Assembly (NCBI GenBank): GCA_963737065.1
Contig: CAVTRC010000001.1
Location: forward strand, 1,632,001 to 1,696,000
Length of the DNA: 64,000 nt
Direction: 5' to 3'
DNA from: Candidatus Eremiobacteria bacterium
Lineage (GTDB): Bacteria; Vulcanimicrobiota; Vulcanimicrobiia; Vulcanimicrobiales; Vulcanimicrobiaceae
Part shown: piece by piece, positions 1 to 64,000 of the stretch
How positions within the stretch are numbered: position 1 is the first letter of the stretch
Layout: each line of letters opens with the position of its first letter
Notes under the pieces: model-generated
The model's database searches: none
What the model saw: only the letters and a program-made list of their open reading frames with translations
Told to the model about the DNA's origin: nothing
Position numbers and translations under genes: made by a program

Positions 1-786
1 GCGGTCGCGCGTCTCGATGTAGCCGGCGCGTAGATCTTTCGCCGAATACAAACCGCGAATGTCGGTATCGAACTCGGAGATGATCTCTTTTGCGATTGCT
101 TCGGAGCGATCGGCTTGCGTCAGCACGATGAAGTCATCGCCGCCGATGTGCCCGACGAAATCGGTCGGCGTTCCGCGCCGGCGCACGATATCGGTCGTGA
201 TCCGAGCGATCAACTGGATCGCTTCGTCGCCGTGCGTGAACCCGTACACGTCGTTGAACGCTTTGAAGTTGTCGAGATCGAGATAGAGCACGGCGAACGG
301 CTCGTGCGCGTCCAAACGCCGGCGCAGTTCTCCCTCGATCGCGAGGTTGCCGGGCAGCCGCGTGAGCGGAGAGAGTGACGAGTCGACTTCGACACGACGA
401 ATCTTCGCGCGCACGCGCGCGAGCAGCTCTTGCGGACCGAACGGCTTGGTGATGTAGTCGTCGGCGCCGGCTTCGAAGCCGCGGAGTTTGTCGTCGGTTT
501 CGCTCTTCGCGGTCAGGATGATGATCGGTACATTGGCGACGGCCGGATTGTGATGCGCGCGAATGCGCCGCGCAACTTCGTAGCCGTCCATATGCGGCAT
601 CATCAAATCGAGCAATACAACGTCGGGTAAGACGCCCTCAATCTTCTGCAATGCCTCCGGCCCGTCGGCCGCCGTTTCCACACCGAACCCCGCGAGCTCC
701 AAGTTCGTGCCGATGATTTTGCGCAAATTGCGGTCGTCGTCGACGACCAGCACGCGGTGACCAACGACTTCGGCCATCGTTCTCAT
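1..786 (-). CDS. Response regulator receiver + GGDEF diguanylate cyclase-like protein (3' end runs off the window)
   Basis: Manual translation (absent from ORF track): MRTMAEVVGHRVLVVDDDRN...LLDLMMPHMDG...DDYITKPF (REC), then PLTRLPGN...LDLDNFKAFNDVYG...GHIGGDDF. ATG at 786 overlaps the kinase stop (ATGA). Confidence 0.9.
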   Translation of the reverse strand, partial: MRTMAEVVGHRVLVVDDDRNLRKIIGTNLELAGFGVETAADGPEALQKIEGVLPDVVLLDLMMPHMDGYEVARRIRAHHNPAVANVPIIILTAKSETDDKLRGFEAGADDYITKPFGPQELLARVRAKIRRVEVDSSLSPLTRLPGNLAIEGELRRRLDAHEPFAVLYLDLDNFKAFNDVYGFTHGDEAIQLIARITTDIVRRRGTPTDFVGHIGGDDFIVLTQADRSEAIAKEIISEFDTDIRGLYSAKDLRAGYIETRDR

Positions 787-1778
787 AGCGCGGCGCGCTC
801 CGGGAGGCGCATCGTAAACGTTGCGCCTTCGTGCAAGCGGCTCTCGACCGAAACCGTTCCGCCGTGTGCGCGCGCGACCGATCGCACGATGTAGAGACCC
901 AGGCCCGCACCGCCGGTGGCCGCGACGAGATTGCGCTCCGCTTTGTAGAAGCGCTCGAAGATATACGGCAAATGCTCCTCGCCGATACCGATGCCGCGGT
1001 CCTTCACGCGAATGGACGTCGCGTCCGGTTCGCGTTGCGCTTCCACGACGATCGTCGCGGTATCGGGCGAGAATTTCAATGCGTTCTCGATGAGTTGCTC
1101 GAGCGCGCGCGCGATGAGCTTCACGTCGCCGTTGACGTCGACACCGTGCGTGCGTCGTTCGACTCGCGACGACGCCGTCGGTCCGAGATGTTCGGCAACG
1201 ATATCGAGCACACGGTCGACGGGAACGTCTTTGCGTTCGCTGAGCAAGTGTTCGGCGTCGACACGTCCGGCGAGTAATAGATCGTCGACCGCCTTCGCAA
1301 GGCGATCGGCTTCGTCTTCGATGGTCGCGAGATACTCGTCGCGTTTCGGATCCGTTGCCAGCGGATTGTGAAGCATCGTTTCCGCGTACGCCTTGATCGT
1401 CGCGATCGGCGTCTTCAACTCGTGCGAAACCGACGTGACGATCTCGCCCTTGAGTTGCTCGATCGTGTCGTACGTGCGTTGGCGTCCAAACGATAGCAGC
1501 CAACCATTGTCGATCGTCAATACCGCCGCATGGATTTCCCGGCGGTGCTCGTCGTCGGTCCAGACCGCTATTTCTTGCGGAACGACCGCGAATCCAAGCG
1601 GCGGCTCCACGCGTGAAAAAATCTTATCGAGCGATTTGCCGACGGCTTCGACGCGCGGAATGCCCGTGACCGCCGCCGCTCCGGAACTCCACGCCGCAAC
1701 GGTGCCCTCTCCAGAGAGATACGCAATTCCGTCCGATACGAACTCTGCAAGCGCATCGAAATCGGCGTCGATGCGCAG
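783..1778 (-). CDS. PAS-like sensor histidine kinase (HisKA + HATPase_c)
   Basis: SHELKTP H-box, ENALKF N-box, DRGIG and GAGLGL G-boxes. Start uncertain: the ORF extends to 1937 over ftsX; in-frame CTG at 1778 follows AAGGG. Confidence 0.88.
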   Translation of the reverse strand: MRIDADFDALAEFVSDGIAYLSGEGTVAAWSSGAAAVTGIPRVEAVGKSLDKIFSRVEPPLGFAVVPQEIAVWTDDEHRREIHAAVLTIDNGWLLSFGRQRTYDTIEQLKGEIVTSVSHELKTPIATIKAYAETMLHNPLATDPKRDEYLATIEDEADRLAKAVDDLLLAGRVDAEHLLSERKDVPVDRVLDIVAEHLGPTASSRVERRTHGVDVNGDVKLIARALEQLIENALKFSPDTATIVVEAQREPDATSIRVKDRGIGIGEEHLPYIFERFYKAERNLVAATGGAGLGLYIVRSVARAHGGTVSVESRLHEGATFTMRLPERAAL

Positions 1779-1786
1779 GTGCGCCC

Positions 1787-2668
1787 TTACGTCCGTAGGT
1801 GCCGTCCGACCGAAATCCACGACGCGATGACTCCGATGCAGCCGCCCACGAGCAGCAACTCTCCGACCAGCAGAGGGGCATTGACGACGCTTGCGTTCAA
1901 TTGCACCCACGGCACGGCCAGTAGCAATTTCGGCCATAGCATATAGCGCGCAACCGCGAGTACGGCGACGGCAATCCCCGAACCGATCAGACCGTCGAGC
2001 AGGCCTTCACAAATGAACGGTGCGCGAATGTACATATGTGTCGCGCCGACGAGCTGCATGATCGAAATTTCACGCCGCCGGGCGAAGACCGTCAAGCGAA
2101 TCGTGTTCGAAATGATGATACCGGCGACGAGCAGGAACACCGCGATCACGACGAGCCCGATGCGTCGCAGAACGCCGCCGAGTTGCAACAAGCGCTCGAC
2201 GACGGTCTGTGGATAGACGACGTTTCCGAGCCCGCGCATCTTTCGAACCTTCGCCGCGACGTTCGGAACCGAAACGGGATCGTGCACGCGCACGCGCATC
2301 TTATCGGGCAGCGGGTTCTCCGTGAGCAGCGACGTGTCGATGATGCCGTTCGTCTGCGTGCGCAGTTCCGCGAGACCTTCCTTACGCGGCACGAACTGAA
2401 CCGATGCAACGCGCGAGTCTTTGGCGAGCAGCGTGCGGACGGCGTCCTCTTGCGCGCTCGTCGCACCGTTCGCGAAATACACGGAAATCTCGATCTGGTT
2501 CAAAATGTCGTTGCCCAGACCGGCGAGCGTCGCACGTACAAAGAGAAAGGCGCCGAGGAGGATGATGGTGATCGCGACGGTGCCGATGGCCGTCGCCTGC
2601 ATTCCGGCGTTGCGCGTAAAATTGCGCAGCACCTCACCCAGAAAGAACTTGACCTTGCCCCAGTCCAA
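1787..2668 (-). CDS. ftsX: Cell division ABC permease FtsX
   Basis: ENPLPD, ISNTIRLTVFARRREISIMQLVGAT...IRAPF.EG motifs; TTG start (MDWGKVKFF) overlapping the end of ftsE. Confidence 0.93.
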   Translation of the reverse strand: MDWGKVKFFLGEVLRNFTRNAGMQATAIGTVAITIILLGAFLFVRATLAGLGNDILNQIEISVYFANGATSAQEDAVRTLLAKDSRVASVQFVPRKEGLAELRTQTNGIIDTSLLTENPLPDKMRVRVHDPVSVPNVAAKVRKMRGLGNVVYPQTVVERLLQLGGVLRRIGLVVIAVFLLVAGIIISNTIRLTVFARRREISIMQLVGATHMYIRAPFICEGLLDGLIGSGIAVAVLAVARYMLWPKLLLAVPWVQLNASVVNAPLLVGELLLVGGCIGVIASWISVGRHLRT

Positions 2669-3344
2669 GATAGTAATATCCCCGCTCTTCGTCGGTAACG
2701 ATTTTGCCGTCTTCGAGACGCACGACCCGACGGCGCATGCGATCGACCACGGCTTGGTTGTGAGTCGCGACCACGACGGTCGTGCCTTTGAGATTGATGC
2801 GGAGCAGGAGCTCCATGATCTCCGTCGTGTTCGACGGATCGAGGTTTCCGGTCGGTTCGTCGCAGAGCAGCAGCTTCGGATGATTGACAAGAGCGCGCGC
2901 AATTGCGGTGCGCTGCTGTTCGCCGCCGGAGAGCTCGCCGGGAAACATGCGGCTCTTGTGCGAGAGGCCGACGAGATCGAGCGCTCGCGGAACTTCGCGC
3001 ATGATGTCTTTGCTATGCGCACCCGTTACTTGCATTGCGAACGCAACGTTTTCCCAGACGGTCTTATCGGCGAGCAGCTTGAAATCTTGAAACACGACGC
3101 CGAGATGGCGGCGTAGAGCGGGAATGCGGCTGCGCTTCAGGCGGTCGACACGGATACCATCCACAGTAATCTCGCCACTCGTCGGTACCGTCTCTTTATA
3201 AAGGAGGCGGAGAAGACTTGATTTTCCGGTTCCGGAATGGCCGACGAGGAAGACGAAGTCGCCCTTGCCGATTTCGAGACTTACGTTGTCGAGCGCGCGT
3301 ACCCCATTGGGGTAGATCAGCGAGACATTACGTGCTGAAATCAT
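2634..3344 (-). CDS. ftsE: Cell division ATP-binding protein FtsE
   Basis: Walker A GHSGTGKS, VFQDFKLL, LSGGEQQR, DEPTGNLD; directly upstream of ftsX. Confidence 0.95.
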   Translation of the reverse strand: MISARNVSLIYPNGVRALDNVSLEIGKGDFVFLVGHSGTGKSSLLRLLYKETVPTSGEITVDGIRVDRLKRSRIPALRRHLGVVFQDFKLLADKTVWENVAFAMQVTGAHSKDIMREVPRALDLVGLSHKSRMFPGELSGGEQQRTAIARALVNHPKLLLCDEPTGNLDPSNTTEIMELLLRINLKGTTVVVATHNQAVVDRMRRRVVRLEDGKIVTDEERGYYYLGLGQGQVLSG

Positions 3345-3392
3345 CGCTGTAAAAGGGGTTTTCCTGAGGCCACGGCCTATACCTCCGGTCGT

Positions 3393-4541
3393 ATGAATTT
3401 CGATCTGACCGACGAGCAGAAAGCAATCCAAAACCTCGCGCGCGAGTTTGCGCAAAACGAGGTAAAGCCGCGCGCTGAAGAGATGGATCGCGAGGAAGCG
3501 TTCCCATACGACCTCGTGAACAAGATGGCTGAGCTCGGCTTTATGGGTCTGCCGTTTCCAGAAGAATACGGTGGCGCAGGAGCCGACACGGTGAGCTACG
3601 CTCTCGCGGTCATGGAGATCGCACGTGCCGATGCATCGACGGCAATCACAATGGCCGCGCACGTCTCTCTCGGAGCGACGCCTTTCTATTTATTCGGCAC
3701 CGAAGAGCAGAAACAGAAGTATCTCGTGCCGCTCGCGCAAGGCAAGACGTTGTGGGGCTTCGGGCTCACCGAACCCAACGCGGGGAGTGATGCCGGAAAT
3801 ACGACAACCAAGGCCTCGCTTCTAAACGGTCAGTGGGTGATCAACGGAACGAAAGCGTTTATCACCAATTCCGGCACCGAGATCAGCGGCGGAACGACGA
3901 TCACCGCCGTGACCGGCACGCGTCCTGACGGAAAGCTCGAGATTTCCACGCTGATCGTGCCGCAAGAGACGCCGGGCTTCACGCGCAGCAAGAAGTATAA
4001 GAAGATGGGCTGGCGCGCGTCGGACACGCGCGAGCTCAGTTTCAACGATGCAACGGTTCCGCAAGAGAACTTGCTTGGCCCACGAGGCGAGGGCTATCGT
4101 CAATTCCTGACGATTCTGGACGGCGGCCGCATCTCGGTCGCTGCACTTTCGGTCGGCCTCGCGATGGGTGCGTACGACGAAGCGCTTCAGTATTCAAAAG
4201 ATCGCATCGCCTTCGGCAAGCCGATCAGCAAATTTCAGGCGATTCAATTCAAGCTCGTCGACATGCTGTGTGAAATCGAACATGCGAAGCTGATGATTCT
4301 GAAAGCCGCGTGGGAGAAAGATCACGGCCGCGACTACGTGCAAAGCGCATCGCTCGCAAAACTTTACGCCGGCGAGCTTTCACGCCGAGTCGTCAACGAA
4401 GCGGTGCAAATTCACGGCGGCTACGGATTCATGGACGAATATCCCGTCTCGCGCATGTACCGCGATCAAAAAATCAACGAAATCGGCGAAGGCACGAACG
4501 AAGTACAACGTCTCGTGATCGCACGCCTAATGGGGTTGTAG
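3393..4541 (+). CDS. Acyl-CoA dehydrogenase (short/branched-chain type)
   Basis: FGLTEPNAGSD, NGTKAFIT, QIHGGYG, IGEGTNEVQR motifs. Confidence 0.95.
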   Translation: MNFDLTDEQKAIQNLAREFAQNEVKPRAEEMDREEAFPYDLVNKMAELGFMGLPFPEEYGGAGADTVSYALAVMEIARADASTAITMAAHVSLGATPFYLFGTEEQKQKYLVPLAQGKTLWGFGLTEPNAGSDAGNTTTKASLLNGQWVINGTKAFITNSGTEISGGTTITAVTGTRPDGKLEISTLIVPQETPGFTRSKKYKKMGWRASDTRELSFNDATVPQENLLGPRGEGYRQFLTILDGGRISVAALSVGLAMGAYDEALQYSKDRIAFGKPISKFQAIQFKLVDMLCEIEHAKLMILKAAWEKDHGRDYVQSASLAKLYAGELSRRVVNEAVQIHGGYGFMDEYPVSRMYRDQKINEIGEGTNEVQRLVIARLMGL

Positions 4542-4567
4542 CGACAGAACTCCCAGTGTGAAGTGAG

Positions 4568-4764
4568 CCGAGCCGCGTGTCATCGTGATCCGAGCCGTGT
4601 GTCATCGTGATCCGAGCCGCGTGTCATCGTGATCCGAGCCGCGTGTCATGGTGATCCGAGCCGCGTGTCATGGTGATCCGAGCCGCGTGTCATGGTGATC
4701 CGAGCCGCGTGTCATGGTGATCCGAGCCGTGTGCGATGGTGATCCGAGCCGTGTGTCATGGTGA
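4568..4764 (+). repeat. Tandem array of 9 x 22-bp units, consensus ccgagccgcgtgtcat(c/g)gtgat
   Basis: Counted by eye: units start at 4568, 4590, 4612, 4634, 4656, 4678, 4700, 4722 and 4744 (last truncated by 1 nt); no spacers. Confidence 0.95.
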
Positions 4765-4770
4765 GCGCAG

Positions 4771-4797
4771 CAGTGTCATCCTGAGCTTGTCGAAGGA
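4771..4797 (+). repeat. Left arm of a perfect 27-bp inverted repeat (cagtgtcatcctgagcttgtcgaagga), REP-like
   Basis: Exact reverse complement of 5104-5130. Confidence 0.95.
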
Positions 4798-4822
4798 TCG
4801 TCTCGCAGCAGTAGCGCTGGAA

Positions 4823-5125
4823 ATGAAGCGCTACTACGTTTATATGCTGCAATGCGCCGGCGGTTCGTTCTATGTCGGTATTACGAACGACCTTGAACGG
4901 CGCATCGGCGAGCACGACGTTGGCTGGAATCCGGCGTGCTATACGCACGAGCGTCGCCCTGTGCGCCTCGTCTATGTGGAGGATTTCGCGAACGTCGATG
5001 AAGCGATTCGTTGGGAAAAGCAGATCAAAAAATGGAACCGGCTGAAAAAGATTGCACTGGCGAACGGTGACTGGGACGGCGTGCGACTGTTCGGGCACGG
5101 GCGTCCTTCGACAAGCTCAGGATGA
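4823..5125 (+). CDS. Stand-alone GIY-YIG nuclease (UPF0213/YhbQ-like), 100 aa
   Basis: MKRYYVYML...FYVGITNDLERRIGEH...YT..RRPVRLVY.E...EAIRWEKQIKKWNR; its stop codon lies inside the right inverted repeat. Confidence 0.92.
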   Translation: MKRYYVYMLQCAGGSFYVGITNDLERRIGEHDVGWNPACYTHERRPVRLVYVEDFANVDEAIRWEKQIKKWNRLKKIALANGDWDGVRLFGHGRPSTSSG

Positions 5126-5194
5126 CACTGGGGCGCTCAGGAGACACTTGGGGCGCTCAGGATGACACTGGGGCGCTCAGGGTGACACTGGGGG
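5104..5194 (-). repeat. Right inverted-repeat arm (5104-5130) merging into a 4 x 20-bp tandem array (gctcaggatgacactggggc)
   Basis: Units at 5115, 5135, 5155 and 5175, with small variants. Confidence 0.93.
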
Positions 5195-6235
5195 CCATGC
5201 GTTTGCGCCGGGTTGTAACCACTGCGAACCGTCGGCAAATAGGACGCGCCGGACGGAGTAGACGACGGCTCCGGCGCCGTTGAACGGATCGGATGTATCT
5301 GCCAATGCATTTTCGCCGTCGATGACACAGTTGTCGCGCGCGGAATCGACGTCGTGAACGTTTGCCGGGCCGCCGACTTCAACGCCCGGAGCAAACGAAC
5401 CGCGGAGACGAAGCGGTGCAACGCGCCGGATGAACCCCAGCGTATCGAGAATCTCAATGTCGACGTCGACTTCGTTTGCGACCTTTTGTCCGTTGTTCGC
5501 GAACGAAATGCACGCCAAGCCTTCGCTGCCGTCGTTTCGCACGGCAGCAAAACCGCGCGTAACGCGCACTGCGGAACCGCCCGAACCAAGCGTCGAAGCT
5601 GCGAACGTGAGGCCACGCCACGGCTCGGAAGGTGCGGGTTGCGTCGTGTGCGCGGTTGACGCATCGATCAGTGCTCCGACGACCGCCCACGGATTGACCC
5701 CGATGCTCACCGACGAACCGGAGCTTTGTGTCGTCGTGTCCGTCTCCGTTCCGTTCGCGGTGTTTGTGGTCGTTGTTTGCGACGAAGAACTAGACGACGA
5801 CGCGATCGGAATTTGCAATTCGGGGAGTACTGCTCCGAGCACGTTAAACGAATGCCGGCGCGGTGCAGGGGTCGGCGGATTAGTAGGCGCCGGCGCTGCG
5901 GCCGGTTCCGCTAGTGCCTGCACCGTGGCAGGCCACGGTCCGCGAAGGAGATTGTAATCGATCGCGTAGTATGGAACGCCGATTTGCGCGTCGGTTACGC
6001 CGAGCGCGTGCAACGCGCCGCGCCCGTGTGACTCCAGCCAGTACATCATCGCATCGCGTTCGGGAGGCGAGAGCTGCGCAACGCGTGCGGTAACCTGCGC
6101 GAGCGGCGACGTCCGTACGGCGTTCAACGCATCGAGCAACGCGGGTGACGGCGTCGCGTTTTGCGCAAGCGCAGGCGAAACCGAAAATGTCGAAAGGGCA
6201 ACGAGCAGTACCGAAAGCCTATAGAAGAGCGTCAT
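5177..6235 (-). CDS. Secreted hypothetical protein with Ser/Thr-rich linker; paralog of 7281-8096
   Basis: GGAGG RBS, signal peptide ending PALA-Q, shared motifs with 7281-8096; stop codon supplied by the repeat array. Confidence 0.8.
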   Translation of the reverse strand: MTLFYRLSVLLVALSTFSVSPALAQNATPSPALLDALNAVRTSPLAQVTARVAQLSPPERDAMMYWLESHGRGALHALGVTDAQIGVPYYAIDYNLLRGPWPATVQALAEPAAAPAPTNPPTPAPRRHSFNVLGAVLPELQIPIASSSSSSSQTTTTNTANGTETDTTTQSSGSSVSIGVNPWAVVGALIDASTAHTTQPAPSEPWRGLTFAASTLGSGGSAVRVTRGFAAVRNDGSEGLACISFANNGQKVANEVDVDIEILDTLGFIRRVAPLRLRGSFAPGVEVGGPANVHDVDSARDNCVIDGENALADTSDPFNGAGAVVYSVRRVLFADGSQWLQPGANAWPPVSP

Positions 6236-6286
6236 CGTGTGCCTCCGCTGCCGTAGCGCATATGTCCGTACTGAAAATACCACGCA

Positions 6287-6676
6287 TCAGCTACCCGTGA
6301 TTTCTTCGTTCGTAGGGAGCAGCGTCCGATAGAGTTGCCAGGTGGGATCGTCGTTTGCTTGAATCGCGAACGGTTCCTCGACGGTCGACATGATTTCGTG
6401 CAACCGTGCGTCGTCGGCGCCGTACACGATCAGCGTGCGCGACCCGCTCATCGTTAGCGTTGCGACGAACAAGAAGCCGGCGGGCTCGAATCGCTGCTTC
6501 AGGCGTTCTTCCAGTTCATGAATCGGCTGGGGATCGGCGCCATCCTCGATGCGCCGCACGAGCAGGAATGCAAGCGGGCGCGAAGGGAGATCGCGTTCGG
6601 CTTGTATGCCGATATCGATGCTGATCGAAGCCGTCGCATCGTCTTGCGAACGAACGTAGGAGTACCATTGCGCCAT
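6287..6676 (-). CDS. DUF695-like hypothetical protein
   Basis: 129-aa ORF; WYSY...ASISID N-terminus and DDPTWQLY C-terminus resemble DUF695. Confidence 0.6.
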   Translation of the reverse strand: MAQWYSYVRSQDDATASISIDIGIQAERDLPSRPLAFLLVRRIEDGADPQPIHELEERLKQRFEPAGFLFVATLTMSGSRTLIVYGADDARLHEIMSTVEEPFAIQANDDPTWQLYRTLLPTNEEITGS

Positions 6677-6741
6677 GGGCCTAGACTTGGCGGCCCGGGC
6701 TCATTTAAACTTTTTTCATCCGTAGATCGGAGGATGCTTCC

Positions 6742-7284
6742 ATGATTCGTCGTGCTCTCGTAACGGCCTTCGTTCTACTTCTTGCCGCCGCGCCTGCGTT
6801 GGCTGCGCTTAAGGAGGGAACCAAGGCGCCGGATTTCACGCTGCAGGCCACACAGGGCGGAAAAGTCTTTCCGTTCTCACTTGCGGACGCGTTGAAGAAC
6901 GGACCGGTCGTGTTGTATTTCTATCCGGCTGCATTTACGCCCGGGTGTACGATCGAAGCGCACGAATTCGCGGATGCAATCGACGAATACACCGCGCTCC
7001 ACGCGACGGTCATCGGCGTATCGCACGATCCGTTGGACAAGCTGCAGAAGTTCTCGGTCAGTGAATGTCGCAGCAAGTTCGCCGTTGCCGCTGATAGCGA
7101 TCAAGCGGTTGAAAAACAGTACGATGCCGTTCTCGACAAGGCGCCTCAGTACGCGAACCGCACCTCATACGTGATCGCTCCCGACGGCACGATCATCTAT
7201 ACGTATACGAACTTGAAGCCCGATGACCACGTGAAGAACACGCTCGCCGCACTGAAGGATTGGGAAGCCAAAACGAAACCGTGA
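6742..7284 (+). CDS. Exported peroxiredoxin (BCP/PrxQ family)
   Basis: GGAGG RBS, signal peptide, APDFTL, YFYPAAFTPGCTIEA. Confidence 0.92.
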   Translation: MIRRALVTAFVLLLAAAPALAALKEGTKAPDFTLQATQGGKVFPFSLADALKNGPVVLYFYPAAFTPGCTIEAHEFADAIDEYTALHATVIGVSHDPLDKLQKFSVSECRSKFAVAADSDQAVEKQYDAVLDKAPQYANRTSYVIAPDGTIIYTYTNLKPDDHVKNTLAALKDWEAKTKP

Positions 7285-8096
7285 AGTACACGAACGCTCG
7301 CGTCGCGGCGATGGTTTTGGCCCTCGCCGCCTTTGTTACGCTGTTCTCCCCGCGCGCGGCGAACGCTGACGCATCGCAGCCGCTCATCAACGTGCTCAAC
7401 GAAATTCAGGGCCTCTCGGATAGTGATTTCGCAAGCGTCGTGAGCTGGGCGCGCAACGGCGCACCGCAGCCCTTTATGACGGCGTTTCAGCCGCAGCAGA
7501 CGCAAGGCGACATCCTGAATTTGAAAAGCGACGACCGGTACGCGGTGCTCTACTGGTTGCGCGGTTCCGGCCGCTCCGCACTCTACGCGCGCGGTGCGAC
7601 CGACGCGCAAATCGGCTCGCGCGATCCGCGCCGCGGGCCTTCGCCGACGCCGACGCCGAACCCGTGGCGTAATGTTCCGCTCGCGACGGCATCTCTGGAC
7701 GAAAACGTTCAGGGGAACATCAAGGTCATCGGCGGCTTCGCCGCGGTGCGCCGCGATGGTCGCGGCGCAATTGCATGTGTATCGTTCACGAATGTCGCGG
7801 CAAAAGTTGCGAACGAAGTGGTCTTCGAGTTTCCGCTGCTGAGCGATAGCGGCGTGGAACTCGGAAAATTGACGCTCGATCGCAAAGGCGAGTTTTCACC
7901 CAACGTGGCGATCGAGTCGTTCCGGCAGCTCAGCGACTGGCAAGGCGGATCGATGGGTCCGCGCGACCGCATCGCCAACTGCGCCCAGCGCGACTTAGGA
8001 ACCACGGCGCTGCCCATTCTGCAAGCGCGGCTTGCCGGCTACCGTATCGTCAAGGTGACCTATGACGACGGAACGACCTGGAATCCGGGTCAGTAG
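7281..8096 (+). CDS. Secreted hypothetical protein; paralog of 5177-6235
   Basis: GTGA overlap with the peroxiredoxin stop, signal peptide, shared motifs. Confidence 0.8.
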   Translation: MKYTNARVAAMVLALAAFVTLFSPRAANADASQPLINVLNEIQGLSDSDFASVVSWARNGAPQPFMTAFQPQQTQGDILNLKSDDRYAVLYWLRGSGRSALYARGATDAQIGSRDPRRGPSPTPTPNPWRNVPLATASLDENVQGNIKVIGGFAAVRRDGRGAIACVSFTNVAAKVANEVVFEFPLLSDSGVELGKLTLDRKGEFSPNVAIESFRQLSDWQGGSMGPRDRIANCAQRDLGTTALPILQARLAGYRIVKVTYDDGTTWNPGQ

Positions 8097-8099
8097 AGT

Positions 8100-9323
8100 T
8101 TAGCTGGACAGTTCTTCGTTTTGGAAAAGGTTCGGCGTGGCGGGATCACGCTTCGGTTTCTTCGCCGCTGCGGCATCAAGTGAGGTAATGGGGCGCGGCG
8201 CGATATCGATCACGGTGATGTCCGGCATGTCGTCGCTCGTAAGCGCCGCCTCGTCCTTCAGTTTGCGGCCCTGCGGAAGCAGGCGTGATTCGTATGTTCC
8301 CACGGTTTCGTTGAATGACGAAACCGTCCGTTCGAGGTTTTTGCCGAGGCCGACCAGTTTATCCGCGAAGCGCGCTGCGCGCTCGTAGAGCTCCCGGCCG
8401 AGGAGCGCGATCCGCTTCGCGTTCTCTTCCTGTTTGACGGCTTGCCAGCCCATCGCGAACGAACGCAAGAGGCTGATGAGCGAAAGCGGACCGGCCACGA
8501 GCACGCCTTTGTCGAGCGCGTATTCGATCAACGCGGGGTTCTCGTTGCAGGCGGCGCTCAAAAATGCTTCGCCGGGGACAAACATGATGACGAAGTCCGC
8601 AGACCCTTCGCTGTGATGATAATTCCGCTTCGCCAGCGCATCGACATGGTCGCCGAGAGCCTTCGCATGGCGCCGAACCAGCTCGCGGCGCGTTTCGTCG
8701 TCGGCCGCTTCGAACGCCGCTTGCAGCGAATCGGTCGGAGCTTTTGCGTCCACAAAGATCCGGCGGTTGCCCGGCAGATTGATCGTCATGTCGGGACGTC
8801 CGCGTCCCGAGTCGATTTCGATCGTTTGCTGTTCGTCGAAGTCGCAGTACACGAGCATGCCGGCCTTTTCGACGACGTTGCGCAGCTGAATCTCGCCCCA
8901 CTTGCCACGAGTCGACGGACTCCGCAGCGCCGTAACGAGGCTCGACGTCTGGCTCGAGAGCGACATCGCGGCCGTTTCGATTTTATCCGCGCGCGCAAGC
9001 AGATTCTCGATCTGCGCCTTGAGGCTTCCCGTGTCTTCGTTACGCTTGCTCTCGATGTCACGGACGAGCCGGTCGAACTCACCGAGTTTTTGAGCGATCG
9101 GCGCGATCACCTCACCGACGCGCTCGCTCGTGCGTTGCGTCGTCGATTCACGCAGCTCGTTCTTCGCGCGTTCCAGGAGCGCTTCGACCGCGTGGATGTT
9201 TTGAGCCGACGCGCTCATGCGTTCCTCGAGCCGCGCGATCCGCGTGCGCTGCGCCAGAAATGCGACCAGCGCGCCGACCACGATGCCGATGATGAGGAAG
9301 CTGAGATCGGAGATCGTCGTCAC
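8100..9323 (-). CDS. rmuC: DNA recombination protein RmuC
   Basis: N-terminal TM helix, coiled coil, RGKWGEIQL, RPD, IFVDAKAP, DFVIMFVPGE. Confidence 0.92.
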   Translation of the reverse strand: MTTISDLSFLIIGIVVGALVAFLAQRTRIARLEERMSASAQNIHAVEALLERAKNELRESTTQRTSERVGEVIAPIAQKLGEFDRLVRDIESKRNEDTGSLKAQIENLLARADKIETAAMSLSSQTSSLVTALRSPSTRGKWGEIQLRNVVEKAGMLVYCDFDEQQTIEIDSGRGRPDMTINLPGNRRIFVDAKAPTDSLQAAFEAADDETRRELVRRHAKALGDHVDALAKRNYHHSEGSADFVIMFVPGEAFLSAACNENPALIEYALDKGVLVAGPLSLISLLRSFAMGWQAVKQEENAKRIALLGRELYERAARFADKLVGLGKNLERTVSSFNETVGTYESRLLPQGRKLKDEAALTSDDMPDITVIDIAPRPITSLDAAAAKKPKRDPATPNLFQNEELSS

Positions 9324-10141
9324 GGTTGAAACCCAAGATTATCCTTGAAAAATGCGATCGTGCGTTTCCACGCATCGTCGGCGGCGGAGGCCACGTACGA
9401 ACTTCGCGTATCGTCGAAAAACGCATGCCCTGCGGCCGGATAAATCCGAATGTCGTTCGCGACGCGAAGGTGCGAGCGCCACGTGCGAACGTCCTCGGCC
9501 GGAATGCTGTGATCTTTTTCGCCGTAGCTTCCACAGACGGGAATGCGGATCTCCGCCGGATCGATGTCTTTCACCGCGCCGTAAAACGGTGCGACGGCAG
9601 CGAAAATGTCCGCGTTGTCGAGCGCTTCGATAAGCGCAAGGTGACCGCCCATGCAGAAACCCGTGACACCGAGCTTACCCTGCGGTGACTTGGAGAGGAC
9701 GTGCAGTGCTGCCGCGCGCATATCGCCGCCGTATTGCTTGCGCTCCAGCTGCGCCGCAAGCGGACGAAACTCGTCCACGTTCGTGCTGCCGTCGCCGCTG
9801 GGAGCATTCATTCGCGAATAAAGGTCCGGAGCTATACAGCTGAATCCAGCTTTCGCATAGCGCCGGACGGTGTCGCGAATCGCTGCGTCGACGCCCCAAA
9901 TGTGCATCGCGATGACGACGCCCGGAGTATTGAGACGAACGTTCTTGGGATACGCGGCGTACGCGTTCACGATGCCGTCGGGACGGCGAAGCTGTGCGCG
10001 CTCTACCGTGAGTGACGGATCGTCCTCCGGAACCAGCGGCGGATGGGGCTGTCCAAGCGGTTCCGCGAGCGCATGCGCGCGCGTCGTCGCCGTGGCGGCG
10101 GCCCCCGCGGCAATGCCCGCGAATTCGCGCCGATTCATCAT
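9320..10141 (-). CDS. Dienelactone hydrolase family protein with Tat-like signal
   Basis: MNRREF N-terminus; GFCMGG nucleophile, EKD, AGHAF. Confidence 0.9.
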   Translation of the reverse strand: MMNRREFAGIAAGAAATATTRAHALAEPLGQPHPPLVPEDDPSLTVERAQLRRPDGIVNAYAAYPKNVRLNTPGVVIAMHIWGVDAAIRDTVRRYAKAGFSCIAPDLYSRMNAPSGDGSTNVDEFRPLAAQLERKQYGGDMRAAALHVLSKSPQGKLGVTGFCMGGHLALIEALDNADIFAAVAPFYGAVKDIDPAEIRIPVCGSYGEKDHSIPAEDVRTWRSHLRVANDIRIYPAAGHAFFDDTRSSYVASAADDAWKRTIAFFKDNLGFQP

Positions 10142-10292
10142 CGCTCAATCCTCCGTGCAACGCTCCGAGCGTATTTGAAGTGTCGAGCGCCGTTTCCCTA
10201 CAGCTTCGGCGTGCAAGCATGAAACGCGCAAATAACGTCGTAGGCCTTCGATACCAGCGACGATGTTTGATAGTCGCGAGAGGAGAACAGGT

Positions 10293-11000
10293 ATGAACCG
10301 TCCGTCGTTTCTCGCCGCTTCCGCGTCGCTCGTAGCGGCGTCGACCGGAATGGCGCCCGCGCAAAGCGTGCCCGGCGGCACGCATCTCGTCGAACGCAAG
10401 GCTGACTTCAACGAGGCGCAGTTCCGGCAAATCGTCGGGCGTCCGGCGAAAATCCGTCAAGTGTTCGAGCAGATCGCGTTTAAGCCGCAGGCGTTGCAGA
10501 ACATCAAGAACTCGCTCAACGGACTGCAGTTCGGATACGGATACAGTCCATCCGAGATTACGATCGCGTTCGCGCCCCACGGCGCCTCGGCTGCGTTGAA
10601 CTACACGGACTACGTCTGGGACAAATACAGACTCGGCGAATTCTTCACCGTCAAGGACGCCCAAGGCGCGACGATTGCGTCGAACGTGTGGTTGAAATCG
10701 AAAGCGACCGGAAGTGCGAACGACGCTCCTGATGACGTGAACGGTGTGCATCAAGACGCGTCGATCGAGGGCTTGCAGAAGCGGGGCGTCATCTTCCTGT
10801 GCTGTCACACCGCGGTGGAAGAGCAAGCGCGCAACCTCGTGAAGCCGGGCGCGCCCGCTGCAGGCGCGAATCCGACGGAAGTCGCGAACGATATACTGAC
10901 GCATCTCATCGCCGGCGCCCTCGTCGTTCCGTCGATGGTGGCAACCGTTGCGGTTCTGCAGCATGAATTCAACTACACGTATGCTGCGCTTACGTTCTAG
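10293..11000 (+). CDS. Exported DsrE/DsrF-like protein
   Basis: GAGGAG RBS; signal MNRPSFLAAS; LQNIKNSLNG, HG, RGVIFLCCHTA, VVPSMVATVAVLQ...YTY resemble the DsrE fold. Confidence 0.6.
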   Translation: MNRPSFLAASASLVAASTGMAPAQSVPGGTHLVERKADFNEAQFRQIVGRPAKIRQVFEQIAFKPQALQNIKNSLNGLQFGYGYSPSEITIAFAPHGASAALNYTDYVWDKYRLGEFFTVKDAQGATIASNVWLKSKATGSANDAPDDVNGVHQDASIEGLQKRGVIFLCCHTAVEEQARNLVKPGAPAAGANPTEVANDILTHLIAGALVVPSMVATVAVLQHEFNYTYAALTF

Positions 11001-11808
11001 TACCGGGACGGCTGCCGTGCTGGCCGCCGCTGCACTGACGGCGGCTTGCTCGTCGAACGGGACGAACGCGCCACAAGCCACAAAACCGGCGCAAGCGCTC
11101 TACGACCCACACGCCTTGCCGAGCGGACCCGTCGGCGAATCGATCAAACTCGGGCACGACATTATCGAAGATACGCATCGATATCTGCCACACAACGCGG
11201 TTGCCGACATGTCGTGCGCCGCGTGTCACGTCGGAGTCGGTACGGTAAAACGCGGCGGCTCGTTCGTCGGCGTGTACGTTCGCTTTCCGCAGTGGAACAA
11301 ACGTGCGCAGCGCGTGATTATGCTGCAAGACCGCATCGCCGAGTGTTTCCTTTACAGCATGAACGGCACACCGCCCGCTTATAACAGTAAGGCGATGATC
11401 GCGATGGCATCATACATGGCGTATCTTTCGCGAAATGTACCGGCGGGCGCGCCGCAAGCGAAGGACGATCGTTTCATCATACCGCTCCCCAGCGCATCTC
11501 CGAACATCAAGCGCGGCGGTACGTTGTACGCGCAGACTTGCGCGACGTGCCACCAGGCAAACGGTGCGGGCGTACACGGAACGTTCCCGCCGCTATGGGG
11601 ACCGACGTCATTCAATTCCGGTGCAGGCATGGCGCACATCGACCGCATGACGGGCTTCGTTCGCTTCAATATGCCGCAGAACGCGCCCGGTTCGCTCTCA
11701 CTCGAGGACGCGTACGACATTTCTGCTTGGGTGCTGAGCCATCCGCGCCCCGCGTTCAACGAGGCGCGGCTTATCGCGCCGGCACCGCAACCCGCGAGCT
11801 ACTTCTGA
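10981..11808 (+). CDS. tsdA: Thiosulfate dehydrogenase-like diheme cytochrome c (lipoprotein)
   Basis: Lipobox LTAAC; heme motifs CAACH and CATCH; RIAECFLYSMNG; PPLWG..SFNSGAGM; NMP. Confidence 0.8.
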   Translation: MLRLRSSTGTAAVLAAAALTAACSSNGTNAPQATKPAQALYDPHALPSGPVGESIKLGHDIIEDTHRYLPHNAVADMSCAACHVGVGTVKRGGSFVGVYVRFPQWNKRAQRVIMLQDRIAECFLYSMNGTPPAYNSKAMIAMASYMAYLSRNVPAGAPQAKDDRFIIPLPSASPNIKRGGTLYAQTCATCHQANGAGVHGTFPPLWGPTSFNSGAGMAHIDRMTGFVRFNMPQNAPGSLSLEDAYDISAWVLSHPRPAFNEARLIAPAPQPASYF

Positions 11809-12040
11809 TCGCGGCTGCCCATCGACGAGCTGTGTGAGAGTCGACACGGGGCGTCGCAAACCTGACTGCGTTTTGCGACGACGCTGACGGCGAAACCGCA
11901 CTCGCTTTTGCCGCTCGCGGCGTGATCTTTGGAGCGACCGTTATCCAACTCGCTTCACTCTTACGAGCTAATCAACCGGTCACGCCGACGTCGCGTGCGT
12001 TCGTCGCCTTCAAATCACGTGCCGTCGTGTGTCAATCCGG

Positions 12041-12184
12041 CTACGCGTACACATCGATCAGACAACCGGGGCCGATCTTCGCCGCCGCATCGATTGTCTC
12101 GAGCGAGAGAACGGGCGCTTGGGTCGCGTCCTCGTACTCCAGCCACGCGGTGGCTGGAATGAATGTCGTCCCTGGTCGTAGCAT
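12041..12184 (-). CDS. Possible 47-aa small protein
   Basis: Manual translation MLRPGTTFIPATAWLEYEDATQAPVLSLETIDAAAKIGPGCLIDVYA; no strong RBS. Confidence 0.35.
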   Translation of the reverse strand: MLRPGTTFIPATAWLEYEDATQAPVLSLETIDAAAKIGPGCLIDVYA

Positions 12185-12252
12185 CTGTGTCTGGAGCGGG
12201 CGTAACATAAAGGCTCGGCTTTTTTTCCCAGCTGGATGGAGTACAAATCAAG

Positions 12253-15200
12253 GTGGCGGACGCGGTAGTCAAAGTGACCCTCCCCGAGATGGGCGAGTCG
12301 GTCACCGAAGGCTCCATCGTCGAGTGGCGCAAACGGGTGGGCGATTTCGTAGCCGAAGGCGATCCTTTGGTCGACGTGACGACGGACAAAGTCGACGTCG
12401 AAGTTCCCGCGACCGCATCAGGCGTGATCACGAACACCTTTGGCGGTGAAGGCGATACGATCGGCGTCGGCACCGTTCTGGCTGAAATCGATACGAGCAA
12501 AGCCGGCACGCCGACGAACGGCAAGGCCGCTGCGCCGTCCAACGGCGCAACGGCGCCGGCACCGCCGGCTGCTCCCGTGCCCGCGGGATCGCCGAAGCTG
12601 ATCGACGTGACGCTGCCCGACATGGGCGAGTCGGTCACGGAAGGTACGATCGTCGAATTTCGCGTGAAGGCCGGTGATTTCGTCAACGAAGGCGACACGA
12701 TCGTTGAAGTTACGACCGACAAAGTCGACGTCGAAGTTCCGGCACCGGCGAGTGGTACTGTCACGCAACTCAACGTGAAAGACGGCGACACCGTGGCCGT
12801 CGGAGCGAGACTAGCGCAGATCGACGCGAACGCTGCGCCGTCGGATGAATCGAACGGTTCGCCTGCGCCGCCGCGGATTGGCGCGGAGCCAGCGGAGCGG
12901 CAACCGCAACGCGCTCGGCGAAGCCGAGACCTGACGTCGTTGCATCACCGCAAGCCCAGCGCATCGCGCGCAAAGCGGATATCGATCTCGCACTCGTTCG
13001 CGGCAGTGGGCCGAACGGCATGGTTCTCCGTTCCGACGTCGTGTCGCAAGCGACGAACGCGAAGCGTAAACCGCCTGCGGGCGGGAATGCAATGCTTCCG
13101 CAGTCACCGGCGATCCCGTCCGGCGCAAACGTCACGCAGCTGAAAGGACCGGCTGCCGCGCTCACCGGCTACATGGAACAGTCGCTGACGATCCCGACGG
13201 CGACGAGCTTCCGCACGTTGGCGGTCGATGTAATGGATGCGCGCCGTAAAGAGCTCAACAATGCGCTCAAGGCGGCGGGACACAGCGAAAAAGTATCGTT
13301 CACCCACATCGTCGCGTATGCGCTCGTGCGCGCGGCGAGCGAGATGCCCTTCATTACGTATAGTTTCCGTCGCGACGACAACGGTGCTCCGCAACGCGTT
13401 GAGTCCGGCATTCATCTCGGTCTTGCCGTTGACGCGGAACGTAAAGACGGCACGCGGTTCTTGGTCGTTCCGGTGATCAAAAACGCCGGCGCACTCGATT
13501 TCTCGACGTTCTACGGCAAGTATCAGGAGCTGGTCGCGAAGGCGCGAGACAACAAGCTCGCCGCAGACGATCTCCAAGGCGCGTCGTTCACGCTCACCAA
13601 TCCGGGTGGCATCGGCACCGTTGCATCGGTTCCACGCCTATTGGCCGGACAGGGCGCGATTCTTGCGAGCGGTGCGATCGGCTATCCGCAGGGATTCCAA
13701 AGCGTGAGTGAAGCGACGCTTCGATCACTCGGCATCAGCAAAGTGATGCAGATGACGAGCACGTACGATCATCGCGTAATTCAAGGCGCGCAGTCCGGGG
13801 AGTATCTGCGCCGCGTCGACGAACTTTTGCAAGGCGCGGACGATTTCTACGAATCGATCTTCGCGGCTCTTGGGCTGCAAGCGGGTCCGGCACCGCATAT
13901 CGATACGAGCGCCGTTGCAACGAAGATAACGCCGGCTGTTGCGCAGCCCGCCGCTGCGCCGAGCGATGAAATGTTACGCGCGGTTGCGGCCGCGATGGCG
14001 ATCGTCTCCGGCTATCGTACGCACGGGCACCTGGCGGCGCATCTCGATCCGCTTGGTTCGCCGCCGCTCGGCGACCCGAAACTCGATCCGGCGACGTACG
14101 GCCTCACGCCCGCCTTGATGGCGGCGATTCCGGCGTCCGTGCTCAACGTCAAAGTTCCCGGCAATACGCTCGCCGAGATTCTGCCTCGGCTCCGGGAAAC
14201 GTACAGTTCGACGATCGCGTACGAGTTCGAACACATTTCGAATACCGAGCAACGGCGCTGGCTGCGCGAAACGATCGAGAGCGGCGCGCACAAGATCGCA
14301 TTTTCGCCGCAGCGGCAAATTCAAATCTTGCAACGCTTGACGAAGGTCGAGACGTTCGAGCGCTACATTCGCAAGACGTTCCTCGGCCAGAAGAGCTTCT
14401 CCGGTGAAGGGCTCGACGTCATGGTGCCGATGCTCGAGGAGATTCTCGACATGCTGGGCGACGAAGGCACGCTCAAGGCCGTGCTCGGCATGGCGCATCG
14501 CGGCCGCCTGACCGTGATCGCGCACGTCGTGAACATGCCGTATGAAGAGCTCCTTTCGGAGTTCGAAGCGGCGCATCAACGAGGCGAAGTTTCCAGTGAC
14601 GACGACGTTACGGGCGACGTGAAGTATCACCACGGTGCGACCGGCGTCTATACGACGAACTCCGGCAAAGACGTTGAAGTGACGCTCCAGCATAATCCGA
14701 GCCATCTCGAAGCCGTCGATCCGGTCGTTGAGGGGCGCACGCGCGCGCTGCAAACCGATCACGCGGGGCCGGCGCCGAAGGTCGATGTTACGAAGGCTGC
14801 GCCGATTTTAATTCACGGCGACGCCGCGTTCACCGGTCAAGGGATCATCTCGGAAGTCTTTAACCTGCAGTCGCTTCCGGGATATCAAACCGGCGGCACG
14901 CTGCATATCATTGCAAACAACCAGATCGGCTTCACGACCGATACACGTGATTCGCGCTCGACCCGCTATGCCTCCGATCTCGCAAAGGGCTTCGACGTTC
15001 CGATCATCCACGTGAATGCCGACGACGTCGATGCGTGCATCTCGGCCGTGCATCTGGCGGTGGAATTCCGTGAGAAGTTCGGTCGCGACGCCGTGATCGA
15101 TCTCATCGGCTATCGGCGGTTCGGCCACAACGAACAGGACGAGCCGGCGTATACGCAACCCCTGATGTACGAGAAAATCAAGTCGCATCCGACGGCTCGT

Positions 15201-16538
15201 GAACTTTTCGCGAACAAGTTGATCGCGCAGGGCATTTTGGCGCAAGAACAGGCGAACGAGATGGTCGCCGAAGCGCAAACGCGTCTCCAAGAAGCGTATC
15301 GCAACGTCAAGGAGTACCGCAGCAGAGGGATGCTCGAGAAGATCGCGCAAGGCGCGCAGCTTCCGACCGCACAACTTGCCGCCGTCGACAAGTCGCAATT
15401 GCTGGAATGGTGCGACGCGCTCGTTGCGGTCCCGCAGGCTTTCTCAACCAACAAAAAGCTGACGGCGCAATTCCAGCGCCGCAAAGCGACGATCGCGGAG
15501 AAAGGCGTCGTCGATTGGGGGATGGCCGAAGCGCTTGCGTTCGCGTCGCTCCTTTCGTCCGGCGTACCGATTCGCGTCACCGGTCAAGATACGGAACGGG
15601 GAACGTTTAGCCACCGCCACGCCGTGCTGCACGATCCCGGCACGAACTCGGAATACGTGCCGTTGCAGCACCTCGCGGAGTCAAAGGCGAGTTTCGAAAT
15701 ACACAACAGCCCTCTATCAGAATACGCGTGCGTCGGCTTCGAGTACGGCTATGCTGCCGCGGTGCCCAAGTCGCTCGTGTTGTGGGAGGCGCAATTCGGC
15801 GACTTCGTGAACGGCGCGCAGATCGTTATCGATCAGTTCATCGCCGCCGGCCAAGCGAAATGGGGACAGACGTCGCGTTTGACGCTCTTGCTGCCGCACG
15901 GCTACGAAGGACAAGGTCCGGAACATTCCAGCGCGCGTCTCGAGCGCTTTTTGCAACTCGCGGCCGAAGGCAATCTCCGCGTCGCCTATCCGTCGACCGC
16001 CGCGAACTACTATCATTTGCTGCGCGAACAAGCGGCGTCGAGAGCGCCGGTTCCGCTTGTCGTCATGACGCCGAAATCGCTGCTGCGCGCGGAAGCGGCG
16101 TCCGGATCGATCGACGATATGGCAACCGGAAAATTCCATCCGGTGATCGATGATCCGACCGTTACGGACAAGAGCACGGTAGAGCGGATTTTGCTATGCA
16201 GCGGTAAGATTTATTACGATCTGATTGCAAGCGAACTCTATCCGAACATCAAAAAGACTGCCATCGTTCGCATCGAGCTGCTTTCACCGATGCCTGCTGA
16301 TGAAATCAACGCGCTGCTGGACACGTATCCGAATCTTAAATCGCTCGTGTGGGTGCAAGAAGAGCCAAAGAATATGGGCGCTCGCGCGTACGCGCGCCGC
16401 CGTTTGCTCGAACGTCTCAAACGCCCGCTCGACATCGGCTATGCCGGCCGCGGCTACCGCGCCTCACCGTCCGAGGGTTATCCGGGCGCGCACGCGGTCG
16501 AACAAGAACGCGTCGTGACCATGGCGCTCACGGAATAA
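12253..16538 (+). CDS. kgd: Multifunctional 2-oxoglutarate dehydrogenase: 2 lipoyl domains + E3-binding + E2 succinyltransferase + E1, with a frameshift near 12850-12930
   Basis: VTTDKVDVEVP twice in ORF 12253; ASPQAQRIARKADIDL..VRGSGPNG in the frame of ORF 13020; YDHRVIQG; GMAHRGRL; HGDAAF; LPHGYEGQGPEHSSAR. Confidence 0.88.
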
Positions 16539-16542
16539 GGTC

Positions 16543-16686
16543 GTGCAGCACACGCGTCGCCGACTGATGTTGTTCATCATATCAGGCGGCGTGATAGCGG
16601 TCATTGCCGAAGTCGCCGCCGTCGTCTGCTTCGTGAATTTGATGATCGGCGCCACCCGAACGCTGCGCGAGGCTCGTGGAAAATAA
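16543..16686 (+). CDS. Possible small single-pass membrane protein (47 aa)
   Basis: Manual translation MQHTRRRLMLFIISGGVIAVIAEVAAVVCFVNLMIGATRTLREARGK; fills the gap between kgd and the CMD gene. Confidence 0.45.
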   Translation: MQHTRRRLMLFIISGGVIAVIAEVAAVVCFVNLMIGATRTLREARGK

Positions 16687-17065
16687 GGCATCGCGCGGCG
16701 AAGAGCTTATGCGTCTCGTCGACGGCGATAAGGCGACGGAGAATTTGCTCGAAGCCTACGGCGAGATCGCGCCGGACTTTGCGCGCTACCTCATCGATTT
16801 TGCGTTCGGTGAAATTTATGCGCGCGAAGGCGATCTGAAACATCGCGAGATCGTCGCAATCGCATCCCTTACCACCATGGGGGGCTGCGACGCGCAGCTC
16901 GAAACGCACATTCACGGCGCATTCAACGTGGGATTGACGGAACCGGAAGTCGTGGAAACGGTCATGACGTTGATTCCGTACATCGGCTTTCCGAGGGCCC
17001 TGAGCGCGATGGCGATCGTGAAACGCGTCGTAGAAAAGCGGCGCCGTCGCAACCGCTCATCGTGA
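16676..17065 (+). CDS. Carboxymuconolactone decarboxylase (CMD) family protein
   Basis: FAFGEIYAR...REIV...QLETHIHGAFNVG...YIGFPRA. Confidence 0.88.
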   Translation: MENKASRGEELMRLVDGDKATENLLEAYGEIAPDFARYLIDFAFGEIYAREGDLKHREIVAIASLTTMGGCDAQLETHIHGAFNVGLTEPEVVETVMTLIPYIGFPRALSAMAIVKRVVEKRRRRNRSS

Positions 17066-17109
17066 GCTCGCCGCCGAAGGATGCAATCCTTCGACGAGCT
17101 GAGCATGAC
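17057..17109. repeat. Empty degenerate REP-like dimer related to the IR at 4771/5104
   Basis: Right arm tccttcgacgagctgagcatgac matches tccttcgacaagctcaggatgac at 20/23; left arm tcatcgtgagctcgccgccgaagga. Confidence 0.8.
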
Positions 17110-17115
17110 GCGGTG

Positions 17116-17619
17116 TTACTGCGGTGGACGGCGATCGCGGTCGCGATGGCGATACTGGCCGTTGTACCCGTAGTATCCGCCGTTGCCGTAGCCGCCGTTG
17201 TTATAGCTGCCGTTACTGTAATAGCCGCCGTTGTTGTAGCCACCGTTGTTGTAGCCGCCGTTGTTGTAGCCGCCGTTATACCCGTAGCCGTTCTGACCGT
17301 TGATGTAACACTGCTGGCCGTTGCAGGCGACCTGCTCGCCTTGGTTTCCCGGATACCACGAGTAACCGTTGGGTGCGACGACATGTCCGTCGGCATAGAC
17401 CGTACTTCCGTCCGGCAAGTATCCCGTCACCGTCGTGGCTTCACGATGCTTGTTCGAGACGTTGATCGCGGTGGCGATGCCGGCAATCGCTGCCGCAGCG
17501 CCGATGATCGTGCGCGTTGTAGCTGCGCCGTCGGCGCGTGCAGGCGCGGCGATCGAGGTCATCATGACCCAGGTGAGCGCGAGTCCCGCAACGGCGGAGC
17601 GAATCAGTGAAGTGTTCAT
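17116..17619 (-). CDS. Secreted Gly/Tyr/Asn-rich protein with YNNGG repeats
   Basis: Signal peptide (PARA-D), hydrophobic Gly/Ala segment, low-complexity C-terminus. Confidence 0.75.
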   Translation of the reverse strand: MNTSLIRSAVAGLALTWVMMTSIAAPARADGAATTRTIIGAAAAIAGIATAINVSNKHREATTVTGYLPDGSTVYADGHVVAPNGYSWYPGNQGEQVACNGQQCYINGQNGYGYNGGYNNGGYNNGGYNNGGYYSNGSYNNGGYGNGGYYGYNGQYRHRDRDRRPPQ

Positions 17620-17748
17620 GCTTAGACGGTAGTCTTGGTTTTTGACAAATGTTTGAGGTGTAACCGCCCTGCATTAGAGAACAATGAAAGGAGCGTTTGC
17701 GCGTTCAGCGCGAATGAGTCGCTGCTCGTTTGCTTTGTGGAGGGATGC

Positions 17749-19875
17749 ATGCGTCGTCTGTTCGCCGCCTCATCGATGGCGCTCGTTTTACTTGGCGCAG
17801 CCGCACTTCGATATCCCACGCCGCCGAAAGATGCTACGGTTGACACGTACTACGGAACGAAAGTGGCCGATCCGTATCGGCCGCTCGAAAATATCGATGC
17901 GCCCGACGTCGTCACGTGGGTGCAAGCCGAACAGCACCTCACCCGCAACTATCTCGACAACATTCCGGTGCGCCAAGCGATTGCGTCGCACCTCAGAAAT
18001 ATCGCGAACTACGAGCGCGTTTCGGCGCCGTATCACGTGAAGAATCAGTATTTCTTTACGCGTAACACGGGGCTGCAGAATCAAAGCGTCTTGTACACGA
18101 TGAACGGATTGCGCGGAACACCGCGCGTACTGATCGATCCGAATACGCTCTCATCGGATGGAACCGTTGCGCTCGGCCCAACAGCGGTCAGTTGGGATGC
18201 GAAGTACATCGCGTATGCGACGCAAACATCGGGCTCGGACTGGTTGACGTGGCACGTCCGCGACATTGCGACGGGGAAAGACTTGCCCGATGTGCTGAAC
18301 TGGAGCAAGTTCGGCGACGCCGCGTGGCTGCCGGGCAACAAAAGCTTTCTTTATCCGCGCTATGCGCAGCCGGCTCCTGGTGAAGAGCGCAAAGCGGCCG
18401 CTTCGAATCAAAAAATCTATCTCCACCGCCTGGGGACTTCGCAAGGCGCCGATACGCTCGTGTACGCTCGGCCGGATCATCCGCTGTGGTATCTGAACGC
18501 CGCCGTGAGCGAAGACCAGCGGTACGTGGTGCTGACGACAAATGAAGGCACGTCGCCGAACAACCGCGTGTACGATATCGATCTGCACGACCCCAAGCGC
18601 AGCGTGCATCCCATCTTTGACTCGGCCGACGCAAACTACAACTATCTTGACAACGCCGGCTCGACGTTCTATTTTCAAACGACGAAAGACGCGCTGCGGG
18701 GACGCGTGATCGCCGTTGCTCTAGCGGCGCCGTCGCACATGCGCACCGTTATCCCGCAGCGCGATGACGCGCTGCAAACCGTGTCCACCGCCGGTCATCG
18801 CTTCTTCGCCGACTATTCCGTCGACGTCCACTCGGCGGTCAAGGTGTACGACTACGCGGGACACTTCATGCGCAGCGTTGCATTGCCCGGACCCGGCGAC
18901 GCCGCAGGCTTCGGCGGCTGGCACACGGACAAGACCGTCTACTATGCGTTCTCCTCGTACACGACGCCGACGTCGATCTTTTCCTACGATATTGCGTCGG
19001 GAACGAGCGCGCTCTACCGTAAGCCACGTGTCGACTTCGAGCCGACGCAGTTCATCACGAAAGAAGCGTTCTACCGCAGTAAAGACGGCACGCGCGTACC
19101 GCTGTGGATCTTCTACCGCAAAGGCCTGAAGCTTGACGGGAGCAATCCGACCATTCTCTACGCGTACGGCGGTTTCGACATCCCCATTACGCCGGCGTTC
19201 TCAGCGTTCCGTGCGACGTGGCTGCAAATGGGCGGCGTGTACGCGGTTGCGAACATTCGCGGCGGGTCGGAATACGGCGAAGCATGGCACGAAGCGGGCA
19301 TGCTCGGAAAGAAGCAAAACGTCTTCGACGACTTCATCGGTGCGGCGCAATATCTGATCGACCAGAAATATACGTCGACGCCGAAGCTCGCGATCAACGG
19401 CGCGTCGAACGGCGGCCTGTTGATCGGGGCGGTCGAAGTGCAGCGTCCCGATCTCTTCGGCGCGGCGATTCCGCAAGTCGGCGTGCTGGATATGCTGCGC
19501 TTCGACAAATTTACCGTGGGAAACGGCTGGATCCCGGAGTACGGCTGTTCTACGTGCGGGCAGGCGGACTTCAACTGGCTGATCAAATACTCGCCGCTGC
19601 AGAACGTCAAAGCGGCGTCGTATCCGGCGACGCTGATTATGACGGCCGACCATGACGATCGCGTTTTCCCGGCGCACAGCTTCAAATTCGCGGCCGCAAT
19701 GCAGGCCGATCAGACCGGCGATGCGCCGATTCTCTTGAGGATCGAGTCGAAAGCCGGTCACGGCGGCGGAACGCCGATAACGAAGAGTATCGAGCAGTAC
19801 GCCGACATGTACGCATTCTTGGTGGAGAATCTCAATGTTGCGCTGCCGCAAAACTTTAATGAGCGACGCGCTTAG
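17749..19875 (+). CDS. Prolyl oligopeptidase (S9A), exported
   Basis: GGAGG RBS; ADPYRPLE, YGGF, RGGSEYG, GASNGG, DDRV, AGHG catalytic-triad motifs. Confidence 0.95.
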   Translation: MRRLFAASSMALVLLGAAALRYPTPPKDATVDTYYGTKVADPYRPLENIDAPDVVTWVQAEQHLTRNYLDNIPVRQAIASHLRNIANYERVSAPYHVKNQYFFTRNTGLQNQSVLYTMNGLRGTPRVLIDPNTLSSDGTVALGPTAVSWDAKYIAYATQTSGSDWLTWHVRDIATGKDLPDVLNWSKFGDAAWLPGNKSFLYPRYAQPAPGEERKAAASNQKIYLHRLGTSQGADTLVYARPDHPLWYLNAAVSEDQRYVVLTTNEGTSPNNRVYDIDLHDPKRSVHPIFDSADANYNYLDNAGSTFYFQTTKDALRGRVIAVALAAPSHMRTVIPQRDDALQTVSTAGHRFFADYSVDVHSAVKVYDYAGHFMRSVALPGPGDAAGFGGWHTDKTVYYAFSSYTTPTSIFSYDIASGTSALYRKPRVDFEPTQFITKEAFYRSKDGTRVPLWIFYRKGLKLDGSNPTILYAYGGFDIPITPAFSAFRATWLQMGGVYAVANIRGGSEYGEAWHEAGMLGKKQNVFDDFIGAAQYLIDQKYTSTPKLAINGASNGGLLIGAVEVQRPDLFGAAIPQVGVLDMLRFDKFTVGNGWIPEYGCSTCGQADFNWLIKYSPLQNVKAASYPATLIMTADHDDRVFPAHSFKFAAAMQADQTGDAPILLRIESKAGHGGGTPITKSIEQYADMYAFLVENLNVALPQNFNERRA

Positions 19876-20438
19876 TCCCGGCGCTCGCCGGCCACATTCC
19901 GCGGTAGAAGAAGCACCGCGAGCAGTTCCTCGACGGTGGACCGCACGGTGAGGAGCGCTCGCGTGCGCGCGTGGACGAATCCGTCGCGTTCCATGCGGTC
20001 GTAGAGCGCCAGCAGATCGTCATAGTAGCCGTCGGCGTTCAGCAGTCCGACCGGCTTTTGGTGTACGCCTAATTGCCGCCACGTCAGGATTTCGTGGAAC
20101 TCGTCCATCGTTCCGAATCCGCCGGGCAGCGCGATGAACGCATCGCTGAGGTCCGCCATCAACGCCTTGCGCTCGTGCATGCTTTGCACCACGTGCAACT
20201 GCGTAATGCGGGCATTCGCGACTTCTTCCGTTGCCAGCCCCTCGGGAATTACGCCGACGACTTCTCCGCCCATTTCCAGCGCGGCATCGGCAATCGTGCC
20301 CATCAATCCAACGCGTCCGCCGCCGTAGACGATGCCGTACCCGGCCGTAACGACCGCGCGCGCGACGTGCGCCGCGATATCGCGGAAGCGACCGTCGCGT
20401 CCCGCATGCGCGCCGCAGAATATGCACAATCGAGGCAT
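19872..20438 (-). CDS. LOG family nucleotide 5'-monophosphate phosphoribohydrolase
   Basis: YGGGRVGLMG, MHERK, PGGFGTMDE. Confidence 0.93.
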   Translation of the reverse strand: MPRLCIFCGAHAGRDGRFRDIAAHVARAVVTAGYGIVYGGGRVGLMGTIADAALEMGGEVVGVIPEGLATEEVANARITQLHVVQSMHERKALMADLSDAFIALPGGFGTMDEFHEILTWRQLGVHQKPVGLLNADGYYDDLLALYDRMERDGFVHARTRALLTVRSTVEELLAVLLLPRNVAGERRD

Positions 20439-20492
20439 GGCGCTCGCCGTTTACGCAATGGAAGCCGCCACGCCTGCCGAAACGCTGTCGAC

Positions 20493-20828
20493 ATGTCCGA
20501 CGATCGTGAACTCGTGTACTCGAGTGAGACCGGTTACCAAGCGCCGTCGAAAATGAAGCAGCGAACGAAACGCACCGGCGCGAAGCCGTCGTTGCCGGAG
20601 GACGGAATCATTCGCGTTGCACGCGAGCGCCGGCGTGCGAGCGTCGTAAGCCTCGTGCATGGGCTCGACGACCGGGAAATCGACGACGTTGCGAAGGCGT
20701 TGAAACGCCATTGCGGCACGGGAGGCACGAGCAAGCATGGCGTCGTTGAAATCCAAGGAGATCACCGCGACAAAATCGTCGCATGGTTCACGGGACAAGG
20801 ACGAAAAGCAAAACCGGCGGGCGGCTAA
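20493..20828 (+). CDS. yciH: SUI1/YciH translation-initiation-related protein
   Basis: [25 protein letters not shown]. Confidence 0.88.
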   Translation: MSDDRELVYSSETGYQAPSKMKQRTKRTGAKPSLPEDGIIRVARERRRASVVSLVHGLDDREIDDVAKALKRHCGTGGTSKHGVVEIQGDHRDKIVAWFTGQGRKAKPAGG

Positions 20829-22116
20829 ATCAATCCCCGGCCCGAGCCGTTGGGAGACGGTGCGCCGGCTCTACCCATACCCGTTTCCGAAACTGCCCGC
20901 ATTTCTTCTCGACATCGCGCAGCGTTACGGCCCGATCGTTCGCTTTAGTTTGCCGTCGCGATCGTTCGTCATGCTCAACGATCCCGAGCAGATCAAAGAC
21001 GTCCTCGTGACGCAACAGCACGCCTTTCATAAGTCGGCGGGCGGACGCGCATTGCGGTGGTTACTCGGCGATGGTTTGCTGACGAGCGAAGACCCGCGCC
21101 ACAAGCAGATGCGCCGCATCGTCCAACCGGCGTTTCATGGCGAGCGCATCGCACAGTACGCGCAAACCATGCAGCGATTTGCCGACGCGTGGGTCGCGCA
21201 CATGAACGATGGGACAACGATCGACATGTCGGAATCGATGAGCGCACTGACGCTTCGGATCGCAAGTGAAACATTGTTCGGCGTCGATGCGGAGGCGGAA
21301 ACACGTATAGTTCGCGAGGCGCTGCAAGACGCGATGGAAGTCTATCCGCTCGCAATCGCACCACTCGGCGTCATACGGCGCACATTGCGCGTTCTTCCCT
21401 CGACTCGTCGATTCGAGAACGCGCGAGCGCGGTTAGATCGCATCCTCTACCGACTGATCGAAGAACGGCGCGCGCAACCGGAACAGCGAACCGACGCGCT
21501 CTCATTGATGCTCGCCGCCAAAGATCCGCAAACGGGGTACCGTTTGACCGACGAGCACGTGCGTGACGAAGCAATGACGCTGTTTCTCGCGGGTCACGAA
21601 ACCACCGCGAATGCGCTCGTGTGGACATGGTATTTACTGGCGCGCAATCCGCGCGTCGAGGCGCACCTGCATGCCGACGTAGATGCCGGAAGCAACGAGT
21701 ACGCCGGCCGTGTGCTGCGCGAAGCGATGCGATTATATCCGCCCGCGTGGATCATCGGACGCGAGGCGCGGCGCGACGTAACGCTCGCGGGCGGCTATCA
21801 CGTCGCCGCGAAAACCACCGTGTTCATCTGTCAGCTCGTTCTGCACCGGCTGCCGCAATTTTACCGTGAACCGTTACGGTTCGATCCCGACCGTTGGCTG
21901 ACGGACCAACCTCCGCAATTTGCCTATGCGCCGTTCGGAGGCGGCGCGCGGCGGTGCATCGGCGAGCAGTTCGCATTGTCCGAAGCAACGCTTTTGCTTG
22001 CAACGATCGCCCGGCGGTTCCGGTTTTCCCCTGGATTCAGCGGCGAACCGGGATATGATGCGCTGGTTACGCTTCGGCCTCGAGGACCGATGCCGATGCG
22101 CGTGCGCGCACGGTGA
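20737..22116 (+). CDS. Cytochrome P450 (start uncertain)
   Basis: [26 protein letters not shown] heme ligand; the ATG at 20737 overlaps yciH by 92 bp. Confidence 0.92.
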
Positions 22117-22179
22117 GCGACGCCGCGTTATGCGTTCGCTCGACCTAACTCAGAGCACGCGAATCCGCAACGAATCGCG

Positions 22180-23208
22180 TTACGATCGGATGAAGAACAG
22201 TCCCGCGACGCCGGCGACGTAGAGCCCGAGCACGATCAACGAATCGATGCCCGTACCAAAGAGCATCCGCTTGGAACGAAACACGGCGCCTGCGCAGTAG
22301 ACCGCCGTGAGCAGCGCGCCGAGCGCCGTAAGATATAAATCCGGTCCTTGCGCATCGGGCAGCAACGAACGGCCGCTGAGCAAGCTTCCGAGGAGAAAGA
22401 GGACCGGCAAAAACGCGTTCCCGCCGATTACGTCGCTGATTGCGAGTTCGAAGCTCCCGACTTTCACCGCCGCAAGTCCGGTCGTTACCTCCGGAAGCGC
22501 CGTTACGGCCGAAAGGAACGTTGCGCCGAAGATCACGCCGCTGATGTGGAAGCGTGCGGAGAGTTCCACGCTCGACAATTCGATTGCAACGCCGCAGACG
22601 AGCGTCGCGGCTGCCGCGAGTGCGAAAAGCCCGATTGCTCGTTGAATCGTGCAGTGCTTCACGACTTTCGGCGCCGCTTCCATCATATGCTCGTGTCCGG
22701 CGCGCCATGATTCCCGGTCTTCATTCTGCGCGGTCAACCACAGGCCGAAAAGCCAGAAGATCAAGATCGCGACTTCGACGGGCGTGATCCGGAACGCGAT
22801 CATCGTTCTCGGCAAGAGCGCACCGATCACGCAAAACATCAAGACCGAGATTACGACCATGCCTTGAACGACGATCGTAAGGGAACGTACGGCCGACATC
22901 AGCGGAATGCGTTCGCGCAGTCCCGGGCCGTCGAGTATGACGAGCACGACCGTTTGGATCGCTATGCCGCCGAGAATGTTTCCGACCGCAAGGTCCATTG
23001 AATTGGTGAACGCGCACCCAACGATAATCGCGATTTCCGGCAGATTCGTCGCAATTGCGAGGAGGATCGCGCCGCCGACGCCTTCGCCCCAACCGAAATG
23101 CGTATCGATCGCATCGGTGGTAAACGCCAGAATGATTCCGGCCCACCAAATTACGCCTGCTGCGGCAAGAAAGATAGCAAGGAGCCCCCACGTCGACAGT
23201 CCAGACAT
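22180..23208 (-). CDS. Sodium/calcium (CaCA, YrbG-like) cation antiporter
   Basis: Alpha-repeats ATNLPE/GNILGG and TALPE/IGGN; about 10 TM segments. Confidence 0.88.
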   Translation of the reverse strand: MSGLSTWGLLAIFLAAAGVIWWAGIILAFTTDAIDTHFGWGEGVGGAILLAIATNLPEIAIIVGCAFTNSMDLAVGNILGGIAIQTVVLVILDGPGLRERIPLMSAVRSLTIVVQGMVVISVLMFCVIGALLPRTMIAFRITPVEVAILIFWLFGLWLTAQNEDRESWRAGHEHMMEAAPKVVKHCTIQRAIGLFALAAAATLVCGVAIELSSVELSARFHISGVIFGATFLSAVTALPEVTTGLAAVKVGSFELAISDVIGGNAFLPVLFLLGSLLSGRSLLPDAQGPDLYLTALGALLTAVYCAGAVFRSKRMLFGTGIDSLIVLGLYVAGVAGLFFIRS

Positions 23209-23277
23209 GTGAGCCTTCTTCCCAAAAACTACGGTGTGCTAGAGTAGAACACGAAGCTGACCCCGGGAGGCACGCCG

Positions 23278-23619
23278 ATGCTTCTGTACCCGCATTCCGA
23301 CGACGCGGACTCCGATGACGATCGGCTCGAGCACCTCGCCGATCCGGAATTTACGAGGCGCCTTCGCAGAGCGAATCCCAAGTTCTTCACGCGCAGCGGC
23401 CATGGTTCCATCGCGAGGATTTTGGCAGTCGCCGGTATCGTCTCACTTCTCGCGGGATACGCGATTGCGCCCGTACTCCTCGCGCAGCGCCGTTCCGATC
23501 CGCCGTTTTTGACGACGATGGTGCGCGATGTCGCGCCCGCCTCGCCGCGCGTGCAATCGAGAAGCCCGCGCAGCGTAACGCGCGCGCGTTCGCGGTCGCC
23601 GATATGTTGCGGTCGGTGA
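23278..23619 (+). CDS. Hypothetical single-pass membrane protein
   Basis: GGAGG RBS before ATG; one hydrophobic segment. Confidence 0.6.
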   Translation: MLLYPHSDDADSDDDRLEHLADPEFTRRLRRANPKFFTRSGHGSIARILAVAGIVSLLAGYAIAPVLLAQRRSDPPFLTTMVRDVAPASPRVQSRSPRSVTRARSRSPICCGR

Positions 23620-23685
23620 TTTGCTATATCAGCGGAACGGAAATGCGCCTATAAATTCCGCAAGATGCGATGCGTTGCGGATATT

Positions 23686-25059
23686 CTAAGCAAGGACGAG
23701 TTCGTCGGCCGCGTCGCCGGCCTTTTTCAACGCTTCCGCGATCATCTGATCGGCGATCTCTTTCACCGCCCAGCGCGCTTGCGCTGCCGGCGACAGCTTA
23801 TCGACGGGATCGAAGTACACGAACGCCTTCCCTCTCTTCACGCTCGGTGCCGTGTAGACGCAGATCCCGTTTTCGCGATCGTAGTAATCGAATGAGTGGA
23901 TATCGCGCTTACCGCCGCCGCCCGGCGCATCGCAGATGAAAAGCGGCGTGTTGAACCCCGCGGTGCTGCCGCGCACGAACTTCTCGATGTCGACCGACGT
24001 TTGGATCGTCGTGCGCAACTCCTCGACGCCCTTCACCATGTCGTGCATGTAGACGTAATATGGATGCACGTTGACATACTCGAGGCGCTTCACGAGCAGT
24101 TGCATGCGTTGCGGCGTGTCGTTCACACCGCGGATGAGAACCGATTGATTGCGCACGAAGATACCGCGCTCGAAGAGCACGTTCATCGCTTTTTCGGTGA
24201 TCCACGTGATCTCTTCGGGAGCATTGAAGTGCGTGTGCAGCACGACGTCTTTGCCGATCGTCCGTCCTCGCTCGACGATCGACGTGAGCGCGTCGACCCA
24301 AGCCGTGTCGGTGATGATCTTCATCGGCATGATCGCCGGGCCTTTGGTGGCGAAGCGCATACGCCGGATATGCGGAATATCGAGCAACGCGTTTCCGATC
24401 AGTGCAATGTTCTTCGCCGGCAGCTGATATGTATCTCCGCCCGAGATGACGATGTCTTCGAGTTCCGGACGTTCGCTGATGTACTTGAACGCCTCTTCCC
24501 ATTGTTTGGGCGTCTTTGCAAGACTGACCTTATCGACGTTCTCGGTGTCCGGACCGATCGCATAACTACGCGTGCAGAACCGGCAGTACACGGGGCATGT
24601 GTTTAGCGGCAGGAACAACGCCTTGTCGACGTAGCGATGCACGAGACCGGGCACCGGCGAGTCATCCTGTTCGTGCAACGAGTCGAGCGTCAAGCGCGGA
24701 TGGTCGGGCAGAAGCGTCGACGCGAGCGGAATGAATTGCCGGCGGATCGGGTCGTTTACCGGATCGTTCCAGTCGATGAGGGAGAGGGCATACGGTGAAA
24801 CGCGCACGGCCATTGGCGCCCGGTGGAACCCCTGCTCGACGTCTTTGAAGAACTGCGGCGAGCACAGATCCTTGATGGTTGCGAGCAACTCTTGCGGTGT
24901 TTTTACCGCATTTTTTTGCTGCCACAGATGATCGAGAAACGTCCGTTCATCGATCTCGCTGTACGCGGGCACGTGACGCCAAAATTCGCCGCTTTTGAGG
25001 TTGCGGTGTTCGAACTGCGACGCCGGCGCCGGCGGTTTGAGATGTGCGATCTCGTTCAT
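23686..25059 (-). CDS. kamA: KamA-family radical SAM protein, probable lysine 2,3-aminomutase
   Basis: HRYVDK, CPVYCRFCTR, SGGD, NQSVLIRGVND, DAPGGGGK; operonic with kdd. Confidence 0.88.
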   Translation of the reverse strand: MNEIAHLKPPAPASQFEHRNLKSGEFWRHVPAYSEIDERTFLDHLWQQKNAVKTPQELLATIKDLCSPQFFKDVEQGFHRAPMAVRVSPYALSLIDWNDPVNDPIRRQFIPLASTLLPDHPRLTLDSLHEQDDSPVPGLVHRYVDKALFLPLNTCPVYCRFCTRSYAIGPDTENVDKVSLAKTPKQWEEAFKYISERPELEDIVISGGDTYQLPAKNIALIGNALLDIPHIRRMRFATKGPAIMPMKIITDTAWVDALTSIVERGRTIGKDVVLHTHFNAPEEITWITEKAMNVLFERGIFVRNQSVLIRGVNDTPQRMQLLVKRLEYVNVHPYYVYMHDMVKGVEELRTTIQTSVDIEKFVRGSTAGFNTPLFICDAPGGGGKRDIHSFDYYDRENGICVYTAPSVKRGKAFVYFDPVDKLSPAAQARWAVKEIADQMIAEALKKAGDAADELVLA

Positions 25060-25064
25060 ATCGT

Positions 25065-26129
25065 CTACCCTTTGCTCGCGTACTTCTTGTCAAAATACTG
25101 ACGGATGGGCGGATTGTCGCGCAGCGTTTGCAGCGCGACGTCGGCATGCCCCTTGGCATATCCGTTGCCGACGATCATGGTGACGTCTTTTCCGACGCCC
25201 TCAGCCCCGAGTGCCGCCGCCGTAAACGAGGTCGACATCGAGAAGAAGTAAACGACGCCGTCTTGTTTCGTGCAGAGAATCGAGCCGAGTTCGGTGTTCG
25301 CAACGTTGACGCAGTTGATCGTGATGTCGGCAAGACGCGGGGCGACGGCCGCGACTTTCTCGCTCACGTCGAGCGCGTCGCGTGCATCCGCGACGACGAA
25401 ATGGTCGACGAAGCCGCCTTCTTCCAGCAGCCGTGCCGACGGCGTGTTTTTCGAAGGTGCGACCCCGATCACCGCACCGTCCGCGCCGACGCACGCTTTG
25501 GCTTGCGCGCACGATAACATACCGCTTTTGCCGTCCGCACCGATGACGACGACCGTCTGACCGGGTTTGCAGAGGCGCTTCACCTGCGCCGGCGCGCCGG
25601 CGACGTCGAGTACGGCAAGCGCAACGTTTTCATCGATGTCGGCCGGAAGCTTTGCCCACAATCCGGATTCAAAGAGAATCGCTTTGCCCCGCACCCAGAT
25701 ACGCCCCGTCGTCACGTCGATCCGTGTGATCGCTTCGATGTACAGCGGCGTGAGCGTGAGCGAAACGAGCGATGCGATGCGTTCGCCCGCTTTGAGGTCG
25801 ATCCGATCGCGAAGGTGCTCGCCGAGTCTTAGCACGTGGCCGATGAACATGCCGCCGCTTCCGGTCACGGGATTGTGTTGCTTGCCGCGTTCACGCACGA
25901 TCCCGAGCACGTGCTCCGCGATCTTCGCTTCGTCGCTGTCGCACGCGTCGGCAATTTGCTTGAACGATGCGGAATCGATGTTGAGCACTTCAACGTCGCA
26001 GAGAATTTCGTTCTCGAGCGCGGCTGGCGTGTTGTCGAGCTTCCACGCCGTTTGCGGCATCGCACCCGGCGGCTCGATGACGCGGTGCGTTCCGAGCGGA
26101 TGAACCTTACGTTCGGATGCAATGCTCAT
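25065..26129 (-). CDS. kdd: L-erythro-3,5-diaminohexanoate dehydrogenase
   Basis: GTHRVIEP..AMPQ.AWKLDN, LNIDSASF, RGKQHNPVTGSGGM, SLVSLTLTP, FSMSTSF..AALGAEG. Confidence 0.9.
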   Translation of the reverse strand: MSIASERKVHPLGTHRVIEPPGAMPQTAWKLDNTPAALENEILCDVEVLNIDSASFKQIADACDSDEAKIAEHVLGIVRERGKQHNPVTGSGGMFIGHVLRLGEHLRDRIDLKAGERIASLVSLTLTPLYIEAITRIDVTTGRIWVRGKAILFESGLWAKLPADIDENVALAVLDVAGAPAQVKRLCKPGQTVVVIGADGKSGMLSCAQAKACVGADGAVIGVAPSKNTPSARLLEEGGFVDHFVVADARDALDVSEKVAAVAPRLADITINCVNVANTELGSILCTKQDGVVYFFSMSTSFTAAALGAEGVGKDVTMIVGNGYAKGHADVALQTLRDNPPIRQYFDKKYASKG

Positions 26130-26596
26130 GACGTAACCGAAATGCCCCCACGATCGAACGGCGTCGTCAGTACGATCGTCGTCTTGGTGCGCGCCATTCC
26201 GGGCATCGATTTCAAACGCCCGAGCAAATCATCGAGGTGCTGTGTCGAGCGCGTTACGACTTTGCACACGAAGGTCTCCTCGCCGGCGACCGAATGGATC
26301 TCGCATACCTCGGGAAGCGCGGACAGCGTGCGGGTGAATTCGTCGTAGAGGCAGTCAGGCGACGTGTAACAGCTGACGAAGGCAACAAGTTCAAGGCCGA
26401 GTCGCTTCCCGTCTAGTCTGGCGGCATATCCACGGATATGTCCGCGCTGCTCGAGGCGTTTCACACGGTCGTGCACCGCGGGAGGCTTCAGCCCGACGAT
26501 CGCACCGAGTTCGGCAAATGTTGAACGGGCGTTGCGCTGCAACGCTTCCAAAATCTGTATGTCGAGTTCGTCGAGTTCGTCGTTTGCTACTATCAT
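26126..26596 (-). CDS. Lrp/AsnC family transcriptional regulator
   Basis: LDELDIQILEALQRNAR HTH, RVKRLE, HSVAGE; ATGA overlap with kdd. Confidence 0.92.
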   Translation of the reverse strand: MIVANDELDELDIQILEALQRNARSTFAELGAIVGLKPPAVHDRVKRLEQRGHIRGYAARLDGKRLGLELVAFVSCYTSPDCLYDEFTRTLSALPEVCEIHSVAGEETFVCKVVTRSTQHLDDLLGRLKSMPGMARTKTTIVLTTPFDRGGISVTS

Positions 26597-26702
26597 TCGC
26601 CTCACCAGCGCGTCCTGGCCGCATCCGTTCGGTAAATCCACTATACCACCCATTATTTGTTCGGGCAAGGGCGGGCGAACGCCGAGCGGCGAAGCGGCTC
26701 GT

Positions 26703-28304
26703 ATGCGCCTTACGATGGTTGTGTTGCTTGCTGCGGGGCTGAGCGCGGCGGGTTGTTCCCGAACCGCCGGCACGGAGGAGCGGCCGGTGAACGTCATTCG
26801 CTTCAACGTCGCCGCGGATCCGGCATCGCTCAACCCGCTGTTTTTGCGCCCGGACGCCGCTGTTGTCGACCAGCAGCTCGCTCGCCTAGCGTTCGAGCCG
26901 TTTATCGATTTAGATGCACGCGGGCACGAGCTACCGGCACTCTTAGACCGGATCCCCAGCATTGCAAACGGTGGGGTGAGTCGCGACGGGCGGACCATCA
27001 CGTATCATCTGCGGCGCAACGTTACGTGGAGCGACGGGGTGCCCGTGACGAGCGACGACGTGCTCTACACACTTCACGCTATCCTCGATCCGCGCAATCC
27101 CGTGCGGTCCCGAGAGGGATATGACTTGATCGATCGCGCCACGGCGCGCGACCAGCACACCGTGGTATTTCATTTGAAGCGCGCGTGGGCTCCGGCCGTG
27201 ACGAGCTATTTTTCGTACGGAACATCGCCGCAATTCGTTCTTCCCGCGCACGTGCTGCGCACGCAAGAGCCCCTTGCACAGGCGCGGTTCAATGCGACGC
27301 CGGCCGTCGGCGACGGCCCGTTTGTTTTCGCATCGTGGACTCCCGGCGAATCACTGAGATACGTTCGCAATCCGAGTTACTGGCGTGGTCCCGCGAAAGC
27401 CAGATCGCTCGATATCGGCATTGCGCCGGATCCGTCAACGAATCTTGTGATGTTCCAGTCGGGAACGGTTGATTGGAATCTCATCGCGCCGGCGCAATAT
27501 AGGCTCGTCGCGCGCGACCCGCACGTACGTTTCGTGAGAACGCCGACGGCCGTGGTTGCCGCGCTCATCATGAATACCGCGCACTCGCCGCTCAACGATG
27601 CGAACGTACGCCGCGCGATCGCGATGTCGATCGATCGCACCACGATCAGCAAGAAGATCACGCTCGGGATATATCCGGTGACAAACATGCTGCAGCCGCA
27701 ATTCTCGTGGGCATTCGATCCGTCGATTCGCGAACCGCGATACGATCCTCGCGCGGCCGATACGTTGTTCGATTCCGCCGGATGGCGCCGCGGCGCGGAC
27801 GGCATGCGCGCGCGCAACGGCGTAGCGCTGCATTTCACGTACGTGCAGTTTCCCGAGTCGATGACCGGCGTTCGCGTTGCGACGGCCGTGCAAGCCGCGC
27901 TGCGCGAGCGAGGAATAGACGTGACGATCAAGAGCGTCAGCAACGCGCAGTTGTTTTTACCAAAAACGGGAACGCTCGCGAGCGGCAGGTTCGATCTCGC
28001 GTACGTTCCGTTTACCATGGGCGACGATCCGGATGACGCGTTCGTTCTTTCCTGCAGCGGTGCATCGAACTATATGCGCTGGTGCGACCGGCGCGTCGAT
28101 GCGCTCGAAGCGCGCGCGATCGCATCGGTATCCCAAAGCGAACGCAAGTCGCTCTACGGTACGATCGCGCGCATCGTAGCGCGCGACGTTCCGCTGCTCT
28201 ACCTCTTCAACGCAAACTACATCTACGCGTACGGCGAGCGCCTCTCCGGGTTTTCGCCGAATGCCTTCTTGCCGACGTGGAACGCCTGGGCATGGAAGGT
28301 CTAA
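26703..28304 (+). CDS. Peptide ABC transporter substrate-binding lipoprotein (family 5)
   Basis: Lipobox SAAGC; DGRTITYHLR...WSDGVPVTSDDV; GDGPF; VRRAIAMSIDR. Confidence 0.9.
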   Translation: MRLTMVVLLAAGLSAAGCSRTAGTEERPVNVIRFNVAADPASLNPLFLRPDAAVVDQQLARLAFEPFIDLDARGHELPALLDRIPSIANGGVSRDGRTITYHLRRNVTWSDGVPVTSDDVLYTLHAILDPRNPVRSREGYDLIDRATARDQHTVVFHLKRAWAPAVTSYFSYGTSPQFVLPAHVLRTQEPLAQARFNATPAVGDGPFVFASWTPGESLRYVRNPSYWRGPAKARSLDIGIAPDPSTNLVMFQSGTVDWNLIAPAQYRLVARDPHVRFVRTPTAVVAALIMNTAHSPLNDANVRRAIAMSIDRTTISKKITLGIYPVTNMLQPQFSWAFDPSIREPRYDPRAADTLFDSAGWRRGADGMRARNGVALHFTYVQFPESMTGVRVATAVQAALRERGIDVTIKSVSNAQLFLPKTGTLASGRFDLAYVPFTMGDDPDDAFVLSCSGASNYMRWCDRRVDALEARAIASVSQSERKSLYGTIARIVARDVPLLYLFNANYIYAYGERLSGFSPNAFLPTWNAWAWKV

Positions 28305-29917
28305 CCGCGCGTCGCGTTGCCGTCGTTTGCGTGCACGGCGTCGCGCCGCATCCGCGCTACGAGTTTCAAGACCAAGTCTCCGGCCTGCTCTGCAAGTACC
28401 TCAACGACGACTGCGGCGCGAACGATGAGTGGGTCGTGGACGTCGTCAATCCGGGTAACGTGCTGCGTCACGGCTCGGACGAGCCGCAGCCGGCGATCAG
28501 CCGCGTTCATCGGCGCAGCGATGCCGATCCGAACTCTTCCGACCGCAGCTTCTTCGACGTTATCGAAGCGTACTGGAGCCCGATCTCAAAAGGCGGAACG
28601 AATTGGATGTGGGTCGTCAACTGGATTCTCAAAGTGGTATTCGTTCCGCTCAACACGACCGCGAGCTACAACGCGACATGGCAAAAACAATTCTTCGACT
28701 ACGGGTACATCGGCGGTGCGCTTCTTCTGGCGTTCGCGCTGTTCTTCGTATCGCTGAGCGCTGTGTGGCAATCGTTTGTTCGCGTACTCACGGTCACCGG
28801 GTTGATCAAGAACACGAACGCGAACGACGTCATTGCTACGCTCAACGCGAACACGCGTGCCCTCGGCGGCGTCCCGATCAAGATCGTCGTCTGGCTCTTC
28901 GTCGGACTCATCGGTGGATTCTTGTTGGCGCAGGCGCTCGCCGCAATCTGGAAGTTGTTCGTGCAACACAAAGCGCTCGTGCGCAATCGCAAGGCGGTAT
29001 GGCACCGCGCGATTGCGATCGTCGTGCTCCTCGTGCTCGGCGGCGCATGCATCGTGTCGATGGCCCTGGCGAAGTTTCCGAGCGGTGACCTTGGGTGGCA
29101 AGGTGTCGGCCTGATCGTTTTGATCTTCGTCGCGTTTCAACTCGGCTACGCGCTGCTGATCGGGTTCATGGTGGGGTTCTTCGGGGACGTGGAAATCTAT
29201 ACGACCCGCGACGAAAACGATTCGCGCTTCTATGCGATGCGCGACAATATCTTAGACGTCACCGTAGAGGCGATGATGCGCGCGATCTCCCCGCGGCTCA
29301 ACGGCGGACGTCGATACGACCGCGTGATCGTTCTCGCGCATAGCCTCGGAGCGACGATCGCGATGGACGCGCTCACGCGGCTGTATCAACTGTCGCTGCA
29401 AGGGGCGGTTACCGGCGAAGAGTTCGATCGCATCCGTGCCTTCATTACGGCCGGATCGTCGCTCGAGAAAACGCGCTATTTCTTCGATGTTTCCGGTATC
29501 ACGCCGACCGCGTCATTCGAGCACTGGCGTAACGATGCGTACGGCTCGATCTTCACCTGCGATCCCAAGACGCTCGACGGTTCGAACGGTCACGGCGTCT
29601 TCTGGGCGAATTATTGGTATTTCCAAGACCCTCTCTGCAACGAAATCCGTTCGTATCGTTCGTATCTCAACCCCGGCGACTCGATGGAATCATCACGTGC
29701 GATTCACGAAGAACGCGAAGGACAATGGCAATCGATGGACGGCGACGACGGACGGCCGATCTGCTGGAACGAGCGCGGACATAAACGCATACGGCTGAAC
29801 CACTGGCTGTTGCATTCGGATTACCTGTCGGACCCATGGTTTTGGCAGTCTGTGGAAGACGAACATATCGGCGCGCTGGACATCATCACGAGCCATGTCG
29901 AAGGAGTACGCGATTGA
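28292..29917 (+). CDS. Membrane-embedded alpha/beta-hydrolase-like protein
   Basis: VHGV at the N-terminus, about 4 TM helices, AHSLG nucleophile elbow, C-terminal HSDY. Confidence 0.65.
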   Translation: MEGLTARRVAVVCVHGVAPHPRYEFQDQVSGLLCKYLNDDCGANDEWVVDVVNPGNVLRHGSDEPQPAISRVHRRSDADPNSSDRSFFDVIEAYWSPISKGGTNWMWVVNWILKVVFVPLNTTASYNATWQKQFFDYGYIGGALLLAFALFFVSLSAVWQSFVRVLTVTGLIKNTNANDVIATLNANTRALGGVPIKIVVWLFVGLIGGFLLAQALAAIWKLFVQHKALVRNRKAVWHRAIAIVVLLVLGGACIVSMALAKFPSGDLGWQGVGLIVLIFVAFQLGYALLIGFMVGFFGDVEIYTTRDENDSRFYAMRDNILDVTVEAMMRAISPRLNGGRRYDRVIVLAHSLGATIAMDALTRLYQLSLQGAVTGEEFDRIRAFITAGSSLEKTRYFFDVSGITPTASFEHWRNDAYGSIFTCDPKTLDGSNGHGVFWANYWYFQDPLCNEIRSYRSYLNPGDSMESSRAIHEEREGQWQSMDGDDGRPICWNERGHKRIRLNHWLLHSDYLSDPWFWQSVEDEHIGALDIITSHVEGVRD

Positions 29918-30420
29918 CCGCCGGGGAAATCGTCAGGCTGCTCCTCTCCAATGTCTTCGCCGTTCTCTTGATCGTCGCAATCGTTACGTCGATCGCCAAA
30001 GTGCGGCGCGCGCGGGTGGCGCGGCGTCCGATTAACCGTGCGTACGTCATTTGGGGCGAGCTGCTGTTCTATGTGTATGGCCTTGCGAACATCTATAGCG
30101 GTTTCTTTCATGCATATGCCGGCAATATGGCGGCGGCGAGTATCGGCTGGCAGGACAGCCCGTTTCAATACGAACTCGGATGGTTCGAGATCGCGTACGG
30201 GCTCACCGCGCTGATGTCACTCTGGCGTCGATACGAGTTTCGTCTCGCGATGACGCTGCCGTATTCGATCTTCCTCCTCGCCGCCGCGGCGCAGCACATC
30301 AGTCAGATGCAGCACCAGCATAACTATGCGCCGAACAACGCCGGTTTGATCTTGTGGCTGGGCGACATCGCAATTCCGCTCGTCGTCCTCTTGCTATCGT
30401 GGATGGCACGAGATGAATGA
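29914..30420 (+). CDS. DUF6790-like membrane protein
   Basis: AAGGAG RBS + TTG; IGWQDSPFQYELG; NYAPNNAG. Confidence 0.65.
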   Translation: MTAGEIVRLLLSNVFAVLLIVAIVTSIAKVRRARVARRPINRAYVIWGELLFYVYGLANIYSGFFHAYAGNMAAASIGWQDSPFQYELGWFEIAYGLTALMSLWRRYEFRLAMTLPYSIFLLAAAAQHISQMQHQHNYAPNNAGLILWLGDIAIPLVVLLLSWMARDE

Positions 30421-30438
30421 AGCGCCGCGAGCCGTCGA

Positions 30439-31600
30439 TCATTTTTGCCGGCGCGAAGTCGCTACGCGTCCGTCCTGAGCAAGCGAATAGCTGCGATCGC
30501 GCCAACGAACGTCTCGCGCAAAAAAACCGCCGACCCATACCGCTGCCGTCAGTGCATCGCGCACGGGAAGCGCCCACAACGGCACGCGTGCGATGCCGAA
30601 GGCGCGCGCTGCACAGCGGGAGACGAAGGCGCGCGATGCCGAGCGCCGCCGCGACGGCAGTCCACGCCGCCGGCGATCCGCCGGTGAACGTGAGGAGCAG
30701 CAGCGCACATAGAAGAGGTTGCGTCAGGAACAACGATGCGTACCCGGACGGCCGCTGCGCGCGAATCGTTCGCGCCCAACGCAGCTCGTGACGCAGCAGC
30801 GCGCGTATATTGCGCTCGTAAACGATGTTTCGAACGAGATTTGGCGCAAGCGCCACGGTGTAGCCGCGGTCGGTGACGAGCTTTCCGAGAAGGTAATCAT
30901 CGCCGATGTGTGCGCTCAGTGCCGCGAGTCCACCGATGTCGTCGAGTACGGCGCGTCGGACCGCCATCGTCGATCCGAAACAATACGTGAGCGGTTCAAG
31001 CAGATGCGCGACCATCACCGAGGGAACGAACTGCTCGTTGATATACATTGCGCCGAGCATCGATGCGACGTTGTTCGCAGCCTCGCCGCAATACAGAGCC
31101 GTTGCGGCACCGACGCGAGGATCGTCAAACGACGCAACGATCGTGCGGAGGTAGCCGCAGTCGACGCGCATGTCGGCATCCGCAATCACGAGAAGGTCGT
31201 ATTTCGCGCGGCCGATCATTGCGCAAAGGTTCGCAACCTTTGGATTGGCGGCCGACGCCGGGTTTCCGATAACGATCGAAACGTCCGCGTGCGGAAACTC
31301 CGCCATGACTCGTTCAACAATCGCGACCGCGCGGTCCGCCGGATCGGTGACGCCGAAGATCACCTGAAATCGCGGATACCGTTGATCGACGAACGAGCGA
31401 AGGTTCTCGAGTAGCTCTACTTCGAGGCCCGCGAGCGGTTTGAGAATCGTCACCGGCGGCGTACCGTGCTCCGCGCAAATGCGATCGGTGCGCCGGTGCA
31501 GAGTTCGTAAACGGTGCAACGCAAGCATTTCGTATCCGATCGAGGCGGCCGCGACGGCGAAGCCGACGGCGGCTCCGAGCGGCGCGGTACTAAAGCGCAC
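30439..31600 (-). CDS. hpnI: Hopanoid glycosyltransferase HpnI (GT2), with a frameshift near 30630
   Basis: LKPL.G, NPKVANL, DAD, GDD, RWARTIR; the expected C-terminus (LPVRD...VRWR) is in the frame of ORF 30439-30708. Confidence 0.85.
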
Positions 31601-32453
31601 CGGTCGCGAGCCGACTGTAGCTGATCCTGCGCGCGCCGGAGCCGTGCAACGCTTCGATCACCGACGGGGCGACGAGCGCAGCATACTCGCCCGCAAAATC
31701 GTAATCGTCCATGCCGCGCACACCGTGCCACCGGCGTGTCGCCGGATGGAAATATACCTCGGAGACGCCGCGCGGAAGATGGGCAAGAAATTGCACGACG
31801 CGGTCGGCCGTCATGTGTCCGGTGTCGTTCATGCCGAAGACGAAGTCGTTCGTCACGATCCCCGCGCGGCGCAATCGCCACTTCATCAAGGCGAGCCACG
31901 GCCAGAGAAGCGCGGCATTCGCAAACCGTTGCGGCGCGGCATTGCGCATGCTGCGCCACGACGGCCAAAACGGCTCGAACGGAATGCGCACCGCCCGCAG
32001 GCCGTACGCTTTTCCAACCTTCATGATGATGCCGAGCACCGTCGGATGAACGTGCATGTGGTTTTGCGCGTTGACGTGATCCAGCACCAGTCCGGTTGCA
32101 GCGAACGCGTCGAACTGGGCGCGAATCTCGTCTTCGAGTTGCGCTCGCACGCCGGGCCGGAAAAAGAAATTGATGCCCGCGCCGGCAAGGCCGGTTGCGA
32201 ACTCTCCATTGCGATCTACGAGGAATGGAACGCGTTCGGCCGGCAGTTTCGGCCGTCCGTTGACGAGTACGACGTGCAGCCCGACGTGGAGATTCGGAAG
32301 CGCGCGCGCTCGGCGCACGGCATCAGCCGCCGCCGGTGCGGCGACCATCAAGCTCGTCGCGTTCAGGATGCCGTTGCGATGCGCTACCTCGACCGCTTCA
32401 TTGACCTCTTCGGAAATACCGAAGTCGTCCGCGCTGATGATGACCTCACGCAT
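31590..32453 (-). CDS. hpnK: Hopanoid-associated deacetylase HpnK (YdjC family)
   Basis: ISADDFG, GLHVVL, LDHVN..NHMH, EVYFHP. Confidence 0.88.
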   Translation of the reverse strand: MREVIISADDFGISEEVNEAVEVAHRNGILNATSLMVAAPAAADAVRRARALPNLHVGLHVVLVNGRPKLPAERVPFLVDRNGEFATGLAGAGINFFFRPGVRAQLEDEIRAQFDAFAATGLVLDHVNAQNHMHVHPTVLGIIMKVGKAYGLRAVRIPFEPFWPSWRSMRNAAPQRFANAALLWPWLALMKWRLRRAGIVTNDFVFGMNDTGHMTADRVVQFLAHLPRGVSEVYFHPATRRWHGVRGMDDYDFAGEYAALVAPSVIEALHGSGARRISYSRLATGAL

Positions 32454-32730
32454 TGCGTGGAATGGTACGCACGCGCTCCGCATAACCGAAATCAATACAT
32501 GCTCGCCGTTCGGGACGCGCGGTCGGTTCCGCTTCAGCAAAACGCGCGAGCATGACGCCTGCGTTACGTTCGGTGTGCAGCGCCGCCGTCCAGACGGGAA
32601 CCCGTCGCAAGCGTGCTAGCTCCGCCTCGCTCAGATCGGGCCACCGAAGCTCGGGCGGGTCCCTCTGAACGTGGGACGAAAGGAAAGAACGGCAAAACAG
32701 CTCCTCGTGTTTTTCTGAACCGGCGCGCAT
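32446..32730 (-). pseudogene. Truncated remnant of a ferritin-like protein
   Basis: MRAGSEKHEELFCRSF..SH...LRWPDL...L..VPVW..AL.TE.NAG.M resembles, from memory, the N-terminus of much longer ferritin-like proteins; it stops at 94 aa. Confidence 0.55.
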
Positions 32731-32787
32731 CGCGTTCACCTCGTCGTGAGTTACTCCGCCTCGATAAGTAAAGAGGGAACATACGCA

Positions 32788-33843
32788 TTGATCCTATCCA
32801 AGGCTTTGCCCCGTTCTTCACAGGCGTCCAGAGCCGAGCCCGACATCCTCAACCGCCACCGCTCCCTCATCGGCGAGTATCTTCGCACGAATACCGCGCT
32901 TCCTTCGCGGACGTTCTCGGGCGCGATGTCGAGTTACCACATGGGCTGGACCGACACCGCCGGGCGTCCTGCATCCGAAGTGCATGGAAAATTCGTTCGC
33001 CCCGCGCTCTGCGTCTGGGCGTGCGAAGCCGTCGGCGGATCGACGAACGAAGCTCTACCGGTTGCGGCGGCAATCGAATGGATTCACAACTTCACGCTCG
33101 TGCACGACGATATTCAAGACGGCGATCGCGAGCGCCGAGGACGCGAAGCGGTCTGGTCGGTCTGGGGCGTCGGTCAAGGCGTGAACGCCGGCGATGCGAT
33201 GTTTGCGCACGCAACCGCACAACTCACGCAAAGTCACGGCGACGCAGCGCGCACGCTGCGCGTGCTTCGTGTGATCTCGCTTGCAACGTTGGAAGTGATT
33301 GAAGGACAATGCCGGGATCTTCAGTTGGAAGGCCGGTTGGATGTTTCGCCGCTCACGTATCTGCGTATGGTGCGCGCGAAGACGGGCGCGCTCTTAGGCG
33401 CGACGCTCGAGGCGGGTGCAATGATCGGTGGAGCGAGCAATGATGACCTTCGTCTTTTTCGGCTCGCTGGACGACTGCTTGGAACGGCGTTCCAAATGCG
33501 CGACGATTGGCTTGGATTTTGGGGCGATCCCGCACTCACCGGTAAGTCTGCGACGAGCGACGCGAACCGGCACAAGATGAGCTACCCGATCGTTGCGGCG
33601 CATCGCGTAATGTCGCCGCTGCAACGCCGGCGCTTGCGTGAGGTGTTTGAGAACACAAGTAGTGAGGCGGAGCCGCGTCTGCGAGAGCTATTGGAAGCGA
33701 CGGGAGGCGCGGCGCTGACGCGCGACGACCCGCAGCGCTATGCCGAAAAGGCTGTCGCAGCATTGGACAGAACGCGTCTCTCTGCCGAATCACTGGAAGC
33801 TTTCGAGGCGGTGGCCGATTACGTTTCCACCAGAAGCCGGTAA
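32788..33843 (+). CDS. Polyprenyl (FPP/GGPP) synthase
   Basis: GKFVRP, HDDIQD..RRGR, GDA, GQ..DL, KT, FQMRDD. Confidence 0.92.
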   Translation: MILSKALPRSSQASRAEPDILNRHRSLIGEYLRTNTALPSRTFSGAMSSYHMGWTDTAGRPASEVHGKFVRPALCVWACEAVGGSTNEALPVAAAIEWIHNFTLVHDDIQDGDRERRGREAVWSVWGVGQGVNAGDAMFAHATAQLTQSHGDAARTLRVLRVISLATLEVIEGQCRDLQLEGRLDVSPLTYLRMVRAKTGALLGATLEAGAMIGGASNDDLRLFRLAGRLLGTAFQMRDDWLGFWGDPALTGKSATSDANRHKMSYPIVAAHRVMSPLQRRRLREVFENTSSEAEPRLRELLEATGGAALTRDDPQRYAEKAVAALDRTRLSAESLEAFEAVADYVSTRSR

Positions 33844-34900
33844 CGTCAACGAGACCGGCACCCCGGTTGACGACACGCGTTCGCGCAAAGGCGCGCATTT
33901 GCGGATCAACCTTGAAGAAGACGTTTCATCCAAAGGAATTGCATCGGGCTTCGACGCGTATTCGTTCGTGCACAATGCGTTGCCCGAGATGGATATCGAC
34001 GACGTCGATACATCGGCGACGATCTTCGGAAGGACGCTGCGTGCACCGATCCTGATCTCGTGCATGACGGGCGGAACGATACAAGCCCGACGCTTCAATC
34101 GCGTCCTCGCGCGCGCGGCGCAAGATCGCCGGCTCGCGATGGGCCTCGGCTCGGGGCGCGCGCTGCTCGAACATCCTGAAGTCATCGACACGTTCGATGT
34201 ACGGTCGCTCGCACCCGACGTGCTGCTGCTGGCGAACCTCGGAGCGGTGCAATTGAACAAAGGCTACGACGTCGAGGATTGCCGGCGTCTCGTTTCGATG
34301 TTGCGCGCGGACGCACTCGTGCTGCACTTGAATCCACTGCAAGAAGCCTTGCAACCCGACGGGGATACGGACTTTCGCGGATTGCTCGGAAAAATCGAAA
34401 CGATGTGCGAACGCATGGACGTCCCGGTCGTCGTAAAAGAAGTCGGATGGGGCATTGCCGGCGATCTCGTGCGCAGGCTCTTCGATGCCGGCGTCAGCGC
34501 GATCGACGTCGCGGGTGCGGGTGGAACCTCGTGGAGCGAGGTCGAGCGCCATCGCCTCGCGGAGCCGTGGCGCGCGCGCGTCGCTGCCGCGTTCGCCGGT
34601 TGGGGAATTCCGACCGCGCGGTGCCTGCAAACGGCGCGCGCCATCGCACCGAAGCAGTTGCTCTTTGCGAGCGGCGGGCTGCGAGACGGTATGGATGTGG
34701 CGAAAGCGATCGCGCTGGGCGCCGATCTCGCCGGGATGGCCGGTCCGTTCCTCCGTGCCGCGGCCGGCGGCCACGATGCGGTGATCGAAAAGGCGCGTGA
34801 GATGACCGAGGTTTTGCGGATCGCGATGTTTGCGACGGGTGCGCGAACGCTCGTCGATCTTCGCGGTACGCTCGCGCGAAAGACTGAGGCGTCGACGTGA
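33740..34900 (+). CDS. fni: Type 2 isopentenyl-diphosphate isomerase (start uncertain)
   Basis: RK..H, MTGG, GSGR, NLGAVQ, HLNPLQE, VKEVG, GGTSW, SGG.R. Confidence 0.93.
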   Translation: MPKRLSQHWTERVSLPNHWKLSRRWPITFPPEAGNVNETGTPVDDTRSRKGAHLRINLEEDVSSKGIASGFDAYSFVHNALPEMDIDDVDTSATIFGRTLRAPILISCMTGGTIQARRFNRVLARAAQDRRLAMGLGSGRALLEHPEVIDTFDVRSLAPDVLLLANLGAVQLNKGYDVEDCRRLVSMLRADALVLHLNPLQEALQPDGDTDFRGLLGKIETMCERMDVPVVVKEVGWGIAGDLVRRLFDAGVSAIDVAGAGGTSWSEVERHRLAEPWRARVAAAFAGWGIPTARCLQTARAIAPKQLLFASGGLRDGMDVAKAIALGADLAGMAGPFLRAAAGGHDAVIEKAREMTEVLRIAMFATGARTLVDLRGTLARKTEAST

Positions 34901-35736
34901 ACGAACTGCGCTCGGCGGACGCGTACTGCCGGCTACTCTCGCGGGCACACTACGAGAACTTCATCGTCGCAGCACCTTTTCTCGATGCGCGAACCCGGAC
35001 GGATCTTGCGCGCATCTACGGATTCTGCCGGACCACCGACGACCTCGGCGACGAAAGCGGCAGTGAAGGCGAACAACGCCTCGCGCGCTGGCGCGACGAA
35101 GTGATCGCGACGTTTGCCGGCCGGTTACCCGTTCATCCCGTCCTCTACGCGCTCCGCGAAACGATCGTGCGGCGTGCGTTGAGCGCGCAGCCCTTTTTCG
35201 ATCTCATCGAAGCGAACCTGCAGGATCAGCGCGTATCATCGTATCCGACGTGGGCGGACCTCGATGCGTACTGCGCGCTTTCGGCCGCTCCCGTCGGACG
35301 AATGGTATTGGAAGTATTCGGCTTGACGAGTGCGCTTGCACAACGGTTGTCGGACGATGTCTGCGTCGGGCTGCAGCTTGCCAATCACGCGCAGGACGTC
35401 AGCCGTGACGCGAAACTCGGACGCACGTATCTCGTCGGCAGCGATATTGCGACGAACGGCGTGCGCGGCGCCGTTGAAGCGATGGTTGCACGTGCGCGGC
35501 GTTTGCTCGAGTCGGGCCGCAGTTTGGAAGCGATGGCGCCGCCCGTATTGCGCATGCAGCTTGCGCTCTATCGTCGCGGCGGCGTTGCGATCTGCGATGA
35601 GATTGCGGCAGTGCAGTACCGTACGGACGTGCAGCGGCCGCACGTCGCCGCAAAAAAGAAGCTGATGCTGCTTAGCGGCGTGATGATGGAAACGCTGCGA
35701 CCGCGAACGCAGGTGCGCGATGCTGCGGCTACCTGA
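34897..35736 (+). CDS. hpnC: Squalene synthase HpnC
   Basis: HYENF, DDLGDE, SAAPVGR, QL.NH.QD. Confidence 0.9.
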   Translation: MNELRSADAYCRLLSRAHYENFIVAAPFLDARTRTDLARIYGFCRTTDDLGDESGSEGEQRLARWRDEVIATFAGRLPVHPVLYALRETIVRRALSAQPFFDLIEANLQDQRVSSYPTWADLDAYCALSAAPVGRMVLEVFGLTSALAQRLSDDVCVGLQLANHAQDVSRDAKLGRTYLVGSDIATNGVRGAVEAMVARARRLLESGRSLEAMAPPVLRMQLALYRRGGVAICDEIAAVQYRTDVQRPHVAAKKKLMLLSGVMMETLRPRTQVRDAAAT

Positions 35737-36595
35737 ACGCGAACGCGACCCGCTGCGCGAAGCGGAACGCTTTTGCCGCGACATGGCGCGCCGCGAAGCG
35801 AAGAATTTCTACTGGGGGTTCATTTCGCTGCCGTACGATCAGCGGGTGGCCATCTATGCGCTCTACGATTTCGCGCGCGAAATCGACGACGAAGCGGATG
35901 ACGGCCCGTCCGATCCCGCGGTCGTTACGGCGCGCCTGCAAGTTCATCGTGCGCGCATTCGGCGCGCCGTCGCCGGCCAATATGATGATCACGTCATGCA
36001 CGTGCTCTCGCGTGCCATCGAACGCTATGGAATTCCGCAAGCCGAGCTGATGATGCTGATCGACGGCGTCGAATGCGACTTGACGAAGAAGCGCTACGGC
36101 ACGTGGAACGAATTACGCGATTATTGCACCCTCGTCGCCTCCGTGGTGGGCCGGATGTGCGTTCGCATCTTTGGATTCACCGATCGCGTAGCGCTCGAGC
36201 GCGCCGATGATCTGGGGCGCGCGCTGCAGTTGACGAACATTCTCCGCGACGTGCGCGAAGATGCGGGACTCGGACGTGTCTACCTCCCGCAGGAAGATCT
36301 CGAACGCTTCCGCGTCAGTGAAGTTACGTTCGCGGACGGCGAAGCGAGCGCGCGGTGGAACGAACTCGTCGCTTTTGAAACGCATCGCGCGCGGACGCTT
36401 TTCGAGAGCGGCTACGAAGTATTGAACTACATCCCGCGGCGAAGCGCCGTGTGCGTTCAGACTATGGCGGGCATTTACGAACGCATCCTCGAGAAAATCG
36501 AGCGCAATCCCGAGTTGCCGCTGCGCGAACGCGCGCGCTTAACGCGAACCGAGAAGCTTCAGGTGATGATCGGATCGTGGCTGCGCGTCGGGTAG
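35720..36595 (+). CDS. hpnD: Presqualene diphosphate synthase HpnD
   Basis: NFY, DDEAD, VASVVG, QLTNILRDVRED, RVYLP. Confidence 0.9.
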   Translation: MLRLPERERDPLREAERFCRDMARREAKNFYWGFISLPYDQRVAIYALYDFAREIDDEADDGPSDPAVVTARLQVHRARIRRAVAGQYDDHVMHVLSRAIERYGIPQAELMMLIDGVECDLTKKRYGTWNELRDYCTLVASVVGRMCVRIFGFTDRVALERADDLGRALQLTNILRDVREDAGLGRVYLPQEDLERFRVSEVTFADGEASARWNELVAFETHRARTLFESGYEVLNYIPRRSAVCVQTMAGIYERILEKIERNPELPLRERARLTRTEKLQVMIGSWLRVG

Positions 36596-37896
36596 CAATC
36601 GTCGGCGGCGGTCTCGCGGGACTAGCGGCTGCGCTCGAATTGAAGGAACGCGGATGGAGCGTCGAGATTTTCGAGCGCAGCCGATTACTCGGCGGGCGCG
36701 CGACGTCATTCGAGATCGACGGACACGAGGTCGATAACGGCCAGCACGTCTTTTTGGCATGCTGCAGCGAATTCATCGACTTCGTCGAGCGCATCGGCAT
36801 GGCCGCTCACCTGCATTTGCAGGAGCGTTTCGACGTTGTCGCGCTTTCAAAATCGGGCGTACGCAGCCGGCTGCGCGCGGCGTCGCTTCCCGCACCGCTG
36901 CACTTGGTGGCGTCGTTCATGGGCTATCGCCACATGCGCTGGCCCGCGCGCTTGCAAGTCGCGTATGCATTGACGAAAATCCGTGGAGCACTGCACTCGC
37001 AGGAAAGTTTTTCGCGTTGGCTCACGCGGCACGGACAAAGCGCGGAGGCAATCAACGCGTTTTGGCATCCGTTCGTCGTGCCCGCCCTCAACGCATCGCT
37101 CGAGCGGGTAACGGCGGCGGACGCGGCGTTCGTCATCGTCAACGCGTTTTTACACGACGCGGACGCCGCCCGGTTTGGATGGACGACGATTCCGCTGGAA
37201 CACATCATGCGAGCCGCGGCGCGATGCGCGGATGCCATCCATCTTTCGACCGCCGTGTTGACGATCGATGTGGCGGCGAACGGCGAAGTGGCGCTGCATA
37301 CTGCAAGCGACGCACGTCGATTCGACGCCGTTGTTTTAGCCGTGCCGCCGCCGCAGCTCGCGCGACTTCTCGGTAATACCAAGCGTTTCGGCCTTTCCGA
37401 TCTCGACCGTTTCGAAGCGCAGCCGATCGTCGACATTCACCTCCGGTACGAAGGCGCGTCGCTTCCGTTCGACTTTGGCGCGCTCATCGATTCGCCGGTG
37501 CAGTGGATATTCCAAAAAAGTGACGGCTATCTCTGCTGTAGCGTCAGCGCCGCGGATCGCTACATGGCTATGCAAACCGAAGAGCTGACGTCGCTCGCGT
37601 GGAGCGAAGTCCGCGCAGCGGTTCCGGAGCTTTCACATGCCACGTTGCGCGCGCGTGCGGTGACGCGAAATCCGAACGCGACATATCTCGCGCAAGCGGG
37701 CATTGCACGACCGCAAGCGCGGACGCTGCAAAGCACGGTTGCGATTGCCGGTTCATGGACCGGCACGGGATGGCCCGATACGATGGAATCCGCGGTTCGC
37801 AGCGGACGCGAAGCAGCCCGCGCGCTGAACGACAAACCGCCCGCGAGCGTTTCGGCGCGCGGCGAAAACACCTATGAGGTCGCCACATTTGGTTGA
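36577..37896 (+). CDS. hpnE: Hydroxysqualene dehydroxylase HpnE
   Basis: GGGLAG, LGGRA.S, DNGQH, WPDTMESAVRSG. Confidence 0.9.
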   Translation: MAARRVAIVGGGLAGLAAALELKERGWSVEIFERSRLLGGRATSFEIDGHEVDNGQHVFLACCSEFIDFVERIGMAAHLHLQERFDVVALSKSGVRSRLRAASLPAPLHLVASFMGYRHMRWPARLQVAYALTKIRGALHSQESFSRWLTRHGQSAEAINAFWHPFVVPALNASLERVTAADAAFVIVNAFLHDADAARFGWTTIPLEHIMRAAARCADAIHLSTAVLTIDVAANGEVALHTASDARRFDAVVLAVPPPQLARLLGNTKRFGLSDLDRFEAQPIVDIHLRYEGASLPFDFGALIDSPVQWIFQKSDGYLCCSVSAADRYMAMQTEELTSLAWSEVRAAVPELSHATLRARAVTRNPNATYLAQAGIARPQARTLQSTVAIAGSWTGTGWPDTMESAVRSGREAARALNDKPPASVSARGENTYEVATFG

Positions 37897-39781
37897 TGCG
37901 TTAGCGCGCGCGATCGACTGGCTGATCGAACGGCAAGCACCGGACGGCTGGTGGACCGGCGAGCTCGAGTCGAACGTCACGATGACCGCGGAACACGTGT
38001 TGATGCTGCGGTTTTTAGGCGTCGATCTCGCCCCCATCCGTGACGGCGCGGTCAAGCACATCTTAGCGGAACAACGCGGCGACGGATCGTGGTCGCAATA
38101 CTTCGACGGTCCCGCGGATTTGAGCACGACGATCGAAGCGTACGTCGCGCTGAAAGTGCTCGGCATCGATCCGCGACACGACGCGATGAGGAACGCGCGG
38201 CGACTCATCCTCAGCCTCGGCGGTTTGGTCAACGCGCGCGTGTTTACCAAGATTTGGCTTGCGCTCTTCGGGAAGTATCCATGGGACGGCGTACCGTCGC
38301 TGCCGCCGGAGATCGTGTTCTTTCCGCCTTGGATGCCGTTTAATTTGTACGGCTTTTCGTGCTGGGCGCGCGGTACGGTCGCTCCGCTCACGCTCGTCGT
38401 CACGCGTCGTCCGGTACGAGAACTCGGCGTCGACATCGATGAACTGATCGTCGACGGGACACAGAAGTCCATGCACTGCGTCACGCGTAACGGTTTCTTT
38501 GGCCGGCTCGATCGCGCGCTGAAGTGGTACGATCGTTTGCCGTTGCAGCCGTTTCGGGCACGCGCAATGCGCGAAACCGTGAAGTGGATCGTCGAACGCC
38601 AAGAAGCCGATGGGAGTTGGGGCGGTATACAGCCGCCGTGGGTCTATTCACTGATGGCGCTTCACAATGAAGGCTTTGCGCTCGACCACGCGGTGATGCG
38701 CCGCGGGCTTGCCGGCGTTAACGTCTTTGCGATCGATGATGAACGCGGCTGGCGCTTTCAAGCATGCATGTCGCCGGTGTGGGATACCGCATGGGCCGTT
38801 CGCGCGCTCGCTGCGGCGGGATTCCGTCGCAGCCATCCCGTAATGCAGCGCGCGATCGCGTGGCTCTTACGCGAACAGATCGCCGCCGATCAGTTCGGTG
38901 ATTGGCAAGTACAGTGCGCCGGCGTGCCAAATGGCGGTTGGGCATTCGAATTCGACAACGACATCTATCCCGATATCGACGACACGGCGGTCGTGGTGCT
39001 TTCATTGCTCGAAGGCGGCGATCGCGATGCCGTTGCCGGGGCCGTCGCTCGCGGCGTGCGCTGGACACTCTCGATGCGTTCGCGCAACGGCGCGTGGGCT
39101 GCGTTCGACCGCAACAATACGAGCGAACTCGTGTACAAAATTCCGTTCGCCGACTTCGGCGCGTTGACCGATCCCCCAAGCGAAGACGTGACCGCGCACG
39201 TGCTCGAGATGATGGGCGTGCTCGGCTACGACGAGACCGACGAACACGTCGCCTCGGGGCTGAAATATTTACGCAAAATGCAGCGGCCGAACGGATCGTG
39301 GTTTGGACGTTGGGGCGTGAACTACGTGTATGGAACGTGGTGCGTGATCTCGGCGCTGTACGCGTTGCGCACGGGCGACGACATGATCGCGCGCGGTGCG
39401 GACTGGCTCGAGCGCACGCAAAACGACGACGGCGGGTGGGGCGAAACGTGTCATTCGTATGTCGACGAATCGTTTGCAGCCGTGGGCGCGAGTACGGCAT
39501 CGCAGACGGCGTGGGCGGTGATTGCACTCCAGCTCGCCGGGCGAGGCAAGAGCGAGGCGGCGCAGCGCGGACTGCGCTATCTCGCTGCGGCCCAGCGACC
39601 GGACGGCACCTGGGACGAGCCGCATTTTACGGGAACGGGCTTTCCAGGTTACTTTTACATCAACTATCATCTCTACCGGCACCTGTTTCCGCTGATGGCG
39701 TTGGCCATGGACAGCAGTACGCCGGCCACCATTTCATTCGACGTACCTACCGAGCAACAGGAGTACCTTACACCGTCATGA
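37874..39781 (+). CDS. shc: Squalene-hopene cyclase
   Basis: YPDIDDTA catalytic motif, QW repeats, FTGTGFP. Confidence 0.97.
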   Translation: MRSPHLVDALARAIDWLIERQAPDGWWTGELESNVTMTAEHVLMLRFLGVDLAPIRDGAVKHILAEQRGDGSWSQYFDGPADLSTTIEAYVALKVLGIDPRHDAMRNARRLILSLGGLVNARVFTKIWLALFGKYPWDGVPSLPPEIVFFPPWMPFNLYGFSCWARGTVAPLTLVVTRRPVRELGVDIDELIVDGTQKSMHCVTRNGFFGRLDRALKWYDRLPLQPFRARAMRETVKWIVERQEADGSWGGIQPPWVYSLMALHNEGFALDHAVMRRGLAGVNVFAIDDERGWRFQACMSPVWDTAWAVRALAAAGFRRSHPVMQRAIAWLLREQIAADQFGDWQVQCAGVPNGGWAFEFDNDIYPDIDDTAVVVLSLLEGGDRDAVAGAVARGVRWTLSMRSRNGAWAAFDRNNTSELVYKIPFADFGALTDPPSEDVTAHVLEMMGVLGYDETDEHVASGLKYLRKMQRPNGSWFGRWGVNYVYGTWCVISALYALRTGDDMIARGADWLERTQNDDGGWGETCHSYVDESFAAVGASTASQTAWAVIALQLAGRGKSEAAQRGLRYLAAAQRPDGTWDEPHFTGTGFPGYFYINYHLYRHLFPLMALAMDSSTPATISFDVPTEQQEYLTPS

Positions 39782-40785
39782 GCATGCCGCTGCGCCAACA
39801 ACTGGCCGTCGGATCGTACATTATGAGCAAGAAGCTCAAGGGCGAAAAGAAATATCCGCTCGTCCTCGAGCTGGAACCGCTCTTGCAGTGCAATCTCGCA
39901 TGTGCGGGCTGCGGAAAAATTTCGCATCCGACCGACATTTTGCGCCGCCGCTTGAGCGTCGAAGAATGCATTTCGGCGGTGGAAGAGTGCGGCGCACCGA
40001 TCGTCTCAGTCGCCGGCGGCGAACCGCTCGTGCACGAACAGATGCCGCAGATCGTACAAGCGCTGGTCGATCGCAAGAAGTTCGTCTTTCTCTGCACGAA
40101 CGCGCTGTTGCTCGAGAAGAAAATCCATCAGTACACGCCCTCTCCGTATTTCGCGTGGATGATTCACATGGACGGCTTGAAGGAACGGCACGATGAGTCG
40201 GTCTGCCGCGAAGGCGTGTTCGACAAAGCCGTTGCGGCGATCAAGGTGGCGAAGGAACGCGGCTTTCGCGTTTTCACGAATACGACGTTTTTCAACAAAG
40301 ACGATGCATCGTCGATTCGGGCGGTGCTGAATTATCTCAATGACGACTTGAAGGTCGACTCAATGCAGATCTCGCCCGCGTACGCGTACGAAAAGGCGCC
40401 GGATCAGGAGCATTTCTTGGGCGTGGAACAGACGCGGAAAGTCTTTCGTGAAGCATTCGCCGGCGGAGCGCGCAACCGTTGGCGGCTCAACCACAGTCCG
40501 GTATATCTCGACTTTCTCGAAGGAAAGGTCGACTTCGAGTGCACGCCGTGGGGCATTCCCTGCTACACCGTGTTCGGTTGGCAGCGTCCGTGTTACCTGA
40601 TGTCCGACGCGCCGTACGCGAAGACGTACAAGGAACTCATCGAGGAGACCGACTGGGACAAATACGGGCGCGGCAAGCATCCCAGCTGCGCGAATTGCAT
40701 GGCGCACTGCGGATACGAACCGACCGCGGTGTTGCGCACGACCGGGTCGGTGAAAGAGTCGATACGCGCCGCCATTGGCCGCTGA
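39778..40785 (+). CDS. hpnH: Adenosyl-hopene transferase HpnH (radical SAM)
   Basis: YPLVLELEPL..CNLACAGC, CTPWG, CANCMAHCGYE. Confidence 0.95.
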   Translation: MSMPLRQQLAVGSYIMSKKLKGEKKYPLVLELEPLLQCNLACAGCGKISHPTDILRRRLSVEECISAVEECGAPIVSVAGGEPLVHEQMPQIVQALVDRKKFVFLCTNALLLEKKIHQYTPSPYFAWMIHMDGLKERHDESVCREGVFDKAVAAIKVAKERGFRVFTNTTFFNKDDASSIRAVLNYLNDDLKVDSMQISPAYAYEKAPDQEHFLGVEQTRKVFREAFAGGARNRWRLNHSPVYLDFLEGKVDFECTPWGIPCYTVFGWQRPCYLMSDAPYAKTYKELIEETDWDKYGRGKHPSCANCMAHCGYEPTAVLRTTGSVKESIRAAIGR

Positions 40786-41719
40786 CCGCGTATTCCTGAC
40801 GGGCGCGACCGGATTCGTCGGCGCGCACGTTCTTCGCGCGCTGCTCGAGCGCGGCTACGCCGTCCGCGCGCTCGTGCGCGATCCGGCCGTTATCCTGGGA
40901 CAATGCGAAACGGTTACGGGCGATCTGACGCGCGCCGGTGAACTCGTCCGCGCGTTGCGGGATTGCAGGTACGTGATGCACTGCGCGGCGCTCTATTCGT
41001 TTACACCGCGCGACCGCCCGATGTTGCACGCCGTTAATGTGAAAGGTACGGCCGGTCTTCTCATGGCGGCCCATCACGCCGGCGTTGAGCGTGCGGTCGT
41101 GACGTCGAGTTCCGCGACGCTCGGTGTTGCGGCGGTAACGCGTCGCGACGACTATCACGCGTCCAAACTGCTGCAAGAACACGAAGCGTTTTCCGCGCGC
41201 GTTCCGGTCGTTGCGGTGTTGCCGACGGCGCCGGTTGGGCCCGGTGACTGGAAGCCGACGCCGACCGGCAAGATGATTCTCGATTTTGCGCGCGGCGCGA
41301 TGTTCGCGAAGCCGCCCGGACAGGGCGGTATGAACCTCGTCGCCGTCGAGGACGTCGCGGACGCGCACGTGTCGGCGCTCGAACGCGGCCGCCCCGGCGA
41401 ACGCTATGTTGCGGGCGGCGAGAACTTCAGCTTCGACCGGTTGTGGGAGCTGCTCGCGGAACTGACGGGACGCAGCGTTCCATCATTCCGCGCGCCGTAC
41501 GCGCTCGCGCTTGCGGTCGCGTACGTCGATGAAGCACGCTGCCGCGTCGTTCCGGGCGCGCGTCCGTTCGCGCCGTTGGAAGGTGTGCACATGGCGCGCC
41601 GGCGCATGTTCGCCGATTCGTCGAAAGCGATCCACGAACTCGATTACCGCCCGCGTTCCGTGCGCGCGGCGCTCAAACGCGCTCTCGACTGGTATCGCGC
41701 TCACGGCTACTGTTCGTGA
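40775..41719 (+). CDS. hpnA: Hopanoid-associated NAD-dependent epimerase/dehydratase HpnA
   Basis: GATGFVG, YHASK, PVGPGDWKPTPTG. Confidence 0.88.
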   Translation: MAADRVFLTGATGFVGAHVLRALLERGYAVRALVRDPAVILGQCETVTGDLTRAGELVRALRDCRYVMHCAALYSFTPRDRPMLHAVNVKGTAGLLMAAHHAGVERAVVTSSSATLGVAAVTRRDDYHASKLLQEHEAFSARVPVVAVLPTAPVGPGDWKPTPTGKMILDFARGAMFAKPPGQGGMNLVAVEDVADAHVSALERGRPGERYVAGGENFSFDRLWELLAELTGRSVPSFRAPYALALAVAYVDEARCRVVPGARPFAPLEGVHMARRRMFADSSKAIHELDYRPRSVRAALKRALDWYRAHGYCS

Positions 41720-42330
41720 TCGATTCGCGCGACCTCACGGTCATCGCGGCAACCGCACTCGAAGCGCGCGCGGTGCGCCGCGTGTGCCGGCAGCTCGCGG
41801 TCGTGGAGTCCGGAATTGCGCTCGCGAAACTCGACCGCTCGCGGTTGACCGATTCGGTTATCAGCTGCGGCGTTGCGGGCGGATTATCAGCGGAGCTGCC
41901 CACCGGCGCGGTTCTTATTCCGCGCGAGGTCGCGAGGGCGAACGGCGAGCGGCTCGCGTGCGACGCATCATTGCAACGCGCGCTCGTTGAGTCGTCGCGA
42001 CGCCTCGGATTCGAGCCGGTCGAAGCGCCGATGCTCACGAGCGCAGGGATCGTTCACGGCGCCGATCGCGCGCGTTTTTCACAACGCGGGTACACCGGCG
42101 TCGACATGGAGAGTGGACTTCTCACCGCGCCGCGCATCGCCGTCGTCCGCGTCATTCTCGACACGCCGCAACATGAACTTTCTGCAGCATGGGCGCGCCC
42201 CGCGTCCGCGCTGCTGAATCCATTTCTCTGGCCGCAAGCCGTGTGGCTCGCACGCAACGCACCGCGTTGCGCGCGCGTTGCAGCGCACATCATATGCGAA
42301 GCGCTAGAAGCCCCGCATGCGGCTGCGTAG
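41716..42330 (+). CDS. hpnG: Nucleoside phosphorylase-like HpnG
   Basis: SCGVAGGL, VDMES, VRVILD; position in the hpn operon. Confidence 0.8.
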   Translation: MIDSRDLTVIAATALEARAVRRVCRQLAVVESGIALAKLDRSRLTDSVISCGVAGGLSAELPTGAVLIPREVARANGERLACDASLQRALVESSRRLGFEPVEAPMLTSAGIVHGADRARFSQRGYTGVDMESGLLTAPRIAVVRVILDTPQHELSAAWARPASALLNPFLWPQAVWLARNAPRCARVAAHIICEALEAPHAAA

Positions 42331-43119
42331 CCAAGCTTTGTGCTGAGATGCGACGCGGGTCCACAGCGCGCTCATGCGATCCGTCTCCAGATCGAAGTGC
42401 TCGTTCAGGATGCGTGCGAGCGCATCGGCATTCGGAGCCGTCTCTTCACTCATCCCGGTATCGCTTTGAATTTGCAGCGCGGCATTCGTGAGCCGAACCA
42501 TCCCACGATCCGTTAACTTCGTGACGATGAGGTTCTGCACGAACGGCGATTCCGCCGTCGTCGCGAGTAAACGCGCCTTCGGCTCAAACTCTTCATACGC
42601 GCGCGGTTGCTCGGTGAAGTCGTACGTCGAGCCGTCCTGGCGATGATTGTGAAAGCGCCACCACTCGCCGTCGCGCGTTAAGCGAAACTCGAACCGCCCG
42701 TCAGAGAAAAGGCCCTCTTCGAGCGCCGCCGGCGTCAACATGCCGTTTCCGAATCCGACATCGGCCAGAAACGTCTTGTCGAGATGCACGATCAGCACGA
42801 GATGGTTCATCAGCGCCACGTCGCCGTTCTTTTCCCGGTGCACGGCGCCGCCCGCAAAATCAACGTCGAATCCGAGTTCGCGCAACGCCCAGCCGAACAG
42901 CCCGTTCATTTCGTAACACCATCCGCCGCGCCGCTCGTCGACGATCTTCTTGAAGACCGTATCGAGGTCGAACGACCGTCGAACGCCTAACTGAACGTCG
43001 AGGTTTTCGAACGGGATCGCAAGCAGATGCGCGCGGTGAAGGTTGCGCAGCGTTTGCCGCGATGGTGAGAGCGGACCACCGTAATTGATACGGCGAAGGT
43101 AGCGATGGAGCCGCGTCAC
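42304..43119 (-). CDS. Arylamine N-acetyltransferase
   Basis: IPFENLD, RRGGWCYEMN, NHLVL, ADVGFG (Cys-His-Asp triad). Confidence 0.92.
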   Translation of the reverse strand: MTRLHRYLRRINYGGPLSPSRQTLRNLHRAHLLAIPFENLDVQLGVRRSFDLDTVFKKIVDERRGGWCYEMNGLFGWALRELGFDVDFAGGAVHREKNGDVALMNHLVLIVHLDKTFLADVGFGNGMLTPAALEEGLFSDGRFEFRLTRDGEWWRFHNHRQDGSTYDFTEQPRAYEEFEPKARLLATTAESPFVQNLIVTKLTDRGMVRLTNAALQIQSDTGMSEETAPNADALARILNEHFDLETDRMSALWTRVASQHKAWLRSRMRGF

Positions 43120-43128
43120 GCGATACGC

Positions 43129-44535
43129 TTACACCGCTTTCACCGCGGCGGTAAGTGCGTCCACCGATGCTTTGGCATCGCCGAAGAGCATTGCCGTATT
43201 CGGCATTTCGTAGAGCGGATTATCGATGCCCGCAAACCCCGAACGCATCGAGCGTTTCAGGACGATGACGTTGCCCGCCTTATCGACGTCGAGGATCGGC
43301 ATGCCGTAGATCGGCGAACTCGTGACGTTTCGCGCGGCCGGATTCGTGACGTCGTTCGCTCCGATGACGAGCGCGACGTCCGTCGTCGGAAATTCTGCGT
43401 TTGCGGCGTCGAGATCGAGAAGTTCTTCGTACGGGACGTTCGATTCGGCCAGCAAGACGTTCATATGTCCCGGCATACGGCCGGCAACGGGATGGATCGA
43501 ATAAAACACGTGGACGCCGCGCTTCTCGAGTTGATCCGCGAGCGCTTTCACGCTGTGCTGCGCCTGCGCGACCGCCATGCCGTACCCGGGCACGAACATG
43601 ACTTTGTTCGCATAGGCAAGCATGATCGCAACGTCGTCGGCATTGATGCTGCGGACGTTTTGCTGACCGCCGGCGGTCGCAGCCGCCGATTGGCTTCCGC
43701 CCGCCGCACCGAATGCCCCGAAGAGCACGTTCGTGAGCGGACGATTCATCGCTTTACTCATGTCGACCGTCAAAATCGTACCGCTCGCGCCGACGAGCGC
43801 GCCGCAGATGATGAGCAGCACGGAGTCGAGTTCGAATCCGGTGATCGCAACGGCAAGACCGGTGAACGAGTTTAGTAGCGAGATCACGACCGGCATATCG
43901 GCTCCGCCGATCGGTAAAACGAAGAGCACGCCGAGAGCAAGCGCCGAGGCGAGCAATCCGAGGAAGGCTCCGGCCGGCAGTGTGCCGGACGTCGCGATAA
44001 ACCACACGCCGAGTGCAACAATCGCGAGCGCGATCAGCGCGTTGACGATTTGCTGTCCCGGATATGTGATGGGGCGCCCGGTCATCACCTCTTGTAACTT
44101 GAGGAAAGCGATGATCGAGCCCGCAATGCTGATCGCACCGATGATCATCGATAAGACGAGCGAGACGGAAACGACCGGCGTGAAGACGTTTGCGCTCTGC
44201 AGCGAGACATAGTATTCTACGACGCCGATCGTTGCGGCCGCGCCGCCGCCGGCGCCGTTGTAAAGCGCGACCATTTGCGGCATCGCGGTCATCTTGACGC
44301 GCACCGCGGCGATGATGCCGACCGCGGCGCCGACGATGATGCCGATCGCAATCGGCCACCAACCGATGCCCGCGGTTTGCACGAGCACGATGACAAGCGC
44401 GATCAACATGCCGACCGCCGCGAGCCGATTACCGAACCGCGCGGTCGGTGGCGCGTTGAGAAAATGCAGGCCGAGAATGAACAGTGCGATGGCGACGAGA
44501 TCGAGCAGCGACGCGGTAAGCGCTGACGCCGTCAC
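43129..44535 (-). CDS. pntB: NAD(P) transhydrogenase beta subunit
   Basis: MTAMPQMVA, IGGADMPVVISLLNS, HPVAGRMPGHMNVLLAE, GANDVTNP. Confidence 0.95.
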   Translation of the reverse strand: MTASALTASLLDLVAIALFILGLHFLNAPPTARFGNRLAAVGMLIALVIVLVQTAGIGWWPIAIGIIVGAAVGIIAAVRVKMTAMPQMVALYNGAGGGAAATIGVVEYYVSLQSANVFTPVVSVSLVLSMIIGAISIAGSIIAFLKLQEVMTGRPITYPGQQIVNALIALAIVALGVWFIATSGTLPAGAFLGLLASALALGVLFVLPIGGADMPVVISLLNSFTGLAVAITGFELDSVLLIICGALVGASGTILTVDMSKAMNRPLTNVLFGAFGAAGGSQSAAATAGGQQNVRSINADDVAIMLAYANKVMFVPGYGMAVAQAQHSVKALADQLEKRGVHVFYSIHPVAGRMPGHMNVLLAESNVPYEELLDLDAANAEFPTTDVALVIGANDVTNPAARNVTSSPIYGMPILDVDKAGNVIVLKRSMRSGFAGIDNPLYEMPNTAMLFGDAKASVDALTAAVKAV

Positions 44536-44847
44536 TACTTGCTCTCCTTGCGCCGGAACATCTGCAGCATCCGTTCGGTGACGGCGAACCCGCCGAACAC
44601 ATTGATCGCGCCGAGCGTGACGGCGATGATCGCGAGGACCGTTGCCGCGACATGGTTGCCGCCGGCCGAAAAGAGCGCCGCGGTAACGGCGATTGCGCCG
44701 GCGAGCACGATACCGTGGATCGCGTTCGTCGCCGACATGAGCGGCGTATGCAGCGTCGTCGGGAACTTTCGAGATCACTTCGAAGCCGACGAACACCGCC
44801 AGCACGAACACGGTGAGAAGCTCGATGAAATGACTCACGTCGGTCAC
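44535..44847 (-). CDS. pntA: NAD(P) transhydrogenase alpha subunit part 2, with a frameshift at about 44761
   Basis: VFVLAVFVGFEVISKVP in one frame, TLHTPLMSATNAIHG...NVFGGFAVTERMLQMF in another; length is 3n+1. Confidence 0.88.
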
Positions 44848-45965
44848 GATGCGGAACCTCCGGCCAGTGCCTGCCCGTCGCGCGTAATGCACGCGCCTTT
44901 GATGACGTCGTCGTTGAAATCCAGGGCTATCGCGCCGTCTTTGATAAACGGCGAGAGCAAGGCGTAAACGTTGCGCGAGTAGAGCTGGCTCGCGTTGTGC
45001 GGCATCGTCGACGCCAGGTTTGTCGTGCCGATGATCGTCACGCCGTTGCCGGTGACGATCGTTTCGTCCGGTTTCGTCAGCGCCGCATTGCCGCCGGCTT
45101 CCGCCGCGAGATCGACGATCACCGAGCCGGGTTTCATTGCGGCGATCGCCGCGTCGCTGATCAGAATCGGCGCCCGGCGACCGGGGACGAGCGCGGTCGT
45201 AACGACGACGTCGTTCTTGCCGATTTGCTCGACCATCCACGCGCGTTGGCGCTCTTGCTGTTCCGGGGTCAACTCTTTTGCGTAGCCGCCCGCGCCTTCC
45301 GCGCTTTCGCCGAGATTGAATTCAAGGAACGTCGCGCCGAGCGACTGCACTTGTTCTTTCACGACCGCGCGCACGTCGTAGCCGCTCACCACGGCACCGA
45401 GCCGCCGCGCGGTCGCGATTGCTTGCAAACCCGCAACGCCCGCGCCCAAGATCAACGCGCGCGCCGGCGGAATCGTGCCGGCCGCGGTCGTGAGCATCGG
45501 GAAGAATTTCGGCAATGCTGCAGCTGCGAGCAATACTGCTTTATATCCCGCGATGTTGCTTTGCGAGGACAGAGCATCCATCGACTGCGCGCGCGTTATG
45601 CGCGGAATCATCTCCATCGCAAGCGCCGTAACGCCGGCGGACGCGAGCTTCTGTACGATGCCGGGATCCCCGAGCGGATTCAAAAAGCCGACGAGGATCG
45701 AGCCCGGCCGCAGTTGCGCAAAAAACTCAGGCGCCTCTTTGCCCACGGTCACGACGACGTCGGCGGAAGAAAGAAGAGCGGCCGGGTCATCAACGATCGA
45801 TGCGCCGGCCTTCTCGTATTCTCGATCGGGAAAGGCGGCGGAAACTCCGGCGCCGCGCGCAATGCGAACCTCCGCACCGGATTTCACAAGCCGTTGTGCG
45901 GTCTCCGGGACGAGCGCCACTCGGCGTTCGCTTAGAGCACTCTCTCGCGGAACGGCGACGATCAT
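44844..45965 (-). CDS. pntA: NAD(P) transhydrogenase alpha subunit part 1
   Basis: ERRVAL.P, RAQSMDALSSQ, GAGVAG, DLAAEAGGN. Confidence 0.95.
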   Translation of the reverse strand: MIVAVPRESALSERRVALVPETAQRLVKSGAEVRIARGAGVSAAFPDREYEKAGASIVDDPAALLSSADVVVTVGKEAPEFFAQLRPGSILVGFLNPLGDPGIVQKLASAGVTALAMEMIPRITRAQSMDALSSQSNIAGYKAVLLAAAALPKFFPMLTTAAGTIPPARALILGAGVAGLQAIATARRLGAVVSGYDVRAVVKEQVQSLGATFLEFNLGESAEGAGGYAKELTPEQQERQRAWMVEQIGKNDVVVTTALVPGRRAPILISDAAIAAMKPGSVIVDLAAEAGGNAALTKPDETIVTGNGVTIIGTTNLASTMPHNASQLYSRNVYALLSPFIKDGAIALDFNDDVIKGACITRDGQALAGGSAS

Positions 45966-46004
45966 GTCGCGTGCGTTCCCGCGCGCGATTACCCCATCCT
46001 GCGG

Positions 46005-46373
46005 CTAAGGTACGAGCGACAAAACGATGATGACGAGAAATACAACCGCGCCGCCGAGATGCGCACCGTGTTCGCTGCGCAGCCGCCGCGAAAACGTTAC
46101 CGCGAGGAAAAAGTCGGCGATCGACAGCGCCAATCCGATGATGCAGAGAAAGAGCACCTCGATCAGATCTTGACGGAATGCAATAAACGCTAAGATGATA
46201 CCGAACGCGATGTCGCGCGCACCGGTCGCGCGCACCCAGACGAGCGCTGCGCGATCGCGCGCCTCCACGCCGTACGTGCGCGCCAAACGGCGCGGAGAGA
46301 TCAGCGCGAGCGCGCCGACCGCGAACAGTCCGATGGCCGCCAGGCCGCAGAGTTTGAGCGCAACGTCAATCAA
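46005..46373 (-). CDS. DUF4267-like membrane protein
   Basis: 4 TM segments with a GARD motif. Confidence 0.6.
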   Translation of the reverse strand: MIDVALKLCGLAAIGLFAVGALALISPRRLARTYGVEARDRAALVWVRATGARDIAFGIILAFIAFRQDLIEVLFLCIIGLALSIADFFLAVTFSRRLRSEHGAHLGGAVVFLVIIVLSLVP

Positions 46374-47214
46374 TGGAGATCCGGTTTTTCAGGACTCCGA
46401 TCTTTTCGATGTCGACTTCCATGCTGTCGCCGTCGCGGAGAAATTCGGGAGGCGTTCGCGCGAAGCCGACGCCTTCGGGCGTGCCGGTCGCGATGACGTC
46501 ACCCGGCTCGAGCGTCATGCCCTTCGAGAGCTCCGCGATCAGGCGAGGGATGCGGAAGATCATGTTGGCGGTGTTGCTGCGTTGCTTCTCGACGCCGTTG
46601 ACTCGAAATGCGATTTGCAGCATCTGCGGGTCGCCGATTTCATCGGCAGAGACGATCCACGGGCCGATCGGCGCGCAATCGTCGAGGCTCTTGCCCTTGA
46701 ACCATTGAAGATGCGCCCGCTGCAAATCGCGTGCGGTGACGTCGTTGAACGCGGTGTAACCGAAAACGACGGCGTGCGCGTCGGCTTCGCTCACGTCTTT
46801 GCAACGCGCGCCGATGATGACGCCGAGTTCCGCTTCGAAGTCGTATTCACTCGAAACGTGGGCGTCGAGATGCAATGTTGCATCCGGCGCTGCGATGGCC
46901 GTTGGTGCTTTTGTGAAGAACGTCGGAACGTCTGGCAGTTTTAACTCACGACCGGACGCCCGCGCGCCTTCTTTCGCGTGTTCGAGATAATTGCGTCCCA
47001 CACAAAAGATATTGCGGCGCGGACGCAGCGGGGCATCGAACGTAACGTTCGCGAGCGGCGTTAATTCATCGCCGGAGTGCCATGCGACACGTTCGTGCGG
47101 CGCAAGAGCGATATACTCGAGAAGCGTCGGCGTTGAGATCGTGCGAACGCCATCGCCCTCGATGACGCCCGGACGAAACCGGCCGTCACGCGTACGAAAC
47201 GTAACAAAGCGCAT
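46366..47214 (-). CDS. Fumarylacetoacetate hydrolase family protein
   Basis: CVGRNY..H, DFEAEL, NDVTARD, GKS.D, TGTPEGVG. Confidence 0.93.
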   Translation of the reverse strand: MRFVTFRTRDGRFRPGVIEGDGVRTISTPTLLEYIALAPHERVAWHSGDELTPLANVTFDAPLRPRRNIFCVGRNYLEHAKEGARASGRELKLPDVPTFFTKAPTAIAAPDATLHLDAHVSSEYDFEAELGVIIGARCKDVSEADAHAVVFGYTAFNDVTARDLQRAHLQWFKGKSLDDCAPIGPWIVSADEIGDPQMLQIAFRVNGVEKQRSNTANMIFRIPRLIAELSKGMTLEPGDVIATGTPEGVGFARTPPEFLRDGDSMEVDIEKIGVLKNRISID

Positions 47215-47234
47215 CGTCAGGGCTCCCTAATGGA

Positions 47235-47450
47235 TCATTCCTTGCGGCTGGTGAGATGCCACAGCGCGCAATACCGGCACTGATAGATCGAAAGGCGGCC
47301 GATCGTGCCGTTCGTGAGCATCGCCGCGTGCGCATGCGCTTCGCTTTCATAGGCAGCTTTCGACGTGCAACTGCGCTCGCGTCCGCCGCCGTCGTCGAGA
47401 AATGGAATCCGAGGAAGCGGCTTACGGCCGGTGCGTCGGCGATGGGGCAA
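47235..47450 (-). CDS. Small putative zinc-binding protein (71 aa)
   Basis: C..K..Y...YQCRYCALWHLT pattern. Confidence 0.6.
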   Translation of the reverse strand: MPHRRRTGRKPLPRIPFLDDGGGRERSCTSKAAYESEAHAHAAMLTNGTIGRLSIYQCRYCALWHLTSRKE

Positions 47451-47982
47451 CGATTTTGTTGAGATCGGGCAGGGCGTTGTTCTTCTTTTGTTGCTCTTGC
47501 TGTTGTTTTTGTGCCGACGCGCGCGATTCGGCTTCGGCTTTGTTCATCATATCGGTTGCAGCACCGAGTTTATCGCCCCAGTTCCCGCCGCGGGAGATGA
47601 TGTCGACGCCGCGATGCACGTCGTGTGTTTTCGGATCGTAATCGTACGTCACCTTATACAAACCGACTTCCGCCGTACCGTCGGCGTGACGGATCCACAT
47701 TTGCAGGACGTTGCCGTACGTTTGCGCGTTGAACGTCAGACACGGTTGTTGCTGGTTTTTCGGGCACTGCTTTGCCGAGTGCCCGGACTTCACACGTACG
47801 ACTTGACCCTTTTTGTTCACCTCGACCACGAAGTCGGTGTGCATCTTGTACGGCGGCATGTACGGCGTCGGCAGTGGGCGTGGCGTTCCGTGCGGCGCCG
47901 GCGTCGCCGCGGTAACCGGAGCAAGCGTTGTGGCGAGCGAAACGCCGAGCGCGAACGCCCAGCCGGCAAATCGGATCTTCAT
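47422..47982 (-). CDS. Secreted hypothetical protein
   Basis: Signal peptide, Pro-rich segment, FVVEVNKKGQV, Gln-rich tail. Confidence 0.65.
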   Translation of the reverse strand: MKIRFAGWAFALGVSLATTLAPVTAATPAPHGTPRPLPTPYMPPYKMHTDFVVEVNKKGQVVRVKSGHSAKQCPKNQQQPCLTFNAQTYGNVLQMWIRHADGTAEVGLYKVTYDYDPKTHDVHRGVDIISRGGNWGDKLGAATDMMNKAEAESRASAQKQQQEQQKKNNALPDLNKIVAPSPTHRP

Positions 47983-48082
47983 GACTGCTTTCGAAACGGC
48001 AAAAATCCGGTCTGGAGTTCCCGGAGCAGCCAAGCTGTTCCCCCGGGACGTTCGCGCAGACGGCGCGAAGCAATCCGGTGTC

Positions 48083-50440
48083 GTGCCGTTCCATCGCTTC
48101 CTTATCGCAGCGTGCGTTGCGCTGTTCGTCGCCGTTGGTCCCGCGTCCGCGGCACGGCAAATCGTCGATCTTCACAAGCTGGACGCCTACTTCGCGCTCT
48201 TTGCGAGCGATTCGAACGTTCCGTGGAAGCCGACGGTCGTTCGTCTTGACACCTACTCGAGCGCTCCGGTGCAATTCAGCGTGTATCAAGTGCATCCCGG
48301 TGATGTGTTGACCGCGGGAAACAATACGCGTGCGCGCGCCATCGACACGCGCGCAAAAACGCCGATCGCGAAGTTCAGCTACACGCCTCCCGGCGGCTAT
48401 CAGTTCCAAGCGAATCAAGTAACGGTTCCGCTGGGTTCGCGCGAAGGGTTTTTCGTCGTCGAAGCGCGGCGCGGCAACGTCGGCGAGCAGGTCTGGATCA
48501 ATCGCACGCGCGTGGGACTCGCCACAAAAGAAACACCCGGCGAACTTCTCGTCTACGGCGCGGATCTTGGAACGGGACGCGCGCTCGCGCACATGCGCGT
48601 GCAATTTGTCGTAAACGGAAACTTCGCGACACGCGAGACGGATTCGCACGGTATCGTCCGGTGGAACCATTCGCCGCGCCCGATCTTCGCGCTCGCGCAA
48701 TGGGGCGAAAACTACGCGTTCACGAGTTTGCTTCCGCAAGCACCGTTGCCCCCGGCGATCGTCGGCGTGCGAAGCGACACTGCGGTCGTGCATGCGGGCG
48801 ACGACGTGCGCATCGTCGGATTTGCGCGCACGCGGGCCGGTTCTACGATGAAAGCGGCAGCGGGAACCGCCAACGTCTCGATGCGGTTGGGCGGAACGCT
48901 CGTCGCTCAAGCTCAAGCGCCGCTCGATGATGCAGGCGCGTTCAGTGCGACGCTTGGCGTGCCGGCGAATGCAACGGCCGGTGATTATGCGGTGCTGGCG
49001 CAAGTCGGCCGCGGCGTCGGTGGCGCGACGGTTCACGTCGATGCAAACGCAAACGGGCTCTCGCTCAACGTCGCAAGCGGCTGCGAAAATGCCTGCGATC
49101 CGAGCGCCCCGGTTCCGCTCGACATCACGGCGTCGCGCGGTGACACACCCGTCCACATCACGGTCGTGCGGTCGCCGCATGTCTACGTAGGCTACGCTCC
49201 GGACACGCTTCCGTGGGCGACGACGAAGTGGATCGACCAAACGTTACGCACGGACGCGAACGGACGCGCCGTCGTGATGATCGCGCCGCCAACCGACGGT
49301 CTTTCGTCGACGTACGGCGTTCGCGTCGAAGCGTTGGGCGCAACGGCGGTCACGCGTATTCTCGTGCCGACGTCGCGTTTTACGATTCGGCTGCTACTCG
49401 ACCGCTCGGAACAGACGCTCGGAACGCCGATCAACTTCGACGTCTACGCCAACGAAATTTCGAGCGGCAAACCGCTGGCGGCAGCACAGGTGACGGCGAC
49501 GCTCTCGCACGGTCCCTCGACGCAACAACAAATGCTGACGCTGGACCGTAACGGTCACGCGCACGGAACGTTCAACTCGCCCGTGCTCGGCATGAATCTC
49601 GTGATGGCGACGATCGATAGCGGCGCCGGCAAATCGGCGGACGCCGGTCAAGTCGACGTCGTTCCGCAGGCGAGTGACGATGCAGCGGAAAGCGGCAGTT
49701 CGGATGCCCACGTGTCGCTCGACAAGAGTCTCTATCACGCGGGCGAGGAGGTACGCGTCACCGCATCATTGCCCGGCGCGACGGGCGACGCTCTGATAAC
49801 GCTCGAGAGCGCGCTCGGATCGCAAACGGCCGTCTCTCGCGTGAGCGGCGGCCACACCGAGAGCTCGTTGAAAGTAAACGATGCGCCGGGCGACCTACGC
49901 GTCGGCGCGATCTTCGTTCGTGACGGTGCGATCGAATGGACGAGCGTTCCGCTCGCCGTTGACGCGCCGGGACGTCCCGAGTCCGTTCCGCTCGGGATAG
50001 ACGCAACGCAATTTTCGCCGGGTGCATCGGCCTCCGTGACGCTGCGCGATACGCGCGATGTGCCCGGCACGGTGATCGTTCGCGTCAGTCGCGGCGCACC
50101 GTCCGGAAGCGCGCTCTTCGATTCGGCGCCGTCGTTGCTCGCCGTGGGCGTCGCGGCAACGCAGGTTAGTGCGCCGTCGGGACGCACGTGGCATCCGTGG
50201 GTGGACTCGTCGGGCGAACACGCGCAAGTCCTCGGGTTCGTGCGCCGCACGCAGCCGCCGCAAGATCTCACCGTCTCCGAAGCCGATACGCAAGTCGTAT
50301 CGTGGACCGTCGTACGCGACACGGGAAATGCGCTTCCGTTTCAACTGCCGCAAACGCGGGGGCGATATACCGTCTCCGTCTTGAAAATCGCCGATGACGG
50401 CCGCGTCGTCGCGGCGTCCTCATCGATTCTGGTGCAATAG
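48083..50440 (+). CDS. Alpha-2-macroglobulin-like (MG domain) exported protein lacking a thioester domain
   Basis: Signal peptide; TD.HG / TDANG.A, SDTAVVHAGDDV.IVG, LDKSLYHAGEEV and FSPG motifs typical of MG domains; no GCxEQ. Confidence 0.6.
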   Translation: MPFHRFLIAACVALFVAVGPASAARQIVDLHKLDAYFALFASDSNVPWKPTVVRLDTYSSAPVQFSVYQVHPGDVLTAGNNTRARAIDTRAKTPIAKFSYTPPGGYQFQANQVTVPLGSREGFFVVEARRGNVGEQVWINRTRVGLATKETPGELLVYGADLGTGRALAHMRVQFVVNGNFATRETDSHGIVRWNHSPRPIFALAQWGENYAFTSLLPQAPLPPAIVGVRSDTAVVHAGDDVRIVGFARTRAGSTMKAAAGTANVSMRLGGTLVAQAQAPLDDAGAFSATLGVPANATAGDYAVLAQVGRGVGGATVHVDANANGLSLNVASGCENACDPSAPVPLDITASRGDTPVHITVVRSPHVYVGYAPDTLPWATTKWIDQTLRTDANGRAVVMIAPPTDGLSSTYGVRVEALGATAVTRILVPTSRFTIRLLLDRSEQTLGTPINFDVYANEISSGKPLAAAQVTATLSHGPSTQQQMLTLDRNGHAHGTFNSPVLGMNLVMATIDSGAGKSADAGQVDVVPQASDDAAESGSSDAHVSLDKSLYHAGEEVRVTASLPGATGDALITLESALGSQTAVSRVSGGHTESSLKVNDAPGDLRVGAIFVRDGAIEWTSVPLAVDAPGRPESVPLGIDATQFSPGASASVTLRDTRDVPGTVIVRVSRGAPSGSALFDSAPSLLAVGVAATQVSAPSGRTWHPWVDSSGEHAQVLGFVRRTQPPQDLTVSEADTQVVSWTVVRDTGNALPFQLPQTRGRYTVSVLKIADDGRVVAASSSILVQ

Positions 50441-50447
50441 GGACGAA

Positions 50448-53075
50448 GTGCCGAAACCCAAACCCGGTACTGCAACGCTAATGTTGCTCGACACGTACGG
50501 CCTCGTGTACCGTGCGTTTTTTGCGTTGCCGCCGCTCACGACGACGCGCGGAACGCCGATCAACGCGGTGTATGGGTTCACGATGATGCTGAACAAGCTG
50601 ATCAATGACGAAAAACCAACGCATGTCGTCGCGGCGTTCGATAAGGGCATGCCTGCCGCGCGCGTTGCGTTGTATAAGGACTACAAGGCGCAGCGCGACG
50701 CGATGCCCGACGACTTGCGCAGTCAATTCGCGCTCGTGCGAGACGTGCTCGCCGTGCACAGGATTCCGGTCGTCGAGATTGAGGGCATGGAAGCCGACGA
50801 CATCATAGCGACGCTCGCGCAAAAAGCAGAAGACGCGGGCGAACGCACGTTGGTCGTCACGGGCGATTTGGATTTGCTTCAAATCGTCGACGAGAAGACG
50901 ACGGTTCTTACGACGCGTCGCGGCATCACGGAACTCGGCCGCTACGATCCGCCGGCGGTAGCGGAACGTTTCGAACTCGAACCGCGACAGCTCGCGGACT
51001 ATCGTGGACTCAAGGGTGATCCCTCGGATAATCTCCCGGGCATTCCCGGCGTCGGTGAAAAGACTGCGATTAAGTTGATCAAAGCCGCCGGTTCGCTCGA
51101 TGCGCTCGTCGCGGATCCCGCGCTCGCGGGTTCGCCGAAATTGCAGAAGCTCGTGGAAGAACACGGGCCGAAAGCGCAAATCTATCGCGACGTTTCCATC
51201 GTGCATCGCGACCTCCCCGTCGACGTCGATTGGAGCAACCGCTACAAATTCCCGAGCGACGCGGAATTGTATCCGCTCTACGGGGAACTGGAATTCAAGA
51301 CGCTGCTTTCCAAACTGAAGCCGCCGGTTGACGGCCTTCCGCTCTTTGCGGCCGACAAACGGATCGAAGGCAACTATCGATCGTATGCGGCTTCCGTGGA
51401 CCCGCCCGAATTCGAGCGCCTGGCGAACGACATACGAGCGCTTGCGGAGTCGCAACTCGTCGCCGTCGCGCTGCGCGAAGATCAAGTCGGAATCTCCGGC
51501 GCGGCCGGATCCGGCATCTCGTTTGCACTAGCGGCGCTTGCGCACGAAAACGTCCGGTTCGCGATGATGTCATTGTTACGCGACGCGAAGCGCCTCACGG
51601 CGTACGACGCCAAGCGCGTCGTGCATGCGTTGCGTGCGAACGGCATCGAACACTATCGCTTCGAAGACGACGCGATGATTGTTGCCCATTTGCTCAATCC
51701 CGGGCGCACGTTCAGCGACATTTCGGATGCCGCGGCGGAACAATTGCAAACGCATCCCGGCGACGACGCGGCGGCATTCGCGGACGCGACGTTGCAAATC
51801 GTTACACGAGCGCGGGAAACGCTCGACGAGCGCGATCAGATGCGCGTCTATGAGGACGTCGAAGTTCCGCTCGCGTCGATTTTGGCAAAGATGGAAGCCG
51901 CCGGCGTCGCGGTCGACACGTCGGAGCTCGACGTCATCGGTCAGGAAATCGATGAGGCGACGGCGCGTTTGCAACGCCACATCTTCGATTTCGCCGGCGA
52001 AGAGTTCAACATCGGCTCGCCGATGCAACTTGGCAACATTCTTTTTGGACGCCTCGGCATTCCGGGCGGAAAGAAGACGAAAACCGGCTGGGCAACGGGC
52101 GTCGAAATTCTCCAGGGCCTTGCGAGGGAGTATCCCATTTGCGCGCTCGTGCTCGAATGGCGGGAGGTGACGAAACTCAAGAACACCTACATCGACGTTA
52201 TTCCGCAGCTCTTGGACAAACGCGATCGCCGTTTGCACACGGTCTTCAATCAAACGTCGACCGCGACAGGACGCCTGTCATCGACGAATCCGAATCTACA
52301 AAACATTCCCGTCCGGGGCGATCTCGGGCGCCGTATTCGCAAAGCGTTCGTCGCCAAAGACCGCGATCACGTGTTGCTCGCCGCCGATTATAGCCAGATC
52401 GAACTGCGGTTGATGGCGCATCTTTCGGGCGATGAAGCGATGAGAACCGCCTTTGAGGAAGGCCAAGACATCCACGATTTCACCGCGCGACAAATCTTTA
52501 ACGTGCAGCCGGCCGAATCGGTCGACGGTAATCAGCGCCGCATGGCGAAGAGCGTGAATTTCGGTTTGCTCTACGGCATGTCGGATTTCGGGCTCGCGCA
52601 GCGCTTGGAGATTAGCCGCGCTGAAGCGCGCGATATCACGACCGCCTACTTCGCGCGTTTTCCGAGCGTGCGCGAGTACATCGAACGCACGATCGACGAC
52701 GCGCGGCGCAACGGATACGTCTCGACGATTCTGGGACGGCGGCGCTACATGCCCGCCCTTGCTTCGAGCAACTACATGTTGCGGTCCGCCGCGGAACGCG
52801 AGGCGACCAACGCGCCGCTCCAAGGCAGCGCGGCGGATCTCATGAAGCTTGCGATGGTAAGAATCGACCGGGTGCTCGAGAGCTCCCCGTATGCGACAAT
52901 GCTGCTGCAAATTCACGACGAGCTGATCTTCGAAGTACATAACGCGCACTTGCACGACGTCGCGCATCTCGTGCGGACCGAGATGGAGAACGCGCTCGCG
53001 CTCTCCGTCCCGCTGGAAGTGACGGTGAAAACCGGCCCGAATTGGTACGACGTGGAGGCAATGCCGGAGGTGTGA
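50448..53075 (+). CDS. polA: DNA polymerase I
   Basis: 5' nuclease (YRAFFA, EADD, GDPSDNLPG); TGRLSS.NPNLQNIP, ADYSQIELR, KSVNFG, QIHDEL. Confidence 0.97.
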   Translation: MPKPKPGTATLMLLDTYGLVYRAFFALPPLTTTRGTPINAVYGFTMMLNKLINDEKPTHVVAAFDKGMPAARVALYKDYKAQRDAMPDDLRSQFALVRDVLAVHRIPVVEIEGMEADDIIATLAQKAEDAGERTLVVTGDLDLLQIVDEKTTVLTTRRGITELGRYDPPAVAERFELEPRQLADYRGLKGDPSDNLPGIPGVGEKTAIKLIKAAGSLDALVADPALAGSPKLQKLVEEHGPKAQIYRDVSIVHRDLPVDVDWSNRYKFPSDAELYPLYGELEFKTLLSKLKPPVDGLPLFAADKRIEGNYRSYAASVDPPEFERLANDIRALAESQLVAVALREDQVGISGAAGSGISFALAALAHENVRFAMMSLLRDAKRLTAYDAKRVVHALRANGIEHYRFEDDAMIVAHLLNPGRTFSDISDAAAEQLQTHPGDDAAAFADATLQIVTRARETLDERDQMRVYEDVEVPLASILAKMEAAGVAVDTSELDVIGQEIDEATARLQRHIFDFAGEEFNIGSPMQLGNILFGRLGIPGGKKTKTGWATGVEILQGLAREYPICALVLEWREVTKLKNTYIDVIPQLLDKRDRRLHTVFNQTSTATGRLSSTNPNLQNIPVRGDLGRRIRKAFVAKDRDHVLLAADYSQIELRLMAHLSGDEAMRTAFEEGQDIHDFTARQIFNVQPAESVDGNQRRMAKSVNFGLLYGMSDFGLAQRLEISRAEARDITTAYFARFPSVREYIERTIDDARRNGYVSTILGRRRYMPALASSNYMLRSAAEREATNAPLQGSAADLMKLAMVRIDRVLESSPYATMLLQIHDELIFEVHNAHLHDVAHLVRTEMENALALSVPLEVTVKTGPNWYDVEAMPEV

Positions 53076-54412
53076 CGTCTCGCCGCACGGTGATCACATT
53101 GTCGTTGATCGTCGCGGCGATTCTACTCGTCTGTGCAGTCCTGCGTGCGGCGTTTTGGACGTACGGCGCCGACACGGGAACGCTGAATATCGCGATTCAA
53201 AACGTGCGTTCCGGCATGTTCGATCCCTTCGAACGTGCCTCGCACTTCCGATTTCACTGGTCGCCGATCCTCGCGGCGCTTTATCCGCTGCTCGCGCTTA
53301 CGCACAGCATTCTGACGCTGCAGATTCTCCAGATCCTTCTCGTCGTTGCTTCGGTCGTCGCCTACTATTTTCTGATCGAGCGCTATGTCGGAGAGCGGAT
53401 CGCCGTGCGTTGTGCGATCGTCGCGTTGCTGTATCCGCCGCTCATCGCGCTCGCGTTCTCGGAGTTCCACGAGGTCGCGTTTGCGCCGCTGCTGACGTTC
53501 CTCGCCCTTCTCGCGCTATCGGCGCGCAAATGGGGATGGTACGCGCTTGCGGTCGTGCTGCTGCTTTGCGTGAAGGAAGACGTTGCGCTGCTTTGCGGCG
53601 TATTCGGGATCGTTCTCGCGTTTGCCGGTATGCGGCTCAATGACCGCGCCGCCATTACCGCCGGGGGATTGACGCTGGTCGGCGCAGCGGCCGTGCTGGT
53701 GCTGTATTTCGCGGTGATTATTCCGCGCGTCGGCGGCTGGGGGCCCTCGGCGTTTTACGCGTATCCATACGATCGCGGCTTCGTGGCCGTTGCGAGCGAA
53801 ATGTTCACCGCGGGGCGGCTGACATACGTGCTCGAAATGCTCGTCCCGCTCGCGTTCGTGCCGCTGCGCACGCGGTGGTTTTGGTTCGTCGTTCCCGGAC
53901 TCGGCATCATTCTCTTAGCGAATTCCGGCGGCGTGTGGCGAATGGGGATGCACTACGTCGCATTGTGGATGCCTTGGATACTGCTCGCTATGGCCGCGGG
54001 TCTCGCGCAGATTCGGGAACGCGCCGGCGAACGAACCGCACTGCGATGGTCATCCGCCGCCATCGTTCTCTGCGCCGTGTTTCTCGTTGCGTTCAATCCG
54101 ACGCATGCGCAACACTACTTGCGGCCGTCGTACCCGGACATTGCCGCGGTGCGCCAGGCGATGAAATGCGTTCCGCCGCGCGCGACGCTCGGAACGCACG
54201 ACGAATGGTATGCCGCGATGGCGTTCTCGCATCCGAACGAGACGATCGGCGCGCCGCCGTACGCCAAGTATCTGCTCTTCGCCGATGACTACCCGAGCGA
54301 CGAGTTCCAAACGAAGATTCTCCCCGTCGTTCGCCGCGAGGTTGCGACGGGGCAAGTCGACGAAGTGTGCCGCGTCGACCGCGTCGCCGTCTACCGGAGA
54401 GTGGAACCATGA
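53072..54412 (+). CDS. DUF2079-like polytopic membrane protein (GT-C-like)
   Basis: DTG, HWSPIL, EFHE, VKED, HY motifs; many TM segments. Confidence 0.7.
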   Translation: MTSRRTVITLSLIVAAILLVCAVLRAAFWTYGADTGTLNIAIQNVRSGMFDPFERASHFRFHWSPILAALYPLLALTHSILTLQILQILLVVASVVAYYFLIERYVGERIAVRCAIVALLYPPLIALAFSEFHEVAFAPLLTFLALLALSARKWGWYALAVVLLLCVKEDVALLCGVFGIVLAFAGMRLNDRAAITAGGLTLVGAAAVLVLYFAVIIPRVGGWGPSAFYAYPYDRGFVAVASEMFTAGRLTYVLEMLVPLAFVPLRTRWFWFVVPGLGIILLANSGGVWRMGMHYVALWMPWILLAMAAGLAQIRERAGERTALRWSSAAIVLCAVFLVAFNPTHAQHYLRPSYPDIAAVRQAMKCVPPRATLGTHDEWYAAMAFSHPNETIGAPPYAKYLLFADDYPSDEFQTKILPVVRREVATGQVDEVCRVDRVAVYRRVEP

Positions 54413-54873
54413 TCGCGTCCATTGCATTGATGCTAGCAATAGCGAGCCCGCTTCCGAGCGCACCGCCTACGCCGCAGCACCTACCGACGATCGCGGTGCA
54501 CGCGCCCCGCGCGACGCTGACGCTTCAAGTCGCTAAAACGGACGAGCAACGCGAGCGCGGACTGATGGGCGTCACCAAGCTGCCGCCGGAGAACGGTATG
54601 GTCTTTGTCTTCAGCAAAGACGGACCGGCTGAATTTTGGATGAAGAACACGCTCGTTCCGCTCGATATGATCTTCGTCGGTCCAGACGGCATCGTCCGCT
54701 CCGTGGCGGCGAACGTTCCCGCGACCAAGCCCGACACGCCCGATGATAAAATTCCGCGTCGCTATGCGAACGCGCAATACGTCATTGAACTACCCGCCGG
54801 CGAAGCGGCAATGGACGGAATCACCGGGGGCGTCCACTTGGACTTGACGCAGATTGGCGTCGCTCCTCAGTGA
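54409..54873 (+). CDS. DUF192 family protein
   Basis: RERGLM, GMVFVF, FWMKNTLVPLDMIF, YVIELPAG. Confidence 0.9.
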   Translation: MIASIALMLAIASPLPSAPPTPQHLPTIAVHAPRATLTLQVAKTDEQRERGLMGVTKLPPENGMVFVFSKDGPAEFWMKNTLVPLDMIFVGPDGIVRSVAANVPATKPDTPDDKIPRRYANAQYVIELPAGEAAMDGITGGVHLDLTQIGVAPQ

Positions 54874-55423
54874 ACCTGTAGTTCGAGTATCGAACTTCGG
54901 CGCGTTCGCGCGCCCAGAATAGCCAGCCGTGACCGTGCGCGTGCGCGGAAATGGACGACGGCATAATGTACGCGCCGAATCGAGCATAACGAACGGAATA
55001 ATCGACGGTCATATCGTTGTCGTCCGTCTCGCTGCCGTCCGCGCCGAGCAAGTCGAACGTATGCGCATCGGCGTACACCGTTGACACGTCTATGTCTTCC
55101 TTGCAGTGTTTTACTTCGGTCACCGATATCGCGATCGCATCGTATCCATTCCACTTCGTTTGGCTTTCCGTTGTGGGCGCGTAACACGATGGGTCGAAGA
55201 TGTGTCGAATAACAGGCGAATCGCCATTATACCTCGTGTCGCTTTTTGGCGTCACGGAAACGATCTTCTTCGCACGAACATCAACGACGACGCGTACCGG
55301 ACCGTCGCGCTCTCCGGCGAGGCCGTGCGCGTCACTTTCTTGCGTGTACTCGACGAAGGCGGGGAGCGTCTGCGCGCGCAATGCCCGCACTGCGGCGTCG
55401 TAGTCCGCTGCAGGGGTCGTCAT
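54821..55423 (-). CDS. Hypothetical protein
   Basis: ORF with AGGA before ATG; YSNY-type C-terminal strand. Confidence 0.55.
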   Translation of the reverse strand: MTTPAADYDAAVRALRAQTLPAFVEYTQESDAHGLAGERDGPVRVVVDVRAKKIVSVTPKSDTRYNGDSPVIRHIFDPSCYAPTTESQTKWNGYDAIAISVTEVKHCKEDIDVSTVYADAHTFDLLGADGSETDDNDMTVDYSVRYARFGAYIMPSSISAHAHGHGWLFWARERAEVRYSNYRFTEERRQSASSPSGRPR

Positions 55424-55495
55424 ATTGGTCCTACGTCGCACATAACATAATGTTTCAACCGTCACAACGGAAATGAAGCGCCCGTTATAGCGGGC

Positions 55496-55855
55496 ATGAA
55501 ACTCAACACAATCGTTGCGATGACGTTCGGTGCGGCGTTGATCGCAGCGCCACTTTACGCGGGTGCCGCGCAGGAGGGCGGTACGGTCTGCGGCCGCGTC
55601 AATGCACCATCATCCTATATTCTTCAACTCGAACAGTCGCCCACGCACGATAACGTGATCACCGCACGCTCGGAGAGCGAGTTCGTGCAAGCGCGGGTGA
55701 ACGTCGACGGAACATATTGCTTCAACAATCTACACGACGACGTGCATACGATCACGGCGTTCGAAGATGCGTTCCCGACGCTGCGGGCGACGGTGACCCC
55801 CGTCCCCGGCCAAATGCTCATCGTCGATTTGACGGGACTAACCGTCGACTTATAA
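55496..55855 (+). CDS. Secreted small beta-sandwich protein (carboxypeptidase-regulatory-like)
   Basis: Signal peptide; GTVCGRV, DGTYCFNNL, TITA. Confidence 0.6.
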   Translation: MKLNTIVAMTFGAALIAAPLYAGAAQEGGTVCGRVNAPSSYILQLEQSPTHDNVITARSESEFVQARVNVDGTYCFNNLHDDVHTITAFEDAFPTLRATVTPVPGQMLIVDLTGLTVDL

Positions 55856-55869
55856 TCGGGGTTGGGCCT

Positions 55870-56683
55870 ATGCCTGAGCTCCCCGAAGTTGAAACGATTG
55901 CCCGCGGCTTGGCCAACGCGGTCGTGGGCAAGTCAATTGCATCCGTCGATATCCGTCTTGCCAAAATGGCGATCGCGCCGCCGGGCGTTGACTTTGCGAG
56001 CGCGCTCGCGGGCGAAACAATCGCCGGCGTCGGGCGGCGGGGAAAATATGTCGTGATGAGCTTGACGTCGGGCCGCAGGCTGGTAACCAGCTTGCGAATG
56101 ACCGGCCGTCTGGTGATTCAGCGCGATGGAGAGCCTGAATATCGCGGCACGCATATTGTGTTTCATTATATGGATAGAACGCGGCTCAGTTTCGCGGATC
56201 TGCGGACGTTTGGCCGTATCCGCCTGGTGGAGCCCGGCGAGCAATGGGACAAAAGTCTCGGTATAGAGCCACTTTGTGAAGGCTTTACACCGGAAGGCTT
56301 TATCGGTATGCTGTCCGGGCGGACGACGCCGATCAAGGCACTGCTCCTCGATCAGCAGCGAATCGCCGGCATAGGTAACATCTATGCGTGCGAAGCGTTG
56401 TGGGACGCCGGAATCAAACCCAGCCGGCCCTCGAAGGCGTTGACGAAACCAGCGGTTCGCCGGTTACACCGCGCAATCATCGAAGTGCTCACCCGCGCGA
56501 TCGCGATGCGCGGCACAAGCGTCGATGATTACGTGGACGCCGAAGGCTTGCAGGGCGGATTTCAAAACGCGCTTGCGGTCTACGGAAAAGAAAGACGAAC
56601 CGTGTCCTCGTTGTGGGAAAACGATCGTGAGGACGGTCCTCGCGCAACGCGGGACGTGGTGGTGTCGAAACTGTCAGCGTTGA
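55870..56683 (+). CDS. mutM: Formamidopyrimidine-DNA glycosylase, with a frameshift at about 56586
   Basis: MPELPEVET, RRGKY, GIGNIYACE; the zinc finger CPRC...RGTWWCRNCQR* is in a shifted frame after ggaaaag. Confidence 0.92.
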
Positions 56684-56722
56684 TCCGTAAAAAAATAAAT
56701 TATCGAAGGTAGGAACTTCAAC

Positions 56723-57889
56723 ATCTCTACGATTCAAATAGCCCCCGCGCACGAAGAAGAAGATCAGCTCGCACTCGAACAGCGGCTCTACGAAGAGTCG
56801 CTAAAAGTACTGGACGAGGGCCAAGTCCTGAACGGCATGATCGTTCAGAAAGACAAAGACGAGCTGCTCGTCGACGTCGGCGGGAAGTCCGAAGGCGTAC
56901 TTCCGTTCCGCGAGCTTTCGCTGGCGGTCGACCCGAAAGTGCTCAAAGTCGGTGACACGCTCGAGGTGATGATTCACCGCATCGACGATATGGACGGAAC
57001 GCTCTTCCTGTCGGAACGCCGCGCACGCGCGCTCAAGACATGGGAGAAGGTCATTGAAGCGCATGAACGCGACGAAGTGATCGAAGCGACCGTGACGCAA
57101 GTCGTTAAAGGCGGCGTGCTGGTCGATCTCGGCATGCGTGGCTTCGTTCCCGCATCGCAAATCCGCCGCCAGCCGGTGGGCAACCTCGACGAACTCGTCG
57201 GACAAAAACTTCGCTTGAAAGTGATCGATCTCGATCACAAGCGCCATCGCGTCGTGCTCTCGCAGCGCCTCGTGCTCGAAGAAGAGCTTCAAGCCAAGAA
57301 ACAAGAGCTGCTCGACACGATGGAAGTCGGCCAGATTCGTGAAGGCGTCGTCGTACGTCTCGCGGACTTCGGTGCGTTCGTCGATCTGGGCGGCATCGAT
57401 GGTCTCATTCACAACAGCGAACTGAGCTATGCTCGCATCAAGCATCCGTCGGAAGTCGTAAAAATCGGCGACGTTGTAAACGTCGAGATCATGAAGTTCG
57501 ATCCGGAAGCGAAGAAGGTCAGCTTGTCACTCAAACACGCGTTGCCCGATCCGTGGGACGAGCACGCGGACAAGCTCTACGAGACGAACAAACTGACGGC
57601 GCAAGTCGTCAAGGTTACGCCGAATTACCTTCTGGTCGAGATCGTCCCGGGCATCCTCGCGATGGTGCCGAAGGGCGAGTTCGATCCGAGCGCGACATTC
57701 AATGCGGGCCAAGACGTCGAAGTAACGCTGCTTACGATCAACCACGCGACGCGCCGCATCACCGCGTCGATCCAGCACGTGGCCGACGTTCCGCCTGAAG
57801 AGATTGAGGCCCTAGCCGTCGACGAAGACGATAGTTTCGGCACGATCGGCGACGCTGTTCAAAGCAGCGCCTCAACCATCTCATCCTGA
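56723..57889 (+). CDS. rpsA: 30S ribosomal protein S1 (short, 4 S1-domain type); probable ATC start
   Basis: VDVGGKSEG, VKGGVLVDLG.RGFVPASQ, DFGAFVDLGGIDGLIH.SELS; the frame is open from 56699 and the first ATG (56837) lies inside domain 1. Confidence 0.88.
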   Translation: MSTIQIAPAHEEEDQLALEQRLYEESLKVLDEGQVLNGMIVQKDKDELLVDVGGKSEGVLPFRELSLAVDPKVLKVGDTLEVMIHRIDDMDGTLFLSERRARALKTWEKVIEAHERDEVIEATVTQVVKGGVLVDLGMRGFVPASQIRRQPVGNLDELVGQKLRLKVIDLDHKRHRVVLSQRLVLEEELQAKKQELLDTMEVGQIREGVVVRLADFGAFVDLGGIDGLIHNSELSYARIKHPSEVVKIGDVVNVEIMKFDPEAKKVSLSLKHALPDPWDEHADKLYETNKLTAQVVKVTPNYLLVEIVPGILAMVPKGEFDPSATFNAGQDVEVTLLTINHATRRITASIQHVADVPPEEIEALAVDEDDSFGTIGDAVQSSASTISS

Positions 57890-57911
57890 ACGAAGCGCCG
57901 TCGGCGCGGAG

Positions 57912-58700
57912 TTGAAGCATCGCATGGAGAAACGAGCACGCCACAGTATGGTGTGCTCGTTCGCTTTTGCAGCGTGCGTTGTAGCGCAGTCTCCAACGTC
58001 CCGGTCGTCGTCATGCGGCGCGCCGAATACCGAGGCGACCGTGGTCCACGCAGCCGTTCCTGAGTACCCGTATGCCGCGAGAGTGCGTGATCTTGGACCG
58101 GCGTCCGTGCTGGTCGAGCTCGCGATTCCTCCGGACGGCACGCCGACTAGCGTGACGATCTACAAATCATCCGGAGATCGAGATATCGACCGGGCTGCAA
58201 TAGACGCAGCCCGCAAATCGACCTATACGGCCAAAGTCGTGGACTGCACGCGCGTGACGGCGCAGTATCTCTTTCGCGCGGTATTCTTGCCGTCCGATCC
58301 GCTTCGCTACGTCACGCCACCGCGGTTTTCTCCGCCGAACGGGTGGTCAAAAAGTAACAATGCGTCACCGGCGCCAGGCTTTCGCGAATTCGGTGAATGG
58401 ACGCAAGAACAGTCCGTCGTGGGCGTTATGGGTGCGCTTACGCCGTCTTCGCTCGCTCAGTACGTCGCACACCGTCTGACGTTATTGAAGAATTCCGGAG
58501 CGCAAATCTTCGATAGTGACTCCGTACCCTTGTGCAATGACAAGAACGGATGGAAGGTTACATACGCGCAGGGTGCTACGCAGTACGCAGAACTCATGCA
58601 GGTGATCGGCGAGCGCGTCTACGACGCGTATTACTATTCGACCAGTGGACCGCCCGACCAAAGCGTTACGGCGGCGATGCTCTCACTCTGTGTTTCTTGA
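57912..58700 (+). CDS. TonB C-terminal domain-containing exported protein
   Basis: PEYP..AR, V.VEL.I.PDG, SSG...IDRAAIDAARKS, followed by an unknown C-terminal domain. Confidence 0.65.
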   Translation: MKHRMEKRARHSMVCSFAFAACVVAQSPTSRSSSCGAPNTEATVVHAAVPEYPYAARVRDLGPASVLVELAIPPDGTPTSVTIYKSSGDRDIDRAAIDAARKSTYTAKVVDCTRVTAQYLFRAVFLPSDPLRYVTPPRFSPPNGWSKSNNASPAPGFREFGEWTQEQSVVGVMGALTPSSLAQYVAHRLTLLKNSGAQIFDSDSVPLCNDKNGWKVTYAQGATQYAELMQVIGERVYDAYYYSTSGPPDQSVTAAMLSLCVS

Positions 58701-58719
58701 TTTGCGAGAATCATCGCTG

Positions 58720-59238
58720 ATGCTAGCGTTCGTCGGCCCAAGCGTTTTCTCGGCGCTCGTGCTCGCCGCTGTGCAGCAGCCGGCGGTACCCGTGCCCCAG
58801 GCGTCGGCCGCGCCATCCCTCGCTGACGCAAGCGCCTGGATTGCCGCGCACCTACCATCCCGATATGACGAAAATCTTGCTGGAACGACAAACACCATCG
58901 ACGCGCACTATTCCGCCAAGGGCTGCGATATCACGGTTACGCTCGGCTTTTCTTGGCAGTTCAATAGCCTGAGAGACTCCGACCGGTCTGCGGCGTTCAG
59001 CGTTCGGGGCAATGCGGCGGCAGGCCACCACTTCGACGTTTCGGACGATGGCGGAACGATCGACTTCTCAATCGTTGATCCCTCGTCGCTGCGCATATCG
59101 GACGCCACCGAGTACCTCGGAACGGAACAAATTACGCCGGGCAGTTTCGAATTCACGTTCCGCAACGAAGCCGACGCCAAAGCGATGCTCGACGCTATGG
59201 CGTCCTTTACTCGAGCCTGCTCTTCCTATAGGAGCTGA
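58720..59238 (+). CDS. Secreted hypothetical protein
   Basis: Hydrophobic N-terminus; stop overlaps the next start. Confidence 0.55.
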   Translation: MLAFVGPSVFSALVLAAVQQPAVPVPQASAAPSLADASAWIAAHLPSRYDENLAGTTNTIDAHYSAKGCDITVTLGFSWQFNSLRDSDRSAAFSVRGNAAAGHHFDVSDDGGTIDFSIVDPSSLRISDATEYLGTEQITPGSFEFTFRNEADAKAMLDAMASFTRACSSYRS

Positions 59239-60266
59239 TGTGCGTGCTCCGTAAGCGCTTCATTGCCGTCGCTTCCGCCGCAGCCGCGGCAACCGCCTTA
59301 CCGGCACGCGGGTCCGTGGTCGTGCCGGACTTCCGGTATCAGAGCGCGTTGTGGTTCAATTTGCACCACACGCTCTTCTTTCACGCGTATACTCTAAAGG
59401 CCGCAACGAGGGGAACCGCACAGTTTTCGGCTCTCGAGCGCGCAGCGTATGACGAAGCAAAAACGATGCTCTCGGACAACGACCTCAACTGGAACGAAGC
59501 GCTCGACACGTATCGCAAGAACTACGCAGCGCTCGATTTCGTCTTCGATGCGAGCATGACAAACGCCGACAACGCGTTGGCGACCGTCGGCGATTCCGAA
59601 AGCAGCTTTCCGCGAGCAGTACCGCGACCGATGCAGGATGCGCTGACGCAAGGCGCCCCCGCATACCGGGCGTTACTGTGGCAGAAACACACCTCGCAAA
59701 ACGAAAATCTTATCGTATCGTTGCGGACTTCCATAGCACCGTATGATACTCGTTTTGCGTCCGAACTAACGCGGATCTACCAGACGCCGTTTCTCGAAGG
59801 ACCGTACATCGTAGACGTTGTTGCGTATACGGATTGGGCGGGATCGTACAGTAATATGGGCGATACGTTCGTTCATATTCCGATCTCTTCGGAGGATCCG
59901 ACCAACGATGGTCTCTCGGGCGTCGACGTGCTGTTTCACGAAGCGTCTCACTCGATCGTCGATCCGCAGTATGGAACGATCGGCTCAGCAATCACGCGGC
60001 AAGCCAAACGGCTTGGAAGAAAGCCGCCGGATCAATTTTGGCATGCCTTGATCATGTACACACCGGGAAAACTTGCAGAACAATGGTTCAGCAGGCCCGG
60101 CCATCCGTACACGATGGTATGGATTCGGCTGGGGCTGTTCACCCGCGTGTGGCCAGCGTATTACGCCGCCTTCGAGCGCCACTGGTTTCCATACATGAGC
60201 GGACGCGGAACGATGGACGACGCTATCGCGGGCTGCCTTCGACAAATTTATATGGCCGGCGCGTAG
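59238..60266 (+). CDS. Exported putative zinc metalloprotease-like protein
   Basis: AGGAG RBS; RKRF + Ala-rich signal; LFHEASH (HExxH). Confidence 0.6.
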   Translation: MCVLRKRFIAVASAAAAATALPARGSVVVPDFRYQSALWFNLHHTLFFHAYTLKAATRGTAQFSALERAAYDEAKTMLSDNDLNWNEALDTYRKNYAALDFVFDASMTNADNALATVGDSESSFPRAVPRPMQDALTQGAPAYRALLWQKHTSQNENLIVSLRTSIAPYDTRFASELTRIYQTPFLEGPYIVDVVAYTDWAGSYSNMGDTFVHIPISSEDPTNDGLSGVDVLFHEASHSIVDPQYGTIGSAITRQAKRLGRKPPDQFWHALIMYTPGKLAEQWFSRPGHPYTMVWIRLGLFTRVWPAYYAAFERHWFPYMSGRGTMDDAIAGCLRQIYMAGA

Positions 60267-60272
60267 GCCGTC

Positions 60273-60635
60273 TTACTCCACCGGCCCACTATCGGGAACG
60301 GCGCGCATAATTTCGTGGGCTACAGCATTTGCGTCGGGAACCTGGACCGCAATGTGCGGATAGCGCTCGCCTTGCGTCTCGAGCACGAGACAATCGCCGT
60401 GACCGACGTCCGCGAAGATGAGGCCTTGCGGATTCGCGAAAACGCCCGCCGATTTGATCAGTCCCCAGTTCGTTCCCTCGAGTTTGTATTGCAGCTCCAA
60501 ATCCTCGAGATCGCTGACGTATGCATTCGTGACATGCGCTAAGGGGATGTGGAACGAGCCGTGAAAAGCAAGCATTCTGTCGATGAGCGAGAGGTTGATC
60601 GTGAGTGTATCGCCCTCGATCTTCACGTGCGCCAA
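60273..60635 (-). CDS. Hypothetical protein (PH-like)
   Basis: AGGGAG RBS + TTG; IPLAHV...GT pattern. Confidence 0.6.
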   Translation of the reverse strand: MAHVKIEGDTLTINLSLIDRMLAFHGSFHIPLAHVTNAYVSDLEDLELQYKLEGTNWGLIKSAGVFANPQGLIFADVGHGDCLVLETQGERYPHIAVQVPDANAVAHEIMRAVPDSGPVE

Positions 60636-60696
60636 AGTACTCTCCCTGAGAAGTCTGTCGGGATTCGAGGTTCGTTCGGCGAATGACGGCCCTCCC

Positions 60697-61272
60697 ATGC
60701 GAGTAGGGCTGACGGGTGGCATCGGATCGGGCAAGAGCGAGGTCGCCCGAATCTTTGAAGAACTCGGCGCATTCATCATCGACACGGACGTGCTCGCACG
60801 CGAGGCGGTTGCCCCGCGTTCGGACGGCTTGATGGCTATAGCGCGCGCATGGCCGGGCGTCGTGCGCAGCGGCGCACTCGACCGTACCGCGCTCGCCGAA
60901 ATCGTCTTTAGCGACCGTAAAGCGCGCGAGCGTTTGAACTCGATCGTGCATCCATTCGTGCGGCGATTGGCGCGCGAGCGTGAGAAACACTCGCATCCGG
61001 GGCAACTCATCGTACATGTGGTCCCGCTGCTTTTTGAGACCGGTTACGGAGCGCTCGTCGATAAATCCGTGCTCGTCGTTTCACCGCTCGACGAACGCAT
61101 CGCGCGTGTGGTACAGCGCGATCACGTCGACGAAGCCCACGTACGCGCGCGAATGGTGACGCAAGTCGATCCCGAGCAAGCGCGTAAAGTCGCCGACTAT
61201 GTAATCGAAAACGACGGCAACCTCGGCCATTTGCGGGAACGGACGACTCGCGTTTACCGGGAGCTCGTGTAG
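60697..61272 (+). CDS. coaE: Dephospho-CoA kinase
   Basis: VGLTGGIGSGKS, IVHP, PLLFE, ADYVIEN. Confidence 0.95.
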   Translation: MRVGLTGGIGSGKSEVARIFEELGAFIIDTDVLAREAVAPRSDGLMAIARAWPGVVRSGALDRTALAEIVFSDRKARERLNSIVHPFVRRLAREREKHSHPGQLIVHVVPLLFETGYGALVDKSVLVVSPLDERIARVVQRDHVDEAHVRARMVTQVDPEQARKVADYVIENDGNLGHLRERTTRVYRELV

Positions 61273-61278
61273 CGCACG

Positions 61279-63147
61279 ATGCTTTACGACGATCTCGGTG
61301 CGCACCGTCGAACCATTGATGGCGTTGACGGCGTCGAATTTGCGGTGTGGGCTCCGAGCGCGAGCGCCGCGTCCGTCGTCGGCGACTTCAACGGCTGGCA
61401 TCGCGATGCAAATCCGATGCATGTCGAGCATGCGCGCGGCATTTGGCACGCGTTCGTCCCGGTCGCGCGCGTAGGGCACCGCTATAAGTACGCGGTGCGC
61501 TCGCAACACGGGCATTGGCTCCCGCTCAAAGCAGACCCGTTCGCGTTCGAAAGCGAGTTGCGGCCGAGCACCGCGTCGGTTGTTGCGGATCTTCCGCATC
61601 GAGACCCGGATGCATGGCTCGACCGTCGCGAGTCGGAACAGCGGCGCGAATCGCCGATTGCGATTTACGAAGTGCACCCCGGTTCATGGCGTCGGGTGCC
61701 CGAAGAAGGGAACCGGTTTCTCACGTACGACGAACTCGCGGATCAGCTCATTCCGTATGTCAAATGGATGGGGTTCACGCACGTTGAGTTCATGCCCGTC
61801 TCGGAACATCCGTTTGATGGATCGTGGGGGTATCAGCCGATCGGGCTGTTCGCGCCGACCTCGCGCTTCGGCACGCCCGATGGGTTTCGCCGGTTCGTCG
61901 ACCGCGCGCACAGCGAAGGCATCGGCATCATCCTCGATTGGGTCGCCGGACATTTCCCGAACGACGAACACGGTCTTGCGCTCTTTGACGGCACGCATCT
62001 CTACGAACACGCCGATCCGCGCCAAGGGTGGCATCCCGATTGGGATACGTACATCTTCAACTTCGGGCGTCACGAAGTCGCGGACTATCTGATTGACAAC
62101 GCGATCTTCTGGCTGCGCGAATATGAGATCGACGGATTGCGCGTCGACGCCGTTGCGTCGATGCTGTATCTCGACTATAGCCGAAAAGCCGGCGAATGGG
62201 TTCCGAACCGGTACGGCGGACGCGAGAACCTCGAAGCGATCGACTTTTTGAAGCGGATGAACGAGACCGTGTATCGCGAGATGCCCGGCATCATGACGAT
62301 TGCGGAAGAGTCGACGGCCTGGCCGAAGGTTTCGGCGCCGACGTATCTCGGCGGACTCGGGTTCGGCTACAAATGGAACATGGGCTGGATGCACGACACG
62401 CTGCAGTACATGTCGCACGAGCCGGTGCATCGTAAGTACCACATGAACGAGCTGACGTTTTCTCTTGTCTACGCATGGGACGAAAATTTCGTCCTTCCGC
62501 TCTCGCACGATGAAGTCGTGCACGGCAAAGGCTCCATTCTGTCGAAGATGCCGGGCGACGACTGGCAGAAGTTCGCGAACGTTCGTTTGTTATATGCGTA
62601 TATGTACGCGCACCCGGGCAAGAAGCTGCTTTTCATGGGCGACGAGTTCGCGCAGTGGCGCGAGTGGAATCACGACCGCAGTCTGGAGTGGGATTGCGTA
62701 CACAGCGGTTTTCACGGCGGCGTCCAGCGGCTGGTGCGTGATTTGAATCAATTGTATACGTCGCTGCCGCCGTTGTACGAAAGGGACGCGTATCGCGACG
62801 GCTTCGAATGGATCGATTATCAGGATGTCGAGAATTCGGTCATTTCGTTCGTACGCAAGGGGAACGACTTCAAGGCCGACTTTGTCGTTATCGCGTGCAA
62901 CTTCACCCCGGTCGTACGCCACTGCTACCGCATCGGCGTCCCCGACGCGCTCGCATATGACGAAGTCCTGAACACGGACGCGGCGATCTATGCGGGCAGC
63001 AACGTCGGCAATCTCGGACGCGTCGAAGTCGAACGGGTAACGTCGCACGGGCGCGCGCAATCGATTGCGCTCACGGTTCCTCCGCTCGCCGCGGTCTATC
63101 TGCGTCCGGTACTCGCGGATTCGCGCGTTGAGCGCGAATCCATATGA
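61279..63147 (+). CDS. glgB: 1,4-alpha-glucan branching enzyme
   Basis: [37 protein letters not shown]. Confidence 0.97.
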
Positions 63148-64000
63148 GGGTCCTCGGCCGCGCCGCAGTTCTTCCCGGGCGCCCCTATCCGCTTGGCGCG
63201 ACATGGGACGGCAGCGGCGTCAACTTCGCGCTCTTCTCCGAAAACGCGGAGAAGGTCGAGTTGTGCATGTTCGATTCGCGCGGCGTTCGCGAATTGCGGC
63301 GCGTCGTCTTACCGGAGTATACCGATCAAGTCTGGCACGGGTATCTCCCGGAGATCGAACGCGGCACGCTCTACGGCTATCGTGTCTATGGCCCATACGA
63401 TCCCGACCGCGGCCAACGCTTCAACCATCACAAGCTGCTGCTCGATCCGTATGCAAAGCAATTCTATGGGCACGTGCGATGGACCGATGCAAACTTCGGC
63501 TATCGTCTAGGCTCGTCGCGTGGCGATCTGTCGTTCGACCGGCGCGATAACGCGGCAGCAATGCCGAAATGCGTCGTCGTCGATACCGCATTCACCTGGG
63601 GTGACGATCGCCGGCTCTACACGCGCTGGCACGAATTGATCGTCTACGAATTACACGTCCGCGGCTATACGATCAAGCATCCAATGGTCTCGCCCGAATT
63701 GCGCGGCACCTTCGCCGGCCTTTCAACGCCGTCGATCGTCGAATACCTCGTCCGGCTCGGCATCAACGCGGTCGAATTGATGCCGGTTCAAGCGTTCGTC
63801 GACGACCGTCATCTGGTGGAACGGCGTTTGCGCAACTACTGGGGCTACAATTCCATCGGCTTCTTCGCCCCCGATCCGCGGTACCTGTCCGGGACGTCGC
63901 TCGGGGAATTCAAGACGATGGTCAAGCGGTTGCACGAAGCGGGAATCGAAGTGATTCTCGACGTTGTTTACAATCACACTGCGGAAGGCAATCATCTCGG
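63144..64000 (+). CDS. glgX: Glycogen debranching enzyme GlgX (runs off the window)
   Basis: Manual translation: [25 protein letters not shown]...KLLLDPYA...[13 protein letters not shown]...[11 protein letters not shown]. Confidence 0.95.

Follow-up and report, generated by a model that had tools for sequence, protein, structure and literature searches.

The window analysed here, a 64,000-nucleotide stretch of a Candidatus Eremiobacteria bacterium genome (contig CAVTRC010000001.1, positions 1,632,001 to 1,696,000 of the forward strand; coordinates without a contig prefix refer to the window), carries a small GIY-YIG nuclease gene and two inverted copies of a repeat between two convergent host genes. 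The features of the locus were assigned as follows.

3393 to 4541, plus strand: host acyl-CoA dehydrogenase gene, left neighbour outside the element (Pfam Acyl-CoA_dh N, M and C; orthologues at 91-95% in six of six congeners).
4557 to 4764, plus strand: left outer array of 22-nt units, each the 5' half of the repeat plus a spacer (TRF 4563-4764, 9.2 copies, 95% matches).
4771 to 4797, plus strand: left arm, with the TGTC tag outward, the stem ATCCT/AGGAT (last T at 4798), the GA/GA opposition and a short cap.
4804 to 4808, plus strand: CGCA-type motif a short way upstream of the nuclease start codon (comparison with relatives).
4823 to 5125, plus strand: stand-alone 100-aa GIY-YIG nuclease (PF01541; alignment and model).
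5104 to 5130, minus strand: right arm, an exact inverted copy of the left arm (sequence comparison).
5115 to 5194, minus strand: right outer array of 20-nt half-repeat units, the outermost of which provides the right host gene with its stop codon (TRF 5115-5193, 4.0 copies; junction compared with the congener G003).
5177 to 6235, minus strand: right host gene, 352 aa, no Pfam family (78% orthologue in G003).

The two arms are exact 27-bp reverse complements, which the repeat finder stretches to 36 nt each at 94%. The original prediction of a 100-aa GIY-YIG gene boxed in a perfect 27-bp inverted repeat, and placed between the convergent acyl-CoA dehydrogenase gene and the gene at 5177-6235, was confirmed, although the right arm overlaps the final 22 nt of the nuclease gene, so that the gene does not lie strictly between the arms. 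The last six residues of the protein (PSTSSG) and the TGA stop are encoded by the right arm; the same PSTSSG-type tail was seen again in protein homologues, and the nuclease stop codon was derived from an arm in 22 of 94 loci. The sole Pfam match of the open reading frame was GIY-YIG (PF01541, E 1.6e-17), and NCBIfam gave a sub-threshold intron-endonuclease match only. An alternative start at 4736 (129 aa) was rejected, most homologues starting at the 4823 position. Outward of both arms, TRF detected tandem arrays built from the 5' half of the repeat (4557-4568 looks, by eye, like the degenerate outermost head of the left array), and tandem heads consisting of half-repeats only were present at 26 of the 94 loci. 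The C terminus of the right host gene reads AWPPVSP-stop here versus TWN-stop in the orthologue at the empty site of G003, its last codons here being supplied by the repeat array. As for the region upstream of the nuclease gene, a CGCA-type motif precedes the start in 31 of 37 homologue upstream regions of the lineage, this being a loose motif picked after inspection, and no obvious Shine-Dalgarno sequence was seen by eye in the nuclease upstream regions; the motif at 4804-4808 is possibly a promoter element, perhaps of a leaderless transcript. Note that the proteins encoded at 5177-6235 and 7260-8096 are two secreted-looking paralogues with no Pfam family, the latter being picked up in congeners by tblastn with the former as a query (approximately 30% identity), and that 17170-17290 is a tandem repeat with a 15-nt period, probably part of a coding sequence of low complexity.

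Rather than being unique terminal repeats, the arms belong to a repeat family dispersed through the genome. A genome-wide count of the copies had been proposed with the original prediction: the 24-nt core of the arms has 11 exact copies in the genome (3.08 Mb, 95% complete) and 18 at two or fewer mismatches, and the structure-aware genome scan gave 28 matches, which became 22 distinct family copies when three nested duplicates and three off-family matches were dropped. The same scan on three Markov-simulated genomes gave 2, 2, and 1 matches. Some copies stand alone, and others form inverted dimers or arrays. One copy with a CTGTC head instead of TGTCA (G000:C1:1863428-1863451) lies inside a gene that resembles that for NAD-dependent DNA ligase, just before a KIDG motif, and may be an in-frame insertion. 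The hairpin body was also found with other heads (TTTAG-, CCTG-, and CTTG-type) at G000:C1:46955-47007, 204337, 555354, 857720, and 1840410; perhaps they are relics left by a related nuclease whose tag was different. A BIME-like array of four full repeats at 74-75 nt spacing, with similar but non-identical spacers (G000:C1:2221095-2221340), could pass for a short CRISPR array.

At the homologue loci the repeat consists, in order, of TGTC-A, the first strand of a 4-bp stem, GA, a cap that can be short or extended, TCGA, and the second strand of the stem, TGTCA being the commonest head (249 distinct copies) and AGTCA the next (12). Fully paired stems made up 22 of the 53 distinct stem combinations (shuffle mean 1.96, maximum 8 in 10,000 shuffles), where the copies had been selected on the fixed blocks only and never on pairing. 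GA was opposite GA in 144 of 151 hairpins when the GA positions were left free; we read this opposition as tandem sheared pairs. It is the covariation that carries the hairpin structure, because folding energies do not mark out the lone arm as unusually stable (ViennaRNA, -1.6 kcal/mol, z 0.08; these energies do not cover the proposed bulged-cap structure). In a single strand that spans the cassette, the two arms can also pair with each other. This last property, together with the position in a convergent intergenic region, is what would be expected if the arms were RNA elements, i.e., a terminator or an mRNA stabiliser whose pairing has nothing to do with the specificity of the nuclease. We give this explanation hardly any weight, since Rfam returned no family at the gathering score in 12 homologue loci except a tRNA (the window had only a sub-threshold match), and since it leaves unexplained the genome-level co-occurrence of repeat and nuclease described below.

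The association between the nuclease and the repeat was surveyed for 211 small GIY-YIG genes, taking the 500 nt to either side of each. The 93 close homologues consisted of 15 from relatives and 78 from GTDB (out of 79 loci that were the best of 585 confirmed matches); the window itself, the duplicates L035 and L277, and the partial matches L003, L004, and L270 were kept outside the counts, as were three alphaproteobacterial proteins (L125, L126, and L131) that scored zero by pattern and that showed, by eye, variant tags in two cases and no repeat in one. The repeat was found within 500 nt of 91 of the 93 close homologues (including the best 78 of the 585 GTDB matches), on both sides in 67, and beside 0 of 20 YhbQ/YazA-type genes, and 3 of 98 Ssn-type genes, and in the distal control windows of 2 of 66 loci; these flank counts are tilted toward this clade because the GA motif was devised from its own flanks. 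The tags face outward, as in the window, at 50 of the 67 loci flanked on both sides. Among the GTDB matches listed, the lineage occurs mainly in Ca. Eremiobacterota, Bacteroidota, Nitrospirota, and Patescibacteria. The two alphaproteobacterial proteins with variant tags, L125 and L126 (Methylobacterium and Sphingomonas plasmid records), are lineage members whose GA hairpin is the same but bears CCTC or GTTC as its tag, a hint that the tag and the nuclease subclade vary together.

Co-occurrence was also observed at the level of whole genomes. Among 41 related genomes, 16 were nuclease-positive, and 15 of these had 19-299 matches to the repeat pattern (the remaining one had 1), versus zero repeats in 22 of the 25 nuclease-negative genomes (the other three had 2, 13, and 14). 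The contrast persists inside a single family (16 with versus 9 without the nuclease). We give no p-value for this co-occurrence because the genomes are kin and not independent, and the unpublished genome G036 contributes one zero row and one YhbQ-type row, with no claim hanging on it alone. The window nuclease is the only small GIY-YIG protein found in its genome, the other match being a UvrC-type domain in a 698-aa frame. Thus, the proposal that this nuclease is tied to its flanking repeats held in both surveys, and a partnership of nuclease and repeat is strongly supported. The co-phylogeny of nuclease and repeat, which had been suggested as a check, came out in part: loci that share a dominant stem type tend to group on the protein tree (40 changes versus 54.8 when shuffled, 0/500), a clustering that relatedness alone could produce, and more than one stem type was present at 46 of 93 homologue loci (including the best 78 of the 585 GTDB matches), so that the matching between protein and stem is loose. 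The simpler reading of these sequences is that the nuclease would recognise the tag, the GA/GA opposition, and the cap rather than the stem sequence.

The original prediction had been of an element without a tyrosine transposase, and a RAYT elsewhere in the genome, flanked by the same repeat, had been named as evidence against it. The Y1_Tnp/RAYT search (PF01797) of this 95%-complete genome was empty, so that this objection fell away; no Y1_Tnp was found in any of the 19 repeat-bearing genomes among the 41, and the six of the 41 in which Y1_Tnp is present have zero copies of the repeat. These data bear on the possibility that the repeats are REPs mobilised in trans by a RAYT or another transposase, with a generic YhbQ-like nuclease as a passenger between two of them. 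Gene-less inverted dimers, found at this site in congeners and in other places of this genome, fit that idea, as do the best PDB sequence matches of the protein, which are to UPF0213 (1ZG2, E 1e-15). However, a passenger would not hold the same repeat family at nearly all the surveyed loci of many phyla, and, in the available text of Di Nocera et al. (2013, PMC3733652), repeats with CGTC/TGTC tags are REPs not associated with transposase genes and their partner enzyme is unnamed. A RAYT acting in trans was therefore rejected for this genome and the repeat-bearing relatives searched, and the passenger explanation as a whole is highly improbable. DUF559 as an alternative partner was likewise rejected, not being found in the genome.

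A literature search that covered few subscription papers returned no paper tying GIY-YIG proteins to REP, REPIN, or RAYT besides Chenal et al. (2025, PMC11893778). According to the available text of that paper, the GIY-YIG protein SsnA of Neisseria meningitidis (94 aa) acts on the GTC-tagged NTS/SRM hairpin that flanks its gene only when this is single-stranded DNA, to which it binds and which it cuts a few bases upstream of the hairpin, and the IS-like repeat-gene-repeat layout and the parallel with REP/RAYT are noted for Ssn as a hypothesis. The nuclease-repeat concept, the spreading step apart, is therefore already in print, because SsnA cuts its flanking hairpins there, and the novelty of the idea in the original prediction could not be maintained.

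For comparison of the window protein with SsnA, the Neisseria gonorrhoeae orthologue L271 (not CAX49033) was used as a proxy query, and E-values were calculated at a database size of 1e6. Y7, Y17, and E65 align with Y6, Y17, and E64, the three residues tested in SsnA (N. gonorrhoeae orthologue, same numbering as in PMC11893778), and this alignment shows the predicted catalytic residues to be intact. The window protein has E 5e-7 to the orthologue (36% identity over 75 aa, 81% cover) and, by its E-value though not by its cover, misses the published per-proteome blastp threshold of E<1e-10 and 75% cover. The published SRM pattern has no match in the window between 4301 and 5700, either arm included, and the C-terminal N-x-x-W is lacking in the window protein. 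The clade and Ssn-type sets differ in the same three respects (the clade including the best 78 of the 585 GTDB matches): E<1e-10 to the orthologue was obtained for 6 of 93 versus 96 of 98 proteins, N-x-x-W was present in 6 of 93 versus 93 of 98 proteins, and the SRM pattern was matched at 0 of 93 versus 67 of 98 loci. Core-Ssn proteins were not found in the 41 genomes at E<=1e-15 using one query. The predicted model of the nuclease (pLDDT 87.7) has as fold neighbours, among solved structures, 1ZG2 and 1YWL (UPF0213) and the structure-specific Slx1, with no sequence-specific enzyme among them.

Trees were built from alignments of 99 and 43 rows with only about 95 columns, and in these the core Ssn proteins form one side of a long branch (100/100 and 100/99, respectively) with the window protein outside. 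YhbQ/YazA forms one side at 98/98 in the 43-row tree, again with the window protein excluded, and the lineage lies between YhbQ/YazA and core Ssn; the 99-row tree unites the lineage with Ssn at 98/98. In the AU tests, p-AU was 0.27 for the window protein as the sister of Ssn and 0.34 for monophyly of the window lineage, so that neither arrangement was rejected. When rooted by one UvrC domain, the quick tree roots on the Ssn side, and the constrained UvrC-rooted tree in which the lineage and Ssn are joined scored 4.27 higher (p-AU 0.63). The available text of PMC1564403 characterises YhbQ/YazA as Slx1-like minimal GIY-YIG proteins without a C-terminal Asn, and the window protein fits this description; we infer that the Asn in question is that of the Ssn N-x-x-W. 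The lineage differs from UPF0213/YhbQ/YazA, to which its best sequence and fold matches belong and with which it shares the lack of the C-terminal Asn motif, in tree side (98/98) and in the flanks, the sampled genes of that group having no flanking repeats (0/20). In two relatives (L028 and L031), the frame of a YhbQ-type nuclease continues through the gene that follows it, giving approximately 280 aa in all, the second part of which is presumably cyclophilin-type.

These results allow the relation to Ssn (cd10448) to be weighed. The likenesses are a single-domain GIY-YIG protein of about 100 aa (<150 aa) that keeps the catalytic Tyr, Tyr, and Glu, a gene flanked by dispersed, directional GTC-tagged hairpins, and repeat-rich genomes that carry the gene; the differences are the position of the protein outside the core clade and under the BLAST threshold without N-x-x-W, a hairpin that the SRM pattern misses and that combines GA/GA and a constant TCGA block with a stem that is short and varies in sequence, and a lineage found mainly in the four phyla mentioned above (among the matches listed) and known from sequence. 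It could be argued that the window protein is a plain divergent member of cd10448 whose hairpin escapes the published pattern, with nothing separate about it. The size, the single domain, the GTC tag, the repeat-gene-repeat layout, the catalytic residues, the clade members that pass E<1e-10, the joining at 98/98, and the p-AU of 0.27 for the sister placement would all suit this explanation, against which stand the long branch that sets core Ssn apart without the window protein, the weak match to the Neisseria orthologue, and the distributions of N-x-x-W and SRM; we consider it unlikely. As judged from sequence, the protein is better placed in an Ssn-like neighbouring lineage with a hairpin of its own than in Ssn proper, the reasons for not filing it there being the E-value of 5e-7, the lack of an SRM, and the position outside the core clade. 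Since this side branch of the published Ssn has a different hairpin, the element counts as a variant and not as a kind of its own. Similar GA hairpins, in which the additional T of the TCGA block is missing, accompany L127 and L129, two core-Ssn proteins that branch deeply; this suggests a single origin for the nuclease-hairpin partnership. Note that L127 (Planktothrix plasmid, 601-885) has GA-type hairpins and half-repeat arrays, and that its gene sits between an MmeI-type restriction-modification gene and the DISARM gene drmA.

The locus turns over within the timescale of the genus. An empty junction in related genomes had been proposed as a check on the element, and the locus is indeed not fixed: behind the acyl-CoA dehydrogenase orthologue, which was present in six of six congeners, the nuclease was absent in five, and in the sixth (G004) the contig stops within a repeat array at this site. 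None of the refuting conditions named with the original prediction that could be examined by computation was thus borne out. G003 has a clean empty site (approximately 50 nt between the host genes versus 635 nt in the window), G005 and G002 have inverted repeat dimers without the gene, G001 has a single repeat, and G006 has a remnant. The best nuclease copies of seven congeneric genomes are at five different sites, split copies were found in G001 and G021, and the nuclease is patchy within one family (16 of 25 genomes). No target-site duplication was recognised at the cassette, the search for a phage link gave two weak partial matches only, in viral contigs, and no DNA match of the whole cassette in plasmids covered more than 22% of the query. 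Turnover of this kind is difficult to reconcile with a domesticated nuclease that serves the host, by restricting incoming single-stranded DNA or resolving hairpins at forks, while the repeats spread by another route and nothing is selfish. That explanation draws on the sole in vivo role shown for SsnA in the available text of PMC11893778, i.e., lowered transformation by repeat-bearing DNA, on the Slx1-type branch resolvers among the fold neighbours, and on the single nuclease copy in the genome; nevertheless, the five sites in seven congeners, the split copies, and the patchy distribution look like turnover, and we regard a purely host-serving nuclease as quite improbable.

We therefore interpret the element as an Ssn-like nuclease-hairpin module, with a probability of roughly 65%. 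Counted against this reading are the solved-structure neighbours (UPF0213 and Slx1) and the loose matching of protein and stem, the one nuclease-positive genome with 1 repeat and the three negative genomes with 2, 13, and 14, and the lack of a recognised target-site duplication. The module resembles the REPtron (RAYT/TnpA-REP, GTAG REPs, and REPINs) in that an enzyme gene is flanked by its own repeat family, with solo repeats and inverted dimers elsewhere and tandem mosaics; it differs in enzyme and tag, which are a GIY-YIG hydrolase and TGTC here versus an HUH tyrosine transposase and GTAG in the case of RAYT. As described in the available text of PMC3733652, the CGTC REP superfamily shares with our repeat an unpaired CGTC/TGTC/CCTC tag, an A-T pair opening the stem, opposite-orientation dimers, clusters, and the lack of an associated transposase; its stems are 8-9 bp with loops of 4-5 nt, whereas the window repeat has 4-5 canonical pairs plus GA/GA. 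This comparison with CGTC-1 to -4 was made by description and not with consensus sequences, and the window repeat may equal one of them.

By analogy, the window nuclease most likely works like Ssn. It quite probably binds and cuts the repeat specifically as single-stranded DNA, as SsnA does; the protein would bind the repeat once it is single-stranded and folded, the recognised fold being the unpaired TGTC tag, a variable stem of 4-5 bp, the fixed GA/GA opposition, and a small cap, and the nick would lie a few bases to the 5' side of the tag, like that made by SsnA on the NTS. Because the tags of the arms face outward, the nicks would be placed just outside the cassette on opposite strands. 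GIY-YIG hydrolases are not known to join strands by themselves. The nicks would instead be starting points for repair synthesis or recombination by the host, through which repeats would be copied into further sites, their 5' halves would be multiplied to give the tandem arrays, and the gene would now and then be transferred from one inverted repeat dimer to another. That such cutting drives the spread of the repeats and the movement of the cassette is a step that we favour with some hesitation. A wider reading combines these points and is doubtful: the lineage would be a second, undescribed family of hairpin-guided single-stranded DNA nucleases outside cd10448, distributed over many phyla and recognising a hairpin in which GA/GA is non-canonical and the stem covaries freely, and would also be the actual mobiliser of its own repeats and of a 350-630 bp cassette by nicking and host repair, with no transposase; it would lie between core Ssn and the housekeeping YhbQ/YazA, and so might be the stock of one of them.

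REPs with CGTC/TGTC tags were without a dedicated enzyme in 2013, and Ssn became a candidate for one branch of them in 2025, the spreading step excepted; the partnership is now extended to a hairpin that the published SRM pattern misses. The lineage would add single-stranded DNA-cutting specificities to a family that has been proposed as a tool. With one gene, approximately 22 repeats, no RAYT found, and empty sites in congeners, this genome offers a compact test case in which to ask if REP-like repeats can be propagated by an enzyme that is simply a hydrolase, and the half-repeat arrays may record where cutting and repair start.
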